A DNA stretch of 54,219 nt from a virus (Duplodnaviria; Caudoviricetes). The notes under the pieces were generated by a model. It was not told where the DNA came from, did no database searches, and was given only the letters and a program-made list of their open reading frames with translations. Every line of letters begins with the position of its first letter. The first letter of the stretch is position 1. Positions 1 through 54,219 of this stretch are shown piece by piece. Both the position numbers and the translations under genes were made by a program. The stretch lies in IMG/VR virus record IMGVR_UViG_3300045257_000227, positions 1 through 54,219 of that record. One strand, written 5' to 3'.

Positions 1-253
1 TCGTCGGCGCGCGTCTGCATCCGCCGTTTCAACTCGTCGAGAGACGATTTTAGCTGTGTTTCCGGGTCGGTGACCGGAATTTGGAACTTGCGCTTGGCCT
101 CGTTCACCAGGCGGATCAGGCGGGATTCGTCGGCGCGCGTCTGCATCCGCCGTTTCAACTCGTCGAGAGACGATTTTAGCTGTGTTTCCGGGTCGGTGAC
201 CGGAATTTGGAACTTGCGCTTGGCCTCGTTCACCAGGCGGATCAGGCGGGATT
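1..253. repeat. Two overlapping exact copies (1-127, 127-253) of the 127-bp terminal sequence; probable assembly artefact
   Basis: Exact repeat with period 126 and identical to 54093-54219; 127 is a common assembler k-mer size. Confidence 0.9.
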
Positions 254-3200
254 CCTCGGCGGACGGCGTGCGCCGTTCCAGCCCCGTTTTCAACGGCGGT
301 TGACCGGCCTGCATATCCTCCAATTTGGCAACCTGTTGCATCTGCCCCTTGAGGTCGCGCACTTCCTTGGAAATCTCGTCTTTGGAAAGACGTTTGAAAT
401 TGCCGTAGCCGCTGATGGCGTCCATCGCATCCCGCCGGGTGATGGTCGGGTCGATGTCCAGCAAGACGCCGTGAACCGCGTCAATCAGTTCGTCCCGGTC
501 GGCAATGCCGTCCTCGACGAACAGCCGGGCAAGCCGCTGTACGAGGGGCGCAATCGCGTCGAGTGTGCCGCCGGCCAGCTTGTCACCAATCTTGTTGCTC
601 AAGTCCTCCTGCCGTTCCTTCACGGTCTTGGGTGCCTGTTGCGCGGCTTTGATTTTGGGGGCCGTGTACTTGCCAGCCACTTGTTCATTGAGTTCAGTCC
701 GGCGCTGTTCAGCCGCCTTCCAGATTTGAGTCAGGTGCTTTTTGATGTCCTCTCCAAGCTCGTCCACCATCTGTTTTGCCCAATCCGAACCGACAATCCC
801 CTTGATGATTTTAGCCGCTCCGTAACGGGCGTAATCAATCAAGTCCTCTGGCGGCAGGATGGTCAAACTGGCGTAGGTTCGACCTTCCTTGCGACGGGCC
901 TTGATACGGGCCAAGGCGTCTGACGCCTCTTTATCCGCGACTTGGATGATGCGGTCGGACAGCTTCCGCACGTTCGGCGGGAGCGTGACCGTCGTTTTGA
1001 AGATGTCATCCAGCGTCTTTTTGGCCTCCAACTCGCTAATTCGCTGATTCGTCCGATTTACATATTCGTCATGTTCCTTTTGTAGCTTGTCAATGTCCTC
1101 GTGCAACTGGCGTACTTCCTCAATCTGATCATCGGTCAGGGGTTTGCCGCCGTTGGCCGCGCGTTTGCCGGTTTCCATCGCCGCCAACGAGTAATCTTCG
1201 CGTGCCATCATCTTCCGGGCGTTCAAACCGCGCCCCGTCTCGGTGCCGACACGCTTGTTCACTTCGTAAATCTCGTAAAGCTGGTCCGCTGCCGCCGCCA
1301 CGCGCCCGCGCAGTTCTGCCGCGTCCGCCAGCCGGTTCGGGAAGTCCTTGCCGTCCTCGTAGGCGTAGGCCAAGTCCCGAGTGAGCTTCCCGTAATCGTT
1401 TTGGAGTTCAATTTGACGGTGCAGGAGCAACGCATCCTCAAAATCGGTCACCGCGCGTGGATTGGCCGAAAGCTCGGCAACCAGTTCGTCCTGGATGGCG
1501 GGATTCTGGTCAACCGCGGCCATTGCCTCGTCCCACACGCGGCCAAAGCCCCGGCGAGCCTGTTGCATGGCCGGGGGCAGCCCGCGCAAGGCACGCTCGC
1601 GCTCAACCGTGGCGTTCTTGATGCCGGTCGCGCCCGTCCATCCCGGTTGCTCCTCCTCGGCACTTGGCGTCATGGCACCCATGCTCGGGCCAAGGTTCTT
1701 TTTACTCCGGGTCTTGTTGTTCGAGTCGGAAACGTTACTTTGCGCTGCTTCACCGGTTACTTCGGGCCGAAAAGGTGATTTGGTGATGTCCCGTATTGCG
1801 TCCGCTACCTTTTCCAGCTTGTTTTCTTCGATGGTGACTTCCATCCGGTTACCGACTTTGGTGAAATCACCGGTGAGCCGGACAAGTTTCGGGTCGAGGA
1901 AGATTGAACCGCCGGTACGCCGCGCCGCGCCGGTCTTGACCAAATAACCGCTGCCCGAACGGGATGGCGTGATACTGACGATACCCCCGGACGTGACAGA
2001 GTGCGGGTTGTAACGGTTGACGTGGTTCGTCAGGTAATGTTTTACGGCCGCACCGCTGGTCAAATCCAAGCGGGGGTCGCTGGCAAGGTTCTCCGGTCCC
2101 CAGTTCTTCGGCATGAGCAACCCGGTGATGGTTGAACCGTCATGCGACTGAAAACGTACCATCTTGCCGCGTCCGCCGGTCGCGGTGTAGCCGCGTATCG
2201 GGTTGCCGACGACAAAGTAACGGTCATACCGTGCGCCCTTGCGTCCGCCGGCCAAATCTTCGGGCTTGGCGTCACTGGGTTCGATGCTCCATTTCTCCGG
2301 GTTGAACATGCTGCCGGTCAAATGAGCGATACCGCCAGGAGCGTCTATCATGAAGGTGAACCGGAAAGCCGACGGCGCAAGCCGGTTGCTGTTCGGCGGG
2401 GTGAACTTCACCAGCATGGCGTCAAAGCTCTCGCCGGTTTCCTTGTCGGATAGGTTGACCACTTTGCCAGCCGTTCGGGTGATTTCGCCGACGAGGGACA
2501 TTGTTCTGTCCCGCCAGCGTTGCACCGCCTCGTCATGCGTGCGGATTGCATTCTCGGCTTTAACCTTTTCTATGTCCGTCTTGGCCTCGGCCAACTTCTG
2601 TTGCAAGTCCGTCGAACGCTGGTCTAGCCGTGCGTTGGCTTGGGTCGAAAAGTTATCGAACTCAGCCTGTAACTTCTCCGGGGTGCCGTGGTTCTTGGCT
2701 AGTTCTCTGGACATTTCCGCGCCGCTTGGGACATGCCGGTTGTCCTGCACGTTCCATTGTTGCAACCGGACGCTGGCCGTGAAGATGTTGCTCTCGTCGG
2801 TGCCCGGTGAAAGTTCCTCGTCGGTGCTTCGGATGCCGTCCCAATCGTCGTGGGTGACAATCTCCAAATCGTACTCGCCGGTGTTCTTCAACTGCTGGAT
2901 CAGTTCGCGGTAGGCCGGAATGATGTACTCGTAAGCCTCTTTCTGCCACGCATCGGGCATCCTGGCCATGCGCCCGGTAAATGTGCGGGCCAAGTCCTTT
3001 TTGACTTCCGGGCTCCCGTCCTGCTTGTGCTCAACCTGCAAATCCAGCATGTCCTGCAAGTCCTGCCGTTGGTCGAGGTAATCCGCCACAACCGCATCGC
3101 CGTACTTGTTCAAAAAGTCCTCGGATTCAATCTTGATGGCGTTGTCAGCTTCCGCCGTGGTGTTGGCGTTGAGCGATTTCATTTTGCGCGCGGCCATCGC

Positions 3201-6200
3201 CGCCGGACGCAGTTCCGCCTGCAACGGCAACACGAGATGCGAATACTTAGCGCCGTAGGGCTGGCCGGCCTCGTCCTTACCCTTCATCACCAAGCCGGTT
3301 CGGAAGATGCGCCCGAGCGTTTGGACGAAAGTATTGATGTCCGCCGCCGGCTGCGCGATGAGCATGTGCCGGGGTTTCTGGTCTTTGAACTTCTCGCTGG
3401 CGTGGGCGCTCAAGCCGGTCGAGCCTGACGCATTGAGCAACATCCCGTCGTAAGCGCCGCTGTTGAAACCATTGACCACCTTGTTTTTCTTGGCCGACGG
3501 GAAACGGGTGTAAGTGCCGATACCCTGCTCAAAGTCGGTGTAATTGATACCGCTTTGGCGTCCGGTCAATTCCACCATCTTGACGCCCGCCTTGTTCAAT
3601 TTCTGGATGATGTAATCAATCGGCGAGACGGGAAATTTGCTCTCGATGCCTTTGGCGATTTCTTCAATCTGGTGATATTGGCTTTCCAACACCGGGCCAA
3701 GGTTGGCCGGGTCCATCTGCCGGACAATGGTATCGCCGTTGGGTAGCTCCTCGGAAATACGGAGTGTTCGCGCCAGCGCATGAGCTAAAAGCTCATTCCA
3801 ACGGATTTGCAGCGTGTCACCGGCCTTCATGCCCCTGTCTTGGGCGTAATGGTCAAGAAAACTCTCCATCGTGTTCATCAGGGCGATGACAGGCTTTTCG
3901 CCGCGCTTGTGCGCCGCGATGGCTTCCTCGACAACTGCATCGGCCTTGGCTGCGAGCAACAGTTGACCTATTTGATTGTGGACGATGGACGCGAAATCGG
4001 TCATGGCAATCTGTCCCTCGGTCATCGCCGTTGATCCCTCCTGAGATTCCCGCACGCCTTTGCTGAACTCCACGAGTTGTTGCAGCACGTCCGTTACTTG
4101 GTCTATGTGGTCAACCAGTTCCGCCTCGTCCGCCACTTGCACCGGCAACATCTTGTAGGACACGCCGGTAAATTCGCGCTCGCGCCGCGTGTATTGGCCG
4201 GCCTTCGCCAGTGCTTCGGACACCGCCTGTTGCAACGCCACGCCGCCGCGCTTCATGGCGTCCACAATCTGCCCAAACGAGTCCGCCGCCTTTTTTAACG
4301 CCGTGCGGAAGTAAACCGGCATGTTCTCCGGGCGTTTGGCGTAGGTCGCCGACAGATAGGCCACGCCGCCGCCGCGCTCGGTTTTTGTGCCCGACGCATT
4401 GAGCAACCCAGGCACGTTGACAAACTCGATGTTCGACCCCGAACCGCGCTTCACCCTGCCGCCTTGAAAGAAAGCCGCCTGCATGGACGTTTCGGCATCG
4501 CCCGCCGCGTCGTGCGCCTCGTCCATCACGAGGACGACGGGATTGCTGTCCGTCAGCCGTTCCAGAAACAACTGCCGCGCGTTGCGCGTGTTGATTTGTG
4601 AGTAAGTGGCGAATATCGCGTTGTACCCCGTCTCGGTCAGCCCGTTTTGTAGAATGTTTGCAATGCTTTCGTCCTGCAATTTCTTCGACGGCGAGCGGTG
4701 AATAACGTTGCCTTCAGTGTCAACGATGTGCGCCTTGGTAGAGTCACCGAGGATGAACGGCTTGAGCGTAGTCGAAAGCTGTTGCGGCGTTTGTTCCAGC
4801 AAATCACCCATGTCCCCGTACATGTCGCTGAATAGCTTCGGGTCTTTCGTGAAGAAAACAGGTATGGCGCCGTTCTTCATGGCGTACCAGAGGACCGCCG
4901 CGGCCTGACGCCCTTTGCCGATGCCGGTTTGGTCGCCGATGATGGTCGCGCCGTCGTGCTTCATCTGGTCAATCGCCATTGCCGCGCCGTCCACCTGCTC
5001 GCCGGAAAGAACACGCTTCAATTGTTCAACGGGTAGCTCAAGCTCTTTGGCGAGAAAGTCGTCTAACGGGCCGACGCGCGTTTTCAGGTCGTCGAGGTAG
5101 GCATGAACACCGGGAGCGATGGATTTGGGGATGAGCGTGCCGAAAGCGGGTGCCGTGCTGCGCGGTTCATAGGCAACTTGATATTCGGTGCCTTTGACCA
5201 GTGGCGGTTCTTTTACGTCGGGCTCCGGTGCGGGTGCGGTTTTCTTTTCCTCCAAATAATGTTTGAGATACGGCTTGATGGCATCGCTGTAACTGTTGAG
5301 AAGGAACTGGGCGTATTCCTTGAGGGATTTACCGGCCTTTTGGAATTGCTTCCACGCCTCATCGAAATGGGGCTTTGCCTCGGCGTAGGTTTTCTCGTCG
5401 AAACCTGGGGTGAGTGCGCCAAGGCGTGTTTTGCTGCCAAACAGTTTGTTCAGTCCGGTCATCGCCTCGTCCACGCCCGCAACGCCGTGCTTGGCCGCTT
5501 CACGGATGATGTCCGTTGCGCCTTTTTTTGGGGCAACTTCAAATTCGGGCCGACGAGTTTCGGACTTTGCCGTGACAACACCTTCACGAGTCGGGATGAT
5601 TCGTACTGGTTCCGTGACCCTCACGTTGCCTTCAACGTATGACCTAACTCCGTTTTCATCCTCGTAAACATCTTGCCCTTCGGTATTTTGTCCAACGAGC
5701 TTGCGCTTTGAACGGGATTCTACGTTTTTTGTATTGGCCGCGCTCGCATCTTCAATCAGCGCGTCAATGTCATCCAACTCGGCAAGCTGTTTGTCGATCA
5801 GAGAAACCGGCTTAGAAACGATTCCAGACTCAGCGCCTTTGCCTCCTCCTGCGCCTCGTTCTCCGGTGCTGGCGGGAGCTGCACCGCCTCCGCCATCCCC
5901 GCTTTCCACTCCGCCAACTGGCTGTTTATCTCCGCCGGTTGCATTATCAGGGCGTTCGCCAGCCGCGGGCTTTGGAACTTGTCCGGCGGCAGGTTTTGCA
6001 GGTTCTCGAACGGCAGGTTGTTCTCCAACTGGCGGTCGGCTGACTCCTTTTCCTCCGGGCTTGCCTCCCCGATCAGGCGTCGGAGCAATTCCACTTGGAG
6101 GACGCGCAGCACTTCCGCTGACTTCGGCGGGTTCCCGCTCTGTTGGAGGACGCACAGGTACTCGGGGTGTTCCGCCGGCATCCACGGCTTTTCGTTGGGA

Positions 6201-8912
6201 TTCAATTTCATTGCGTATCCTTTCACTTTCGTTCCAGACTTCGCCCCAGGTGTTGAAGCGGGTCACTTGCTCCGGGCTGTACTCGCCGGGCTTCAAAGGT
6301 TCAGCGCGCCGGCCATTTACCACGAGAATTCGGACAGGGAACTTTGCCCCCTGATTGGCGTACAAATCGCCGTTCACTTCAAAATTGCCGACAACGTTGT
6401 AATGCGAGTACAGGTAGTTTTCAAATACCCGCTGTGCACCGCGTCCGGTCTTGGAAGAATGAAGGCCAGCACCGAGGATCATGTATCCGGCGCCGTCGTC
6501 CTTCATGGCGTCGAGGGCTTTGGCCGAAATCAGGTGTTCGAGGCGTTTGATACCGTAGCCGCCGATGTTTTGATTGTCGGAAGGACCGAAAGGCGGGTTC
6601 GTGTGGACGCGGGAGAACTGGCCTTTGGGTCGGAACTTGGTCGCGTCCTCGCCGGTCACGGTTTTCACCCCGTTTTTCTTCAATTCGGCAATGCGCTCTG
6701 GGTTTTTCTCGTTGGCCGCTGACTTGCCATGTTCGCCGCCAATCATCAAAGCGCCGTTACCCGCTGTCGGCTCGTAAATGTCCTGGCCTTCGCTGCCGAC
6801 GGCATGGTTCAGGGCGTAGGCGAGCGGGACCGGAGTCGAATATGCCTGGTCCTGCATACTCGTGGATGTGCGCCCGGAGAATCGAGGCTGATTCCTGTAA
6901 AGCTCCGTCAGGTGGTCAAATTTCTGTTGCGGGGTGATGTCGGGTTGTTTGGCAATGCGGTCGGCATGACGTACAAGCTCGGCCTCGACGGTTTCTTGCA
7001 TGGCCTTGGTCGTGACGCCCCGACGGTCGGCCATGTTCTTCATGAGCGCGGCTTTGGCGATGCCCGAGGCAGGGGACAGGATCAAATCGGATATTTCGGG
7101 GTCAAGTCCTTCCGGGGTTTTTGGAGGAGTGACCGGCGGTTTGGCCTTTGCTGGTTCTGGAATTGGGTCTTCTGGAAGTCCCATTTCCTTTTTCAATTGA
7201 TTGTCTTTTTTGAGCTTCTCTTGTTTGGCCTTTATTTCCTCATCAGTCATGTCCCTGACAGAAATTTCCACTTCGTTTTTTGAACCGTCCAAGATTTCAC
7301 CGTACGTTTTGACTCGGTACTCTGACGGCTGCGTAACGGTGTTTTGGCCGTTCACTGAAACCACTTTTGCAGCGTCACCTTCGTCGTAAGTATCCCCGAC
7401 ACGTTTCCCGTTCGCTGTTTGAGTCCAGTTCTTTACGGTGTTTCCCGACTTGGTGTTTCTCAGAGTAAATTTTGCGCCGCTTTCGTGGGTTTGTTCCTCG
7501 TCCGGTTTGATTTCGGTAGCAGGTTTTTCAACTTTCGGCGCTTCCTCGGAGATTATTGGAAATGGTGCCTTGAAATCAGGATTGCGCCGGAGCATTTCTT
7601 CCCCACCGCTGCCGGTTCCGGTCGCTGCTTCATATGCCTCTCGAAAGAACTGTGGCTTGGTAGCCAACTGCATCGCCGCGTTCATGTCACCAGATTCTAG
7701 CTTCTGCTTAAAAGCGGTGGATGCTGCTTGTTGATGGTCTTTCAACGCCTGTAATTCCTCAGGTGTCTTGATGGACAACCCGAGGCGGTAAGCCGCGTTC
7801 GTAAGTCCGCCTGTCTCGGCTCGGGTGAACTTGTAAAATTGGTCGCCATCCATCGCCAGAACGGATTGCATTTGTTTTACTGATTCCGGTAAATCCGCCT
7901 CCGCTTGGGTCGGCTTCGTTTCATCCGGTGCCGATTTCGTTCCACTTTCGGGGGCAACCGTTTCAGAAACAGGGGCAACCGTTTCAGGCGACTGCTCCGG
8001 CGGTCGAAATCCTCTCGGCGTTTGGTACACCCCTTCCGGCGGGGTCTGACGCGGTACTGTCTCGGTCCTGGCCGCCGGTTCGGAGTCCAAAAATTCACCG
8101 GCATCGACGTTTTTGGCGAGTTCCTTCGCCGCCGCGTCCAGCCGCTTTTCTTTCAGGACCGTTATCGGCGCTCGCTCATCTACCTTGTGCGCTCCCCCCA
8201 AAATACCCATCAGGACCGCATTGGCCGCGGCGTCCTCAATGGCCGTGTCCCGTTCTGCGCCGGGAGTCATCTGTGAAATCTGGTAAACCGACGGCGCCGA
8301 TATAATCGTGGCTACGCCGCCGGCGCCGCCCGCCCGGTCAATCAGTTCCAGTGCCTTGTCCGACGTGATGCCCGCCTTTTCCGCCACTTTCGCCGCCACT
8401 TTTCCAGCGAACTTTCCCGCATACGGCGCAATCATCGCCGTGGCCGCTTGCACGGGGTCAAACCCCTCTTTGTTGAAGCCAAACGACGCCGCGCCGACGA
8501 CCGGCAAGACGGCGGTTGCCGCCAACTGGGGAGCACTGGCTATTGTGCTGGCTCCTACGCCTGCCGCTGCACGCGGGATGAGCGGTAACGACTGGCGCGC
8601 TTCTTCCCAAGGCGACGTATCCAACAGGTTTACGTCCTCAAGTGCCTTTTTGGTTTCCGGCGGGAGATTAGCCTCGGCGGTAGATTTGATTTCCTGCTTG
8701 GCAAGGTCAAGATTGCCCGTTGAGAGCAATGTTCCCGCCTTTACCAAACCGGAAATAAGTTCGCCGCTGCGCGTGAAGGCGTCGCCGATTGTGGTAGTGA
8801 CCTTGTGTAACCCGTGAGGCTCGTTTGGGTCGTCAAAATCCGATTCGTCGAACTTCAAAGGCGCTGCGGCCTGTGGTTCAGCAAAGTCATCCTCTGTGAA
8901 TGTCAGCGGCAT
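1..8912 (-). CDS. Giant DarB-like polyvalent virion protein, 5' part (N6-adenine MTase + strawberry-notch SF2 helicase); continues across the junction into 52589-54092, ~3429 aa in total
   Basis: Manual translation from ATG 8912 (MPLTFTEDDF...). MTase motif I YEPTAGNGAL at ~6750-6776 and NPPF at 6588-6599. Walker A GDQTGIGKGR at ~4908-4937, DEAH at 4512-4523, then LSATYAK, GSTGLSAHAS and QTFGRIFRTG. Same frame as ORF 52589..54199 after circularisation. Omitted from the ORF track because it runs off the edge. Confidence 0.9.
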   Translation of the reverse strand, partial: MPLTFTEDDFAEPQAAAPLKFDESDFDDPNEPHGLHKVTTTIGDAFTRSGELISGLVKAGTLLSTGNLDLAKQEIKSTAEANLPPETKKALEDVNLLDTSPWEEARQSLPLIPRAAAGVGASTIASAPQLAATAVLPVVGAASFGFNKEGFDPVQAATAMIAPYAGKFAGKVAAKVAEKAGITSDKALELIDRAGGAGGVATIISAPSVYQISQMTPGAERDTAIEDAAANAVLMGILGGAHKVDERAPITVLKEKRLDAAAKELAKNVDAGEFLDSEPAARTETVPRQTPPEGVYQTPRGFRPPEQSPETVAPVSETVAPESGTKSAPDETKPTQAEADLPESVKQMQSVLAMDGDQFYKFTRAETGGLTNAAYRLGLSIKTPEELQALKDHQQAASTAFKQKLESGDMNAAMQLATKPQFFREAYEAATGTGSGGEEMLRRNPDFKAPFPIISEEAPKVEKPATEIKPDEEQTHESGAKFTLRNTKSGNTVKNWTQTANGKRVGDTYDEGDAAKVVSVNGQNTVTQPSEYRVKTYGEILDGSKNEVEISVRDMTDEEIKAKQEKLKKDNQLKKEMGLPEDPIPEPAKAKPPVTPPKTPEGLDPEISDLILSPASGIAKAALMKNMADRRGVTTKAMQETVEAELVRHADRIAKQPDITPQQKFDHLTELYRNQPRFSGRTSTSMQDQAYSTPVPLAYALNHAVGSEGQDIYEPTAGNGALMIGGEHGKSAANEKNPERIAELKKNGVKTVTGEDATKFRPKGQFSRVHTNPPFGPSDNQNIGGYGIKRLEHLISAKALDAMKDDGAGYMILGAGLHSSKTGRGAQRVFENYLYSHYNVVGNFEVNGDLYANQGAKFPVRILVVNGRRAEPLKPGEYSPEQVTRFNTWGEVWNESERIRNEIESQRKAVDAGGTPRVPVRPPTEREPAEVSGSAARPPSGIAPTPDRGGKPGGKGVSRPPVGEQPAVREPAKPAAGQVPKPAAGERPDNATGGDKQPVGGVESGDGGGGAAPASTGERGAGGGKGAESGIVSKPVSLIDKQLAELDDIDALIEDASAANTKNVESRSKRKLVGQNTEGQDVYEDENGVRSYVEGNVRVTEPVRIIPTREGVVTAKSETRRPEFEVAPKKGATDIIREAAKHGVAGVDEAMTGLNKLFGSKTRLGALTPGFDEKTYAEAKPHFDEAWKQFQKAGKSLKEYAQFLLNSYSDAIKPYLKHYLEEKKTAPAPEPDVKEPPLVKGTEYQVAYEPRSTAPAFGTLIPKSIAPGVHAYLDDLKTRVGPLDDFLAKELELPVEQLKRVLSGEQVDGAAMAIDQMKHDGATIIGDQTGIGKGRQAAAVLWYAMKNGAIPVFFTKDPKLFSDMYGDMGDLLEQTPQQLSTTLKPFILGDSTKAHIVDTEGNVIHRSPSKKLQDESIANILQNGLTETGYNAIFATYSQINTRNARQLFLERLTDSNPVVLVMDEAHDAAGDAETSMQAAFFQGGRVKRGSGSNIEFVNVPGLLNASGTKTERGGGVAYLSATYAKRPENMPVYFRTALKKAADSFGQIVDAMKRGGVALQQAVSEALAKAGQYTRREREFTGVSYKMLPVQVADEAELVDHIDQVTDVLQQLVEFSKGVRESQEGSTAMTEGQIAMTDFASIVHNQIGQLLLAAKADAVVEEAIAAHKRGEKPVIALMNTMESFLDHYAQDRGMKAGDTLQIRWNELLAHALARTLRISEELPNGDTIVRQMDPANLGPVLESQYHQIEEIAKGIESKFPVSPIDYIIQKLNKAGVKMVELTGRQSGINYTDFEQGIGTYTRFPSAKKNKVVNGFNSGAYDGMLLNASGSTGLSAHASEKFKDQKPRHMLIAQPAADINTFVQTLGRIFRTGLVMKGKDEAGQPYGAKYSHLVLPLQAELRPAAMAARKMKSLNANTTAEADNAIKIESEDFLNKYGDAVVADYLDQRQDLQDMLDLQVEHKQDGSPEVKKDLARTFTGRMARMPDAWQKEAYEYIIPAYRELIQQLKNTGEYDLEIVTHDDWDGIRSTDEELSPGTDESNIFTASVRLQQWNVQDNRHVPSGAEMSRELAKNHGTPEKLQAEFDNFSTQANARLDQRSTDLQQKLAEAKTDIEKVKAENAIRTHDEAVQRWRDRTMSLVGEITRTAGKVVNLSDKETGESFDAMLVKFTPPNSNRLAPSAFRFTFMIDAPGGIAHLTGSMFNPEKWSIEPSDAKPEDLAGGRKGARYDRYFVVGNPIRGYTATGGRGKMVRFQSHDGSTITGLLMPKNWGPENLASDPRLDLTSGAAVKHYLTNHVNRYNPHSVTSGGIVSITPSRSGSGYLVKTGAARRTGGSIFLDPKLVRLTGDFTKVGNRMEVTIEENKLEKVADAIRDITKSPFRPEVTGEAAQSNVSDSNNKTRSKKNLGPSMGAMTPSAEEEQPGWTGATGIKNATVERERALRGLPPAMQQARRGFGRVWDEAMAAVDQNPAIQDELVAELSANPRAVTDFEDALLLHRQIELQNDYGKLTRDLAYAYEDGKDFPNRLADAAELRGRVAAAADQLYEIYEVNKRVGTETGRGLNARKMMAREDYSLAAMETGKRAANGGKPLTDDQIEEVRQLHEDIDKLQKEHDEYVNRTNQRISELEAKKTLDDIFKTTVTLPPNVRKLSDRIIQVADKEASDALARIKARRKEGRTYASLTILPPEDLIDYARYGAAKIIKGIVGSDWAKQMVDELGEDIKKHLTQIWKAAEQRRTELNEQVAGKYTAPKIKAAQQAPKTVKERQEDLSNKIGDKLAGGTLDAIAPLVQRLARLFVEDGIADRDELIDAVHGVLLDIDPTITRRDAMDAISGYGNFKRLSKDEISKEVRDLKGQMQQVAKLEDMQAGQPPLKTGLERRTPSAEESRLIRLVNEAKRKFQIPVTDPETQLKSSLDELKRRMQTRADESRLIRLVNEAKRKFQIPVTDPETQLKSSLDELKRRMQTRAD
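5798..6211 (-). CDS. Overprinted hypothetical protein (137 aa) nested in an alternative frame of the giant gene
   Basis: GAAAGGA RBS 6 nt before ATG 6211. Acidic, helical-looking sequence, while the host frame here is a G/P/A/R-rich linker. Confidence 0.6.
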   Translation of the reverse strand: MKLNPNEKPWMPAEHPEYLCVLQQSGNPPKSAEVLRVLQVELLRRLIGEASPEEKESADRQLENNLPFENLQNLPPDKFQSPRLANALIMQPAEINSQLAEWKAGMAEAVQLPPAPENEAQEEAKALSLESFLSRFL

Positions 8913-8925
8913 TTCGTTCGCTGGC

Positions 8926-9855
8926 TTATTCCGCGCCTTTTAATTTACCTTGAACCGCCAAAATGACTTGGGCTTTCGACCAATCCGGGTGATCGGCGGC
9001 AATCTTTTGGGCGAGTGATACCTTGTCCTTTTTGGTCATGTCCTCTGGCGGTGCCGAAAACGAGACGCGCGCCGGGCTGTTGGTTATCTGGTTTTCCAGT
9101 TGCCCAATCCGCGCCGCTTTGTCCGGCTCCATCTCCGGGGGCACCTTGCTCGAAAACAGTTTGGACACCTGAGCTCGTAAAACATCGGGGGATGCCGCTT
9201 TTTCTGCTAACTTTTCAGCGGCAGTCTTTTCGTGCAAGGCTTGCGTCGCCGTGGTTTGATCATGGTTCAACGCCGAATTATACCGCGCATTCCACCGGGT
9301 TGAATACCCAGGCATTGAGAGCAACAAAGGATACGATTCGATTACCTTACGGACAGGTTTACCCCCGGCAATGTCAGACAGGGCGCTTTGTTCGTCCTGT
9401 TGCGCCTCGTATTGATGCTCCGGGCTCGCCGCAAACTGTTGTTGGATAGTCAGCTTCTTTTTCTCCGGCAAACTAGCCGCCGCAATCCATTTTTCTTCCG
9501 CCGGTTTGAGGAAAATCTTGCCCGCGTCGGCTGGCTTATACCCGCTGTTTACGCCTTTCAAATAAGCCGCCTGTGCCGCATCCAGTTCTTTCGCTGCGCC
9601 CGGCTTCATCGCGTCGGGCACGTCTTTCAACACTTCCCACTTATCCCGCACGGGCGACAGGTAAAGTTTGTCCGCGTCGTCCTCGTTGTAACCGGAGTTG
9701 ATGCCGGCGCGGTAACGCTGTTGGGCCATGTCCCATTCGTTTTGAAACTGTTGTTCTGGCGACGAGGGCGCGGTCGGTTGCTGCGGCGTCGAGTCCCGAA
9801 AGGAGAACGTGCTTGGATCTCCGGCACCGGACAAGATGAGGGGTTGGGCAGGCAT
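8926..9855 (-). CDS. Putative internal virion/ejection protein
   Basis: 309-aa Ala/Lys/Gln-rich helical ORF with an internal repeat (Y..G.NSGY...DA.K..L.P...KW), directly upstream of the giant gene. Confidence 0.6.
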   Translation of the reverse strand: MPAQPLILSGAGDPSTFSFRDSTPQQPTAPSSPEQQFQNEWDMAQQRYRAGINSGYNEDDADKLYLSPVRDKWEVLKDVPDAMKPGAAKELDAAQAAYLKGVNSGYKPADAGKIFLKPAEEKWIAAASLPEKKKLTIQQQFAASPEHQYEAQQDEQSALSDIAGGKPVRKVIESYPLLLSMPGYSTRWNARYNSALNHDQTTATQALHEKTAAEKLAEKAASPDVLRAQVSKLFSSKVPPEMEPDKAARIGQLENQITNSPARVSFSAPPEDMTKKDKVSLAQKIAADHPDWSKAQVILAVQGKLKGAE

Positions 9856-9856
9856 A

Positions 9857-10021
9857 TTACCTATTTTGTATGCGAACGTTTTTCCACACTATGCACAATG
9901 AAGCAATGATTGTGGCTTCAAGGTTGGTTACGGTTATAAAATTTGGAATAATTCGGCCAAAGAACACGAAAAAAAACATCGGCCACAAATAAACCAGATA
10001 TTTATCTAGGTAGGTTTGCAT
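9857..10021 (-). CDS. Small AT-rich membrane protein (54 aa), possible superinfection exclusion
   Basis: MQTYLDKYLVYLWPMFFFVFFGRIIPNFITVTNLEATIIASLCIVWKNVRIQNR. Fills the gap exactly (3 nt after the upstream stop, 1 nt before the next ATG) and has two hydrophobic stretches. Confidence 0.55.
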   Translation of the reverse strand: MQTYLDKYLVYLWPMFFFVFFGRIIPNFITVTNLEATIIASLCIVWKNVRIQNR

Positions 10022-10024
10022 TTT

Positions 10025-10579
10025 TTAAACGAAAGGCATTGGTTTTACAGGAGTACCATAGGGAGCGGGTGTGGTTTGGGGAGCCGTAATCGAGCCAGGT
10101 GTAAGCGGAATCTGATTGAAAATGCTCATCCCTGTATTCCCTGTCGTGGTTCCCGGATACTGCAATTGGGCGATATACTTTTGCAGCGCCAACTGGTCTT
10201 GCGCCAGCTTTTCATTCGCCGTCTGCGCCGATGACTGCAACCCGTATTGTTGCGTCTGTCCGGTCTGCGCCAAACCGAAATTTTGTTCCGCCAGCTTTTG
10301 GGCAAATTGTTGTGCGCTCACATTCAAACCGTACTGCTTGTTGTAAGCATCCGTCGCCGCCTGCAACTGGTCTTTCTGCAAACCAAGCTGGCCGGAAGCA
10401 TTTGCCGCCGCGTCCTTCTCCGCTTGGGTCTGCAATCCAAGGTTGGCGTCGAACTGCTGGCCGCGCTGCGCGAGTGACTGCTGTTGCAGTCCAAGGTTCT
10501 GCCCGAACTCGCTCGCCTGCTGGCCCTGCTTGTTGGTGAGCAACCCTTGCAGGTAGGTCAAAATGTTGTTGAAGTCCAT
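10025..10579 (-). CDS. Gln-rich putative ejection/DNA pilot protein
   Basis: Q/G/L/A-rich repeats (QQFxxNLGLQ); position after the tail genes is typical of podovirus ejection proteins. Confidence 0.6.
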   Translation of the reverse strand: MDFNNILTYLQGLLTNKQGQQASEFGQNLGLQQQSLAQRGQQFDANLGLQTQAEKDAAANASGQLGLQKDQLQAATDAYNKQYGLNVSAQQFAQKLAEQNFGLAQTGQTQQYGLQSSAQTANEKLAQDQLALQKYIAQLQYPGTTTGNTGMSIFNQIPLTPGSITAPQTTPAPYGTPVKPMPFV

Positions 10580-10582
10580 AGG

Positions 10583-11218
10583 CTAAAATGATTGGAGGTT
10601 GCCCGGTAATTGGCCGGTGATTTGATTGCCCAACCCAAGCGCCGATAGCATGGCTTGGAACTGGTTCAACTGGTTTTGTGTGTTGGCCTGATTTTGCTCG
10701 AACCCAAGGTTTTGCTGGAACTGCTGGTTCTGCTGGTTCTGGCCCTGGCTGAACTCGCTGCCCTGTTGCGCCAGATTTTGACCGAACTGCTGGTTCTGCA
10801 TCTGCTGGCCTTGGTTCGCCAGCGCGGGCGACGTGTAAGTACCGATGGTCTGCATCAAGTCCTGCAAACCTTGCTGCTGGTTTTGCTGCGCCTGTTGGCC
10901 GTACAAATCCGTTCCCCGCTGGCCGATGAAAGAGTTGATGTCCCCAGTGCCGCCGGGACCGCCAGCCGGTTGTCCCGCGCCGACACCCCAGTAAGCGTTT
11001 GTCGTCCGGGCTTGAGACACCGAAGGAAGCCCGTCCAACAAGTTCCCGATAGCTCCGGTTGCGCTTTTTGTCAGGTTGCCGATACCTGGTAAAACTGACT
11101 CCAAAAACTGCTGGCTGTTGGCACCGCCGGGCGGCTGGTTGAAACCGAAAGTCTTGGCCTGCATGATCGACGCCGGCTGCACGGGCTCGGAACTGTTTTG
11201 TGGGTTGCTATATGGCAT
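10583..11218 (-). CDS. Gln/Gly-rich putative ejection protein
   Basis: Low-complexity Q/G/N composition with the same QQFxQNL motif; tightly packed in the operon. Confidence 0.6.
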   Translation of the reverse strand: MPYSNPQNSSEPVQPASIMQAKTFGFNQPPGGANSQQFLESVLPGIGNLTKSATGAIGNLLDGLPSVSQARTTNAYWGVGAGQPAGGPGGTGDINSFIGQRGTDLYGQQAQQNQQQGLQDLMQTIGTYTSPALANQGQQMQNQQFGQNLAQQGSEFSQGQNQQNQQFQQNLGFEQNQANTQNQLNQFQAMLSALGLGNQITGQLPGNLQSF

Positions 11219-11221
11219 AGG

Positions 11222-12217
11222 TCAATACGGATTTTTGATTCTTCGGCCCATGACGGCGTTCACGCGGATGGGAGTTTGTTCGTCGCTGTTCTTGTCGCGC
11301 ATCTCAAAGTTCATTTCGCGCACGGCCTGCATGATGGCCGCTTCCGCGCCCGGCGTGTCCCCGGCCTCGTTTTGCTTGATGGAATTGAACATGTAGATAA
11401 GCGCATCCATGTTGTCAATCATCAGAAAATCCCGGTCGTTTTTGACCGGAATGAATTCGAGCTTTATTAACGCCTCGACGGTCGTCCAGCAAATGCCGTT
11501 GGCGTCGGGCTTCGAGGCATTGTACGGGCTCGACATGATGCGCGAACGGCGGATGCGAGGATTCGTGTCGTTCGGTTCAAATGCGGCCAAATCGCGCAAG
11601 GTGTTCGCGCTTGGATCGTACTCGTACAGGTAAGCCATGCCGTCGGTCGCCTGCCGGTTCACGGCGTCAATCCGGGTCACGAGGACAGAATTCGTCGCCC
11701 ACGGCGCGGCGGCGGTCAAAGTCATCCCGTTTTGCCATACCCCGTTGATTTGTTCCTGTAACGGTTGACCGCCGTACTGCGTGCCAAAAAGTGTGATTGT
11801 CTTGCCGATGTCCGTCGTTTTGGTCGTGTAGTAGCGGATGAGTTTTCCGGTCGTCCCGCTTACTTCGTTGGCGGTCGGCCCCAGGTTGGCATCCTCGACC
11901 ACCGCGTCACAGTGAAACCCGCTATGCCGGTGATGCGGCCCCACGAAAGAGAAATTGTTGTTGAACAGTTGACCGGGTTTGCTGCATCCGAACCGGATAC
12001 CCCGAACCGCCCCCACCCACCTTGGCCACGCGATAATACAACCGGAAACACAGAAGGCAACTACCCACTCGGTATCAAACCAGTCACCGCGCCGGAGCAA
12101 CATCCGTTGCGAACGGTTCACCAGATCAATGAACTTGGCCGATGACGCACAAACCGCCGAGGCTTCCACAAGTCCGAGTTCGGATTTTGCGTCAGCCAGG
12201 GTGAAGCGGTAAGCCAT
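11222..12217 (-). CDS. Putative head-tail adaptor (tail tubular protein A-like)
   Basis: 331 aa; N-terminal 'FIDLVNRSQRMLL...W' and helical C-terminus; adjacent to the nozzle-like gene. Confidence 0.55.
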   Translation of the reverse strand: MAYRFTLADAKSELGLVEASAVCASSAKFIDLVNRSQRMLLRRGDWFDTEWVVAFCVSGCIIAWPRWVGAVRGIRFGCSKPGQLFNNNFSFVGPHHRHSGFHCDAVVEDANLGPTANEVSGTTGKLIRYYTTKTTDIGKTITLFGTQYGGQPLQEQINGVWQNGMTLTAAAPWATNSVLVTRIDAVNRQATDGMAYLYEYDPSANTLRDLAAFEPNDTNPRIRRSRIMSSPYNASKPDANGICWTTVEALIKLEFIPVKNDRDFLMIDNMDALIYMFNSIKQNEAGDTPGAEAAIMQAVREMNFEMRDKNSDEQTPIRVNAVMGRRIKNPY

Positions 12218-12239
12218 GATGAGTAGTTATCCTTTTGTT

Positions 12240-15200
12240 TTACACGATGGTCAAGTTGATTGTGGCCGGTGCCAGTGTGCCGGCGTTCGACCCAAAGAAG
12301 CCATTCCCCACGTTGTCGGCCTGAAATACCAGCGTTGTGACGGCACCCGGCGGACAAACTATCGTCGCCACGCCGTCGAGTTTTCCACCGGGCGGGTAGC
12401 CGGGAGGTGTGGCAACCGCGCCGTCCTGCCGGTAATAAACCACCGCGCCGTTGAACTTGACTCCATGATAAACCCCGGCGCCGGTATCGGCTATCACGGG
12501 TATTTTGGCTTGCAGGGTCACAGGCGATGCGCTGTTGTTGCAAAAGCTTGCCGTGTAAAAAGCCGTCTCAGCAACCAGACAAGCGAAATTTCCATGCCAG
12601 TTTTGAACAACCGTCGGCGCCGCGCCTGTGCCGCCAAAGTTTATCGCGCAGCCGCCGCCGGTCTGTACCCACGTCAGGTTTGCCAACAAGCTCGCCCCAA
12701 CCCCAGGACACGCGATGTTGAGCGTTGGCGCAACTTGCGTGTAAAACGCCAGCGCCTTCGCGTCCGCTTCGGCCTGTGTCGTCCCGAAGAACAAACCCGC
12801 CGCGCCGATGACTGCGTTGTTCGCCGTGTCCACCGCGATGTACGGCGGCAACTGGCCGGTCGCCACTGGCCCAGTGCCCAAAGAACACATTGAAATCGGA
12901 CAATAATTCGACAGCGTGATAGTGCCGTTTGAAAACGGCTGCACAGGTCCGGGCGTCGGCAATGGCACGACCGGCGGGAAACCTTGCAGCCCATAAAGTC
13001 GGAAATTGTCCGGTTGGTCGCAGTCTATCAACTGACACGGAGCCTCGGTGCACTCGACCGGCGCGTACACCGTCTGCGGTATGGTGATACAAGACGCGCG
13101 CATCCCTTTGAACACGCACGAGCCGGTGATGACGACGCGGCATTGGAAGAAATAGCCGTTGCGGAGTGGCCGGTTGTTTCCGATCTCGCAAGGAGTCACG
13201 TCAGGCTCGCCCAGGCCGACGCGCATCCGGTAGCCCGGCTTGCTGTTGTTCGCGTCCGTGGACTGGCATACGTCGAATGAGTTCCATTTTGTCCAGCACG
13301 GGTAAAAATCAGGTCGATAATAAACGTCCACATGTACCGCGCCTTGGATGTCGCTCAAATAAACTTCGCCGTCGCGCAGTTGCACGAGGTCATTCAGGCT
13401 CTTGACGTTCTTGTTAAAAAGAACCGGCGTCTCGAATGCCCAAAGTATCGGCGTCACATCGTTGTCCGCAAACGACGTGGTTTTTTCCTTCAACGATTCG
13501 TAAAGTTCAATCTGGTTGGTCGTGTAATTGAAGGAGAAGGCGAAAGCACGGCGTACTCCGTTCACGCGGCCAACAATCATTTGTAAAATGTTGAGCCCCG
13601 TCCACAACCCTTCCCAAGCCGACGGCACGGTTGAACGCAGGGACGACAACAGGTCTGAATTGTTGACCACCACGCCCTGATGAATCACTCCCGCCGTGGT
13701 CGTTTGTGGTGAGACAGTTTCCACTTTGCGATTGTCGAAGGACATGCCGCTGCCGAAAGAGAGCAACGCTTGGCTGTCCGGGTCGAGAATCGTCCCGACT
13801 TCATTGCTGACAGATTTGTTGCCCGGACTGTTCTGGAAAAAGTCGCGCCGCGCAATGATGAGTGAACCGATGCCGATATTCGACCGGAAGTAGGTGTCCG
13901 AGTCGCAAATGAACGTGGAATTTTGACCAAGCGGCCCGTTGTCCTTGAGGGCTTCGGATTCAATCGGGCTGGTGATGTTGGCCCACGTCGCCGGGTCAGT
14001 GCCGATGACAAAGTTACTGAAAACCGAAAATGGCGTGCCAATCATCAACGGCCCTTGGCCTAGTGACGTATCGAGCAAGGGAGGAAACCAAATAGCGGTG
14101 ATCTGGTCGCCTGTGCCAGGCAGACGGAATGAGCCGCCGCCTTTCAGGAACGTGTTTTGCGTCATCTTCAAAACCGCGTCCCGGTAATTATTTGCCTGAG
14201 TGCCCGCGCCGGAGCCGACAACATCGCTGGTGACGTAACTTATTCCGTCCGTCAGACTCAACGCATTGACTCCCATCCCGTAAGCGCCCATTCGTCCGGC
14301 GGGAATTTCTGGTACTGAAACAATCGGTGAAGGATTTGTATAATTGAGGGTTTTGGTATCGGTCAGGTTAATCAACATCAGCGTGGTTCCGCTTGGTGGA
14401 GGCGCAACCGGCTGGATTGAAAACCAAGTCCCGTTTATTCGGACGAGTGTGCCGCTGGTGCCTGTGAACGGTTGCGTCAGATTGATGGTGATACTGCCGC
14501 CAGCACCCGGAACAACGAAGTCCGCGGCCGTGGCTCCGACAATAAACGATGTCCCGTTCAACGTGTTTGAAAGGATTGACCCGGCGGGAAGCGTGAAGGT
14601 GATATTGTTCACATTGGCCGAATTGCCAAAGATAACGAGTTGGATAAATCCCGCCCCTGAATCTATCGGCCCGCATTCCAAAGGAAGTTTAGACCCGTCG
14701 TAATTTGTGTAACCCGGAAACCCGGTGCCGGGATTTGGAGGAGCATTAAGGACAAGACCAGAGGCGTAAAGCGGTGACTGTCCGTTGTGAAAAACACTTG
14801 TGTCATTCACATAAATGTCCGGCTTGTTGGCGATTCCAGACGCGGCTTTGGTTGTGATGCCAACAGCGCCAGATACGACCACTACATTGTTCCCGGCTGG
14901 TATGGTTGAACCGGCAGGAGCCGTTATGTTGGTCAAGATGACTTGATAACCACCGGCATTTTGAATCGGCTGGTAGAACTCCCCGTTGAAAATCACCGGA
15001 ACATTGTAGGGTCCCGTATAAGCCTGGCTCAAAGTCACTGTCTCAATCGCTCCAATCGCCGGGGGTTTCACTGGAGCAAAGGCGATGGCCGTTCCCACAT
15101 TTACCGAAGGTCCGTAAGACCGCCGTGAGATTGTTCCGTCGTAAAAGATTGGAAGCTTGCCGGTGCCGTCTTGAACGATCATCCATTTTTCGGCTTGCCA

Positions 15201-15596
15201 CATCCAGATTTGTGAAACGTTCGGATCGTTCAAATCGCCGGGTACCGAAATGTCCAACACGTTCCACACGCTGCCGATTTCGGTAAACAGAATCAGGTGT
15301 CCGCTGATTTGTGCGATGAGCGATTCCGTCCCGTAGTCCGGTCGGTAATACCCGCCGCCTTGGAACAAACCCGTCTGCACGAGCGTTTGCAGGTTCGCAT
15401 CACCGTTGAAATTGAAAGTTTTCTTCTGGTACGGCGGTCGATGCGTGGCAAAGCCGCCGCGCACGGAAAGGTTCAAACCAAAGGCGAGTTGATTAGGGGG
15501 AAGCAAAAGCGGGGAGACGCCGCCGCTCATGCCGGCTTCAAATGAAGAAATCAGATCGTCATACGCTCGCGGCGAGAATGTTTTTTCGACAGGCAC
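12240..15596 (-). CDS. Putative tail nozzle / tubular protein B-like structural protein
   Basis: 1118 aa, beta-rich; N-terminal 'FEAGMSGGVSPLLLPPNQLAFGLNLSVRGG' pattern; C-terminal beta-rich appendage. Confidence 0.7.
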   Translation of the reverse strand: MPVEKTFSPRAYDDLISSFEAGMSGGVSPLLLPPNQLAFGLNLSVRGGFATHRPPYQKKTFNFNGDANLQTLVQTGLFQGGGYYRPDYGTESLIAQISGHLILFTEIGSVWNVLDISVPGDLNDPNVSQIWMWQAEKWMIVQDGTGKLPIFYDGTISRRSYGPSVNVGTAIAFAPVKPPAIGAIETVTLSQAYTGPYNVPVIFNGEFYQPIQNAGGYQVILTNITAPAGSTIPAGNNVVVVSGAVGITTKAASGIANKPDIYVNDTSVFHNGQSPLYASGLVLNAPPNPGTGFPGYTNYDGSKLPLECGPIDSGAGFIQLVIFGNSANVNNITFTLPAGSILSNTLNGTSFIVGATAADFVVPGAGGSITINLTQPFTGTSGTLVRINGTWFSIQPVAPPPSGTTLMLINLTDTKTLNYTNPSPIVSVPEIPAGRMGAYGMGVNALSLTDGISYVTSDVVGSGAGTQANNYRDAVLKMTQNTFLKGGGSFRLPGTGDQITAIWFPPLLDTSLGQGPLMIGTPFSVFSNFVIGTDPATWANITSPIESEALKDNGPLGQNSTFICDSDTYFRSNIGIGSLIIARRDFFQNSPGNKSVSNEVGTILDPDSQALLSFGSGMSFDNRKVETVSPQTTTAGVIHQGVVVNNSDLLSSLRSTVPSAWEGLWTGLNILQMIVGRVNGVRRAFAFSFNYTTNQIELYESLKEKTTSFADNDVTPILWAFETPVLFNKNVKSLNDLVQLRDGEVYLSDIQGAVHVDVYYRPDFYPCWTKWNSFDVCQSTDANNSKPGYRMRVGLGEPDVTPCEIGNNRPLRNGYFFQCRVVITGSCVFKGMRASCITIPQTVYAPVECTEAPCQLIDCDQPDNFRLYGLQGFPPVVPLPTPGPVQPFSNGTITLSNYCPISMCSLGTGPVATGQLPPYIAVDTANNAVIGAAGLFFGTTQAEADAKALAFYTQVAPTLNIACPGVGASLLANLTWVQTGGGCAINFGGTGAAPTVVQNWHGNFACLVAETAFYTASFCNNSASPVTLQAKIPVIADTGAGVYHGVKFNGAVVYYRQDGAVATPPGYPPGGKLDGVATIVCPPGAVTTLVFQADNVGNGFFGSNAGTLAPATINLTIV

Positions 15597-15597
15597 A

Positions 15598-16395
15598 TTA
15601 CGTCAGTTCAAGCGCCGTCAGTGATGCCTCAACGACATTGAAAGAGCCAGCCGAAGGGATCACGGACAACGATATAAAAGGCTGGATCACGTCCGACACG
15701 CCCGCAGTAGAATAGGGCACGTCACAGGTGATTTCCCCGAAACCGTAAGTGACCGTCGTAACGACCGCCGTTTGCAAAGTGGTCGAGGCAAGATTTGCTG
15801 CCGTGTTGTTCGTGCGCCGGATGGTGAGCGTGACCGTCTGGTTGGCCGCGAACGTCGCGCCAACGTAATCAAGTCTCAGTCGCGCGCGCAACAGATACGT
15901 TTTGCCTGCCGACCCTACCAGCGTCAAAGTTGAGGCAAGCGCCTGAGCCGGTGTTGCGGTCACGGCCTGAGAGCCGCCGGTCGCTGCACTCTGCGTAGCC
16001 AGCACGGTGAAACCAGCCGAACCTTGAACACCCGTCGGTGTCACACTGGCACCCGCCGCGATAACCACCGTCGGCGCGGAGTCGCCATTGTCGCCCTTGT
16101 TCCGCAACGTGACCGCCGGGGGTGAAGCCTGAATCGCGGTAACAAGGAAATGGGCAAGGTTGGTTCCGTCCGAAAGAAAAAGGCTCTGCCCTATCGCCAT
16201 CCACGAAACATTTGCCACGCCGATTTGAACCGTTGAATTGACCGCCGGAATGGTGAGGTTGGCCGTGGTGACCGTGAACGAGTTGACGCCGTTCGTGCCG
16301 TTGCTTCCCGCCGCGCCCGTGGCTCCCTGAGAACCTGGCACACTGATAATTTCAGGTGAAGGGCACGGACAATTTTTGTCCAGCGTCGTTGACAT
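15598..16395 (-). CDS. Putative tail fibre/needle-like structural protein with short collagen-like segment
   Basis: GSQGATGAAGSNGTNG Gly-X-Y run followed by T/A/V-rich beta sequence. Confidence 0.6.
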   Translation of the reverse strand: MSTTLDKNCPCPSPEIISVPGSQGATGAAGSNGTNGVNSFTVTTANLTIPAVNSTVQIGVANVSWMAIGQSLFLSDGTNLAHFLVTAIQASPPAVTLRNKGDNGDSAPTVVIAAGASVTPTGVQGSAGFTVLATQSAATGGSQAVTATPAQALASTLTLVGSAGKTYLLRARLRLDYVGATFAANQTVTLTIRRTNNTAANLASTTLQTAVVTTVTYGFGEITCDVPYSTAGVSDVIQPFISLSVIPSAGSFNVVEASLTALELT

Positions 16396-16399
16396 GACT

Positions 16400-16428
16400 C
16401 TCTTTTGCTCTGTATTTCCCCCTTTGTC
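16400..16428 (-). promoter_or_regulatory. Candidate sigma70 promoter for the tail operon, divergent from terL
   Basis: TTGACA on the minus strand (plus tgtcaa 16423-16428); weak -10 match. Confidence 0.35.
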
Positions 16429-16446
16429 AAAGCTATTTTGAAATCA

Positions 16447-18231
16447 ATGACTGATACCTTCGAGAAATACGGCTTTAATTGGGCCAACGGTTACGACCTC
16501 TTATCGCTCGAATTCAAGATGGTTCGCACCGCGCCGGTTGAAACCCGCGCCCGACATTATCTCGCCGTTCATGCCCTGCTCTGGCCGGAAGATGAACAAC
16601 ATCGCTGGTTCACCCTCGGAATAAAAACCATTGTCGAAAACAAAGTATCGGTCTTTCTCGGCTGTGCGTCCTCCGGCAAAACCTACACGATGGCCGTTCA
16701 CGCCCTGATTGATTTCTTCTGCTACCCGCACACGTCCCTTTCGCTCATCTCGTCCACGGAAAAACGTTCGCTCGAATTGAAAGTGTGGGGGCGCGTCAAA
16801 GAGTTGTTCAACCGCGCGAAGAACCGTTACGCCTGGCTTCCCGGTTACGTCCTCGAATCTTCCATGATCATCGCGCCGGACGACATCGACGAGGACAACG
16901 AACGCGCACGCGAGCTCAACCGCGGTATCGTCTGTGTGCCATGTGTTTCAGGCGGCCGCTTCATCGGCATGGGCAAGTTTCAAGGCGCCAAGCCGCCGCA
17001 TTCGCCCGGCAAAAACGACGGCATCTTGAAGCACTACGGCGATGAAGCCGCCGTCATGCAAACTTCCTTTCTCGATGCGTACACGAACTGGACTGTCTCG
17101 CCGGGTTTCAAAGGCGTCATGTCCGGCAACCCGACGGACATTTCCGATCCCCTGTGCATCGCCGCCGAACCGCAAGGCGGTTGGGATGTATTCGTTGACA
17201 CGGGCAAAACTCAGGAGTGGACTTCTCAGTGGTATCACGCCCGCGTCTTGGCCTTTGACGGTCGGGACACGCCGAACAACGACGACCCGGCTAAAATCTA
17301 TCCGTTCCTCGTGACCGCCGAGTGGGTCGAATCGCTCCGCAAGACGCACGGTGACGATTCGTGGCAGTTGTTTCAACAGGGCATCGGTAAGCCGTCGCGC
17401 GGCATGGTGAGCAACCGCGTCATCACCATCGGCCTGTGTCAAAGGAACAAGGCGTTCGACGCCGCGCTTTGGAAAGATGACACGTTTACCGACATCGGCG
17501 CTTTAGATCCTGCCTATGGCGGGGGTGACCGCTGCGTGTGGGGTATCATCCGCATCGGCACGGCGTTGGACGGCACGCAGATTATCGAAGTCCAGGAGCC
17601 GGAGATTATTCCCATTCGGTTGAACACCGGCACCGAACCCGAAGAACAAATCGCCCTGTACGTTTTCGACAAGTCCCAGGCGTTGAACCTGCAACCGCAG
17701 AACATTTTTTATGACTCATTCGGACGCGGCACGCTGGGACACGCTTTTGCCGCCAAGTTTGGTTCGGTGTGTCCTATCCCGGTGGACTCCGGCGCACGGC
17801 CCACCGCGCGCCCAGTGCGGTTTGATTTGTTCGTCGAGGAACGCGACGGTTCACGCCGGCTGAAACGGTGTGACGAGCATTATTCCAAGTTCGTGACTGA
17901 AATGTGGTTTTCCACCCGTGAAGCGATTGAATCTCAACAGGTGCGTAGCCTGCCGCGTTCCGTGGCCGACGAGGGACAGTTGCGCCTGTTTGAAATCGTG
18001 GCGAGCAACAAGATTGAAGTGGAGTCGAAGGACGACATGAAGGAGCGCGTGCGGAAGTCGCCCGACTTGTACGACTGGTTTTCCATCGCCGTGGAGGGCG
18101 CGCGACAACGCAACTTCAAAATCAAACGGATTGGGCTGTCCGTTGACACGAAGAAGAAGCCCGACGCGCTGGACAAGATGCTGAAAGAATTCAGGGAAGC
18201 GCGGGAGTCGAAGCTGTTGAAGGCGCGGTAA
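16447..18231 (+). CDS. terL: Terminase large subunit
   Basis: Walker A GCASSGKT, Walker B YGDEAA, coupling motif SGNP, nuclease ALDPAYGGGDRC, C-terminal KSPDLYD. Confidence 0.92.
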   Translation: MTDTFEKYGFNWANGYDLLSLEFKMVRTAPVETRARHYLAVHALLWPEDEQHRWFTLGIKTIVENKVSVFLGCASSGKTYTMAVHALIDFFCYPHTSLSLISSTEKRSLELKVWGRVKELFNRAKNRYAWLPGYVLESSMIIAPDDIDEDNERARELNRGIVCVPCVSGGRFIGMGKFQGAKPPHSPGKNDGILKHYGDEAAVMQTSFLDAYTNWTVSPGFKGVMSGNPTDISDPLCIAAEPQGGWDVFVDTGKTQEWTSQWYHARVLAFDGRDTPNNDDPAKIYPFLVTAEWVESLRKTHGDDSWQLFQQGIGKPSRGMVSNRVITIGLCQRNKAFDAALWKDDTFTDIGALDPAYGGGDRCVWGIIRIGTALDGTQIIEVQEPEIIPIRLNTGTEPEEQIALYVFDKSQALNLQPQNIFYDSFGRGTLGHAFAAKFGSVCPIPVDSGARPTARPVRFDLFVEERDGSRRLKRCDEHYSKFVTEMWFSTREAIESQQVRSLPRSVADEGQLRLFEIVASNKIEVESKDDMKERVRKSPDLYDWFSIAVEGARQRNFKIKRIGLSVDTKKKPDALDKMLKEFREARESKLLKAR

Positions 18232-18232
18232 C

Positions 18233-18266
18233 AAAAATCCCCGACAGCCGAAGCTGCCGGGGATAG
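18233..18266. terminator. Intrinsic terminator between convergent genes
   Basis: Hairpin ATCCCCGACAGC-CGAA-GCTGCCGGGGAT (TTCG loop on minus strand) with AAAAA flank, giving a U-tract on the minus strand. Confidence 0.75.
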
Positions 18267-18292
18267 TCAACCCGTACCCTTGCAATTGAAAC

Positions 18293-18832
18293 TTACGCGG
18301 GGGTAGCCGTGACTTCCAGCGAATTCGGAGATTCACCGGCAGAGTTCACGGCGGAAACGACGTAGAACACCGGCACGCCGGTCTTGGCGCTGGTGTCCAC
18401 GAACGAAGGGGACGTGATGGGGAGCGCCGTGGTCAACGTCGTGTAAGGCCCGCCGGAGACGGTGGAAGCCTTCACCATGTAGTTGGCGGCTCCCGGCGAG
18501 GCCGTCCAAGCGAGGGCGACCGAGGCCGTGCCAGCGGTGGCCCCAACGCCCGTGGGAGCGGCGGGAAGGGCGACGGGCGTGACGAGCTTGGCAAGCGCGT
18601 TCAGGTCGGTTGTCAGTTTGTTCAGCGCATCCACGGCGGGTTGCGGAACGGAGCCACTACTCGGCAACGCTTTGACAGCGTCGGCGATGGCGTTTACTTG
18701 GGTGTCGACTGCGGTGATAGCCGCAGCGAGGTCGATGATGTTCATAATTCTTATCTCACTTTCTTTGATGGCACAGATTATTTGCTCGACCGCCTCTGCC
18801 AGTTTTCGGTCGAAGTGTTTTTGGGAAATCAC
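18293..18832 (-). CDS. Coiled-coil plus fibronectin type III domain protein
   Basis: PAAPTGVGATAG...VALAWTASPGAANYMVK...GGPY...FYVVSAVNSAGESPNS is a classic FN3 signature. Alternative start at ATG 18745. Confidence 0.85.
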   Translation of the reverse strand: MISQKHFDRKLAEAVEQIICAIKESEIRIMNIIDLAAAITAVDTQVNAIADAVKALPSSGSVPQPAVDALNKLTTDLNALAKLVTPVALPAAPTGVGATAGTASVALAWTASPGAANYMVKASTVSGGPYTTLTTALPITSPSFVDTSAKTGVPVFYVVSAVNSAGESPNSLEVTATPA

Positions 18833-18858
18833 AATGCAGTTTGCGCCCGTGGCGCGGT

Positions 18859-19275
18859 TTAGTCAATGGGGTGTTCTACTATCCCGAAGTCGGGGTGCTT
18901 CGTTTTCATGTGACGGGCGAGTTGACTGAAATTGCGCTTACAACAAGGACAAGTTCCCACCGAAACTCGTTTCCTCATTTTTGTGACGACGCCTCTTGTT
19001 GCGGTCAACGACGCCTCTGCTACTTCGCGCTGTTGCTTCTGCCGTGCCACTTCATTTGTTTCCCAAGTCAACTTACGTTCGAGTTCCTTGATTTTCTTCT
19101 GGTCATCGGATTCTCTCCAACAAGTCAGTTTTCCGCACGCAGGGCAAGTAACGGAACCGATTGCATCGGTTACAGCCCGTTTGTAAAGCTCTGACGTGAT
19201 GCCAAACGGTATGCCGCAAGTGTAGCATGTGACCACCTTAAAAGTTTGGGTTATAATATCGGTGAACTGTGTCAT
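18859..19275 (-). CDS. Zn-finger/coiled-coil phage protein
   Basis: CYTC...CPAC, coiled coil, then C2H2-like CPCC..F..L.RHM...HP. Confidence 0.8.
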   Translation of the reverse strand: MTQFTDIITQTFKVVTCYTCGIPFGITSELYKRAVTDAIGSVTCPACGKLTCWRESDDQKKIKELERKLTWETNEVARQKQQREVAEASLTATRGVVTKMRKRVSVGTCPCCKRNFSQLARHMKTKHPDFGIVEHPID

Positions 19276-19276
19276 A

Positions 19277-19987
19277 CTATTCCTCCCTCTCCCGGTGCGC
19301 CTCGACGACCGCCTCAAGCGCCTCGTCAAACCCCTTGGCCTCGTCCTTCCCAAGATTCTCGGCGATCAGTTCCCGGAACCGTTTCACCGATTTGGAAACC
19401 TGGTCACACCGATGTTTGTACGCCGGTTGCTCCGCATCCAGACGTTCCTCCAGCGTCACCTTGCCGGGGATGTTCACGCGCAACGCGCCGTACCATTTCC
19501 CTTTCAGCCGGCCAACCGCCAGCACGCCGGCAGACTGCCCCGCCATGGAAAACAAGGCAATCTCCTCCCGTGCCTCAAACTTCGATTCGGATTCGAGCAG
19601 TTCCGTTTGATAATCGTCCTGGGTCATCGGTTCGATGACGACGGGCTCAATGTGTATCCAGCCGTTTTCGCCGTGCTGCTCGATGGCCAAGTTGTACTCC
19701 GCTTCCAGATAGAAACATTTCTTGCCTTGCGCGCGTTCGAGCACGGTGATGCACCGCTTGTCGCGCATCTCGAACCCGGCGTTGATCGTGGCGCGGAGCG
19801 TGGTCATGCGGGCTTCCGCCTCGGTGATGCGGGATTTGAGCACCGCCTTTTGCGCGTCGGCGTCGGCGTTGACCGACTGCACGTTATCGAAGGCTTGGCC
19901 GAATTCAACATTCAGGTCCGCGACTTCGCCGGCGTTGAACGTGTGTTTTACTTTTTTGACTATGGCTTTGGGTTTGTTCGTGTTCAT
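19277..19987 (-). CDS. Hypothetical phage protein
   Basis: 236-aa ORF with coding-like composition, packed in the operon. Confidence 0.75.
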   Translation of the reverse strand: MNTNKPKAIVKKVKHTFNAGEVADLNVEFGQAFDNVQSVNADADAQKAVLKSRITEAEARMTTLRATINAGFEMRDKRCITVLERAQGKKCFYLEAEYNLAIEQHGENGWIHIEPVVIEPMTQDDYQTELLESESKFEAREEIALFSMAGQSAGVLAVGRLKGKWYGALRVNIPGKVTLEERLDAEQPAYKHRCDQVSKSVKRFRELIAENLGKDEAKGFDEALEAVVEAHREREE

Positions 19988-20005
19988 GCGTTTTGTGTTT
20001 CTGTT

Positions 20006-20371
20006 CTATTCGATGATGAGAATTTTTCTCACGTTACCCGAACACTTGTCGGGATGGCCGGAATATCCCCACCAATGGAGATACCACTCATCGTGTTTAA
20101 CTGGGTTCATTGGATGCCCTGACCATTTTTGCATCTTCCACATTTTCCCTTCGTACACCCCCGTCGGTTGAGACTGGGTATAATCCGCGAGCTCGTTGAA
20201 ATCGGCACGAGACATAAGGGCATGTGCGTCGTCGATCAGAATATTTTCTGTCTTTGGTTGCTTCCAATACTTGCCCATTGGATGAACGATGGGTGGAATT
20301 ATATTCGTTTCGATATGCCTCGGTACTGGCTGAGACAATGCTTTTTCAACAGCCGATTGAAGCGTGTTCAT
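20006..20371 (-). CDS. Hypothetical phage protein
   Basis: 121 aa, Trp-rich (HPMGKYWKQP; PTGVYEGKMWK). Confidence 0.75.
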   Translation of the reverse strand: MNTLQSAVEKALSQPVPRHIETNIIPPIVHPMGKYWKQPKTENILIDDAHALMSRADFNELADYTQSQPTGVYEGKMWKMQKWSGHPMNPVKHDEWYLHWWGYSGHPDKCSGNVRKILIIE

Positions 20372-20380
20372 GCGTTTTTA

Positions 20381-20520
20381 AAATCCCGGTTCACCTGGCG
20401 ATGAATGGTGGACGGCGCAAAGACCCCCAGAAGAAGGGTGAACACGCCGTCGGGCATCGCCAGATGAACGGGAATTTCGTTTTTGTCTCGGTTCATAATG
20501 AGCTCCACCACGGAGCCGAT
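20381..20520 (-). ncRNA. Structured leader RNA element A (hairpin plus long rod), containing a 42-codon leader ORF (20368-20496)
   Basis: Hairpin at 20502-20516; rod at 20381-20477 whose mismatches become G-U only on the minus strand; 7-nt loop-loop complementarity. Confidence 0.6.
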
Positions 20521-20525
20521 GAGGG

Positions 20526-20564
20526 ACTATAGGCTTGACCACACTCATCGTGCAAGTGCAATCT
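20526..20564. promoter_or_regulatory. Overlapping divergent promoters
   Basis: Minus strand: TTGCAC-N18-TATAGT (20555 to 20526). Plus strand: TTGACC-N18-CAATCT (20535-20564). Confidence 0.6.
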
Positions 20565-20581
20565 GCACCAGTCCTGATTTT

Positions 20582-20773
20582 ATGACCCACCCCACCCAAG
20601 TCACCGTCAACGGCCAGGAGTTCCTCCAATGGTGCGAGCGCGCCAAGACCGGAGAAGTCCACATCCCGACCGTCGTTGTCACCGACAATGGACGCTACCG
20701 CCTCACCCTCCAATGGCGCAAGACCCCGCCGCAAATTCAGAAAGACTTGTTCGCCATTGACACGCAATCGTAA
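20582..20773 (+). CDS. Small hypothetical protein (63 aa)
   Basis: ATG just downstream of the plus-strand promoter. Confidence 0.55.
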   Translation: MTHPTQVTVNGQEFLQWCERAKTGEVHIPTVVVTDNGRYRLTLQWRKTPPQIQKDLFAIDTQS

Positions 20774-20786
20774 CGTGTGGCAGTAT
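20757..20786 (+). promoter_or_regulatory. Promoter for the helicase operon
   Basis: TTGACA-N18-CAGTAT with TGG upstream of the -10. Confidence 0.55.
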
Positions 20787-20792
20787 CGGTCA

Positions 20793-20940
20793 TCAAGTCG
20801 CTGTGAGAGGTGACATAAATCGCAAGTATGTAAACAACGAAATTTCAAGGCTGATGCTTTGCCGACCTTTCCAACCGATGCCTCCGCGTGTCGTCTTGCG
20901 TCTCTCACCGGCGAAGCGTCAGCCTTGAGGATTTGATTGT
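20793..20940 (+). ncRNA. Structured leader RNA element B (hairpin plus 20-bp stem)
   Basis: Hairpin at 20797-20814; stem 20845-20864/20909-20928 fully paired with two G-U; GTGAGAG/CTCTCAC complementarity. Confidence 0.65.
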
Positions 20941-20944
20941 TTTT

Positions 20945-21112
20945 ATGACCGCAGACGAAGCCACAACACATGTCGAACAGGTGAATGCCGCGCGCAGGGA
21001 GTTTATCAGATTTTTTACCCGTGATGATCTTCTCAAGTGGCCTTTGGAACTTCGTATCAAAGCTGAAAACTTGGCTTGGCGCATGTTTCTGGCCGGAAAG
21101 GGGCTCGTTTGA
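20945..21112 (+). CDS. Small hypothetical protein (55 aa)
   Basis: Stop overlaps the TTG start of the helicase (TTGA). Confidence 0.65.
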   Translation: MTADEATTHVEQVNAARREFIRFFTRDDLLKWPLELRIKAENLAWRMFLAGKGLV

Positions 21113-22581
21113 ATTCCAGAAAAACCACCCCCGACCGGCTACCGCCACACCACGACGAGGCGGAGCAGGCCGTCATCGGCTGTCTGATCGAAGACCCGAA
21201 AAACGTCATGCCGGCCATTTACCGACGGCAACCGGATTGTTTTTACGAGCAACGCTGTCGTCTGGTGTTCAACGCCGCCTGCACCCTGTACTCTGAGGAC
21301 ACCCCCATTGATTTCATCACCCTGATGAAACTTCTTAAGGACACCCACCCGGAAGTTGAGGTCGAGTGGCACGATTTTTTCATGGCCTGCCTTAACTTCG
21401 TCCGCTCCACCGCAAATCTGAGCACCTATCTCGAAATCCTCGACGAGAAGTTTGAGCAACGCCGGATCATCCAAGCCTGCACCGAAACAGTCGCCAGTTT
21501 TTTTGAGAACGGCGTCCCTCACGACACCCTGAAATACAACGCCCAGTCCGAACTCGCCGCCGCCTTTGGCGCCGCCAGTTCCAAAGACCTGCCCGAAATC
21601 ACCGATGCCGTTGACTTCGAAGCCAAAGATCTGCCCGAACCGGCCATCCTCATCGAAGGTATGCTCCATAAAGGTTCGAAACTCGTGTTCGGAGGCTCTT
21701 CGAAGTCCTTCAAAACTTGGTGCCTCTTCGACCTCGCCATGTCCATTAGCACCGGCACCGACTGGCTCGGCCGTCATACCACCATCGGAAAGGTCCTGTA
21801 CGTCAATTTTGAAATCGAGGAGTTCGCCTGGCAGGTCCGCCTCCGAAAGGTCGCCCAAGCCAAACAACAAGCTCCCGCCCTTGGTATGCTCCACCTCTGG
21901 AACCTCCGCGGCCATGCCGCCGATTTCCGCTCCCTTATTCCCAAGATCATCGCGCGCGCCAAAAATGAAGGCTATTCCCTGATCATCCTCGACCCCCTCT
22001 ACAAGCTCTACGGCAACACCGACGAAAACTCCGCCGGTGACATCGGCCTCCTCCTCAACGAAATCGAGCGCCTAGCCAAGACCGCCAACGCCGCTGTCGC
22101 TTTCGGCGCCCACTTCGCCAAAGGCAACGCCTCATCCAAAGACGCCATCGACCGCATCTCCGGCTCCGGCGTCTTCGCCCGCGACCCCGATTCCATCCTC
22201 ATTTTCACCCAACACGAGGAACCCGACTGTTTCGCCCTCCAACCCATCCTCAGAAACTTCCCGCCCATCTCCCCCTTCGTCGTCCGTTGGAACTTCCCTC
22301 TCATGGTCCCTACCACCGACCTCGACCCCGATAAACTCAAACAAGCCCGTGGCAAAAAAAAGGAACATGACCCCAAATCCCTCCTCGCATTAATCGTTGA
22401 TAACGACATAGATAACCCAATTTCTATCACCGATTGGGCGCTTGGCGGATTTGTTCCCAGAAAAACACTCCAAGGTTACTTGGCGGATATGCACCGAAAA
22501 GGCTTCATCAAAACCCTCGGCGAAGGCACTACCTCAAGAAAGTACATCACCAACGAAGGCAAGGCTTTCGTCAATTCTTAA
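21109..22581 (+). CDS. Replication helicase: DnaB N-terminal domain + AAA_25/RepA-like ATPase + C-terminal wHTH
   Basis: RLPPHHDEAEQAVIGCLI (DnaB_N), GGSSKSFKT Walker A, VLYVNFE, LIILDPLY Walker B, HFAKG, SGSGVFARDPD. Confidence 0.88.
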   Translation: MNSRKTTPDRLPPHHDEAEQAVIGCLIEDPKNVMPAIYRRQPDCFYEQRCRLVFNAACTLYSEDTPIDFITLMKLLKDTHPEVEVEWHDFFMACLNFVRSTANLSTYLEILDEKFEQRRIIQACTETVASFFENGVPHDTLKYNAQSELAAAFGAASSKDLPEITDAVDFEAKDLPEPAILIEGMLHKGSKLVFGGSSKSFKTWCLFDLAMSISTGTDWLGRHTTIGKVLYVNFEIEEFAWQVRLRKVAQAKQQAPALGMLHLWNLRGHAADFRSLIPKIIARAKNEGYSLIILDPLYKLYGNTDENSAGDIGLLLNEIERLAKTANAAVAFGAHFAKGNASSKDAIDRISGSGVFARDPDSILIFTQHEEPDCFALQPILRNFPPISPFVVRWNFPLMVPTTDLDPDKLKQARGKKKEHDPKSLLALIVDNDIDNPISITDWALGGFVPRKTLQGYLADMHRKGFIKTLGEGTTSRKYITNEGKAFVNS

Positions 22582-22720
22582 TCCATTGGCGGATTTGCTA
22601 TTCCGCCAAGCCGGTTTAATTCCGCCAAGGCGCTCCGCCGCGGCTTGGCGGATATCCTTTAGGTATCCGCCAACCGCCAAGCGCCCCTCATCCGCCTAAA
22701 AAATCAAATCCGCCAAGCAG
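22441..22720. repeat. Cluster of about ten TCCGCCAA/TTGGCGGA motifs in both orientations; candidate replication origin iterons
   Basis: Copies near 22442, 22480, 22587, 22602, 22622, 22645, 22666, 22674, 22691 (variant) and 22709. Confidence 0.7.
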
Positions 22721-22959
22721 TAAAATCTCACCGATCAAACAACCAAAAATCAGCCTCGTTTGAAAACCTCCTTTGCGCTATCCGTCGGAGTCCCGGCCGG
22801 TTTTGGCCCCGGCACCCGACCCCGTGGAGACGGTCCAGCCCGGAAAAGGATGCTTACCGAGGGTCAAAACTCCACCGCGCGCCCCTCCTGGCCTTCGCTG
22901 GCTGCGTCTGAACTCCTACGTCCGCACCCTCGTACCGTCTGAACCCATCAAAACGCCTA

Positions 22960-23120
22960 TAATGCAATCGTAGCGATTGTGTAGCCTGTGCTACATTTGG
23001 GTTTCCAATTGAAGAATAACTGTGTCAAGAAATTGGGACACAACTCTGTATCAACGACTTACGCATTGAATATAATTGACATTGTGTGTCATCAATTCAG
23101 AAGTGCTTGAAACAAAGTGT
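22960..23120. promoter_or_regulatory. AT-rich dyad-rich region with IHF-consensus site; candidate packaging site or genome end
   Basis: TATCAACGACTTA (23049-23061) matches WATCAANNNNTTR; several inverted repeats nearby. Confidence 0.45.
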
Positions 23121-23121
23121 G

Positions 23122-23523
23122 TTACGCTGTCGGCGTCGGCGGGTTTTGAGGAACTGGGGCCGAAACCGGCGTCGGTTCGGGCAAGGTCGGAGCCTCAGGC
23201 CGGCGAGATCGGCCAGGGCGAAGGGAACCGGCGGTCGGCTGTGCAAGCGGCCATAGCTTTGCCTTAATCGTGGACAACTCCTTGGCGAGAGCGAAATCTT
23301 TGGCATCAATGGCTGCGTCAAGCTGCTCATCGAGTCGAGCGACTTGGCTCTTGGTACGCGCGACAGCAGCGAGGTCTGCGGGAGTCGCAATTGGTTGCAA
23401 GGCTGGCAGTCGAGCGAGGATAGCGTCCTGTTTTTGTTGTCGGTAGCGATCCCAACGGACCTTGTTTCCTCTCGCGCCGAGTTCGCGTGCGTTCTCGCGT
23501 GTGATAGGCGGGGCGTGCGTCAT
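23122..23523 (-). CDS. Putative terminase small subunit
   Basis: N-terminal 'ITRENARELGARGNKVRW' motif, helical core and Pro-rich tail resemble TerS proteins; sits next to the candidate pac/cos region. Confidence 0.5.
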   Translation of the reverse strand: MTHAPPITRENARELGARGNKVRWDRYRQQKQDAILARLPALQPIATPADLAAVARTKSQVARLDEQLDAAIDAKDFALAKELSTIKAKLWPLAQPTAGSLRPGRSRRPEAPTLPEPTPVSAPVPQNPPTPTA

Positions 23524-23687
23524 CGCGTGGAACTTGCGGGAGGAGCGCGGGAAAGTCAAGGGATTGAGCATAACAAATTGGTATGGTCGGGGGTGAAGAT
23601 TGTTGTTGCGTTGCGTGCAACCTGTGGTAATCTGTAATCAAGGTTGCTCGTGGTGGGCGGCCAAAACAGCCAACTAAACTAATAACT

Positions 23688-23942
23688 ATGGCAAAAGAAA
23701 ATCGCAAAAACCTCCGTGAAAAAATCGTGGCCGCGCTCGATGAAATGACCAGCGAAGCGAGCAACCGCGAGTCTATTGTGACCATCCGCGGGCATGGAGA
23801 TTGCTCGCCGCCTCCTGTATGCTGGCGGCAGCCAATGGACTGGATGTGGCCGGGTCCAAACCCAACAGCGGCAGAAATTGAACACGCCGTGAGCGAAGGG
23901 CCGTTGAGATTGAATCCTCGCGTGATGGACTCGCCGCGTTGA
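23688..23942 (+). CDS. Hypothetical protein
   Basis: 84-aa ORF downstream of a TTGCGT-N16-TAATCT promoter-like sequence. Confidence 0.6.
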   Translation: MAKENRKNLREKIVAALDEMTSEASNRESIVTIRGHGDCSPPPVCWRQPMDWMWPGPNPTAAEIEHAVSEGPLRLNPRVMDSPR

Positions 23943-23985
23943 ATTATTAGTTGACTCCCGCGCAACCAAGTTGATAACCAGCAAC

Positions 23986-24192
23986 ATGAGTGAAGCCTTA
24001 GAACGGGTAGGACGCAAAATCGCCTTTGAACGCGTCACGCGAAATGTGAGCCAAGACGAGTTAGCCTTGCGAATAGGTTGCAATAAAAGCACCGTCTCCC
24101 GAATCGAAAGCGCCAAGCAAAGCCTGAGCGTCGAAGTCCTGTTGCAGATCGGGGAAGCGTTGGGAGTGCAGCCGCATCAATTTCTACTATGA
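23986..24192 (+). CDS. XRE-family helix-turn-helix regulator
   Basis: SQDELALRIGCNKSTVSRIESAK...LLQIGEALGV. Confidence 0.9.
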   Translation: MSEALERVGRKIAFERVTRNVSQDELALRIGCNKSTVSRIESAKQSLSVEVLLQIGEALGVQPHQFLL

Positions 24193-24590
24193 AAATACAA
24201 ATCAAAAGTTGGCTGAATGAGGCCGTGCTGTTTGAGCATGACGCCGAGTCTAATACTATCAAGTTAACAGTTGAGGCTGCGGTTGGCGCGAGTATTAGAC
24301 TCGACGGTGCCAGCCTCGACCGTGCCAGCCTCGTCGGTGCCAGACTCGACGACGGTTCAAAAATCAAAGGCGTCAGGCCAATCATACAACTCGGAGGATT
24401 GGGGTCTGCCATGCGCTTTCTGGTTGGGTACATGACTGACGGCGGCATAAAAATCCGAACCGGCTGTTTCTTCGGCACGTTGGCGCAGTTCAAGGCCAAG
24501 GTGGAAGTGACTCACAAAAACAGCGAGTGCGCCAAAGAGTATTTGGCCGCTACGGTGTTCATTGAGGAGCATTACAAGATTTGGAAATGA
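24189..24590 (+). CDS. Pentapeptide-repeat protein
   Basis: LDGASLDRASLVGARLD repeats, followed by the IRTGCFFGTLAQF C-terminal domain. Confidence 0.8.
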   Translation: MKIQIKSWLNEAVLFEHDAESNTIKLTVEAAVGASIRLDGASLDRASLVGARLDDGSKIKGVRPIIQLGGLGSAMRFLVGYMTDGGIKIRTGCFFGTLAQFKAKVEVTHKNSECAKEYLAATVFIEEHYKIWK

Positions 24591-24595
24591 AACTT

Positions 24596-24673
24596 TCCGC
24601 CGACCGCAGCAAGGGGTTTGAGTCCCCGCAAAGGCACGCCGTGTGGCAACGGCTCGCAACCTGGGGCGGCGGA
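24596..24673 (+). ncRNA. Candidate intergenic multi-stem RNA
   Basis: Closing stem TCCGCCG/CGGCGGA encloses GGGG-TTTGAGT-CCCC and GCCGT-GTGGCA-ACGGC hairpins. Confidence 0.4.
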
Positions 24674-24698
24674 TTAAACTGACCGACAACAAAAACGC

Positions 24699-24962
24699 AT
24701 GAGCAACTTCCAACCCGGACAAAGAGTCCACTACAAACCCTCGTTTGGGGAACCAGAAAACGGCATTGTCAAACTCGTTCACCCGCACAATCCACGAACT
24801 GTGTTCGTCGTCTACAAATGCGGCGGCAACTGGGACAGCTACCAGAATTACACCGCTGCCTCAACCAACGTGGCCGATTTGCGAGATGGTTGGGTATTGC
24901 CCAACATCAAGCCGCTACCGCCTGTGATGTCCGCCGAAGAATTGACGGAGAAATTATCATGA
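24699..24962 (+). CDS. Small SH3/Tudor-like protein, paralog 1
   Basis: FQPGQRVHY...GEPENGIVK...VFVVYKC...DLRDGW. Confidence 0.8.
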   Translation: MSNFQPGQRVHYKPSFGEPENGIVKLVHPHNPRTVFVVYKCGGNWDSYQNYTAASTNVADLRDGWVLPNIKPLPPVMSAEELTEKLS

Positions 24963-25801
24963 ACAAACTCGAAGTCGTCCAACCCGGCGCCGGAGCCGTC
25001 GAAAAACCACGAGTCGCCAATGGCGCTTCTGGCCTGCTGGAAGTCATCGCGCGCGCGGCATCTGATCCCAACACTGACGTTGCCAAAATGGAGCGGCTAT
25101 ACGCCATGCTGCAACAGGAAAATGCCCGCATCGGCGAACAGCGTTACAACGAGGCGATGGCCGCGGCTCAAGCCGCGATGCCGAACATTGAAAAGCTGGC
25201 GCACAACAACCAGACCAATTCGATGTACGCCAAGCTGGAAATGCTGCAACCGCTGGTGAAACCGATTCTGGAAAAATATCGCTTCTCGCTTTCGTTCAGC
25301 CAAGAGAAGTCCGACGTACCGGACCTGATTCGCGTTGTATGCGAAGTGCGCCACTCGACCACCGACGGGTTTTGCCATGTCGAAAAGCGTTGGATTGACT
25401 TGGCGCGTGATGACGTGGGCGCGAAGGGCAACGCGAGCAAGACCAAGTTGCACGGGCAGGCGTCCACGTTCACCTACGGCCAGCGGTATCTGATTGGAAT
25501 GGTGTTCAACCTGACCATTGGCGGGGATACAGACGGCAACCGCGGTGCGGCGAAAAAGCCGGTCGTGGACGCATCGCAGCCGGTTGATCCCAACGTCGAG
25601 GTTCGTAAATGCGCCACGGAACTTTGGACTTTACTCAAAACCCGTAAAGTCATCACCGGCGCCGAAAAGAACTGGCAGGCCGCGAACGCATGGCTCTGGC
25701 GCACGGAAATTCTCGATGCCGCGGCGGACGAGGCCGCGCCGAACCTGACGCCGGAGAAATTCAAAGCCGTCATCGAGGCGGTGAAAGGGAAGCCGGTATG
25801 A
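24959..25801 (+). CDS. erf: ERF-family single-strand annealing protein
   Basis: AMAAAQAAMPNIEK...YAKLE...GQASTFTYGQRY...DTDG motifs. Confidence 0.85.
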   Translation: MNKLEVVQPGAGAVEKPRVANGASGLLEVIARAASDPNTDVAKMERLYAMLQQENARIGEQRYNEAMAAAQAAMPNIEKLAHNNQTNSMYAKLEMLQPLVKPILEKYRFSLSFSQEKSDVPDLIRVVCEVRHSTTDGFCHVEKRWIDLARDDVGAKGNASKTKLHGQASTFTYGQRYLIGMVFNLTIGGDTDGNRGAAKKPVVDASQPVDPNVEVRKCATELWTLLKTRKVITGAEKNWQAANAWLWRTEILDAAADEAAPNLTPEKFKAVIEAVKGKPV

Positions 25802-26019
25802 CATTCACTCCCGGTCAAAAGGTTCACTACATTCCAGCCGTGGGCGAGCCAGAAAACGGCATTGTGAAAATAGTCCACCCACACAATCCTAAAACGGTTT
25901 TTGTAGTGTATAAATGCAACAAGGACCAGTCGAATTACAAGAACTATACCGCTGCCGCAACTAGCTCAATTGACTTGCGCGACGGCTGGATTGACTACGT
26001 TACAAAGGAGTCAGAATGA
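25798..26019 (+). CDS. Small SH3/Tudor-like protein, paralog 2
   Basis: Clear similarity to 24699-24962; ATGA overlaps on both sides. Confidence 0.8.
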   Translation: MTFTPGQKVHYIPAVGEPENGIVKIVHPHNPKTVFVVYKCNKDQSNYKNYTAAATSSIDLRDGWIDYVTKESE

Positions 26020-26993
26020 GCTTCACCCAAGCCAAAATCGTCGGCGCCGTCGTCAACCCGACCGAGTACCACGACATTGACCAGAAACCCGGACAGGTCG
26101 ACTACCCAGTTTCGAGTTCAATGCTCAAAATCTTCAACCGCTGCGCCGCCCGCTGGCACGCCGGATACAAGTCACCCGAATCGAAGTCCACCAAGTTTGG
26201 CACGTTGCTCGACTGCCTTGCGCTGACGCCGGACGCCTTTAAAGCGCGGTTCGCCGTGCGCCCGGACACCTACAAGGACAAGGACGGCGACGAAAAGGCG
26301 TGGCATCATGCCAGCAACACCTGTAAAAAGTGGATGGAGGATCATCAAGATTTGGAGATTGCCACTTCCACCGAGTATAACGAGGCGTTGACCGCCGCCC
26401 GAGCCCTGCAAGCCGACCAGCGCATCAGCGCCATGCTCGCCGACTCCGACAAGCAGGTTTGGCTCTCCGGCTTATGGCAGGACGAGGCTACTGGCCTGCT
26501 CATACCCGTGCGGGCCCTCCTCGACTTTGTTCCGCGTCCCGATACCGCCTTCTACAAGAACCTGGGGGACATGAAAACCGCCCGTAACGGTTCCCCTGGC
26601 GCTTGGGCCCGCGCTGTGTTCGACATGGGCTACCACGTTCAAGCCGCGTTCAATCTCGACCTGTACCGCGCCGCGCGGCCGCAGGAGGACAGGGTTAATT
26701 TCTGCCACATCGTCCTGGAGAACTATCCGCCGTTCCAAGTTGGCCGGCGCATCTTGTCCGAGGCGTTCTTGGAGATCGGACGGGCGACGTACCAGCGGGC
26801 GCTGGCAAACTACGCTTACTGCCTGAAAAACAATCACTGGCCTGACTACGACGAGGGGGCAGACAGCGTGCAAGGCTGGTCAATCACCGAGCCGCAACAT
26901 TGGATGGAGACGGACGCGATGTTTGCGCCGACATTTGGCGTTGTCGAGAAGCCGGACGAACCAGCCGATGAAGATGGAGACGTGCCGCCATGA
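26016..26993 (+). CDS. PD-(D/E)XK exonuclease, RecE/DUF3799-like
   Basis: YH...VSSSMLK, FGTLLDCLAL, RALLDF...GDMKT, YHVQAAF; paired with ERF. Confidence 0.85.
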   Translation: MSFTQAKIVGAVVNPTEYHDIDQKPGQVDYPVSSSMLKIFNRCAARWHAGYKSPESKSTKFGTLLDCLALTPDAFKARFAVRPDTYKDKDGDEKAWHHASNTCKKWMEDHQDLEIATSTEYNEALTAARALQADQRISAMLADSDKQVWLSGLWQDEATGLLIPVRALLDFVPRPDTAFYKNLGDMKTARNGSPGAWARAVFDMGYHVQAAFNLDLYRAARPQEDRVNFCHIVLENYPPFQVGRRILSEAFLEIGRATYQRALANYAYCLKNNHWPDYDEGADSVQGWSITEPQHWMETDAMFAPTFGVVEKPDEPADEDGDVPP

Positions 26994-27418
26994 AAGACTA
27001 CCAGAAAGAAGCGGAGGCGGAACAAATACCGGGAGTATGTTACTGCCCTTTGTGTAATTTCATTCTTGTTAAGAATGTACTTTATACAAAAAGTGGAACC
27101 ATAGGCGTTGACAACACTCCGTTTGTGGAACGCTGTCCTAACGACGGCCAGATAATGAAACCACAAACTTATAAGAAAGCCTATGAAGAAATGGTTTCAA
27201 TGTGTGAGCAACAGGTCAAAAGAGCGGTTGAAGCTGAATTAAAACTTGAACAACTCCACCTCCCCGAACGCCTAGAGCTTGAGGATGCGGTGAGGAAGCT
27301 GTTCTTAAAAGGTGCTTTTAATCATGGAGACGATTGTAATTGCTATGGTTGCAAACTCAAATCAGCCCTCGCCAAACTCGACAAAGCGAAACTATCCTCA
27401 CCGCTGCCGAAAACATGA
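26990..27418 (+). CDS. Zn-binding hypothetical protein
   Basis: CPLC...CPND and HGDDCNCYGC. Confidence 0.7.
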   Translation: MKDYQKEAEAEQIPGVCYCPLCNFILVKNVLYTKSGTIGVDNTPFVERCPNDGQIMKPQTYKKAYEEMVSMCEQQVKRAVEAELKLEQLHLPERLELEDAVRKLFLKGAFNHGDDCNCYGCKLKSALAKLDKAKLSSPLPKT

Positions 27419-27434
27419 AGGAGAAAGATTTGGA

Positions 27435-27668
27435 ATGAGCTTCACCGCCGAAGATGCCCGCCTCATGCAGCAGCGTTGCGAATCCGCCCGCAACTGCAAG
27501 CGGGCCGACTTCATCGCCGACTGCGCGGGCGAACCCGCTCCCGACGGCGCAGAGTCCAAGCTTCACGACCAGATCGAAAAGTGGTGCAACGCCCAATGGC
27601 CGCGCTGGAAAGTCCTTTACGCCCGCCGCGACAAATCTCCCTTGGTGAAGGGGGCGATGCCGAAGTAA
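27435..27668 (+). pseudogene. Possibly truncated VRR-NUC-like nuclease (N-terminal half only)
   Basis: ESKLHDQIEKWC...W...ARRDK resembles the start of VRR-NUC proteins, but the ORF ends before the PD...ExK core. Confidence 0.4.
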
Positions 27669-27686
27669 GGCCGCGCCCATGACTTT

Positions 27687-27762
27687 GCCAGCGAACAAAC
27701 CGGCCCGTAAAGAACCCCGTTGCTATGACCGGGGCGGCAAGCGGTAGCCGGACTCGCTGGCG
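27687..27762 (+). ncRNA. Candidate rod-shaped leader RNA
   Basis: Nested stems GCCAGCGA/TCGCTGGC, CCGGC/GCCGG and CCCCG/CGGGG, ending 9 nt before ATG 27772. Confidence 0.4.
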
Positions 27763-27771
27763 TTTAATTTT

Positions 27772-28272
27772 ATGGAAACCATATTCAGCCCTTGCCGCAA
27801 ATATCGCTACACGCTTTGGCGGGACTGGCGTTGTGGTTTATTTGAGGGCGACGGCATCAGCCGCGACCGTGGTTATGTCCAGTTCATCGGCCTCAACCCA
27901 TCTACGGCTGACGAAACATTGGACGACCCAACCATCCGCCGTTGCATTGGATTTGCAAAAACGTGGGGCTACGGCGGATTATCCATGGCCAACTTGTTCG
28001 CCTTCCGAGCGACCGACCCCAAGGTGATGAAAGCTGAGATTGAACCCGTAGGAGCAGAAAATGACCGGCACATTGTAGAGATGGGCAAACAAGCTGCGTT
28101 GGTAGTCGCGGCTTGGGGGACGCATGGCACGCATCTTGGCCGCGCCGACCGGCTCCGAAGTCTCTTAAAAGAAGCGGGCATCAAACTCTACCACTTGGGC
28201 CTCACGCTCGAAGGCCACCCAAAACATCCGCTGTACCTCCGTGCGGACACCAAGCCGGTCGAGTGGGTTTAA
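27772..28272 (+). CDS. DUF1643-family protein
   Basis: FSPCRKYRYTLWR, FIGLNPSTAD...DDPTIRRC, NLFAFRATDP, VVAAWG, PKHPLY. Confidence 0.9.
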   Translation: METIFSPCRKYRYTLWRDWRCGLFEGDGISRDRGYVQFIGLNPSTADETLDDPTIRRCIGFAKTWGYGGLSMANLFAFRATDPKVMKAEIEPVGAENDRHIVEMGKQAALVVAAWGTHGTHLGRADRLRSLLKEAGIKLYHLGLTLEGHPKHPLYLRADTKPVEWV

Positions 28273-28718
28273 CTCCGGTCTGCCTTGAAAGAGGAAGCTC
28301 CACCCAGCTTCACTCCCTCGTAAATGACCCTTGCCGTTGTTTCGTCCACGCCCGATAGCTCCATCGCCTCCAATAGCAGTAAATCGCAGTCCTCCTTCGC
28401 CAAAGCCGCTAGGGGCATTTGGGCGACCTCTTGGTGGCTGAGTGCACCGGAGGCAGGCTGAAAGCCCGCTGGCTGCGCCCGCAGGGTATTCTGGTAGCAA
28501 CTGTCGTGAAGAATCGCGCTTTGCCAATATGCGCCGAACGGTGGATAGATTGAGGCGATGATTGCCGGGGTGCTGGCTCCGTCTGTGGATGCTCCACGCG
28601 GAACGATGTAAATTTGTCCAGATTTAGCGCAATAGATGATAGGGGTGAGAAGTTTCCAGTTTCGGCCATCCTGATCACAGATTGATTCGACGAATCGGCT
28701 TTGGAATCCGGGCATCAT
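28269..28718 (-). CDS. DUF1353-family protein
   Basis: VPRGASTDGASTP...AILHDSCY...CDLLLLEAM. Confidence 0.88.
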   Translation of the reverse strand: MMPGFQSRFVESICDQDGRNWKLLTPIIYCAKSGQIYIVPRGASTDGASTPAIIASIYPPFGAYWQSAILHDSCYQNTLRAQPAGFQPASGALSHQEVAQMPLAALAKEDCDLLLLEAMELSGVDETTARVIYEGVKLGGASSFKADRS

Positions 28719-28906
28719 GGGCGTGTGGGGTTATTCGTCACCGACTGGTTGTACTGCTTCTCTAAAGCCTGCTCCCTGCGCTGCTCTTGGGCGTCTGTGC
28801 TCCAGTACCAAGCCAGCTTAGGGAACGTCCGGTTGGCGGTCACGACAGCGCAGCCGCCCACGCAGAGGGCAAGGAGGGCCAATGTGATGAGTTTGGTGGT
28901 TTTCAT
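28715..28906 (-). CDS. Small lipoprotein (o-spanin-like candidate)
   Basis: MKTTKLITLALLALCVGGC lipobox-like signal. Confidence 0.65.
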   Translation of the reverse strand: MKTTKLITLALLALCVGGCAVVTANRTFPKLAWYWSTDAQEQRREQALEKQYNQSVTNNPTRP

Positions 28907-28937
28907 AAAAAAGGCGTCCTGCTTACGCTGGACGCAA
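28907..28937 (-). terminator. Intrinsic terminator
   Basis: GCGTCCAGC-GTAA-GCAGGACGC followed by CTTTTTT on the minus strand. Confidence 0.65.
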
Positions 28938-28958
28938 AAGTGTATCGGATTGGGTCAG

Positions 28959-29195
28959 TTAAACGACCAGAGCCAGAAACGCCACTCCTTGAGGGCTTGC
29001 GGGGTCTATGCCCGCAGCCTTGAGTTGGGCGATGGCATGGTCTTTGGCGCTGAGTGTCAAGGAGGCCGTCAACGCCGCCCACTCCGCCGCCGTGACCGTG
29101 CCCGACGCTTCAAACTTGGCGATCAGGCCGGTGATGAGGTTAACCGCCGGGGGGCCGAACTGGGCCAGCAAAGAGAGGATGAGAGCGACAGACAT
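28959..29195 (-). CDS. Small hydrophobic protein (lysis/virion region)
   Basis: 78 aa, Ala/Leu-rich, packed in the operon. Confidence 0.7.
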   Translation of the reverse strand: MSVALILSLLAQFGPPAVNLITGLIAKFEASGTVTAAEWAALTASLTLSAKDHAIAQLKAAGIDPASPQGVAFLALVV

Positions 29196-29197
29196 GA

Positions 29198-29566
29198 TTA
29201 TTTGTTGGTTGAGGTTTCAGACGCCGTGACCGTGGACAGCAAATCGGTAAGTTGCAGGTTGATGGACGCCGGAGCGATGGCGTTGGTGCCGGTTTGAGCG
29301 ATGGCGGCGGCAATCGTACACGCTTTTTGAAGCTGGTCGAACTTCTGAGAGATGACCGTCAAATCGTTGGTCTTGACCAGTCCTTTGATCACCAGCCCGT
29401 AATACACGTCCAAAGCGGTGGAGGCGGTTTGTTCAACCGTGGCAATCGTGGTGTAGGCGGCGCGCTGAACTGACGTGCTGCTCTTGAACAGGCTGCACCC
29501 CACGACCGTCAGCATGACGGCCACACCCACGACAAAGCCGAAACTCGAAACCTTGATTTTTCTCAT
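29198..29566 (-). CDS. Lipoprotein (spanin-like candidate)
   Basis: Basic N-terminus, hydrophobic core, VVGC lipobox, helical body. Confidence 0.7.
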   Translation of the reverse strand: MRKIKVSSFGFVVGVAVMLTVVGCSLFKSSTSVQRAAYTTIATVEQTASTALDVYYGLVIKGLVKTNDLTVISQKFDQLQKACTIAAAIAQTGTNAIAPASINLQLTDLLSTVTASETSTNK

Positions 29567-29585
29567 AGAACCCACAATGCGCCCA

Positions 29586-29891
29586 TTATGGCTTGTTTGT
29601 CAAGGGGGGATTTGGTGCTAGATGACTGACCGACGGCGCGGCCGGGCTTGATCCAAACTGGTTGATGCGGTCAATCTCCTTGGCGTTTGTGTCCGTCGCC
29701 TTGGCCGACACATTCGAGTCACCGGCAAAAATAGCCGCCAATCCTCCAATAATCGCCCCGAAGAAGATAACCCACGAGTTTTCGTCCGCCGTGTGATGCA
29801 GGCACGCAAAGACGATGTGAACGGTTGCCCCGCAAATCGCGGTGAGCCCGAGGGAAGTAGTTTTCCAGTTCTGAATGAGTTGTTTGAGCAT
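29586..29891 (-). CDS. Holin-like two-TM protein
   Basis: NWKTTSLGL...two TM segments...FAGDSNV pattern. Confidence 0.7.
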   Translation of the reverse strand: MLKQLIQNWKTTSLGLTAICGATVHIVFACLHHTADENSWVIFFGAIIGGLAAIFAGDSNVSAKATDTNAKEIDRINQFGSSPAAPSVSHLAPNPPLTNKP

Positions 29892-29892
29892 A

Positions 29893-30270
29893 TTAGTGTT
29901 TAACCATCAATATCACGGCTCCCAACGAAAGCGCAATGCCCAAAAGCCCCAAGAGAACCGTCCAGAGCCAGTTGGCGCCCGTGCTGCGCCCCTGCATGAG
30001 ATCCATCCGCTGAGTCAGCGCCGCGACTTTGGCCGCGTTGTTCTTGGATTCGGCTTCTGCTTCCGCCCTGGGCATCAGGTTGCGTTCCCGGTCGTTCATC
30101 GCCCCGCGCCATTCATTCGCGCTTTCGCGCCACTTTTCCGCGTTGGCTTCGGCAATCGCCACGGCGTCTTTAGCGGCCTGCAAACCCAGTTCATGCCTCC
30201 TGTCCTGTTCGCTCAGGAGTTTTTCAAAATGCTCCTTGAGGGAGACTCCGCTCACTGGGTCTTTATCCAT
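29893..30270 (-). CDS. Coiled-coil protein with C-terminal TM helix
   Basis: ANEWRGAMND coiled coil, then WLWTVLLGLLGIALSLGAVILM. Confidence 0.75.
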   Translation of the reverse strand: MDKDPVSGVSLKEHFEKLLSEQDRRHELGLQAAKDAVAIAEANAEKWRESANEWRGAMNDRERNLMPRAEAEAESKNNAAKVAALTQRMDLMQGRSTGANWLWTVLLGLLGIALSLGAVILMVKH

Positions 30271-30827
30271 AGCGGGCCGGCGGTGTTGTCACGGAACACG
30301 GCAAATGAGCTTGTCCACGCCTGCAAATCGCTGGACGTGGAAATGGACACCGACCCCTTGCTGCCAAGGTACGCCCGGAAGTTCAGGTTGCCTTGCGCGT
30401 TGGTAACCAAAAAGAAAGTGTAGCCTCCCCACCCTGCCGTGGTCACCACGGGGTTAGGCGGGAGCGGGTAAAGCGCCTGCGTATTCGTGCCGATCTGGTA
30501 CAGGTAGGTGTAAACATGGCTCACACGGCCAATGCCGACCTCGTAGGTCACGCCGGGTGTGTCGGAAGGGTTGAAAGTCAGTTCCGAGATTGTGATTGGC
30601 GGAGGCGCTTTCCCGAACTCGTTGGTCATCACCATTTCGCGCATCATCGGCAACTCGTTTGACCAGTCGGAATGATTTGTCCCAAGGCAGGCGCGGACGG
30701 CAACGTAATTTGTCACGACTTTGGTCGGTTGAGGAACTGGCGGAATCATGGCGCTGGTCACGCTCGCGGCATGGCAACCCAAAGCCGAGACGCATAGCAT
30801 GAGCCAAGATGTGAGGAAGGGTTTCAT
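30252..30827 (-). CDS. Signal-peptide-bearing beta-rich protein
   Basis: Sec-type N-terminus; FN3-like segments; C-terminal SISTSSDLQAW motif. Confidence 0.7.
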   Translation of the reverse strand: MKPFLTSWLMLCVSALGCHAASVTSAMIPPVPQPTKVVTNYVAVRACLGTNHSDWSNELPMMREMVMTNEFGKAPPPITISELTFNPSDTPGVTYEVGIGRVSHVYTYLYQIGTNTQALYPLPPNPVVTTAGWGGYTFFLVTNAQGNLNFRAYLGSKGSVSISTSSDLQAWTSSFAVFRDNTAGPLWIKTQ

Positions 30828-32938
30828 CAGTTGCCGAATGGTTCCTCGAAATAAAAATCGTTCGTAGAGCTGCCGATGCCGGTTGATGAGTTTCCCTGCC
30901 GCAGGACAAGCGTTGTTTGATTAATTGAATCCCAAGGCACAGCGATTGCTGAAAGTCCAGCGCCGCCGGTGTTAGCCGCACCAATCGCAGTTGACGTGCA
31001 AAGCCGAATTGACGGCATGTTAGTCAGCGTAAAACCGCTGTTGAAAGTGATAGTGCAATTCGTGTTTCCGGCGGTTATCGCCCCATATACAATTCTAAAA
31101 ATAAACTGGCGCTGGCTCCGCGTGAGCGGCGTGTTGGTGATAATGTAGGCTGCAGAGCAGTTTGCGCCAGCGGTGATGGTAGGCAGAGGCGTGTTGGTGG
31201 GGATGATGATGCCGTTGGTGCTGATTATAGTTCCCAGATTAGCTGTACTTGCATTGATAGTGGAGTTTGGAGCGGAAATGGTGGACTGTGAACCAAGTTC
31301 AATTATCTGACCTCCAAAAATAGTGGCCGTGTTGCCAACGCCCGCGCTGGTATTGGTGAAAACAAACACGGAATTTGTTGGGACAAAAATCGTCAAATGG
31401 TTTGTGTAGGTCATCGCCAGTGTGACGCCAATGGTAGTGACGATGGCAGAAATGTTCGTGCCGCCGCCATTGACCGGCGCGGCGTTATCGTTCAGTGCCA
31501 TCCCTGCATCTCCAGTCACCGCCGCCGTGGTTAGAACAACACCAGCATTCACAATTAACGGAACACCATAATTGTTCGTGTAGAGTGCGCCTGAAATAAA
31601 GGGCGTATTAGTCACAATGGTCGTCACGACATTTGTAATTGCTCCTGTGAAATTATTCGCATTGAGGTTGGTCAATCCCGAACCGTTTCCGGTGTAAGAC
31701 CCGGAAATAAGATTCAGTCCTGAATCCGAAAACTGCGCGTTTGTGCGAGTTAACCCATTGCCCACACTGATATTGAGTGACCCGTTCGTCTGCGGCACGG
31801 CAATCATCAACGTGGAAGTGTTGGAGGCGTTCGCTAGGTTAGAAGCATTTCCCATCGCCAAAAGGTAGGCCGTGTTCGTCCCAATCGGAGCAGGCCCGCC
31901 CGTGAACCGGCTGCTGTTGATTCCCATGGAAACAAAGGCGCTGGTGGAATTTCCATTGTCGGCAACGGCGGAAAACTCTCCGCTGGCGGATGCGCCCGTA
32001 CTGGTGTTTTGAAAAACAGCCTGACCAAAGGTATTTGTATTGTTCAGAATCGTGAGTGCCGTCTGGTTGCTGCTGGAGAATGTATTCGCGTTCACGAATA
32101 CTTGGGAACCGCCGTTAGTGACTGCTCCATTGGCGGCTCCGCCCCCTCCTGCTGGCGCATTGCTCGGCATATAGTGGCCTTGCGCTGCGTTGTAGGTCAA
32201 AATCTGTCCATTGCCCGCAAGCTGGCTGACAAGGTTGGTATCCACCAAATTGGTTTCGCCGCCAGCGTTGTCGGTTACCACGCCCGCGATGAATGTCTTG
32301 GTTTGTAGCTGTCCGATGCGGATGATGTTCATGTCCCCCAAGACTCCGGGGTTCCCGATGTCGATATTGGACGATTCAGTTCCACTAAAATTAAAAGCAG
32401 CGTTGACACCAAGCGCGATGTTGTTTGATCCGCCCAACAGTTGACCTAGTGACTGATAGCCAACCGCCGAATTGTTGAACACACTGTTGGCTGAGGCCAT
32501 CGAATAAGCGCCGATGGCCGTGTTTTGATTGCCGTTCTCCATCAACCGCAGCGCATCCGTCCCAAAGGCCGCGTTCAGTCCGCCAATATCTTCGCTGGCA
32601 AAAGCACCTTGGCCGGCGACAGTATTTTCATGTCCCGTAGTAAGCATTTGGCCGGTTTGATTTCCAAGCATCACGTTGTCAATTCCCAGGCCGTTCACGT
32701 TCCCGGCATTCACTCCCAAAAATGTGTCATGGTTGAGATCGTCCGGCACGATTTCAGCAGACCCCATCCAAATAACTTGGTTCTTCACCCCATCAACCGT
32801 AAGGTTGGGGCCAACACGAATGTATCCATTCGCATAAAGGATTGCTCCCGGAGGGTTGGTCAACTGTTGCCAACTCGGTGAAGCTGCGAACAGCGTGGCG
32901 GTGAACAACACGATAAAGAGTGCGATTAGTTTTTTCAT
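30827..32938 (-). CDS. Fibre/adhesin-like protein with Hep-Hag-type repeats and an N-terminal signal peptide
   Basis: MKKLIALFIVLFTATLFA; ~14-aa repeats (NTAIGAYSM, NSAVGYQSL, NIALGVNAA); YTGNGSGLTNLNA; T/N-rich. Confidence 0.8.
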   Translation of the reverse strand: MKKLIALFIVLFTATLFAASPSWQQLTNPPGAILYANGYIRVGPNLTVDGVKNQVIWMGSAEIVPDDLNHDTFLGVNAGNVNGLGIDNVMLGNQTGQMLTTGHENTVAGQGAFASEDIGGLNAAFGTDALRLMENGNQNTAIGAYSMASANSVFNNSAVGYQSLGQLLGGSNNIALGVNAAFNFSGTESSNIDIGNPGVLGDMNIIRIGQLQTKTFIAGVVTDNAGGETNLVDTNLVSQLAGNGQILTYNAAQGHYMPSNAPAGGGGAANGAVTNGGSQVFVNANTFSSSNQTALTILNNTNTFGQAVFQNTSTGASASGEFSAVADNGNSTSAFVSMGINSSRFTGGPAPIGTNTAYLLAMGNASNLANASNTSTLMIAVPQTNGSLNISVGNGLTRTNAQFSDSGLNLISGSYTGNGSGLTNLNANNFTGAITNVVTTIVTNTPFISGALYTNNYGVPLIVNAGVVLTTAAVTGDAGMALNDNAAPVNGGGTNISAIVTTIGVTLAMTYTNHLTIFVPTNSVFVFTNTSAGVGNTATIFGGQIIELGSQSTISAPNSTINASTANLGTIISTNGIIIPTNTPLPTITAGANCSAAYIITNTPLTRSQRQFIFRIVYGAITAGNTNCTITFNSGFTLTNMPSIRLCTSTAIGAANTGGAGLSAIAVPWDSINQTTLVLRQGNSSTGIGSSTNDFYFEEPFGN

Positions 32939-33204
32939 ATCCATTTTTGTTGGGCGACGTTCCAACCAAACATTGAGCCGCTACCGTCGGCAGAATACGC
33001 AACGGCTGGCTTGGTCGGGTCGGCGGGTTTCAATCCTTCGGTGTTCGGGTCGGCGATATACACGACTGGTGCGTTTCCACCGCCGCCCGAGGGGTTATTT
33101 ACAATCTGGCAGAGCAAATAGACGTTGATTTCTTGAAGTTGCTTTTCAGAAAGACACTGAAAACAGTTGCTCGCGGCCAGCAAGACTTGAGGGGTGCAGG
33201 TCAT
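32935..33204 (-). CDS. Cys-module virion protein (CFQCL family)
   Basis: CTPQVLLAASNCFQCLSEKQL...YLLCQI, Gly linker, small beta domain. Confidence 0.8.
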   Translation of the reverse strand: MTCTPQVLLAASNCFQCLSEKQLQEINVYLLCQIVNNPSGGGGNAPVVYIADPNTEGLKPADPTKPAVAYSADGSGSMFGWNVAQQKWI

Positions 33205-33437
33205 GGCAACGTCCCCCCGTTAATCTGGCAGAGTATAGAAGCCTGTATCATCGCCAGTTGCTTTTCCGATAGCACTTGGAACGCGCTCGCCGCGGCCAGC
33301 AGCGCGCCGGGGTTGGGAGTGATGCCCGCAATCTGCGCCAGCAAATACGTCTGCACCATCGCCTGTTGCTTCTCCGAGAGGCATTGCAGGCAATTCGACT
33401 CGTTCACCAAGTCTTGTGGTTTGCAGGATTCGCTCAT
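33201..33437 (-). CDS. Cys-module virion protein (two tandem modules)
   Basis: CKPQDLVNESNCLQCLSEKQQ...LLAQI followed by PGALLAAASAFQVLSEKQL...ILCQI. Confidence 0.8.
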   Translation of the reverse strand: MSESCKPQDLVNESNCLQCLSEKQQAMVQTYLLAQIAGITPNPGALLAAASAFQVLSEKQLAMIQASILCQINGGTLP

Positions 33438-33814
33438 GCGACAAATACCGAGTTGGATGCTGGCACAATGATGTTTCCACCGGCATCAAAGCCCACTACC
33501 CTAAAAAATGCGTTCGCGCTGGACCAGCCGCCTGACTGTCTAACAGGTCCAGCATTTGTTTGTTGGTTGGTCCAACCCGAAACTCCGTCCGGCGAGGATT
33601 GAACCTGCCAATGGTCCGGATTGGCTCCGGTGAAGACCCAAGTGAGTTGTCCTCCACTTGTGTTTGGGTCGTAGGATAGAACCGTCGGCGGTATTACTGG
33701 CTTGTTCGCGTAGTCGCACAACGCCTGGGTCTTGGCCCGCCGCAATTGCTCAGGCGTCAAGCATTGGAAACAGGACGCTTGCGCGATCAAAACCTCTGGT
33801 GAACACGAGGCCAT
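33434..33814 (-). CDS. Cys-module virion protein with FN3/Ig-like C-terminal domain
   Basis: CSPEVLIAQASCFQCLTPEQL...ALCDY, then LTW...WQVQSSPDG..W...FFRVVG. Confidence 0.8.
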   Translation of the reverse strand: MASCSPEVLIAQASCFQCLTPEQLRRAKTQALCDYANKPVIPPTVLSYDPNTSGGQLTWVFTGANPDHWQVQSSPDGVSGWTNQQTNAGPVRQSGGWSSANAFFRVVGFDAGGNIIVPASNSVFVA

Positions 33815-33817
33815 TCA

Positions 33818-34240
33818 TTATTGCGTGTAAGCTTTGTGGACTCCAAGCTGGCATTCCAGAAACACGTTCATGCGGTCGAGCAAGGACTCGTTCACGTTCA
33901 ACAGACAGGCTATTTGCGCCATCCGCGCCGATATTGTCGCCACTAACGGCATACCGGCGGCGACAGCGTTGGCATGGGCAATCGCAAGCTCATACGTGCC
34001 GATATACCGGGTGCCGATGTTGTCCAACCCTACCTTGCTATCCGCGAATTGCACCGTGGCGCCGACCAAGCCGGTCGCGCCCGACCCAATCAGGTTCCCC
34101 GTGTAATCGGTTCCCCCAATCAGCTTGAGTTCGGTCGCCTTGAAGAAAACCATCAACGCTTTGCGCCGGATGGCGTCAATCACGCTGTCGTCGAAACAGG
34201 CAACGTTGAGGCTGGAAATGTTGCAAACTGGATTTGCCAT
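33818..34240 (-). CDS. Virion protein with diverged Cys modules
   Basis: CNISSLNVACF... and ACLLNVNESLLDRMNVFLECQL. Confidence 0.75.
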   Translation of the reverse strand: MANPVCNISSLNVACFDDSVIDAIRRKALMVFFKATELKLIGGTDYTGNLIGSGATGLVGATVQFADSKVGLDNIGTRYIGTYELAIAHANAVAAGMPLVATISARMAQIACLLNVNESLLDRMNVFLECQLGVHKAYTQ

Positions 34241-34241
34241 G

Positions 34242-34547
34242 TTACATCGCTCCTTTCTGCATTTTGTCCTTCGAGAAGGATTCGGCCAAACCGTCAGAAC
34301 CGCCCATGCCGGGTTTCTCCCCGGTCGAATAGGCCACGGTCACCGAACCGTTCTCCGCGTTCACGGCCACAACCTTGAACTCGAAAGTGTCACCCTCCTT
34401 AGGCGTCTGTCCGCCAAACATCGAGGCGGGTATTTCGGCGGTTTGCGCCTGGTCGCCGCCCGAGGGCGGCGCGTCGGCAGGCGCTTGCGCGTCTTCGCCC
34501 ATGACGGGCGCGGCTTGCGCCGCCGGAGGCTGTTGATTGTAGGCCAT
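34242..34547 (-). CDS. Small acidic protein downstream of the capsid gene
   Basis: Disordered N-terminus plus KEGDTFEFKVVAVN beta-barrel motif. Confidence 0.75.
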   Translation of the reverse strand: MAYNQQPPAAQAAPVMGEDAQAPADAPPSGGDQAQTAEIPASMFGGQTPKEGDTFEFKVVAVNAENGSVTVAYSTGEKPGMGGSDGLAESFSKDKMQKGAM

Positions 34548-34572
34548 AGTAAATCGGTTGCGTTCTTAGTGA

Positions 34573-34608
34573 AGGGAGTTGGCGGAAACGCATATAACCG
34601 CCAACCCC
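34573..34608 (-). terminator. Stem-loop after the major capsid gene
   Basis: GGGGTTGGCGG...CCGCCAACTCC hairpin; weak U-tract, so it may be an mRNA stabiliser or attenuator. Confidence 0.55.
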
Positions 34609-34621
34609 CACCGAACCGAGA

Positions 34622-35944
34622 TTAAACTTGGCACACCGGCGGATTGTCCGCCGTCGAATACTGCGCGTACTGGGTTGTGCCGCAAATCGGCTGGTCAACC
34701 ATGCAGTTCTTCCCCGCGCCATCGAGCAAGTGCAAGATCGGCAGCACAAGCGGGCGTTGTTCGTATTTGAAGCCGAGCTCCAGATAGCAGAGCCAGTAAA
34801 AGTACCATTGCAAATCGTTGTTGATCTGGCAGGTCGTGCCGTCCTGGTTCTGGTAGAACAGCACTTCGCCGTTCTTGTAATCCCAAGCGCCCCACATGGC
34901 CGAATTGACCGTCGGAAACATCTCATGAACCTTTTTCGGCTTCGGCGTGAACAACGTCGCCCCCTTGGGATGCAGGACATAGCTGATGCCGTACCGGGCA
35001 TTCAGGTACGACGGATTCACCAACGGCTTGAGGCCGGTCGTGGCGGCCGCGTTGTAGTACGGCAGGACGCGGACGAGATTGCCGTTGCCCGCGTCCTGAT
35101 AACGCGGCTGATGCTCGTCGAACGTCGGCGCAAACGAACCAAACGGGTCGGCATTGACGCCGAGACCGATCTGATACAAGGGCGACACGTCCTTGACGCC
35201 GACCAGGTGCAACTGCGCCTTCACTTCGGGATTCAGCCCGACGAGGCGTTGATACGTCCGCTGATGCGTGACCAGGTTCCGCATTCCCTTCGCCATGCCC
35301 GAATCAATGTCGTACCCCTTCATCGTCAGCAATTGCTGGTAATAGTTCAGGTACGTCAGCGTCAAATCGCTCGTCGGGTAGTTGGCAGACGACCCCAGGG
35401 CAATCGTGTTCGAGTTGGCGTCAATCACGGTCGAAGTGATGGGCGTTTCGAGGAAGTTTGCGCCACACACATACAGCGTGTCGTTGAACGACAGAAAGCG
35501 GGTCCGCAGATAATCCGCGGTGAAGCCCAAGGGCATCCGGCGGATGTTCCGGTACATCTCGCGGATCTGGCCGGCCAGGTTCGGGATGCCGCGCAACTGG
35601 TCCAGGCTCCAAAGCTGTGACATGAGAACCTTGTTCTCCATGTTGTACTGGTCGCGGGTCGTGCCCATCGCAATGAACTGGCGCGGCGGGAGCGTGTTAC
35701 CGCATTCCGTGTACGCCGAGGGCGTGCTGACACGCTTGTTCCACGGCAAGGTGAAATCCGGCTGGCCCACATGCACCTTGTCAAAGACGCGCACTTCGGC
35801 TCCGTCCTCCCACGTCTCGGTCATGTGCCGCCCCACAAAGGGCATACCCGGCATGTCGGAGATGAAGTCCTTGAGGAACTCCTTGTCGTAAACTGGTGTT
35901 TGCTTGGCCAGGGCGGTCGAAAGTTGTTGACAGCTAATTGCCAT
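34622..35944 (-). CDS. Major capsid protein
   Basis: 440 aa with strong codon bias, a long structured leader and a downstream hairpin; followed by decoration-like genes. No other MCP candidate is present. Confidence 0.8.
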   Translation of the reverse strand: MAISCQQLSTALAKQTPVYDKEFLKDFISDMPGMPFVGRHMTETWEDGAEVRVFDKVHVGQPDFTLPWNKRVSTPSAYTECGNTLPPRQFIAMGTTRDQYNMENKVLMSQLWSLDQLRGIPNLAGQIREMYRNIRRMPLGFTADYLRTRFLSFNDTLYVCGANFLETPITSTVIDANSNTIALGSSANYPTSDLTLTYLNYYQQLLTMKGYDIDSGMAKGMRNLVTHQRTYQRLVGLNPEVKAQLHLVGVKDVSPLYQIGLGVNADPFGSFAPTFDEHQPRYQDAGNGNLVRVLPYYNAAATTGLKPLVNPSYLNARYGISYVLHPKGATLFTPKPKKVHEMFPTVNSAMWGAWDYKNGEVLFYQNQDGTTCQINNDLQWYFYWLCYLELGFKYEQRPLVLPILHLLDGAGKNCMVDQPICGTTQYAQYSTADNPPVCQV

Positions 35945-36135
35945 ATAAAAAATGTGTTGTGTTCCACATGGAACGATTTGGTTTCACCGCGAACAAGTGG
36001 AGGCACTTGCAACCTGTCTCTTTGACACAGCAGCCGGGACTGTTCGGCGATCACGTCCTGCAGCAAAAGGATACTGCTTCCTGTCACGGTTTCCCGCGAC
36101 GTTTGGACTTTTGACCTGTTCGGACGGCAAAGCAA
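35945..36135 (-). promoter_or_regulatory. Promoter and ~155-nt multi-hairpin leader of the capsid gene
   Basis: TTGCTT-N17-AAAAGT; hairpins GTCGCGG-GAAA-CCGTGAC, GCAAGTG-CCTC-CACTTGT and GTTCCA-TG-TGGAAC. Confidence 0.5.
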
Positions 36136-36146
36136 TTATTTTCTTC

Positions 36147-36175
36147 TTGAAAAAAGCACGGCCATAGCGTACGGT
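36147..36175 (+). promoter_or_regulatory. Promoter for the HTH gene (near-leaderless)
   Basis: TTGAAA-N17-TACGGT, 8 nt before ATG 36184. Confidence 0.55.
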
Positions 36176-36183
36176 CGCTGTGC

Positions 36184-36369
36184 ATGACATTCCCCCAAGA
36201 ACTCCGTAAGTGGGTCAAAAAACGCAGGTTCACCCAACAACAGGCGGCTGCTCACTTGTCGGTTCCGTTCCGAACCTTTCAAGATTGGCTTGCGGGAGCG
36301 ATACCTCATCCCGACCGTCAGGAGGTCGTGAACCTAAGAATAAAGGCACTAGATGAAAAAATACCTTAA
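36184..36369 (+). CDS. Cro/XRE-like HTH protein
   Basis: FTQQQAAAHLSVPFRTFQDWLAG...P. Confidence 0.88.
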   Translation: MTFPQELRKWVKKRRFTQQQAAAHLSVPFRTFQDWLAGAIPHPDRQEVVNLRIKALDEKIP

Positions 36370-36444
36370 CACCCCAATCCCTCGCTGGCAGGCATATCTG
36401 GCGGTAGCCATTATCTGTTTCGCTGTTGGCTTCTTTGTCACGGC

Positions 36445-36786
36445 GTGGCTCATCTTGAAAGGGTTTCTGTGAAGGTAACCGATTTACCATTGAGGGAAAC
36501 GATGTGCGCTACCTGCCCGTTCCGGCCCGGAAGCAAATACGAAAACTTAGCTCAGGGTTTGGCCGAAAGCGCGCTCAATTTAGCGAGCCGAATTTGTCAT
36601 TCAACTGGAAGCAATAACGGCATCAACAAGCGAACCGGAAAGCCTTTTCATCTTTGTCGCGGCGCGCGCGATGTTCAACTGGCGCTGTTTGCTGGCCTTC
36701 GTTTCATTGATTCAGCCACGGATGAGGCTTGGAACAAGGCGCGTTCAGTCATCGGCTTAAAACCAACAACCATCAAAAACCCATGA
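36445..36786 (+). CDS. Cys/His metal-binding protein
   Basis: CATCPFR...ICHST...LCRGA. Confidence 0.75.
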   Translation: MAHLERVSVKVTDLPLRETMCATCPFRPGSKYENLAQGLAESALNLASRICHSTGSNNGINKRTGKPFHLCRGARDVQLALFAGLRFIDSATDEAWNKARSVIGLKPTTIKNP

Positions 36787-37322
36787 ACGTTCTCTGCATG
36801 GTCATTGTCGGCGCGTTCTGCCTCGTCATGGGCGGCGGCGCGATTTACGAAATGCACAAGGTCTGCGTCCGGCTGGACAACGGGCAGCAAGTCCCGCCGG
36901 TCGTTGCCACGGTCAACGCGCCCGACGAGCCGATTGATTTCGCCACGGCCTACGCGCTCCAAGTCGGCTACGCCTGGATGATAGTCGGGGTCGAACCGCA
37001 CGCGCGCAAGACCTCGGCGGCCGTCGTCCACCCGGTTGTCACCATCCATATCGACGGCGACGGGGTTGTCACGTTGGGCATGACGAACGATGCCGCGTGG
37101 ACGGAGAAGCTTGTTGGGGACGTGTTCTCTTTGAACACTCAGGGCGTGCCGAATTTCGATTCGATGGGCAACGCTCCGGGCGTTCCGGTCACGTTGCTGG
37201 TGTCAACCGATCTGGTGAATTGGGATTGGCTGACGACGGTGAACGTCGAGACGAATGCGAGCTTTGTTGATGTGGACAGGAACTACTACGACGGCACGGC
37301 GTTTTACAGGGTAGAACCATGA
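36783..37322 (+). CDS. Membrane-anchored/exported protein with STDLVNW...FYRV C-terminal domain
   Basis: N-terminal hydrophobic helix; LLVSTDLVNWDWL...AFYRVEP. Confidence 0.75.
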   Translation: MNVLCMVIVGAFCLVMGGGAIYEMHKVCVRLDNGQQVPPVVATVNAPDEPIDFATAYALQVGYAWMIVGVEPHARKTSAAVVHPVVTIHIDGDGVVTLGMTNDAAWTEKLVGDVFSLNTQGVPNFDSMGNAPGVPVTLLVSTDLVNWDWLTTVNVETNASFVDVDRNYYDGTAFYRVEP

Positions 37323-37486
37323 GGCACGGCAAATCAAGACTACTTCCGAATTGCGATTGCGGTGCGGAACTGCGTGCAGACCGAGGCCGTATTTGTGAAA
37401 AATGTGGGTGTTGCCGCTGCTCAAAGTGCTGTCCAAAGCGTTCCAACGGAAAGAGGATTTGTGCTGGCTGTTGGCTTGGTCCCTAA
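37319..37486 (+). CDS. 55-aa protein with 11 Cys (Zn-binding)
   Basis: MRHGKSRLLPNCDCGAELRADRGRICEKCGCCRCSKCCPKRSNGKRICAGCWLGP; ATGA overlap with the upstream gene. Confidence 0.65.
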   Translation: MRHGKSRLLPNCDCGAELRADRGRICEKCGCCRCSKCCPKRSNGKRICAGCWLGP

Positions 37487-38235
37487 AAAATCACCTGCTC
37501 CAGCTTACTCTTGATGTCCTGCCGCTGCCAGATGGCGTGCTCCAATCCGCCTTCATTCACGTTCCCCCAGTTCATCTTGACGTTGTTCTCGCACATGCGC
37601 GCGCGCGTGGCGTTGTACCGTTCCCCGATGCGCTCGACCGGCCCGATGTGGTGGAAGTGCAAGAGGAGTGTTTTTGGGTCGGAGTAGGCTACCGGATTCG
37701 GCAGCGTCAACCCGCTGTGCAGCGTGGCCTTCACAAGCCCGTGTGCACCGACCCAAAATTCGATTTCTTTGACCAGCTTGGGCGAGAACAGAACGGGTTT
37801 GTCATAGAGCCAGTTCTTTGCGCCGTGCTTGATCTCGTCGTAAATCTGTTTGTCGGTGGTCGGGTAGGGGTCACTGGTCATGTCCCAACCTTGAGGCTTG
37901 ATGACGGCGAGTCCTTGGTCATGGTAGCTTTCAAGTGTCTGCTCCGCGCCTTGGGGAAAGTAAATCAGCTCGTCCGCGTCAACCACCATCACCCAATCGG
38001 AGTCCGTGCCGTGCCAGCAGGTTTCTTTGATGCGCTTATTTACGCGGTCGTCAACCTTGTCGCCGGTGTCTTCATGGACAACAAAGACGCCTAGTTCGTA
38101 GGCGAGTTCTCTGGTTTTATCCGTGCTTCCAAAATCGTGCAATATGATTCGACCGGCGAACGACTGGTAATGCCTGAAAGCGTACGTCAGTATTTCCGCC
38201 TCGTTACGAGCTAAGACATGGATTTCGTTTTTTAT
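37483..38235 (-). CDS. GT-A (family 2-like) glycosyltransferase
   Basis: ARNEAEIL...HY, HDFGSTDKT, WVMVVDADELI, LLLHFH. Probable start is ATA 38235 (alternative ATG 38265). Confidence 0.85.
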   Translation of the reverse strand: MKNEIHVLARNEAEILTYAFRHYQSFAGRIILHDFGSTDKTRELAYELGVFVVHEDTGDKVDDRVNKRIKETCWHGTDSDWVMVVDADELIYFPQGAEQTLESYHDQGLAVIKPQGWDMTSDPYPTTDKQIYDEIKHGAKNWLYDKPVLFSPKLVKEIEFWVGAHGLVKATLHSGLTLPNPVAYSDPKTLLLHFHHIGPVERIGERYNATRARMCENNVKMNWGNVNEGGLEHAIWQRQDIKSKLEQVIF

Positions 38236-38384
38236 ATGAATCCTTTCCCGCCGCAAGAATGGCATTGGGTTTTGTCTGTGTGAAAGGCGCTCGAAAACAA
38301 TTCAATGCTGCCAGTTCCTTTGCATCGCTTGCAACGCCGCCGAATCTTTGGTTGCTTCGGCAACCATGGGGTTTTAGATTTCAT
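38232..38384 (-). CDS. DnaJ-type Zn-finger mini-protein (50 aa)
   Basis: CKRCKGTG...CHSCGGKG, i.e. two CxxCxGxG motifs. Confidence 0.75.
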   Translation of the reverse strand: MKSKTPWLPKQPKIRRRCKRCKGTGSIELFSSAFHTDKTQCHSCGGKGFI

Positions 38385-38385
38385 G

Positions 38386-39627
38386 TCAATTGTGTGTCAG
38401 CATACACCCCTCGACCTTCACCCACTTGTCCGCCCCATACTTGTTGATGATGTCCTGAAAGTAAAACCAGTCCGCCGAATGGCTCTCGGTGTCCCGCCAG
38501 CCAACGGAACACGCCGCGTCTTTCTTGATCATCACCCCCGCGCAGTCAATGTACCCGCGTTCCAACCGGCAATCGAGGATACCCCAGTTCACATACGAGT
38601 GAACCATCTTGGAACAGTAGGACGCCACGGCTCCGTTGCGGACGAGTGGCGCCAACAGGTCTTTGCAGAAGTTCGGCGTGTGATGATTGTCGCCGTTGGT
38701 GATGACGATGGCGAAGGTGTCAGGGGCTATTTTGCCGTCTCGAATCAAAGTCAAATACCATTGGCGGTAGTAGTGTCCCCAATTTCCTACCCGCTTCTCC
38801 TGTTCGGTGTAATGGATGCGCGGGTCTTTGATGGATTTCACCAAGTCAGAGATGCCTGTCTCATTTGGGCCGTCGTGAATCAGGTAAAGCTCCCAGTTCT
38901 CATGCGTCTGATTCTTGAGCGACGATATGATTTCCGGGAACGTGTTGTAGATCGGGCAGATGAACGTCACTTTTTCGTTCAGTGGAAACATCGCGTTAAA
39001 TTCTTCCTGCCGGTTAGGGTGTCCCCAAGATACATTTTCCCACTCCCATAAAGGCGACGTGGCCACCGTTCCTGATACCATCCTGACGCACAGGTTTAAA
39101 CCAAGTATCTGTTCAAACAGGCAATTGCCACGATGCTCAAAGGCAAGGCACTGGTCGCGGCTCGTTATCGGGTCGGCTGGGAAGGTCAACCGTTGTGACA
39201 CCGATTTTGAAATGCAAAATCCGATTGTTCGAATGTGTCTCCTAACAACGTCAGACACTTCGTGCGCTACTGCCCCGGTTGTCTGATTTTCCATCCCATC
39301 CAGAAACGCCTTCACGAACGTCTTATGGATTGGAATAACGTCGTCGGTAATCCAAATAATATGCTCCCAACCGTTGTCGAACCCGATCAGCCGTTCGCGG
39401 CACACGTCCTGAAAAGCAGCGATGTCTTGGCCGATGTTTCGACGCATGATATATTTAATCCCGTTCTCGTCGCACAGTTTTTTGAATGGCGTAGATTCGG
39501 CAGGCGTGTCAACATTGTGGATGACGACCAACTCAGCGCCCGTCTGGTCGCACTGTTTCCAGCAACGCAGCCACGTCCTGATGTTCTCAAGACGGTTGTA
39601 CACCACGATGACGACAAGAGTTTTCAC
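38386..39627 (-). CDS. Two-domain GT2-like glycosyltransferase
   Basis: VVIVVYNR...NIGQDI...WITDD and VTFICPIYN...QTHENWELYLIHDG...TNGDN...SADW. Confidence 0.88.
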   Translation of the reverse strand: MKTLVVIVVYNRLENIRTWLRCWKQCDQTGAELVVIHNVDTPAESTPFKKLCDENGIKYIMRRNIGQDIAAFQDVCRERLIGFDNGWEHIIWITDDVIPIHKTFVKAFLDGMENQTTGAVAHEVSDVVRRHIRTIGFCISKSVSQRLTFPADPITSRDQCLAFEHRGNCLFEQILGLNLCVRMVSGTVATSPLWEWENVSWGHPNRQEEFNAMFPLNEKVTFICPIYNTFPEIISSLKNQTHENWELYLIHDGPNETGISDLVKSIKDPRIHYTEQEKRVGNWGHYYRQWYLTLIRDGKIAPDTFAIVITNGDNHHTPNFCKDLLAPLVRNGAVASYCSKMVHSYVNWGILDCRLERGYIDCAGVMIKKDAACSVGWRDTESHSADWFYFQDIINKYGADKWVKVEGCMLTHN

Positions 39628-39980
39628 GCGCTACGGTCTAGTTGGTTGTCTGCTTCGCATTTGATGGCTTCCGGCTGAGAATCGCACCACTTAGCCCATG
39701 CTGCATTGTCGCGCATCTCCACCTCTGTTGGAGGTTGCTCCCGCAGCTTGTATTCGGCAATGGGGTAGAATCCTCCCCGTCCTCCGCTACGATTGATGTG
39801 ACAAGCCCCAAGGTACTTGGACATCACGTAGCAGTGCAGCCGCTCCTCTGGTCTGGCAACATCGTCAAGCTCGTTTAATGCGTCGAATACGCCGAGCAAT
39901 TCGGTGACACGCAGTAATATCGGTGTTCGTTTTAGCATCAGTGTTTTTCCAATGGCGGGGCCGTCAATGAATTTAGTCAT
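39624..39980 (-). CDS. Hypothetical protein
   Basis: FIDGPA.G N-terminal motif; overlaps with neighbouring genes. Confidence 0.75.
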   Translation of the reverse strand: MTKFIDGPAIGKTLMLKRTPILLRVTELLGVFDALNELDDVARPEERLHCYVMSKYLGACHINRSGGRGGFYPIAEYKLREQPPTEVEMRDNAAWAKWCDSQPEAIKCEADNQLDRSA

Positions 39981-40333
39981 AGCTGCTTGGGTTTAAGATT
40001 TGGTTTCTCTGCCAAAACAGCGGCTTCAAATTCGGCAGCTTCGTGTTTGTTTTCGAAGTACAATACCACGGGAAAACTTCCATCAAGTTCCGGCGTTGGG
40101 CAGAGTGGGTCAATGTTGAAAGTCGGTTCATTCCACGGAGAGACATAATTTTTTGCGTCCCGGCTGTATTTTTTGCGTCCCGGCTGTAGTGGTTTTGGGT
40201 GCAAATAATTCTTATCAAATACGCGAATTTTAAAAGCTCCACATTGACGACACCAAAGGACTTGATGCTCCGGCCAGTCGCCTTGAAGAATGTCGGCGGT
40301 CACTTGGTCAGGAGGATGAACACAGGGCTTCAT
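39977..40333 (-). CDS. Hypothetical Zn-ribbon protein containing a 20-bp tandem duplication
   Basis: CVH...WCRQCG; ATGA overlaps at both ends. Confidence 0.65.
   Translation of the reverse strand: MKPCVHPPDQVTADILQGDWPEHQVLWCRQCGAFKIRVFDKNYLHPKPLQPGRKKYSRDAKNYVSPWNEPTFNIDPLCPTPELDGSFPVVLYFENKHEAAEFEAAVLAEKPNLKPKQL
40149..40188. repeat. 20-bp tandem direct repeat (TTTTTTGCGTCCCGGCTGTA x2)
   Basis: Exact adjacent copies. Confidence 0.9.
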
Positions 40334-40542
40334 AAAATAGGAACCATAGGGCTTGCTGATTTCCACCCGGCCCTAAATGCTTCATGTGGTCCACAACCAT
40401 TAATCCAAGGGTTTGAATTAATGGTTCGCCCCATCAGTGCAGCCAATTTCCCACTTTCGTATGGATGTTCCTTGCCATCCCCATGAATGAGTTCAATTAG
40501 ATTTTGGGCTTCCTCTGGAATTGTTTCGCTATTTTTTGTCAT
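40330..40542 (-). CDS. Small hypothetical protein
   Basis: YESGKLA...NPW...F.AGW pattern (RMF-like phage proteins). Confidence 0.65.
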   Translation of the reverse strand: MTKNSETIPEEAQNLIELIHGDGKEHPYESGKLAALMGRTINSNPWINGCGPHEAFRAGWKSASPMVPIL

Positions 40543-40559
40543 GGTATAATCGTCTTAGA

Positions 40560-42104
40560 TTATTTCAGGTAGTCAAAGTTGCCAAGGGTGTTGCCCGCGT
40601 TGTGAACAAAATACAGCATCCATTTGGTCGCAAACCTTGCGTTCGAGGTCGCCATGATTCCGTTGATGCCCGGCACCTTGCTCGTTTCCGACTGGGACAG
40701 ATGAACGCCCCGAGCAAACGGGGTGTACCAGATTTTAAAACCGGCCTGACGCACCTTCATGCAAATGTCATCGTCCTCACAGTAGAATTTGTAACCCTCG
40801 TCGTACCCGCCAATCTGCTCAAACACAGAACGGCGAAACATGAAGGACGCACCGTTCACGTTCTCCATCTCACAAGGATAGCACACAGTCTCGGTGGTTT
40901 GGGTGCCAATGCCGTCAATGTGAATGAAGCCTGCCGAACCGTCTGGATTTCGAGTCTTGCCAGAGTGGTAAATCCTACCGTTCGGAAAACTGAGAAAGTG
41001 TCCGACGCACCCCACGTCATGCGCCATGACCGCCTTCATCTTGTCCACCGCGTCAGGCGCAAGGTAAACGTCGTCATTCAACACCAGCAGGTAATCGCCC
41101 GTCGCGTGCTTCGCCCCAAAGTTCACGTTGCGGCCAAACCCGATGCCGGACTCAGACGAGACGACATGCCGGATTTTCGTATTACCGATAACCCCTTCGG
41201 GCAGCACGGCCGCGGCTTCCCGTGTCACAATAATCTCGTCCACTTGCGGCAGCACGGCCAACAGGCACTTGTTGAGCATGTCCGCCGTTGGCTTGTAGAT
41301 CGGAATGACACAGGAAACCGATACGGCCGCTTTCGGCGGGTCAATCACGGTCGGCGGGTTGATGGCCCTTTTCACGGCCTGAATGATTTCTACCTTCATC
41401 CGCTCGTAATCCGCATACTTGATATATAACGCAAATTTCTTGTGCGGCGCGCTCCCACGCCAGCCGTCCGCCGCCAGAACAATCGTCGGCACCGGGGACG
41501 CCTTCGACAGATGCACATGCGCCGTCTCAATCGTCACCAGGCACGCCGCGCGGTCGTACAACCCAAGCAGGTCGTATATCCGATGCGCTTTCACTTGCGA
41601 CAGCCGGACAAATTCATGGTGCGGAAACTCCGCCTGTATCAGCCGCGCCAGTTCCTCTTTTGGCAGGAACGGCGAGCTTTGAGAGTGGTCCCCGAACAGG
41701 ATGTAGGGTTTCGCCTTCGTGTGTATCCCAAGGTCTTTCTCCCGGTCGGCGTTTCTTTTATCGAACACGAGCGGCCAGTCCTCGAAATGTTCCACGGCGC
41801 CCGCGCGGCGCCACTGGTCGAGTTGAAAACTCGGCGTCAATTGTTGCACCGGCATGTTCCCATGCGTCTGTAAAGCGATGACCTGACTGAACCGTTTTTT
41901 GGCAAACAGGATGGCACCGGCCAAGTCCGAACTGTCCCCGTTCCAAATCACCGGCTCGACATAGCTGACGCCTTCGAGAACTGAGGCATACTCCGGGCTG
42001 ATGACCAGCTTTGGGCGTTGTCCCGTCTCTTTGAAGTCGTGGTATAGGATCGGGAGGATGCTCAGAACGTCACCCGCCTTGGAAAGCTGGATGTAGCACT
42101 TCAT
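40560..42104 (-). CDS. Fused GT9-like (GT-B) + GT2 glycosyltransferase
   Basis: LSKAGDVLSILP and LVTIETAHVHLS (GT9-like); CVIPIY, GFGRNVNFG, LLVLNDD, GGYDEGY..YCEDDDIC (GT2). Confidence 0.88.
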   Translation of the reverse strand: MKCYIQLSKAGDVLSILPILYHDFKETGQRPKLVISPEYASVLEGVSYVEPVIWNGDSSDLAGAILFAKKRFSQVIALQTHGNMPVQQLTPSFQLDQWRRAGAVEHFEDWPLVFDKRNADREKDLGIHTKAKPYILFGDHSQSSPFLPKEELARLIQAEFPHHEFVRLSQVKAHRIYDLLGLYDRAACLVTIETAHVHLSKASPVPTIVLAADGWRGSAPHKKFALYIKYADYERMKVEIIQAVKRAINPPTVIDPPKAAVSVSCVIPIYKPTADMLNKCLLAVLPQVDEIIVTREAAAVLPEGVIGNTKIRHVVSSESGIGFGRNVNFGAKHATGDYLLVLNDDVYLAPDAVDKMKAVMAHDVGCVGHFLSFPNGRIYHSGKTRNPDGSAGFIHIDGIGTQTTETVCYPCEMENVNGASFMFRRSVFEQIGGYDEGYKFYCEDDDICMKVRQAGFKIWYTPFARGVHLSQSETSKVPGINGIMATSNARFATKWMLYFVHNAGNTLGNFDYLK

Positions 42105-42358
42105 TGCTTGGCCTTCCAAAACTGGCACGCCGGAGATTTTAGACGGATGTCGCTGCCCGGTCCGGCTGTTGCTTTGACCAAATCGCACTTCCAATAGGTC
42201 TTGGAAAAGTGGCGCGAGTAGGCGTGAACGCACGTCCGACAAAATTCACCAACTGGACCAGAGCCGGGACGCGCAGCGTAACCCTTTGGCTGTCCAATCT
42301 TCTTCATCGCTGCCCGCGCTTCCTCGATGGAGATGTCTTTTCCGAACAGGTCTTTCAC
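42101..42358 (-). CDS. Cys-rich hypothetical protein
   Basis: GYAARPGSGP.GE.C.TC.H...YWKC...ACQFW. Confidence 0.8.
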   Translation of the reverse strand: MKDLFGKDISIEEARAAMKKIGQPKGYAARPGSGPVGEFCRTCVHAYSRHFSKTYWKCDLVKATAGPGSDIRLKSPACQFWKAKQ

Positions 42359-42795
42359 TCCGCCTCCTTAATCTCGACCTGACACCCAGGACGCTCGCCA
42401 AATTCCTTGTGTAACGATTCGTCAACAATCAGGGCGTCGTCATTCCAAATGATCCCCGTCAACGCATCCTCGACGCCGCGCGCGAGCTTCAATTCGTCAG
42501 GCTTTGATGTCGGTCGTTTCGGTGCCGAGTCGCGTAACAAGGCGGCATTCTTGCCCGTCCGGTAATGCGCTTTCGGACGCACGATGTAGAAGGTGAACCG
42601 GACTTTAATGGGGCAGTCCCACAACGGGCCGGAATATTGCCGTTGGCCTTCGTGTTTTACATCCGTTTTCCAGTCCTTCGAGTTTGGGTTGGCGTCCACG
42701 ATGACAACGCGCTTGATGTTCTTCATGTAGAAGCCGCGCTTGCTACCGGCAGGTTTCGGGACTCCGGCGACGAAGAAGGAGAGGGACGGCCTCAT
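42355..42795 (-). CDS. rusA: RusA-family Holliday junction resolvase
   Basis: GVPKPAGSKR...SKPDELKLARGVEDALTGIIWNDDALIV. Confidence 0.92.
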   Translation of the reverse strand: MRPSLSFFVAGVPKPAGSKRGFYMKNIKRVVIVDANPNSKDWKTDVKHEGQRQYSGPLWDCPIKVRFTFYIVRPKAHYRTGKNAALLRDSAPKRPTSKPDELKLARGVEDALTGIIWNDDALIVDESLHKEFGERPGCQVEIKEAE

Positions 42796-43031
42796 ACAAC
42801 GCCTCGGTCAATCATCTCTTGAGCCGCGTCCTCTTGTAGAGCATGGTTAAGATTATCCAGCGCGCCAGAAAGAGAAGTCGAAATCTCGCCGGAAACATCT
42901 GCCTGTTTTTCTTCGTAGGGCCAAGACATAGTTCCTCGAAAGATTGATTTTCCGGGCATGACGTTTTTTACCGATAATTGCCCTCCGGCGTTCAGAGACA
43001 TACGAATCCAACTTTTGTCCATGTCGTTCAT
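42792..43031 (-). CDS. Hypothetical protein
   Basis: ATGA overlaps on both sides. Confidence 0.65.
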   Translation of the reverse strand: MNDMDKSWIRMSLNAGGQLSVKNVMPGKSIFRGTMSWPYEEKQADVSGEISTSLSGALDNLNHALQEDAAQEMIDRGVV

Positions 43032-43318
43032 AAAAGCGCCAAAACGTAGTCCCAATCAACCACCGTGCATTTCTGGTCGTCGGCCAAAAACTGCATTTGC
43101 TTCTTGATCAAAACGCGGTCGCCGACCTTCACGTCGGGCAACTCCTTTGCGGCCTCGTCAGATAGCGCCATCACCGTGCCCCTGTCCGGCATGTCGCGCC
43201 GCACGCGGGGTATCCAGAACGACCCTATCTGTTCCTCAATCTCCGGCTTGATGAACACGAGCCGCCTGAGAGGGCGGAACGGCAGGGACGGCGTTTCGGT
43301 TAGCGCGTTGTGGTTCAT
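43028..43318 (-). CDS. groES: GroES/Cpn10-like co-chaperonin
   Basis: FRPLRRLVFIKP...GSFWIP...GTVMA...VKVGDRVL...YVLALL. Confidence 0.85.
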   Translation of the reverse strand: MNHNALTETPSLPFRPLRRLVFIKPEIEEQIGSFWIPRVRRDMPDRGTVMALSDEAAKELPDVKVGDRVLIKKQMQFLADDQKCTVVDWDYVLALL

Positions 43319-43587
43319 TAAAGTTCGCCCGCTTTTTCAGTGAGCATCGCTGCCAGCTTTAAAGCGGAGTCTTTGTCCAGTCCCAACCAATTCATAGGCT
43401 TGGTGAACTGGATGCGAACGATTTTGTTTTGCGGGTCTGTAGCAATCGCAAAGGCTGTTTCTCCATCGTCCTCACCTGAAATACGTCCGTGCGGCCATTG
43501 CCGATTTGCCGTGCCCGCCGCTTCATCCAAAAAACGTCTCATCAAGCGTTCTTCTTCCGGGTTTGAGTGGTGATGTTGTGCGCTCAT
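43318..43587 (-). CDS. Hypothetical phage protein
   Basis: WPHGRISGEDDGE.AFAI...IQFTKPMNWLGL. Confidence 0.75.
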   Translation of the reverse strand: MSAQHHHSNPEEERLMRRFLDEAAGTANRQWPHGRISGEDDGETAFAIATDPQNKIVRIQFTKPMNWLGLDKDSALKLAAMLTEKAGEL

Positions 43588-44000
43588 CGTTTGTTCCAAG
43601 GTTTAAAGGTTAGGATGTCGGCAAAGGGTGGAAATTCTCCCGTGAACTGAATGGCTCGGTCGTCAATCAAGACAGTCGCGGCTGGCTTCCAAAGTGGAAA
43701 CTTTATCACTTCGAGAAAGCGTGGCTCCAGCCCATGTTTCAAAAGCCATTTCTTCATCGCCCGACGACCTCCCCAGTAACGAGAGCGCGACGAAAAGATA
43801 TTTAATTCCCAGTCGCCTTGCGGAGCCATCGCACACCACGAATCAGGCACGGTGCAATGTTCGATGATAAACTCATCAATCCACTCCAAAGCGCCAAACA
43901 CAGGGGGGTCAGATATAGTCTTTGCTCCTTTCCATCCACTCGAATAGGAATGGATTACACCATCGAAATCCAAACACAGAATTTTCTTGTACGGTTTCAT
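43584..44000 (-). CDS. HAD-superfamily phosphatase-like protein
   Basis: ILCLDFDGVIH (DxD), FSSR, KPAA.VLIDDRA. Confidence 0.85.
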   Translation of the reverse strand: MKPYKKILCLDFDGVIHSYSSGWKGAKTISDPPVFGALEWIDEFIIEHCTVPDSWCAMAPQGDWELNIFSSRSRYWGGRRAMKKWLLKHGLEPRFLEVIKFPLWKPAATVLIDDRAIQFTGEFPPFADILTFKPWNKR

Positions 44001-45244
44001 CGCCCAAGCTTCGTAATTTCGTCAATCATCCCGTCCGTCCCGCTGCGTTCACCGTCCTCCGTAGCCGCTGCGCCGCCTTCGCCGCCTGCTCCTGGGTCTG
44101 TTCCCTGCAACTTGGCTACCAACGCTTCCAGTTCGGTGATGCGCCCCTCCCGCTGCTTGAGCAACACCTCTTGCGCCGGCCACGCCGCCGCCATGCGCCG
44201 CACCAGTGCCGCCGTCTGCGCCTGCTCTTGAACCGTCTTTTGACCGAAAGTGCCCGAGTTGGTGTCCACGAACTTCAACCCCTCGGTCAACGCCTTGTTG
44301 TACTCATCGTTGCCGTCAATCGGTTGGAAATACTTCTGTGCCAGTGCCGCGTCAAACTCGCCGTAAACGCGCGTTGCCGCCTGTTGATTCTCGCGTGCCT
44401 TGCTTACGCTCATCTCGCGGTCCTTCGACCAGCCGTTGCGCTTGGCCTCAATCTCCTCGTTGGCTTGGTCCTCGATCTGGCGCAGTTCACCGACAAACTT
44501 CAAAACCACGTCGGCGTCATCTCCGAACATCTCACGGGCGATGCGCCGTTGCGCCGCCAAAGACGATTGCTCGGCTTGCACAAGTTGAAAGTCGGTCACG
44601 GTGGCCGGGCGTGGTGTGCCGCCTTCATTGACCTGCAACCCCTTCAATTCGGCTTGGATGTTCCCCCATACCTTGCGGGCTTTGCCTTCGTACTTCGCCT
44701 TGAACTCCGGCGACTCGCGGTAATCGCGGGAGTAAAGGTCGGCCTCAAGCTGTTGCAACCGTTCCTGTAAACGCGACTGTTGCTGCTTCTGCTCCGGGGT
44801 CAAGTATTCGCGGTTGGCGTACTCTTGTAGCCGTTGCTCGGTGGACGTGATTTTCGTGGAGAGCTCGGCCTTGGTCGCCTCGAACACCTGTTGCAACTTC
44901 TCATGCGCCGTGCGGAATTGGGCGGGGGCGGTTTTCCAGTCCAAGGGCTTGTCCTCGGTCTTGGGAGCGGGTGCGGCTGGTTTGGCAGGCGCGGGAGACG
45001 GTTTAGCAGCTGCCGGGGCTGGTTTGGCCGGTTCGGGCTTCGCGGGGGCCGCGGCAGGCTTGGCAGGGGGCGGACTCCCACCGGCGGGCGCGGGGACAGG
45101 CGCAGCCGCCGGGGGAGGTTCCGCAGCGGGAGGAGTCGCCACTGAATTGAGTTCGGCCATGATGCCATCGGCCATGCTGGTAGAACCAGATTCGGTCGGG
45201 GGCGCTCCGGCGGGGGCGTCGGGTGAAAGGAGGAGTTTTCGCAT
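43997..45244 (-). CDS. Putative capsid scaffolding protein
   Basis: P/A/K-rich disordered N-terminus followed by a long coiled coil; downstream of the portal. Confidence 0.65.
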   Translation of the reverse strand: MRKLLLSPDAPAGAPPTESGSTSMADGIMAELNSVATPPAAEPPPAAAPVPAPAGGSPPPAKPAAAPAKPEPAKPAPAAAKPSPAPAKPAAPAPKTEDKPLDWKTAPAQFRTAHEKLQQVFEATKAELSTKITSTEQRLQEYANREYLTPEQKQQQSRLQERLQQLEADLYSRDYRESPEFKAKYEGKARKVWGNIQAELKGLQVNEGGTPRPATVTDFQLVQAEQSSLAAQRRIAREMFGDDADVVLKFVGELRQIEDQANEEIEAKRNGWSKDREMSVSKARENQQAATRVYGEFDAALAQKYFQPIDGNDEYNKALTEGLKFVDTNSGTFGQKTVQEQAQTAALVRRMAAAWPAQEVLLKQREGRITELEALVAKLQGTDPGAGGEGGAAATEDGERSGTDGMIDEITKLGR

Positions 45245-45247
45245 AAA

Positions 45248-45574
45248 TCAGGAAATTACCGTTAAGTCTTTTTCAGCCGCTAAACCGGCTCCGTATTTTA
45301 TTTTGTCCCTTACGCAGCGCAAATCGGATTCACCTTCACCAAGAATCTCGTTCAGGAAGTCGCGCAAGGCGCGTATCTCCGCTTCGCTGTGCATCGACAT
45401 GTGCTGTGCCGGGTAGAACACTGATTCTTCCCCGTAGGATTCGGAAAACAAATGGAAATAGGGATTATAACGCGACAACCCTTCTCCCGTTTTTTGCTGG
45501 CCATTGACCAAGTGAATGCCGCGCTCGGCAAGCTTGCGGGTTATCATTTTGGCGTTTTGTGCTTGTTGGCTCAT
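45248..45574 (-). CDS. Hypothetical protein
   Basis: 108-aa ORF, packed in the operon. Confidence 0.65.
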   Translation of the reverse strand: MSQQAQNAKMITRKLAERGIHLVNGQQKTGEGLSRYNPYFHLFSESYGEESVFYPAQHMSMHSEAEIRALRDFLNEILGEGESDLRCVRDKIKYGAGLAAEKDLTVIS

Positions 45575-45577
45575 AAA

Positions 45578-45832
45578 TCAGTTCCCACCAACCGGCGGGG
45601 GCAAATGTTTCTTCATCATTTCGTCAAAAATCTCGACCAGTTCACGCTTCGCCTGCTCGTCCGGCGCGCCATTCAACAGCATCGCGTAGGCCGCGCCGAT
45701 GCAAAGGGCCGCTTCCGTGCAGTCCAGCTTGTGAATCTTGAAAGAGTGGAATAACGCGCCGACAATCACTTCGACCGGCGTCTTGCGCTGCTCGACCACC
45801 ACGCGGGTTACTTTGGGAAGGCGGTTGGTCAT
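45578..45832 (-). CDS. Hypothetical protein
   Basis: GGAG RBS and ATGA overlap. Confidence 0.7.
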   Translation of the reverse strand: MTNRLPKVTRVVVEQRKTPVEVIVGALFHSFKIHKLDCTEAALCIGAAYAMLLNGAPDEQAKRELVEIFDEMMKKHLPPPVGGN

Positions 45833-46104
45833 TTCTTCTCCCCCGGCTTGTAGTCCTGCTCATACGTCGCCAGCGTCTTCACCGGAAATTTCGGCATCGG
45901 TTCGGCCTTCTCCCCGATGTTGCCCATGATCTGCACAAGGATTTCCGCCCCGCGCATTTCCTCGGTCGTCGCGCCGCTGGTCGCCAGTTTCGCCAGCGAC
46001 AGCGCCACGCCGATTTGAAATGACGTGCTTTCCGCCATCGCGCGAAACTCCTTGGCCGGAGTCGGCAGATAGTCGGTGAAGGTCTTTTTGGCGTCGAAGG
46101 TCAT
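45829..46104 (-). CDS. Hypothetical protein
   Basis: ATGA overlaps. Confidence 0.7.
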   Translation of the reverse strand: MTFDAKKTFTDYLPTPAKEFRAMAESTSFQIGVALSLAKLATSGATTEEMRGAEILVQIMGNIGEKAEPMPKFPVKTLATYEQDYKPGEKK

Positions 46105-46298
46105 TTTTTAACAGGTGGAACACCGACCGCCTCAACGTATTTCTTTGTAAGCCACTCGTACTCCTCAATCAGCGCGTTCACCAACTGGGCGTTGGAAAGG
46201 CTTTTGATGATTTGTCGCTCGCCAAAGGCTTTAAGGATGCGAACAGCGTTCTTTTCCAGTCTGACGTAGGGCTTTGATTTGGTAGCGGCTTTTGACAT
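46101..46298 (-). CDS. Ribbon-helix-helix-like regulator
   Basis: YVRL strand, helix, then SNAQLVNALIEEY; has its own promoter upstream. Confidence 0.55.
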   Translation of the reverse strand: MSKAATKSKPYVRLEKNAVRILKAFGERQIIKSLSNAQLVNALIEEYEWLTKKYVEAVGVPPVKK

Positions 46299-46315
46299 GC
46301 AATTCGATTGGATGC

Positions 46316-46386
46316 ACTTTGCACCAGACTGAGCCTATTTGTCAACAGAATAATAAGTACATTATAATGGCATTATAATGCCATTA
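46316..46386 (-). promoter_or_regulatory. Promoter plus palindromic operator-like array
   Basis: TTGACA-N18-CAAAGT on the minus strand; perfect 22-bp palindrome TAATGGCATTATAATGCCATTA (46365-46386) and CATTATAATG twice. Confidence 0.65.
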
Positions 46387-48834
46387 ATTCCGTGACGCCT
46401 TTTCCTTGGGCTGATGCTCCGCTTCATGCAGCCGCGTAATCGCGTCCAGCGTCGCCTTGATTGACTCGTGCATGATGTCGTGCTGCGTCTCGATTGCCTT
46501 GCGCCGAAGGTCGGCCTCGACTTGGGCATTCAGCCTGGCCTGCTCCGCGTCAAACGCCTGTTGCGATTGCTGCATGTTCTGCGCGTGTTGCTGGCCCTTC
46601 ATCTGCATTTGCTGCGCGGCTTTCGCAGCCTTCGGGTCAGCCTGCTCTGGACTCATCTGTGACGGGGGCAAACCGAGCATTTGCAGCACGGCGTTTTTGG
46701 TATCGGGGTTCAGGTCTTTAAACGAGAGCGATATGGCTTCGTGCAGGCTCCCGGCCTTTTGCTTCTCCGTGAGTCTCTGTCCGAAAGCCTTGACCTCGTT
46801 CATCAGTTTTCCAAGCCCGTCGCCGAAAACTTTGACCGCCTGTTTTTGCTGCGGATCGCCAGCCAGGACTTTAAGCGCTTCTGTCACGCTCTGCCCGACG
46901 GTGGCCAACCCAACAACTTCTGTCATGGTGCCCATTCCGTCCGTCCCCTGAATGCGCTGGACAACCGCCCCCATCATTTTCAGAAGTTGGCCGGTGTATC
47001 CCAAAAGGTCAACGCCCGTAACTGGGGCGGTCTTGATACCCATCATCATCGTTCCGAACAATCCTTCGGCGGCGCGTGAACCTGACGAGGACTGGGGCGG
47101 CACTGACGGCACCAACATCAACGCTTTCGCCGGGTCGTCCAACATGCTTTGAGTGGCCAGACGCAAAATGTTTTGCTGACTCTCGGGACCGAACATCGTC
47201 TTGACGGAAAGCAGCCAAAGCGCCTGTTGTTGGGCGACACTCTTGTCCCCGCCGCCAAGCACGCGCTCCGGCGTCGTTTTCCACGCCTTCGCGTTCTTCA
47301 CGATCTCCGCCGGGATGCCTTCCTTGATGCAACGCTCCTGAAAATCCTTCACGTCCGGGTCAATAGACGTGCCATCGCAGAACCGGCGCTTGAGTTCGTC
47401 GTAGTAAAAGCCCTCCTGCAAATACATCGTTTGCAGCATGGCCGACACCAAGGCCGTAGCTTGGTTCAACCGAATCATGGCTTCCTTGGCTGTCATCTGC
47501 TTCTCTCCGCCCCGGTCAGGCGACGACACGTAGGACGACGACGATTGCGCCAGAATTGAGTCCATCTGTGACATGGCATCGCCAACCAACGCTTCGTTGA
47601 TTTCATGCCGTTGCGCCTGGGGAACGATTTCCAACCCTTCCTCGATGAAACCGTATTGGGACAGGACTTGCTGCTTGAGCCGCGCCCGGTCTGCCGGGTC
47701 TTTGATGCGGAAATACATCTTGAGATTCTCGAAAGCCGCCTGCACAAACTCACAGCGAAGCCGGTTCAACGTCTCGATGGGTGCGTACAGGTCAACGCCC
47801 AACCCGCGCACGGCATGATACTTGGCCGGCGGCACAAAGTTGGAGTCACCGTACTGCACGTTGATGATTTGGGAAATGTCGTCCGCGAACGGTTCGCCCG
47901 TCCCGTCGAACAGGAATTTCTTGTCTATGTCCTTTATCTTCCCGCCCGTGTTCTCTTTCAGGTAGATGACGCGATACCATTTGTTCGGCTTGTCCATCTC
48001 CTGCCAGTAGAACGCCACGCATCTTACTTTCGGAATGGCATCCGAGTAATAGTACCCGGAGTTCTCGAAAAAGATTTGCTTCATCGCTTCCGGCTGGTCG
48101 CGCCAAGTGCTCGGGGTGCTCTCGTTGTAAAGGTCTTTCTGGCCTTCAAGAATCTGGTCAACCATTTCCTCGTTCCAACCCTTGATTTTGTTCTCGCCTT
48201 TCGCCATCTCAATGAGTTCCCCGATGACGAGGTACAGGTTGGCCGCGAAATACCGGAGATTAGAGAAGTCACACTTGGTTTCGGTCGGTATAAGCAAATC
48301 CTCCAAGGCGACAAAGCGCGGCATCAACTTGAATTGATTCATCCACATCATCGCGCCGATGCCGTGCAAGGTCACCGACTTGTTGCGGTCGGACAGGAGG
48401 AAGAAGTTTTTACGGCCGCTGATTCCCTCTTGCAAGGGCCGGTGCATGTTCTTCGTGAACACCTGTCCCCAGGTATCCCGCTTGTCTATCTGCCCTTCCA
48501 GACACGAGCATTGAAACAGCGTGCCGGGGTGCATGAAAGCGTTGTTCAACTGCGAGTTGGCGTCCCGCATGATGCGTTTGCCTTCGCCCCAGTTGACGTT
48601 GATGTTTATATTAAACTTCTCCTCCTCCTCTTTCGTGTAGGGACGCTGGCCGTTGAAAAGCACGTTTATATTTGACCTGTCTGCCGCGCGATCATCTTCG
48701 ATTTCTTGCATAGCCTTCACTACGTTTTGAACCTGCGAAGGACTACCGAATTCGGTTTTCCTTTTCTTCTTCTCCGCTCCCGAAGGTTCGCTGCCTTTAG
48801 GTGCTGTTCGTTTTTTATTGTCGTCTTCGGCCAT
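46384..48834 (-). CDS. Portal protein (P22/T7-like podovirus type)
   Basis: 816 aa; ININWGE, VTLHGIG, RGLG, MTAKEA.IR motifs and a Q-rich barrel-like C-terminus. Confidence 0.82.
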   Translation of the reverse strand: MAEDDNKKRTAPKGSEPSGAEKKKRKTEFGSPSQVQNVVKAMQEIEDDRAADRSNINVLFNGQRPYTKEEEEKFNININVNWGEGKRIMRDANSQLNNAFMHPGTLFQCSCLEGQIDKRDTWGQVFTKNMHRPLQEGISGRKNFFLLSDRNKSVTLHGIGAMMWMNQFKLMPRFVALEDLLIPTETKCDFSNLRYFAANLYLVIGELIEMAKGENKIKGWNEEMVDQILEGQKDLYNESTPSTWRDQPEAMKQIFFENSGYYYSDAIPKVRCVAFYWQEMDKPNKWYRVIYLKENTGGKIKDIDKKFLFDGTGEPFADDISQIINVQYGDSNFVPPAKYHAVRGLGVDLYAPIETLNRLRCEFVQAAFENLKMYFRIKDPADRARLKQQVLSQYGFIEEGLEIVPQAQRHEINEALVGDAMSQMDSILAQSSSSYVSSPDRGGEKQMTAKEAMIRLNQATALVSAMLQTMYLQEGFYYDELKRRFCDGTSIDPDVKDFQERCIKEGIPAEIVKNAKAWKTTPERVLGGGDKSVAQQQALWLLSVKTMFGPESQQNILRLATQSMLDDPAKALMLVPSVPPQSSSGSRAAEGLFGTMMMGIKTAPVTGVDLLGYTGQLLKMMGAVVQRIQGTDGMGTMTEVVGLATVGQSVTEALKVLAGDPQQKQAVKVFGDGLGKLMNEVKAFGQRLTEKQKAGSLHEAISLSFKDLNPDTKNAVLQMLGLPPSQMSPEQADPKAAKAAQQMQMKGQQHAQNMQQSQQAFDAEQARLNAQVEADLRRKAIETQHDIMHESIKATLDAITRLHEAEHQPKEKASRN

Positions 48835-48856
48835 ATCGCTTAATGTGTTAATTGTT

Positions 48857-49408
48857 ATGAGACAACGCACAGTCCCAGCTATGAGCAAACGCGACTTGAA
48901 GCGCTTCCTGTTGAGGGTTAGGGTCGGAGAACGTCCAAAACACATGCCGCGCCTTGGGCATTGCATTAATTTTGTGGGGCACAAAGTTGGGACTGGATAT
49001 AGACATTTTAAAATCCGTAAGCACTCGTACTATGTCCATCGCCTTGCGTATAGGCATATTTTTGGACCGTTCAATAAAGACCTTGAGGTTTGCCACAGGT
49101 GTGACAACAAACAATGTGTAAATTACGAACATCTTTTCATAGGCACGCACGCTGACAACATGCACGACTTGAGAGACAAGGGGCTTCACCGTCCGGCCAA
49201 GGGAGATAAAAACGGCGCACGCAAACATCCAGAGATCAGACAGGGTTAGAACAACGGACGCCACAAGCTCACTGAACAGGAAGTAAAACAGATTCGCCGC
49301 TTGGTAAAGAATGGTGCCAGCCAAACGCAACTCGCCAGAACCTACCGGGTTGTAAAGCAAGCAATCTACCGGGTTGTGTGCCGGTGGTCTTGGCCGCATG
49401 TGGCTTAG
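48857..49408 (+). pseudogene. HNH homing endonuclease with in-frame TAG (49247-49249) before its C-terminal DNA-binding domain
   Basis: HRLAY...VCHRCDN..CVN..HL..GT...N. The frame continues RQG*NNGRHKLTEQEVKQIR...SQTQLARTY...W.HVA. Confidence 0.85.
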
Positions 49409-49410
49409 AT

Positions 49411-50106
49411 TCATTTTTTCTTCTCCACCTGCTCAAAACGCTCGCGCAAACTGGTGAGCAAAATGGCGTTCGGGTCTTTGTGGAGCATCACCGCCGTTTC
49501 CGCAACCTTAACATCTTCGCCCGAATATACAACCTCCTGCACGAGCCGCGTCTTGGTGGACTTCGGGATTATGACGCTTCCCGCGGCGCGATTGAACTGC
49601 TCATGCCCGTTGAGAAACGGCGCAAGGTCGTTGATGGCGTCCGCCGGGTAAACGGCAATCCGCGCCAGAAACAAGTCTTTCGACATGAGCCAGGAGCCGG
49701 AATAACGCTTCGGCTGGTCGTAATGCGCGGAAGCAATCGTTTCCAGCCAGCCGGGTTTCAACGGCACGGCGTCCGGTTCCAGCCAGAGCCACGGCACGCG
49801 GTAGGTCTTGGCGACGTGTTCGGCTGCCGTCTTGAACTGGGTGTTGACGCGCAGGTTCTTGCTGAAATCGGCCACGGGCGGCGCTTTTATGATTTCCACA
49901 TGGTCAAAGGCGACTTCGGCGGCGAGCTTCACGCGCGCCTCCATCTCGGCGTGAACGTCGGCGGCGACAACGAGCAAGGCATGGCCCTTGGACACGCGGC
50001 TGTTTTGGAGAAAGATGAAGTCGCACAGGTGTTCGGCGAGAATGCCGTCATTCGCGCAGAAGGAGAGGACACTCAGCATGAGGTTAGGGATGTTTTTGGG
50101 TTTCAT
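49411..50106 (-). CDS. Glycosyltransferase-like (GT-A) protein
   Basis: WLWLEPDAVPLKPGWL (ExD), IAVYP, VMLH. Confidence 0.55.
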   Translation of the reverse strand: MKPKNIPNLMLSVLSFCANDGILAEHLCDFIFLQNSRVSKGHALLVVAADVHAEMEARVKLAAEVAFDHVEIIKAPPVADFSKNLRVNTQFKTAAEHVAKTYRVPWLWLEPDAVPLKPGWLETIASAHYDQPKRYSGSWLMSKDLFLARIAVYPADAINDLAPFLNGHEQFNRAAGSVIIPKSTKTRLVQEVVYSGEDVKVAETAVMLHKDPNAILLTSLRERFEQVEKKK

Positions 50107-50470
50107 TGAATTCTTTTCGCATCCAGCAGTTGTCATCATATTTGGTGAGTTCATCGGTCGTCAGCCCCAGTCTGGTGATTGGAATGTGAATCTTCAAGCG
50201 CAGAACGCACCCGCACCCCGTACAATGGTGCAACAGCTTTTCGCCCAAGACGCGCAGTTCCAGTTTGTTCTTTAACTCGACCTGTTTTTGGATGGCGTCG
50301 GCAATCGCTCCCGTCGCCGGACTGCCCAGTTGGTTCATCGGGCAACGGATGCACACGTTTGCGCGCTTTTGGGCATCAAGCAACGGGATGGTCTGCGCGC
50401 CGGAGCCTAGCCACGCCGTTAGGGTGGACATTCCATCCTTTATTTGCTTTGCGCGGTCAATTAGGTTCAT
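50084..50470 (-). CDS. Cys-rich Zn-binding protein
   Basis: RANVCIRCP...CTGCGCVLRLK...CW. Confidence 0.8.
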   Translation of the reverse strand: MNLIDRAKQIKDGMSTLTAWLGSGAQTIPLLDAQKRANVCIRCPMNQLGSPATGAIADAIQKQVELKNKLELRVLGEKLLHHCTGCGCVLRLKIHIPITRLGLTTDELTKYDDNCWMRKEFNETQKHP

Positions 50471-50874
50471 GCAGAAAAGTCCTTTTTACAGCTTTGACAT
50501 GACCACGAGTTGATTTTAGCCCCGCCGCATGTCTGACAGTAAACCGGGATTAACGCCGTCCCGCACTCCGGGCATTTGCGCTCCGGCTGCGCCACGGCAG
50601 GCGCGGGCGCGGCTGGCGTGCTGTCCATGCAATACTCCGGGTTGAAACCGATACGCCGGCAGTTGAACTCCACCAGTTGTTGAACGACAAAGGCGTGGTT
50701 CGTCCATTCCGGTTCCGGGTAGATGCTCGGATTAGCGCGGCGGAAGGTGATTACCTGTTGCGCCCGTTCGTCGAGAAACGTATGCCCGTCATTCCACGTC
50801 GCGGCAGGCGTGCGCGGGTCGTCGTAGATAATCCCGCCCGGCATAAGCCCGGTGTTGTTGCGAATGGTCATCAT
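50467..50874 (-). CDS. Zn-ribbon protein
   Basis: PGG..Y.DP; CPECG...CQTCGG...CQSC. Confidence 0.8.
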   Translation of the reverse strand: MMTIRNNTGLMPGGIIYDDPRTPAATWNDGHTFLDERAQQVITFRRANPSIYPEPEWTNHAFVVQQLVEFNCRRIGFNPEYCMDSTPAAPAPAVAQPERKCPECGTALIPVYCQTCGGAKINSWSCQSCKKDFSA

Positions 50875-52103
50875 TGGTCGATCATCTCCTTCACCGCCTC
50901 GTCCAGCGAGTCGGCCTCGGTTTCAATGTCAAACCCCTTCACCTGTTCGGCCATCTCCTTGCACTTGGCAACCGTTTCCTCCGGCGTGTTGCCCAGGGCG
51001 ACGACGCTGCCGACCTGCGACATGTTAGCCAGTTGTGGCACGGCGTAGTCCATGCCGTTGATTCGGCAATGGTTGTAAATCTTCACGAACGGCCTGATTT
51101 CTTCGGGGAACTGCAACGGCTGATATTTGCCCGAGGCGTACCATTCGGACGTGAGGATGATTTGAGCACCATACTTGAACTTGGTCACCGGGTTGACGAG
51201 CTTGCCGTCAGCCCCTTCCCAAAGTATCTCAGCCAAGTTCTCGAACATGGTCGTTTCGACTTCACCAGCCGGGGACGGAAAACGACAGGTCAAATCAATC
51301 AGATACGCCTTTTTGCCTTTCTCGCGGATCTCCGTCGAGAAGAATTGGCGGTATTGGAACTTTTTGATGACTCCGGCCAAGGCGTCATTCACCTTTCGGA
51401 CGTTCTCCGGCAGGTCGTCATAGTCGCAGAGCCGACCAAAGTAAGACCTGTCCTTTTTCTCAATGCCAACAATCGCCTTGTCGGGGAACTGGCCGTCGAT
51501 GCAATAGCCGTCGTACCCGATCTCGGTCGCGTCGGGAATGGACTCCTCGACAATGAATTGAATCACGTCGGCCAACGGGCCGCACTTGTCCGCTATTTCG
51601 CGCAACATGCCTTCGGCCATCTCGATGTTCGGGGAATGCCACGTCTCACCGATGCCCCGGTACATGGAAACTTTGACGAACTGGTCGGGATGCTTTTCCA
51701 GATAGGTGCGGAGTTCGGCAACGCCGGTCACCAGTGCCGCCTTGTTCTGGTCCAGCCCGACATCTGGCAATAGTGCGTGCGTCTGCCAGCGTTTCAATTC
51801 CAGTTCCGCGCCGTTGCCCGCGCCCCACACGCGGAAGCCGCGGCGCCGCAGAAACTCCTGCATGTCACCATGCCAGCAATCAGGAAAGATAATCAGGTCG
51901 TAGTCCTCGATTTTGTCCCAAAGATATTTGACGCGCTCAACGCCTTCGATGCCTTCCCCGATGACGAGCTCGCGCCCGTCGGGAAAACCGGACATCCAAT
52001 CGTAGTAATAGCCGACCTTGCCGAAGTCGCGGGAGAGGCGCTCAGCGAGGGACACGAACAAGCCGTTATCAATTATCAGGCACGATTTGTCGGAAAGGTT
52101 CAC
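50871..52103 (-). CDS. PurD (GARS)-like ATP-grasp ligase
   Basis: VWGAG..AELELKR, FVK, FIVEESI...EIGYDG, LIDLTCRFPSP. Confidence 0.8.
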   Translation of the reverse strand: MNLSDKSCLIIDNGLFVSLAERLSRDFGKVGYYYDWMSGFPDGRELVIGEGIEGVERVKYLWDKIEDYDLIIFPDCWHGDMQEFLRRRGFRVWGAGNGAELELKRWQTHALLPDVGLDQNKAALVTGVAELRTYLEKHPDQFVKVSMYRGIGETWHSPNIEMAEGMLREIADKCGPLADVIQFIVEESIPDATEIGYDGYCIDGQFPDKAIVGIEKKDRSYFGRLCDYDDLPENVRKVNDALAGVIKKFQYRQFFSTEIREKGKKAYLIDLTCRFPSPAGEVETTMFENLAEILWEGADGKLVNPVTKFKYGAQIILTSEWYASGKYQPLQFPEEIRPFVKIYNHCRINGMDYAVPQLANMSQVGSVVALGNTPEETVAKCKEMAEQVKGFDIETEADSLDEAVKEMIDQ

Positions 52104-52480
52104 GGTAATTTGTTGATGGCTTCTTCGTATTCCGTCCAGTCAACGCCCAACTCCGCCGCCATCAGGCGTTCGATGTTCGTCGCAAAGAAATGCTCCTCTC
52201 GGTAAGGAGCTTCCGGCGCATCGCCTGGCTCGCTGGTGTCCCCGTCCGGTCGGGTCTTCTCGTAGGCTTTGTCAAACTCGTCAACCATGCGGGTAGTGAT
52301 GCCGCGCTGCTCGCAAAGCGTCACTTCAATGAGTTCGTGGAGGGCGACGAGTAATGCAAAATTGTAGCCTATTTCGTGGCTGACGTTGATACGCAAGGTT
52401 CCACTGGCGTCGCGCCTCCAATCCCCGACAGTGGGGTATGGCTGTTCAGCGTGCGGGATTGTTTCTATGACGATTTTCAA
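52100..52480 (-). CDS. HExxE/H metallo-hydrolase-like protein
   Basis: YPTVGDW...VALHELIE...EPGD...APY..EH.FA..IE; probable TTG start at 52480. Confidence 0.7.
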   Translation of the reverse strand: MKIVIETIPHAEQPYPTVGDWRRDASGTLRINVSHEIGYNFALLVALHELIEVTLCEQRGITTRMVDEFDKAYEKTRPDGDTSEPGDAPEAPYREEHFFATNIERLMAAELGVDWTEYEEAINKLP

Positions 52481-52588
52481 TGGTTTTCGGGGGTGGTAGT
52501 TTCTTGTTTTTGCATCGCCTCTGCAACCGCCAAAGGTCAATGGCGGCTTGCTTGGCGCTCGGAGTAGCGACGGTTTCTCGAAAGGAGT

Positions 52589-54219
52589 TCATTCTTGCAT
52601 CACGTTCTTTTTGGGCACGTCGTTACGCAGCCACGGCAGGCCGGTTTCAATGTGTTGCCAAAGTGTCTGCGGTTTGCGCGGCATAGTCTCTCCGCCCTTG
52701 GCCTTGTCCTGGTACGAGGCAAACCATTGGAGAGCTTGCGGGACCGCAATCCCTTTCAACGTCTCACCGAGGAACGCGCTGCGCTCATTCCCGTTGAACA
52801 GCTTCGGCAGTTCACCGAACATCTCGCGCACGAAAGGCACTTCTTCGGCCAACCCCAGTGCACCGGCCATCAGCCCCGCCGGGATGCCCTGTTTCTGTCC
52901 CCGTAATTTGGAGTCGGCCACACGCCGGATGGTCGCCCCGAGTTGCAGGGTTTCCAGCAAGGGATTGTGGAGGAGATAGCTCGGAACTTGCCAGTCGCCG
53001 ATTTTGATACTGCCGATTTTCACGTCTTTGGGGTCACGCTTCTGTCCGGAAACGTAATACCCGCCGATGAAGTTGGGAAGCAAAAATCCGGTGAGCATCA
53101 TGGCCGCGCCCAAGCTGCCCTTTTTGAGATGGCGCATGATCATGTCCGCCTCCTCGGGTTTAAGGGTGTCGATGCCGTTGGAGAGAGCGTGCGCCAGTTT
53201 CGCGCCGCCGGACAGCGAGCCAAAGGCGTAGGTGAACGTCTCGGCGACGAGGTTGGTCGGCACGCGCACGATGGGGAGGACCGTCCGGGCCACGGTGCCC
53301 AGGACTTTACCGCCGACGGACGGCTTTCCAGTTGCCTTGTTTTTGGCCTCGATACCCGCCAGCCACATTTTGTAGGCCGTGACTACCCGGTTGTCTTGCA
53401 GGAAGATTGACCGATTCGCGTCCTTGTACGCCGCTACCGCCGCCTCGGTCTGTACCATCGGGTCGGACGTGTCCACCCCGTCGCGCATCGCCGCAGCAAT
53501 GCGTTTCTCGAAAGAACGCGTGAATTCCGCCCGTTTGGTAGGTGCTTTCAATGCCGCGTGCAACTGGCCGAAAAAGTCAATCACGCTGCGCGGCAGGATC
53601 ATGGACTCCCTGACGTACCCTTCCCGACCGCCGCCGTAGAGAACGTCCAGTTCGGTCTGTCCGGTCATCATGGCGTCCGCCGCGTCCTTCATGCCGGTCG
53701 TGAAAGCCTCGGTGATGGCTTTGGCTTCCGCCTGGGTGTTGAACCCGCCTTCGCGCTTGGCTTTCGACGCCAAGCCGGGGAACGCCTTGGAGAAACCGGC
53801 GCCGATAGCTTCCTCGGCAGGAGTGAACGCCATGCGCTGCACCGCCGCGCTCGTCAGCTTGGCGAGTGTGATGGGCGATGACAGGATGAAGCCCCGGCGC
53901 CACTTGACGAACGTGTCCGCCGCCTTCTCCCACCAAGGCCGGTTTTTCAGCCGGTCTTGCAGCAAACCGCGCTGGTATTTTTGTTTGGCCGTTTCCAACC
54001 GTGTTTTTAACTCCTTGGCTCTAACATCATAGATTAAGGGTTGACGAACAGGGCGCGGACTGAAATCGCCGTCGGCCAGTTTCTTCTCCAACTCGTCGGC
54101 GCGCGTCTGCATCCGCCGTTTCAACTCGTCGAGAGACGATTTTAGCTGTGTTTCCGGGTCGGTGACCGGAATTTGGAACTTGCGCTTGGCCTCGTTCACC
54201 AGGCGGATCAGGCGGGATT
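52589..54219 (-). CDS. C-terminal part of the giant DarB-like protein (continues from window start)
   Basis: Open to the window edge and in frame with 8912 ATG across the 127-bp overlap; helical polyvalent-protein-like C-terminus. Confidence 0.88.
   Translation of the reverse strand, partial: SRLIRLVNEAKRKFQIPVTDPETQLKSSLDELKRRMQTRADELEKKLADGDFSPRPVRQPLIYDVRAKELKTRLETAKQKYQRGLLQDRLKNRPWWEKAADTFVKWRRGFILSSPITLAKLTSAAVQRMAFTPAEEAIGAGFSKAFPGLASKAKREGGFNTQAEAKAITEAFTTGMKDAADAMMTGQTELDVLYGGGREGYVRESMILPRSVIDFFGQLHAALKAPTKRAEFTRSFEKRIAAAMRDGVDTSDPMVQTEAAVAAYKDANRSIFLQDNRVVTAYKMWLAGIEAKNKATGKPSVGGKVLGTVARTVLPIVRVPTNLVAETFTYAFGSLSGGAKLAHALSNGIDTLKPEEADMIMRHLKKGSLGAAMMLTGFLLPNFIGGYYVSGQKRDPKDVKIGSIKIGDWQVPSYLLHNPLLETLQLGATIRRVADSKLRGQKQGIPAGLMAGALGLAEEVPFVREMFGELPKLFNGNERSAFLGETLKGIAVPQALQWFASYQDKAKGGETMPRKPQTLWQHIETGLPWLRNDVPKKNVMQE
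54093..54219. repeat. 127-bp terminal direct repeat (circularisation overlap)
   Basis: Identical to 1-127. Confidence 0.95.

What the first reader, a model, noticed from the sequence alone, without database searches (positions are those of the whole stretch)
20368..20960. Two divergent leaders share one RNA-switch architecture (loop-loop pairing, leader ATG, AACGAAATT) controlling the helicase and leftward operons
Seen: each of two promoters (minus 20555-20526; plus 20757-20786) is followed by the same parts in the same order, with different sequences. These are a small hairpin, a TATG, the motif AACGAAATT opening a long stem that closes with GGATTT, and then the first gene. In each element the first hairpin is complementary to the 3' side of the long stem's internal loop. 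In A (minus) TGGTGGA 20510-20504 pairs with TCCACCA 20412-20406. In B (plus) GTGAGAG 20803-20809 pairs with CTCTCAC 20902-20908, and CGCAAG 20821-20826 pairs with CTTGCG 20895-20900. Stem mismatches become G-U only on the transcribed strand. A's leader ORF (42 codons) is ATGA-coupled to gene 20371, while B's is ATG-TAA. The B loop also matches CGCAGACGA (20950-20958) at the start of the next ORF. Known analogues: P4 CI (seqA/B/C), P1 C4, and the leader-peptide/pseudoknot control of IncI/IncB rep. Inference: a reusable cis-regulatory or antisense RNA module with sequence-specific 'addresses', possibly an RNA-based immunity or replication switch.
Basis: partly seen in the sequence, partly recalled or inferred. 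Interest (0 to 1): 0.78.

Follow-up and report, generated by a model that had tools for sequence, protein, structure and literature searches.

The report
Phage leader RNA with kissing hairpins
Two mirror-image RNA leaders in this phage, and at least a dozen look-alikes in other phages, fold into a small hairpin whose loop pairs with the inside of a long hairpin just before replication genes, which points to an undescribed RNA switch for phage early genes.

Summary
A (minus, 20380-20478) and B (plus, 20832-20942) are the two strongest inverted repeats of this complete 54-kb phage. Alone they fold with z -8.9 and -7.0, and better on the gene-sense strand. No Rfam family matches.

The key result is comparative. 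I found 12 further elements of the same build in other viral and metagenome contigs, mostly ahead of replication genes. In every one, the small 5' hairpin is complementary (6-9 nt) to the stretch just 5' of the long stem's 3' strand, and the sequence differs each time. Cognate runs average 7.5 nt against 4.6 for non-cognate pairs, and 0 of 20000 permutations reach that. Among 81 strong hairpins, 13 show this pairing against 1-3 in three control geometries. Three homologous pairs carry compensatory changes.

A U-run at the 3' foot is typical (11 of 13, against 3 of 66). A leader ORF running through the hairpin is frequent (6 of 11).

Most likely this is a cis-acting leader switch that works like the ColIb-P9 Rep-leader pseudoknot, possibly also as an attenuator. 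The mechanism is inferred. Trans-acting "addresses" or an immunity role are not shown.

The parts
20526..20555 (-). putative promoter of leader A (TTGCAC, 18 nt, TATAGT)
   Evidence: 8 of 12 hexamer matches; the -10 ends 15 nt before the kiss partner. Not listed by the consensus scan. Function inferred.
20501..20517 (-). hairpin 1 of A (6-bp stem, 5-nt loop). Its 3' loop and stem nucleotides 20504-20510 are the 5' kiss partner.
   Evidence: MFE folds; complementarity
20368..20496 (-). 42-codon leader ORF of A. It runs through the long hairpin, and its stop overlaps the next gene's start (ATGA).
   Evidence: called as a gene in the source record, a singleton cluster
20380..20478 (-). long hairpin A: lower stem of 8+15 bp, asymmetric internal loop, upper hairpin, 3' foot ending in UUUU
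   Evidence: -55.8 kcal/mol, z -8.9; top inverted repeat of the window; 7 G-U pairs
20406..20412 (-). 3' kiss partner of A (TCCACCA), in and next to the 3' side of the internal loop
   Evidence: P 0.009 against shuffles of the 5' region
20006..20371 (-). first gene of the leftward operon, 121 aa, function unknown (phrog_24427)
20582..20773 (+). 63-aa ORF lying between the two leaders; no relatives found
20757..20786 (+). putative promoter of leader B (TTGACA, 18 nt, CAGTAT)
   Evidence: 9 of 12 hexamer matches; not listed; function inferred
20797..20814 (+). hairpin 1 of B (6-bp stem, loop GTGAGA); the 5' kiss partner is 20803-20809
20828..20833 (+). ATG-TAA start-stop in the spacer of B, at the position where other members have the leader ORF start
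20803..20928 (+). 41-codon GTG-initiated ORF through hairpin B; its stop ends 17 nt before the ORF55 start. Whether it is used is unknown.
20832..20942 (+). long hairpin B: 22-bp uninterrupted helix plus a 10-bp outer extension, asymmetric internal loop, upper hairpin, U-rich 3' foot
   Evidence: -49.7 kcal/mol, z -7.0; longest helix in the window; second inverted repeat
20902..20908 (+). 3' kiss partner of B (CTCTCAC), the last 7 nt of the internal loop before the 3' strand of the lower stem
   Evidence: P 0.026
20945..21112 (+). 55-aa first ORF of the rightward operon; its TGA overlaps the TTG start of the helicase gene
21109..22581 (+). replicative helicase (DnaB_N + AAA_25)

Best explanation
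A and B are two copies of a cis-acting 5' leader RNA. The same build recurs in other, mainly Verrucomicrobiota-associated, phages, usually ahead of replication genes.

Each transcript seems to start just upstream of a small hairpin (H1). An A-rich spacer of about 15-40 nt follows; in about half the members it holds the start of a leader ORF. Next comes a hairpin of about 86-111 nt. Its 3' strand ends in a U-run and lies within 0-11 nt of the first gene's start codon in 12 of the 13 members where the start could be placed.

The H1 loop pairs with the 6-9 nt immediately 5' of the lower stem's 3' strand, forming a pseudoknot or kiss.

Proposed mechanism (inferred). The long hairpin keeps the first gene off by occluding its initiation region, and probably also by acting as a leader terminator. 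A ribosome translating the leader ORF and stopping at the gene's start, or co-transcriptional folding, opens the hairpin. The H1 kiss then holds it open long enough for expression. This is how the ColIb-P9 Rep leader pseudoknot works.

Shown: the structures, their strand specificity, their recurrence, the covarying kiss, the U-run, and the gene context. Inferred: promoter use, the direction of the kiss's effect, and translational versus transcriptional action.
For: Structure and strand:
- establish the two hairpins in the window.
- Across five elements, 33 of 183 pairs are G-U with no A-C mismatch, and all 5 fold 7.7-15.4 kcal/mol better on the sense strand.
- The 12 other hairpins have z-scores of -5.0 to -8.4.

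Recurrence:
- L210 was found by a helix scan of helicase relatives.
- L284 and L292 (= L294) were found by a foot pattern; they were the only 3 of 15 hits that fold into a long hairpin.
- L005, L403, L378, L358, L367, L346, L003, L360 and L366 were found by a structure scan.
- L003's copy sits in the same place as B, directly before a small ORF and the helicase gene.

Kiss:
- Position-restricted shuffle P values are 0.009, 0.026, 0.028, 0.005 and 0.075.
- For the three elements chosen without looking at the kiss, my own arithmetic (Fisher's method) gives about 9e-4.
- 13 of 81 strong hairpins have a run of at least 7 nt in this geometry, against 2, 3 and 1 of 81 in three control geometries.
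- In the 13x13 matrix the cognate mean is 7.46 and the non-cognate mean 4.56 (n = 156); 0 of 20000 permutations reach the observed value.
- Compensatory double changes occur in L378/L358 (2), L360/L366 (2) and L005/L403 (1).

Other family features:
- Leader ATG ORFs run through the hairpin and end between 11 nt before and 10 nt after the gene's ATG in 6 of 11 elements examined. They use two different frames over the conserved foot, so the foot is not conserved as codons.
- A U-run of at least 4 lies at the 3' foot in 11 of 13 members, against 3 of 66 other strong hairpins.
- Downstream genes are a replication initiator, a primase, a primosomal-like protein (with a UUG start), a ParB-like protein and helicases.

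The ColIb-P9 mechanism is taken from passages of section 7 of PMC4705826.
Against: - There are no expression data.
- No close relative of this phage is available, so A and B themselves have no orthologues for covariation. The support comes from paralogous or analogous elements.
- In the MFE folds both kiss partners are already unpaired, so the kiss could lock the closed hairpin instead of holding it open. In ColIb-P9 the distal partner is sequestered and lies next to the SD. Here it is 28-36 nt upstream of the start in the five elements measured.
- B and 4 other members have no ATG leader ORF through the hairpin, so leader translation cannot be the general trigger.
- The start codons themselves are mostly not paired in the MFE.
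- No antisense RNA gene is evident.
- Four members (L403, L378, L358, L367) were picked from a list sorted by kiss length, which inflates the matrix statistic. The 81-hairpin test does not have this bias, but it includes duplicates (L220 = L005, L418 = L417, L343 = L284) and one doubtful GC-rich hit (L417).
- Without the quality filter there is no enrichment: 14 of 323 against 16, 11 and 9 in the controls.
Confidence: 0.45

Rival explanations
1. The long hairpin is mainly an intrinsic transcription terminator (a leader attenuator) placed between an early promoter and the replication genes. This is my recollection of how lambda places tR1 ahead of O and P. The H1 kiss, ribosomes on the leader ORF, or an unknown factor would set the rate of read-through. 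Effects on translation would be secondary.
For: A U-run of at least 4 lies at the 3' foot in 11 of 13 members, against 3 of 66 other strong hairpins. The two exceptions carry a U5 run inside the 3' strand. A GC-rich lower stem is preceded by an A-rich 5' flank. The element lies directly after promoter-like hexamers in 9 of 14 elements. 5 of 11 members lack a leader ORF.
Against: A's U-run is only 4 U followed by 5 A. The stems are far longer than usual terminators, and the tool's terminator scan did not list them; its loop limit excludes them. In 5 elements the leader ORF ends at or up to 10 nt past the gene's ATG, and such placement is not needed for attenuation. Start codons 0-11 nt after the stem fit control of translation.
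Confidence: 0.3
2. The hairpins are RNase III processing or stability signals, like those in lambda and T7 early transcripts. Cleavage of the 23-32-bp stem would detach the 5' part and free or stabilise the downstream mRNA.
For: The lower stems (20-33 positions) meet the length that, as I recall, double-strand-specific cleavage needs. Passages of PMC5371410 state that RNase III opens occluded ribosome sites in adhE and lambda cIII and cuts lambda, T7 and T3 RNAs.
Against: This does not explain the covarying H1 kiss, the U-run or the leader ORFs. Cleavage cannot be tested here and the host is unknown.
Confidence: 0.1
3. The elements, or RNAs processed from them, act in trans as antisense or immunity RNAs with sequence-specific addresses.
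For: The kiss sequences are specific to each element. Two elements with different kiss sequences coexist in one phage. A promoter-like site on the antisense strand of A lies at 20357-20384 (9 of 12).
Against: Both partners of every kiss lie on the same transcript, about 90-110 nt apart. No Rfam antisense family matches. Promoter-like sites in the region are at chance level: 2 found against 1.9 expected. I did not look for extra copies of the partners elsewhere.
Confidence: 0.07
4. The hairpins work as single-stranded DNA: priming or initiation signals on opposite strands near the replication genes. From memory, the paired ssi sites of RSF1010-type origins are the model.
For: A and B lie on opposite strands, share a foot motif, and sit next to a RepA/DnaB-type helicase gene. 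G-T pairs would also be tolerated in DNA.
Against: In all 14 elements the favoured strand is the sense strand of the next gene, and in 12 of the 13 with a placed start the hairpin ends 0-11 nt from it. Leader ORFs and promoter-like sites fit RNA. The likely origin is the repeat cluster at 22441-22717, 1.5-2 kb away.
Confidence: 0.05

Closest known systems
Rep-leader pseudoknot control of IncI-alpha ColIb-P9 (repZ) and related IncB, IncK and IncL/M plasmids
   Same: Both have a 5' stem-loop whose loop pairs over about 100 nt with a sequence near the start of a replication gene. Both have a stable hairpin at the initiation region. Both have an upstream leader ORF whose stop lies at the gene's start (A, L005, L210, L284, L292). 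Weak start codons occur in some members (UUG in L378 and L358). The plasmid mechanism is taken from passages of PMC4705826 section 7 and PMC8053102.
   Different: There is no sequence relationship. The kiss is 6-9 nt instead of 4. Its distal partner sits in an exposed internal loop 28-36 nt before the start, not sequestered next to the SD. No antisense Inc-like RNA is evident. 5 of 11 members lack the leader ORF. The long hairpin ends in a U-run. The setting is phages, not plasmids.
HK022 putL and putR antitermination RNAs
   Same: Two related structured RNAs are encoded just downstream of the two divergent early promoters of one phage and act in cis (passages of PMC9378689).
   Different: put RNAs are about 70 nt, with two stem-loops and a triplex. 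They share sequence and bind the RNA polymerase zinc-binding domain. The elements here are about 150 nt, are pseudoknotted, end in a U-run and abut a start codon.
Leader terminators and attenuators ahead of replication genes (lambda tR1 with N; countertranscript-driven attenuation in pT181; the lambda case is recalled, the pT181 paper seen only as a title in the reference list)
   Same: A strong hairpin plus a U-run sits between a promoter and replication genes.
   Different: The hairpin is much longer. A conserved kiss to a 5' hairpin is present. No nut-like or countertranscript partner was identified.
RNase III sites in phage early RNAs (lambda N leader and cIII, T7 and T3)
   Same: Long imperfect hairpins with asymmetric internal loops in early leaders, which can unmask ribosome sites (passages of PMC5371410).
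   Different: Those sites are not known to need a 5' hairpin kiss. Cleavage is untested here.
P4 CI and P1/P7 C4 immunity RNAs (recalled from memory)
   Same: Complementary sequence blocks within one phage leader transcript control early genes.
   Different: No match in Rfam searches of the region at E up to 10. There is no evidence of a processed trans-acting RNA.

Membership tests
ColIb-P9 / I-complex Rep leader pseudoknot control | [quoted passage not shown] | tested here: inconclusive
   The 3' strand of the long hairpin ends 0-11 nt before the start codon in 12 of the 13 members where a start could be placed. In the MFE the start codon itself is mostly unpaired. B's outer extension reaches to 2 nt before the ATG.
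ColIb-P9 / I-complex Rep leader pseudoknot control | An upstream leader ORF whose termination at the gene's start triggers opening | tested here: inconclusive
   Met for A (42 codons, ATGA overlap) and for L005, L210, L284, L292 and L346. Not met for B (ATG-TAA only; a GTG ORF stops 17 nt upstream) or for L367, L403, L378 and L358. That is 6 of 11 examined.
ColIb-P9 / I-complex Rep leader pseudoknot control | Long-range pairing between the loop of a 5' stem-loop and a sequence upstream of the gene's start | tested here: met
   6-9-nt complementarity at a fixed structural position in 14 elements, with covariation. The partner lies in an internal loop rather than next to the SD.
ColIb-P9 / I-complex Rep leader pseudoknot control | An antisense RNA complementary to the 5' stem-loop competes with the pseudoknot | tested here: inconclusive
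   There is only one weak promoter-like site on the antisense strand of A (20357-20384, 9 of 12) and none for B. Sites in the region are at chance level. No RNA data.
ColIb-P9 / I-complex Rep leader pseudoknot control | The controlled gene is a replication gene | tested here: met
   B, L003, L210, L292, L378, L358, L403 and L284 precede helicase, primase, initiator, primosomal-like or ParB-like genes. A precedes genes of unknown function.
HK022 put RNA | About 70 nt, two stem-loops, sequence similarity among put RNAs, binding to the RNA polymerase beta-prime zinc-binding domain | tested here: not met
   The size (about 150 nt) and fold differ. Polymerase binding cannot be tested with these tools.
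Intrinsic terminator / attenuator | A GC-rich stem immediately followed by a U-tract | tested here: inconclusive
   A U-run of at least 4 at the 3' foot in 11 of 13 members, against 3 of 66 other hairpins. A has only 4 U. The consensus scan did not list A or B because its loop limit excludes them.
Any Rfam family (from memory, Rfam includes a P1 C4-type antisense RNA family) | A covariance-model score at or above the gathering threshold | tested here: not met
   0 matches in the whole window at gathering score. 0 matches in 20200-21200 at E up to 10. No match on any element in 11 loci that hold other members; L403 was not scanned.
RNase III substrate | About two turns of near-continuous double-stranded RNA; cleavage by the enzyme | not testable with these tools
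   Stem length is met: 23 bp in A and 22+10 bp in B. Cleavage is untested.

The most novel reading that the evidence does not exclude
These leaders may be a widespread, undescribed class of phage RNA switch. In it, a 5'-terminal hairpin loop kisses the internal loop of a terminator-like long hairpin, and this decides whether the replication (and here also the leftward) operon is expressed.

Because the kiss sequence is private to each element, leader RNA, or a processed piece of it, from a resident or co-infecting phage could titrate the cognate loop in trans. That would give sequence-addressed, RNA-based immunity or replication control, comparable to plasmid incompatibility RNAs.
Probability: 0.15. 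Interest if true: 0.9.

Novelty: new variant of a known kind. Interest (0 to 1): 0.72.

Why it matters
If confirmed, this adds a structured cis-regulatory RNA family for phage early and replication genes, from phages whose relatives' proteins are named as Verrucomicrobiota. I did not check whether gene control has been studied in such phages.

It would show that the leader-ORF plus pseudoknot logic known from I-complex plasmids has a counterpart in phages. It comes with a built-in, easily tested prediction: disrupting and then compensating mutations of a 7-nt kiss.

Two copies with different kiss sequences on divergent operons of one genome suggest coordinate but separately addressable control.

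The 14 seed elements are enough to build a covariance model for database-wide annotation.

Tried and rejected
Looking for relatives and expression data:
- Sequencing runs: 1 DNA run, probably the source, and no RNA holder listed.
- Close relatives: none by blastn in the phage collection and none from single-protein scans of viral contigs. Isolated phages carrying the 121-aa or helicase homologues are too distant.

Motif scans that gave only chance hits:
- The A+B foot pattern in viral contigs: 119+ hits, 121 matches folded, and none besides A and B forms a long hairpin.
- A stricter B-type pattern in genome contigs: 5 hits, 0 real.
- A looser pattern in viral contigs: 41 loci, nothing new beyond L284, L292 and L294.
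- A pattern for the L378 subfamily: 5 hits, only L378's own contig is real.

Models and alignments:
- The single-sequence model R1 (from A) finds B at 8.1 bits, E 5.6.
- R2 (from B) finds L210 at 49.7 bits and L292 at 22.7 bits, but not A or L284 at E up to 1. It finds no second copy in the contigs of L284, L292 and L294.
- MAFFT alignments of the elements were not in structural register. I therefore built no joint model and did not use the count of structure pairs.

Scans that did not discriminate:
- Raw MFE window scans are dominated by GC-rich coding sequence.
- The kiss test without a quality filter shows no enrichment.
- L002, a helicase relative, has no such leader.

Literature:
- Papers PMC1170848, PMC139621 and PMC93579 are not held.
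- The listings of two searches for a described phage element of this kind showed none. This is a weak negative; supplements were not opened.
Full report
**Setting.** The window is a complete viral record of 54219 bp with direct terminal repeats. The finding lies where the leftward and rightward gene blocks diverge.
- To the left, on the minus strand, are a 121-aa gene (20006-20371, phrog_24427, function unknown) and three more genes.
- To the right are a 55-aa ORF (20945-21112) and a DnaB_N + AAA_25 helicase gene. The helicase's TTG start at 21109 overlaps the ORF's TGA.
- A 63-aa ORF with no relatives (20582-20773) lies between the two leaders.
- The named relatives of the helicase come from Limisphaerales and Verrucomicrobiae assemblies: 2 of the 2 taxon-bearing names among 120 listed.

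**Checking the observation.**
- Each leader folds into a small hairpin followed by a long one.
- The 163-nt A leader has an MFE of -67.9 kcal/mol (z -5.65). The 174-nt B leader has -65.5 (z -5.41). The opposite strands give -63.0 (z -3.1) and -49.7 (z -1.4).
- The long hairpins alone score z -8.9 and -7.0.
- They are the first and second of the 19 inverted repeats with arms within 120 nt in the whole genome. B's 22-bp helix is the longest uninterrupted helix on either strand.
- AACGAAATT occurs exactly twice, at the two 5' feet. One-mismatch variants are at chance level: 17 against 19.8 expected.
- Rfam gives nothing for the window at gathering score, and nothing for 20200-21200 at E up to 10.
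- The claimed promoters are consensus matches only and were not listed by the promoter scan. That scan found 2 other sites against 1.9 expected by chance.
- A 7-nt complement between the 5' region and the long hairpin is, taken alone, not rare: 18% and 15% of shuffles reach it.
- A covariance model built from A alone finds B only at 8.1 bits.
- Within this phage alone, then, the hairpins and the shared foot are solid, but the loop-loop pairing is only suggestive.

**Relatives.** No close relative of the phage is available. The best fetchable helicase relatives are about 50% identical. The motif-only scans returned chance hits.

A scan for long helices in 160 loci around helicase relatives found L210, a metagenome contig. 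Ahead of its primase-helicase operon it has:
- a small hairpin;
- a 25-nt spacer between the kiss partner and the foot;
- the foot CGAAAGTTCAA opening a 26-bp stem;
- a U5 tail, with the ATG 6 nt later.

Its hairpin loop GTGATAA is exactly complementary to TTATCAC, the 7 nt just before the 3' strand of the stem. This is the same structural position as in A and B.

A pattern built on the B/L210 foot then gave 15 viral loci. Three of them (L284, and L292 = L294) fold into the same long hairpin. Each again has an upstream hairpin complementary to that position: 8 nt in L284 and 9 nt in L292. These three elements were chosen without reference to the kiss. Their position-restricted shuffle P values are 0.028, 0.005 and 0.075, which combine to about 9e-4 by my own arithmetic.

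**A wider family.**
- Relatives of the L284 helicase are named mostly as Verrucomicrobiota: 4 of 5 taxon-bearing names.
- In 80 viral loci around such helicases, and on re-examining the earlier loci, a structure-based scan found further members with different feet: L367, L403, L378, L358, L346 and L005 (= L220). L003, L360 and L366 have 6-nt kisses.
- L003 is one of the two closest helicase relatives. Its element lies directly before a small ORF and the helicase gene, which is B's position, and its foot is of the same type.
- All 12 non-window hairpins have z-scores of -5.0 to -8.4, with 0 of 200 shuffles as stable.
- None matches Rfam. 11 loci holding members were scanned. L403 was not.

**Tests of the kiss.**
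1. Among all 81 strong hairpins in the scanned DNA (lower stem of at least 20 positions, MFE -38 or lower), 13 have a Watson-Crick run of at least 7 between the 65 nt upstream and the 13-nt window ending at the first nt of the lower stem's 3' strand. Three control geometries give 2, 3 and 1. The 13 include two duplicate pairs (L005/L220, L417/L418), L343 (= L284) and one doubtful hit. Without the quality filter there is no enrichment: 14 of 323 against 16, 11 and 9.
2. In a 13x13 matrix, cognate pairs average 7.46 nt and the 156 non-cognate pairs 4.56. No permutation out of 20000 reaches the observed mean. Four members were picked from a list sorted by kiss length, so this figure is somewhat inflated.
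3. Three homologous pairs of elements differ in the kiss by compensatory double changes: two in L378/L358, two in L360/L366 and one in L005/L403. I saw no disruptive change.
4. L005 extends the pairing to 23 nt at 83% complementarity.

**Other family features.**
- Strand: in five elements, 33 of 183 pairs are G-U and no 1x1 mismatch is A-C. All five fold 7.7-15.4 kcal/mol better on the sense strand.
- U-run: a run of at least 4 U lies at the 3' foot in 11 of 13 members, against 3 of 66 other strong hairpins. The two exceptions have a U5 run inside the 3' strand.
- Start codon: it follows the stem by 0-11 nt in 12 of the 13 members where it could be placed and by 35 nt in L403. L360's start is unresolved.
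- Leader ORF: an ATG ORF of 35-44 codons starts in the spacer and reads through the whole hairpin in 6 of 11 elements examined. It ends as ATGA in A and L005, 7-10 nt past the ATG in L210, L284 and L292, and 11 nt before it in L346. L003, L360 and L366 were not examined for this.
- Reading frame: these ORFs cross the conserved foot in two different frames, so the foot is conserved as RNA or DNA, not as codons.
- B: it has only ATG-TAA at the equivalent spot, plus a GTG ORF that stops 17 nt before its gene.
- Promoters: promoter-like hexamers (at least 8 of 12) end 11-30 nt before the kiss partner in 9 of 14 elements (no null model was run).
- Downstream genes: a replication initiator (L292), a primase (L210), a primosomal-like protein with a UUG start (L378, L358), a ParB-like protein (L403), and helicase operons (B, L003, L284).

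**Interpretation.** The best-supported reading is a cis-acting leader RNA that gates the first gene of an early, usually replication, operon.

The nearest known mechanism is the ColIb-P9 Rep leader. There, a leader ORF terminating at the rep start exposes a sequence that pairs with the loop of a 5' stem-loop, and the resulting pseudoknot keeps the initiation region open (passages of PMC4705826 section 7; also PMC8053102).

The phage elements share the 5' hairpin, the long-range pairing, the inhibitory hairpin, the coupled leader ORF in about half the members, and the replication-gene context. They differ in several ways:
- the distal partner is exposed in an internal loop 28-36 nt before the start;
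- the kiss is longer;
- no antisense RNA is evident;
- the hairpin ends in a U-run, which makes a terminator or attenuator function a serious alternative or an added layer.

The direction of the kiss's effect (holding the hairpin open or locking it shut) is not determined. RNase III processing, single-stranded DNA signals and trans-acting immunity RNAs are weaker alternatives.

**Verdict.** This appears to be an undescribed RNA family that works like a known kind of control. That rests on Rfam searches and on the listings of two literature searches, and paper supplements were not available.

Noticed in passing
window 22441-22717: Seven of the nine copies of CCGCCAAG in the window (2.9 expected by chance) cluster in both orientations over the 3' end of the helicase gene and the 135 bp after it. 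That stretch folds with z -5.2 and -4.2. L003 has the same motif in inverted repeats right after its helicase gene, and several other relatives have repeat clusters at that spot. This is probably the replication origin or a helicase-loading site.
   Followed up: partly
window 41207-41329 (-): A 123-nt long hairpin (-65.1 kcal/mol, z -6.9) lies inside a 560-aa ORF. It has no upstream kiss partner by my scan and remains unexplained.
   Followed up: no
window 20582-20773 (+): A 63-aa ORF sits between the two leaders. It was called as a gene in the source record, and no relative turned up in the protein collection. It holds two internal direct repeats spaced 78-84 bp, and its start context resembles that of the 55-aa ORF (TGATTTTATGACC against TGTTTTTATGACC). 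Its stop lies inside the putative B promoter. It may be a small regulator.
   Followed up: partly
window 23571-24192: A second divergent region lies between a 149-aa minus-strand gene and an XRE-type HTH gene (23971-24192). It is a more conventional candidate for a repressor-type switch than the hairpin region.
   Followed up: no
L210 2835-2890: A perfect 26-bp palindrome lies about 40 nt after the helicase stop in the contig that carries the third element. Only weak sub-threshold Rfam miRNA-model hits fall on it.
   Followed up: no
L005 1826-1954 (= L220): Two interleaved inverted repeats (23 nt at 83% and 27 nt at 81% complementarity) give an extended pseudoknot version of the element. Its 37-codon leader ORF ends in an ATGA overlap with the next gene.
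   Followed up: partly
hairpin-1 loops of L378, L366, L367, L284, L403, L005: Many kiss loops begin with UUGG or UUUGG, and L378's loop is UUGGCGAC. The target loop of ColIb-P9 is described by a paper title as carrying a 5'-UUGGCG-3' motif (reference lists seen). This may be a shared loop geometry for fast RNA-RNA pairing, or it may be coincidence.
   Followed up: no
window 20357-20384 (+) and 20577-20604 (-): The consensus scan listed two promoter-like sites (9 of 12 each). One would drive an antisense transcript across element A. The other would give a longer A leader. Both are at chance level for the region.
   Followed up: no
window 3-8912 (-): A very large ORF (2970 aa, running off the window's start) has only a weak methyltransferase-like PHROG match. 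The 121-aa gene's relatives among isolated phages are in Achromobacter, Stenotrophomonas, Pseudomonas and other phages.
   Followed up: no
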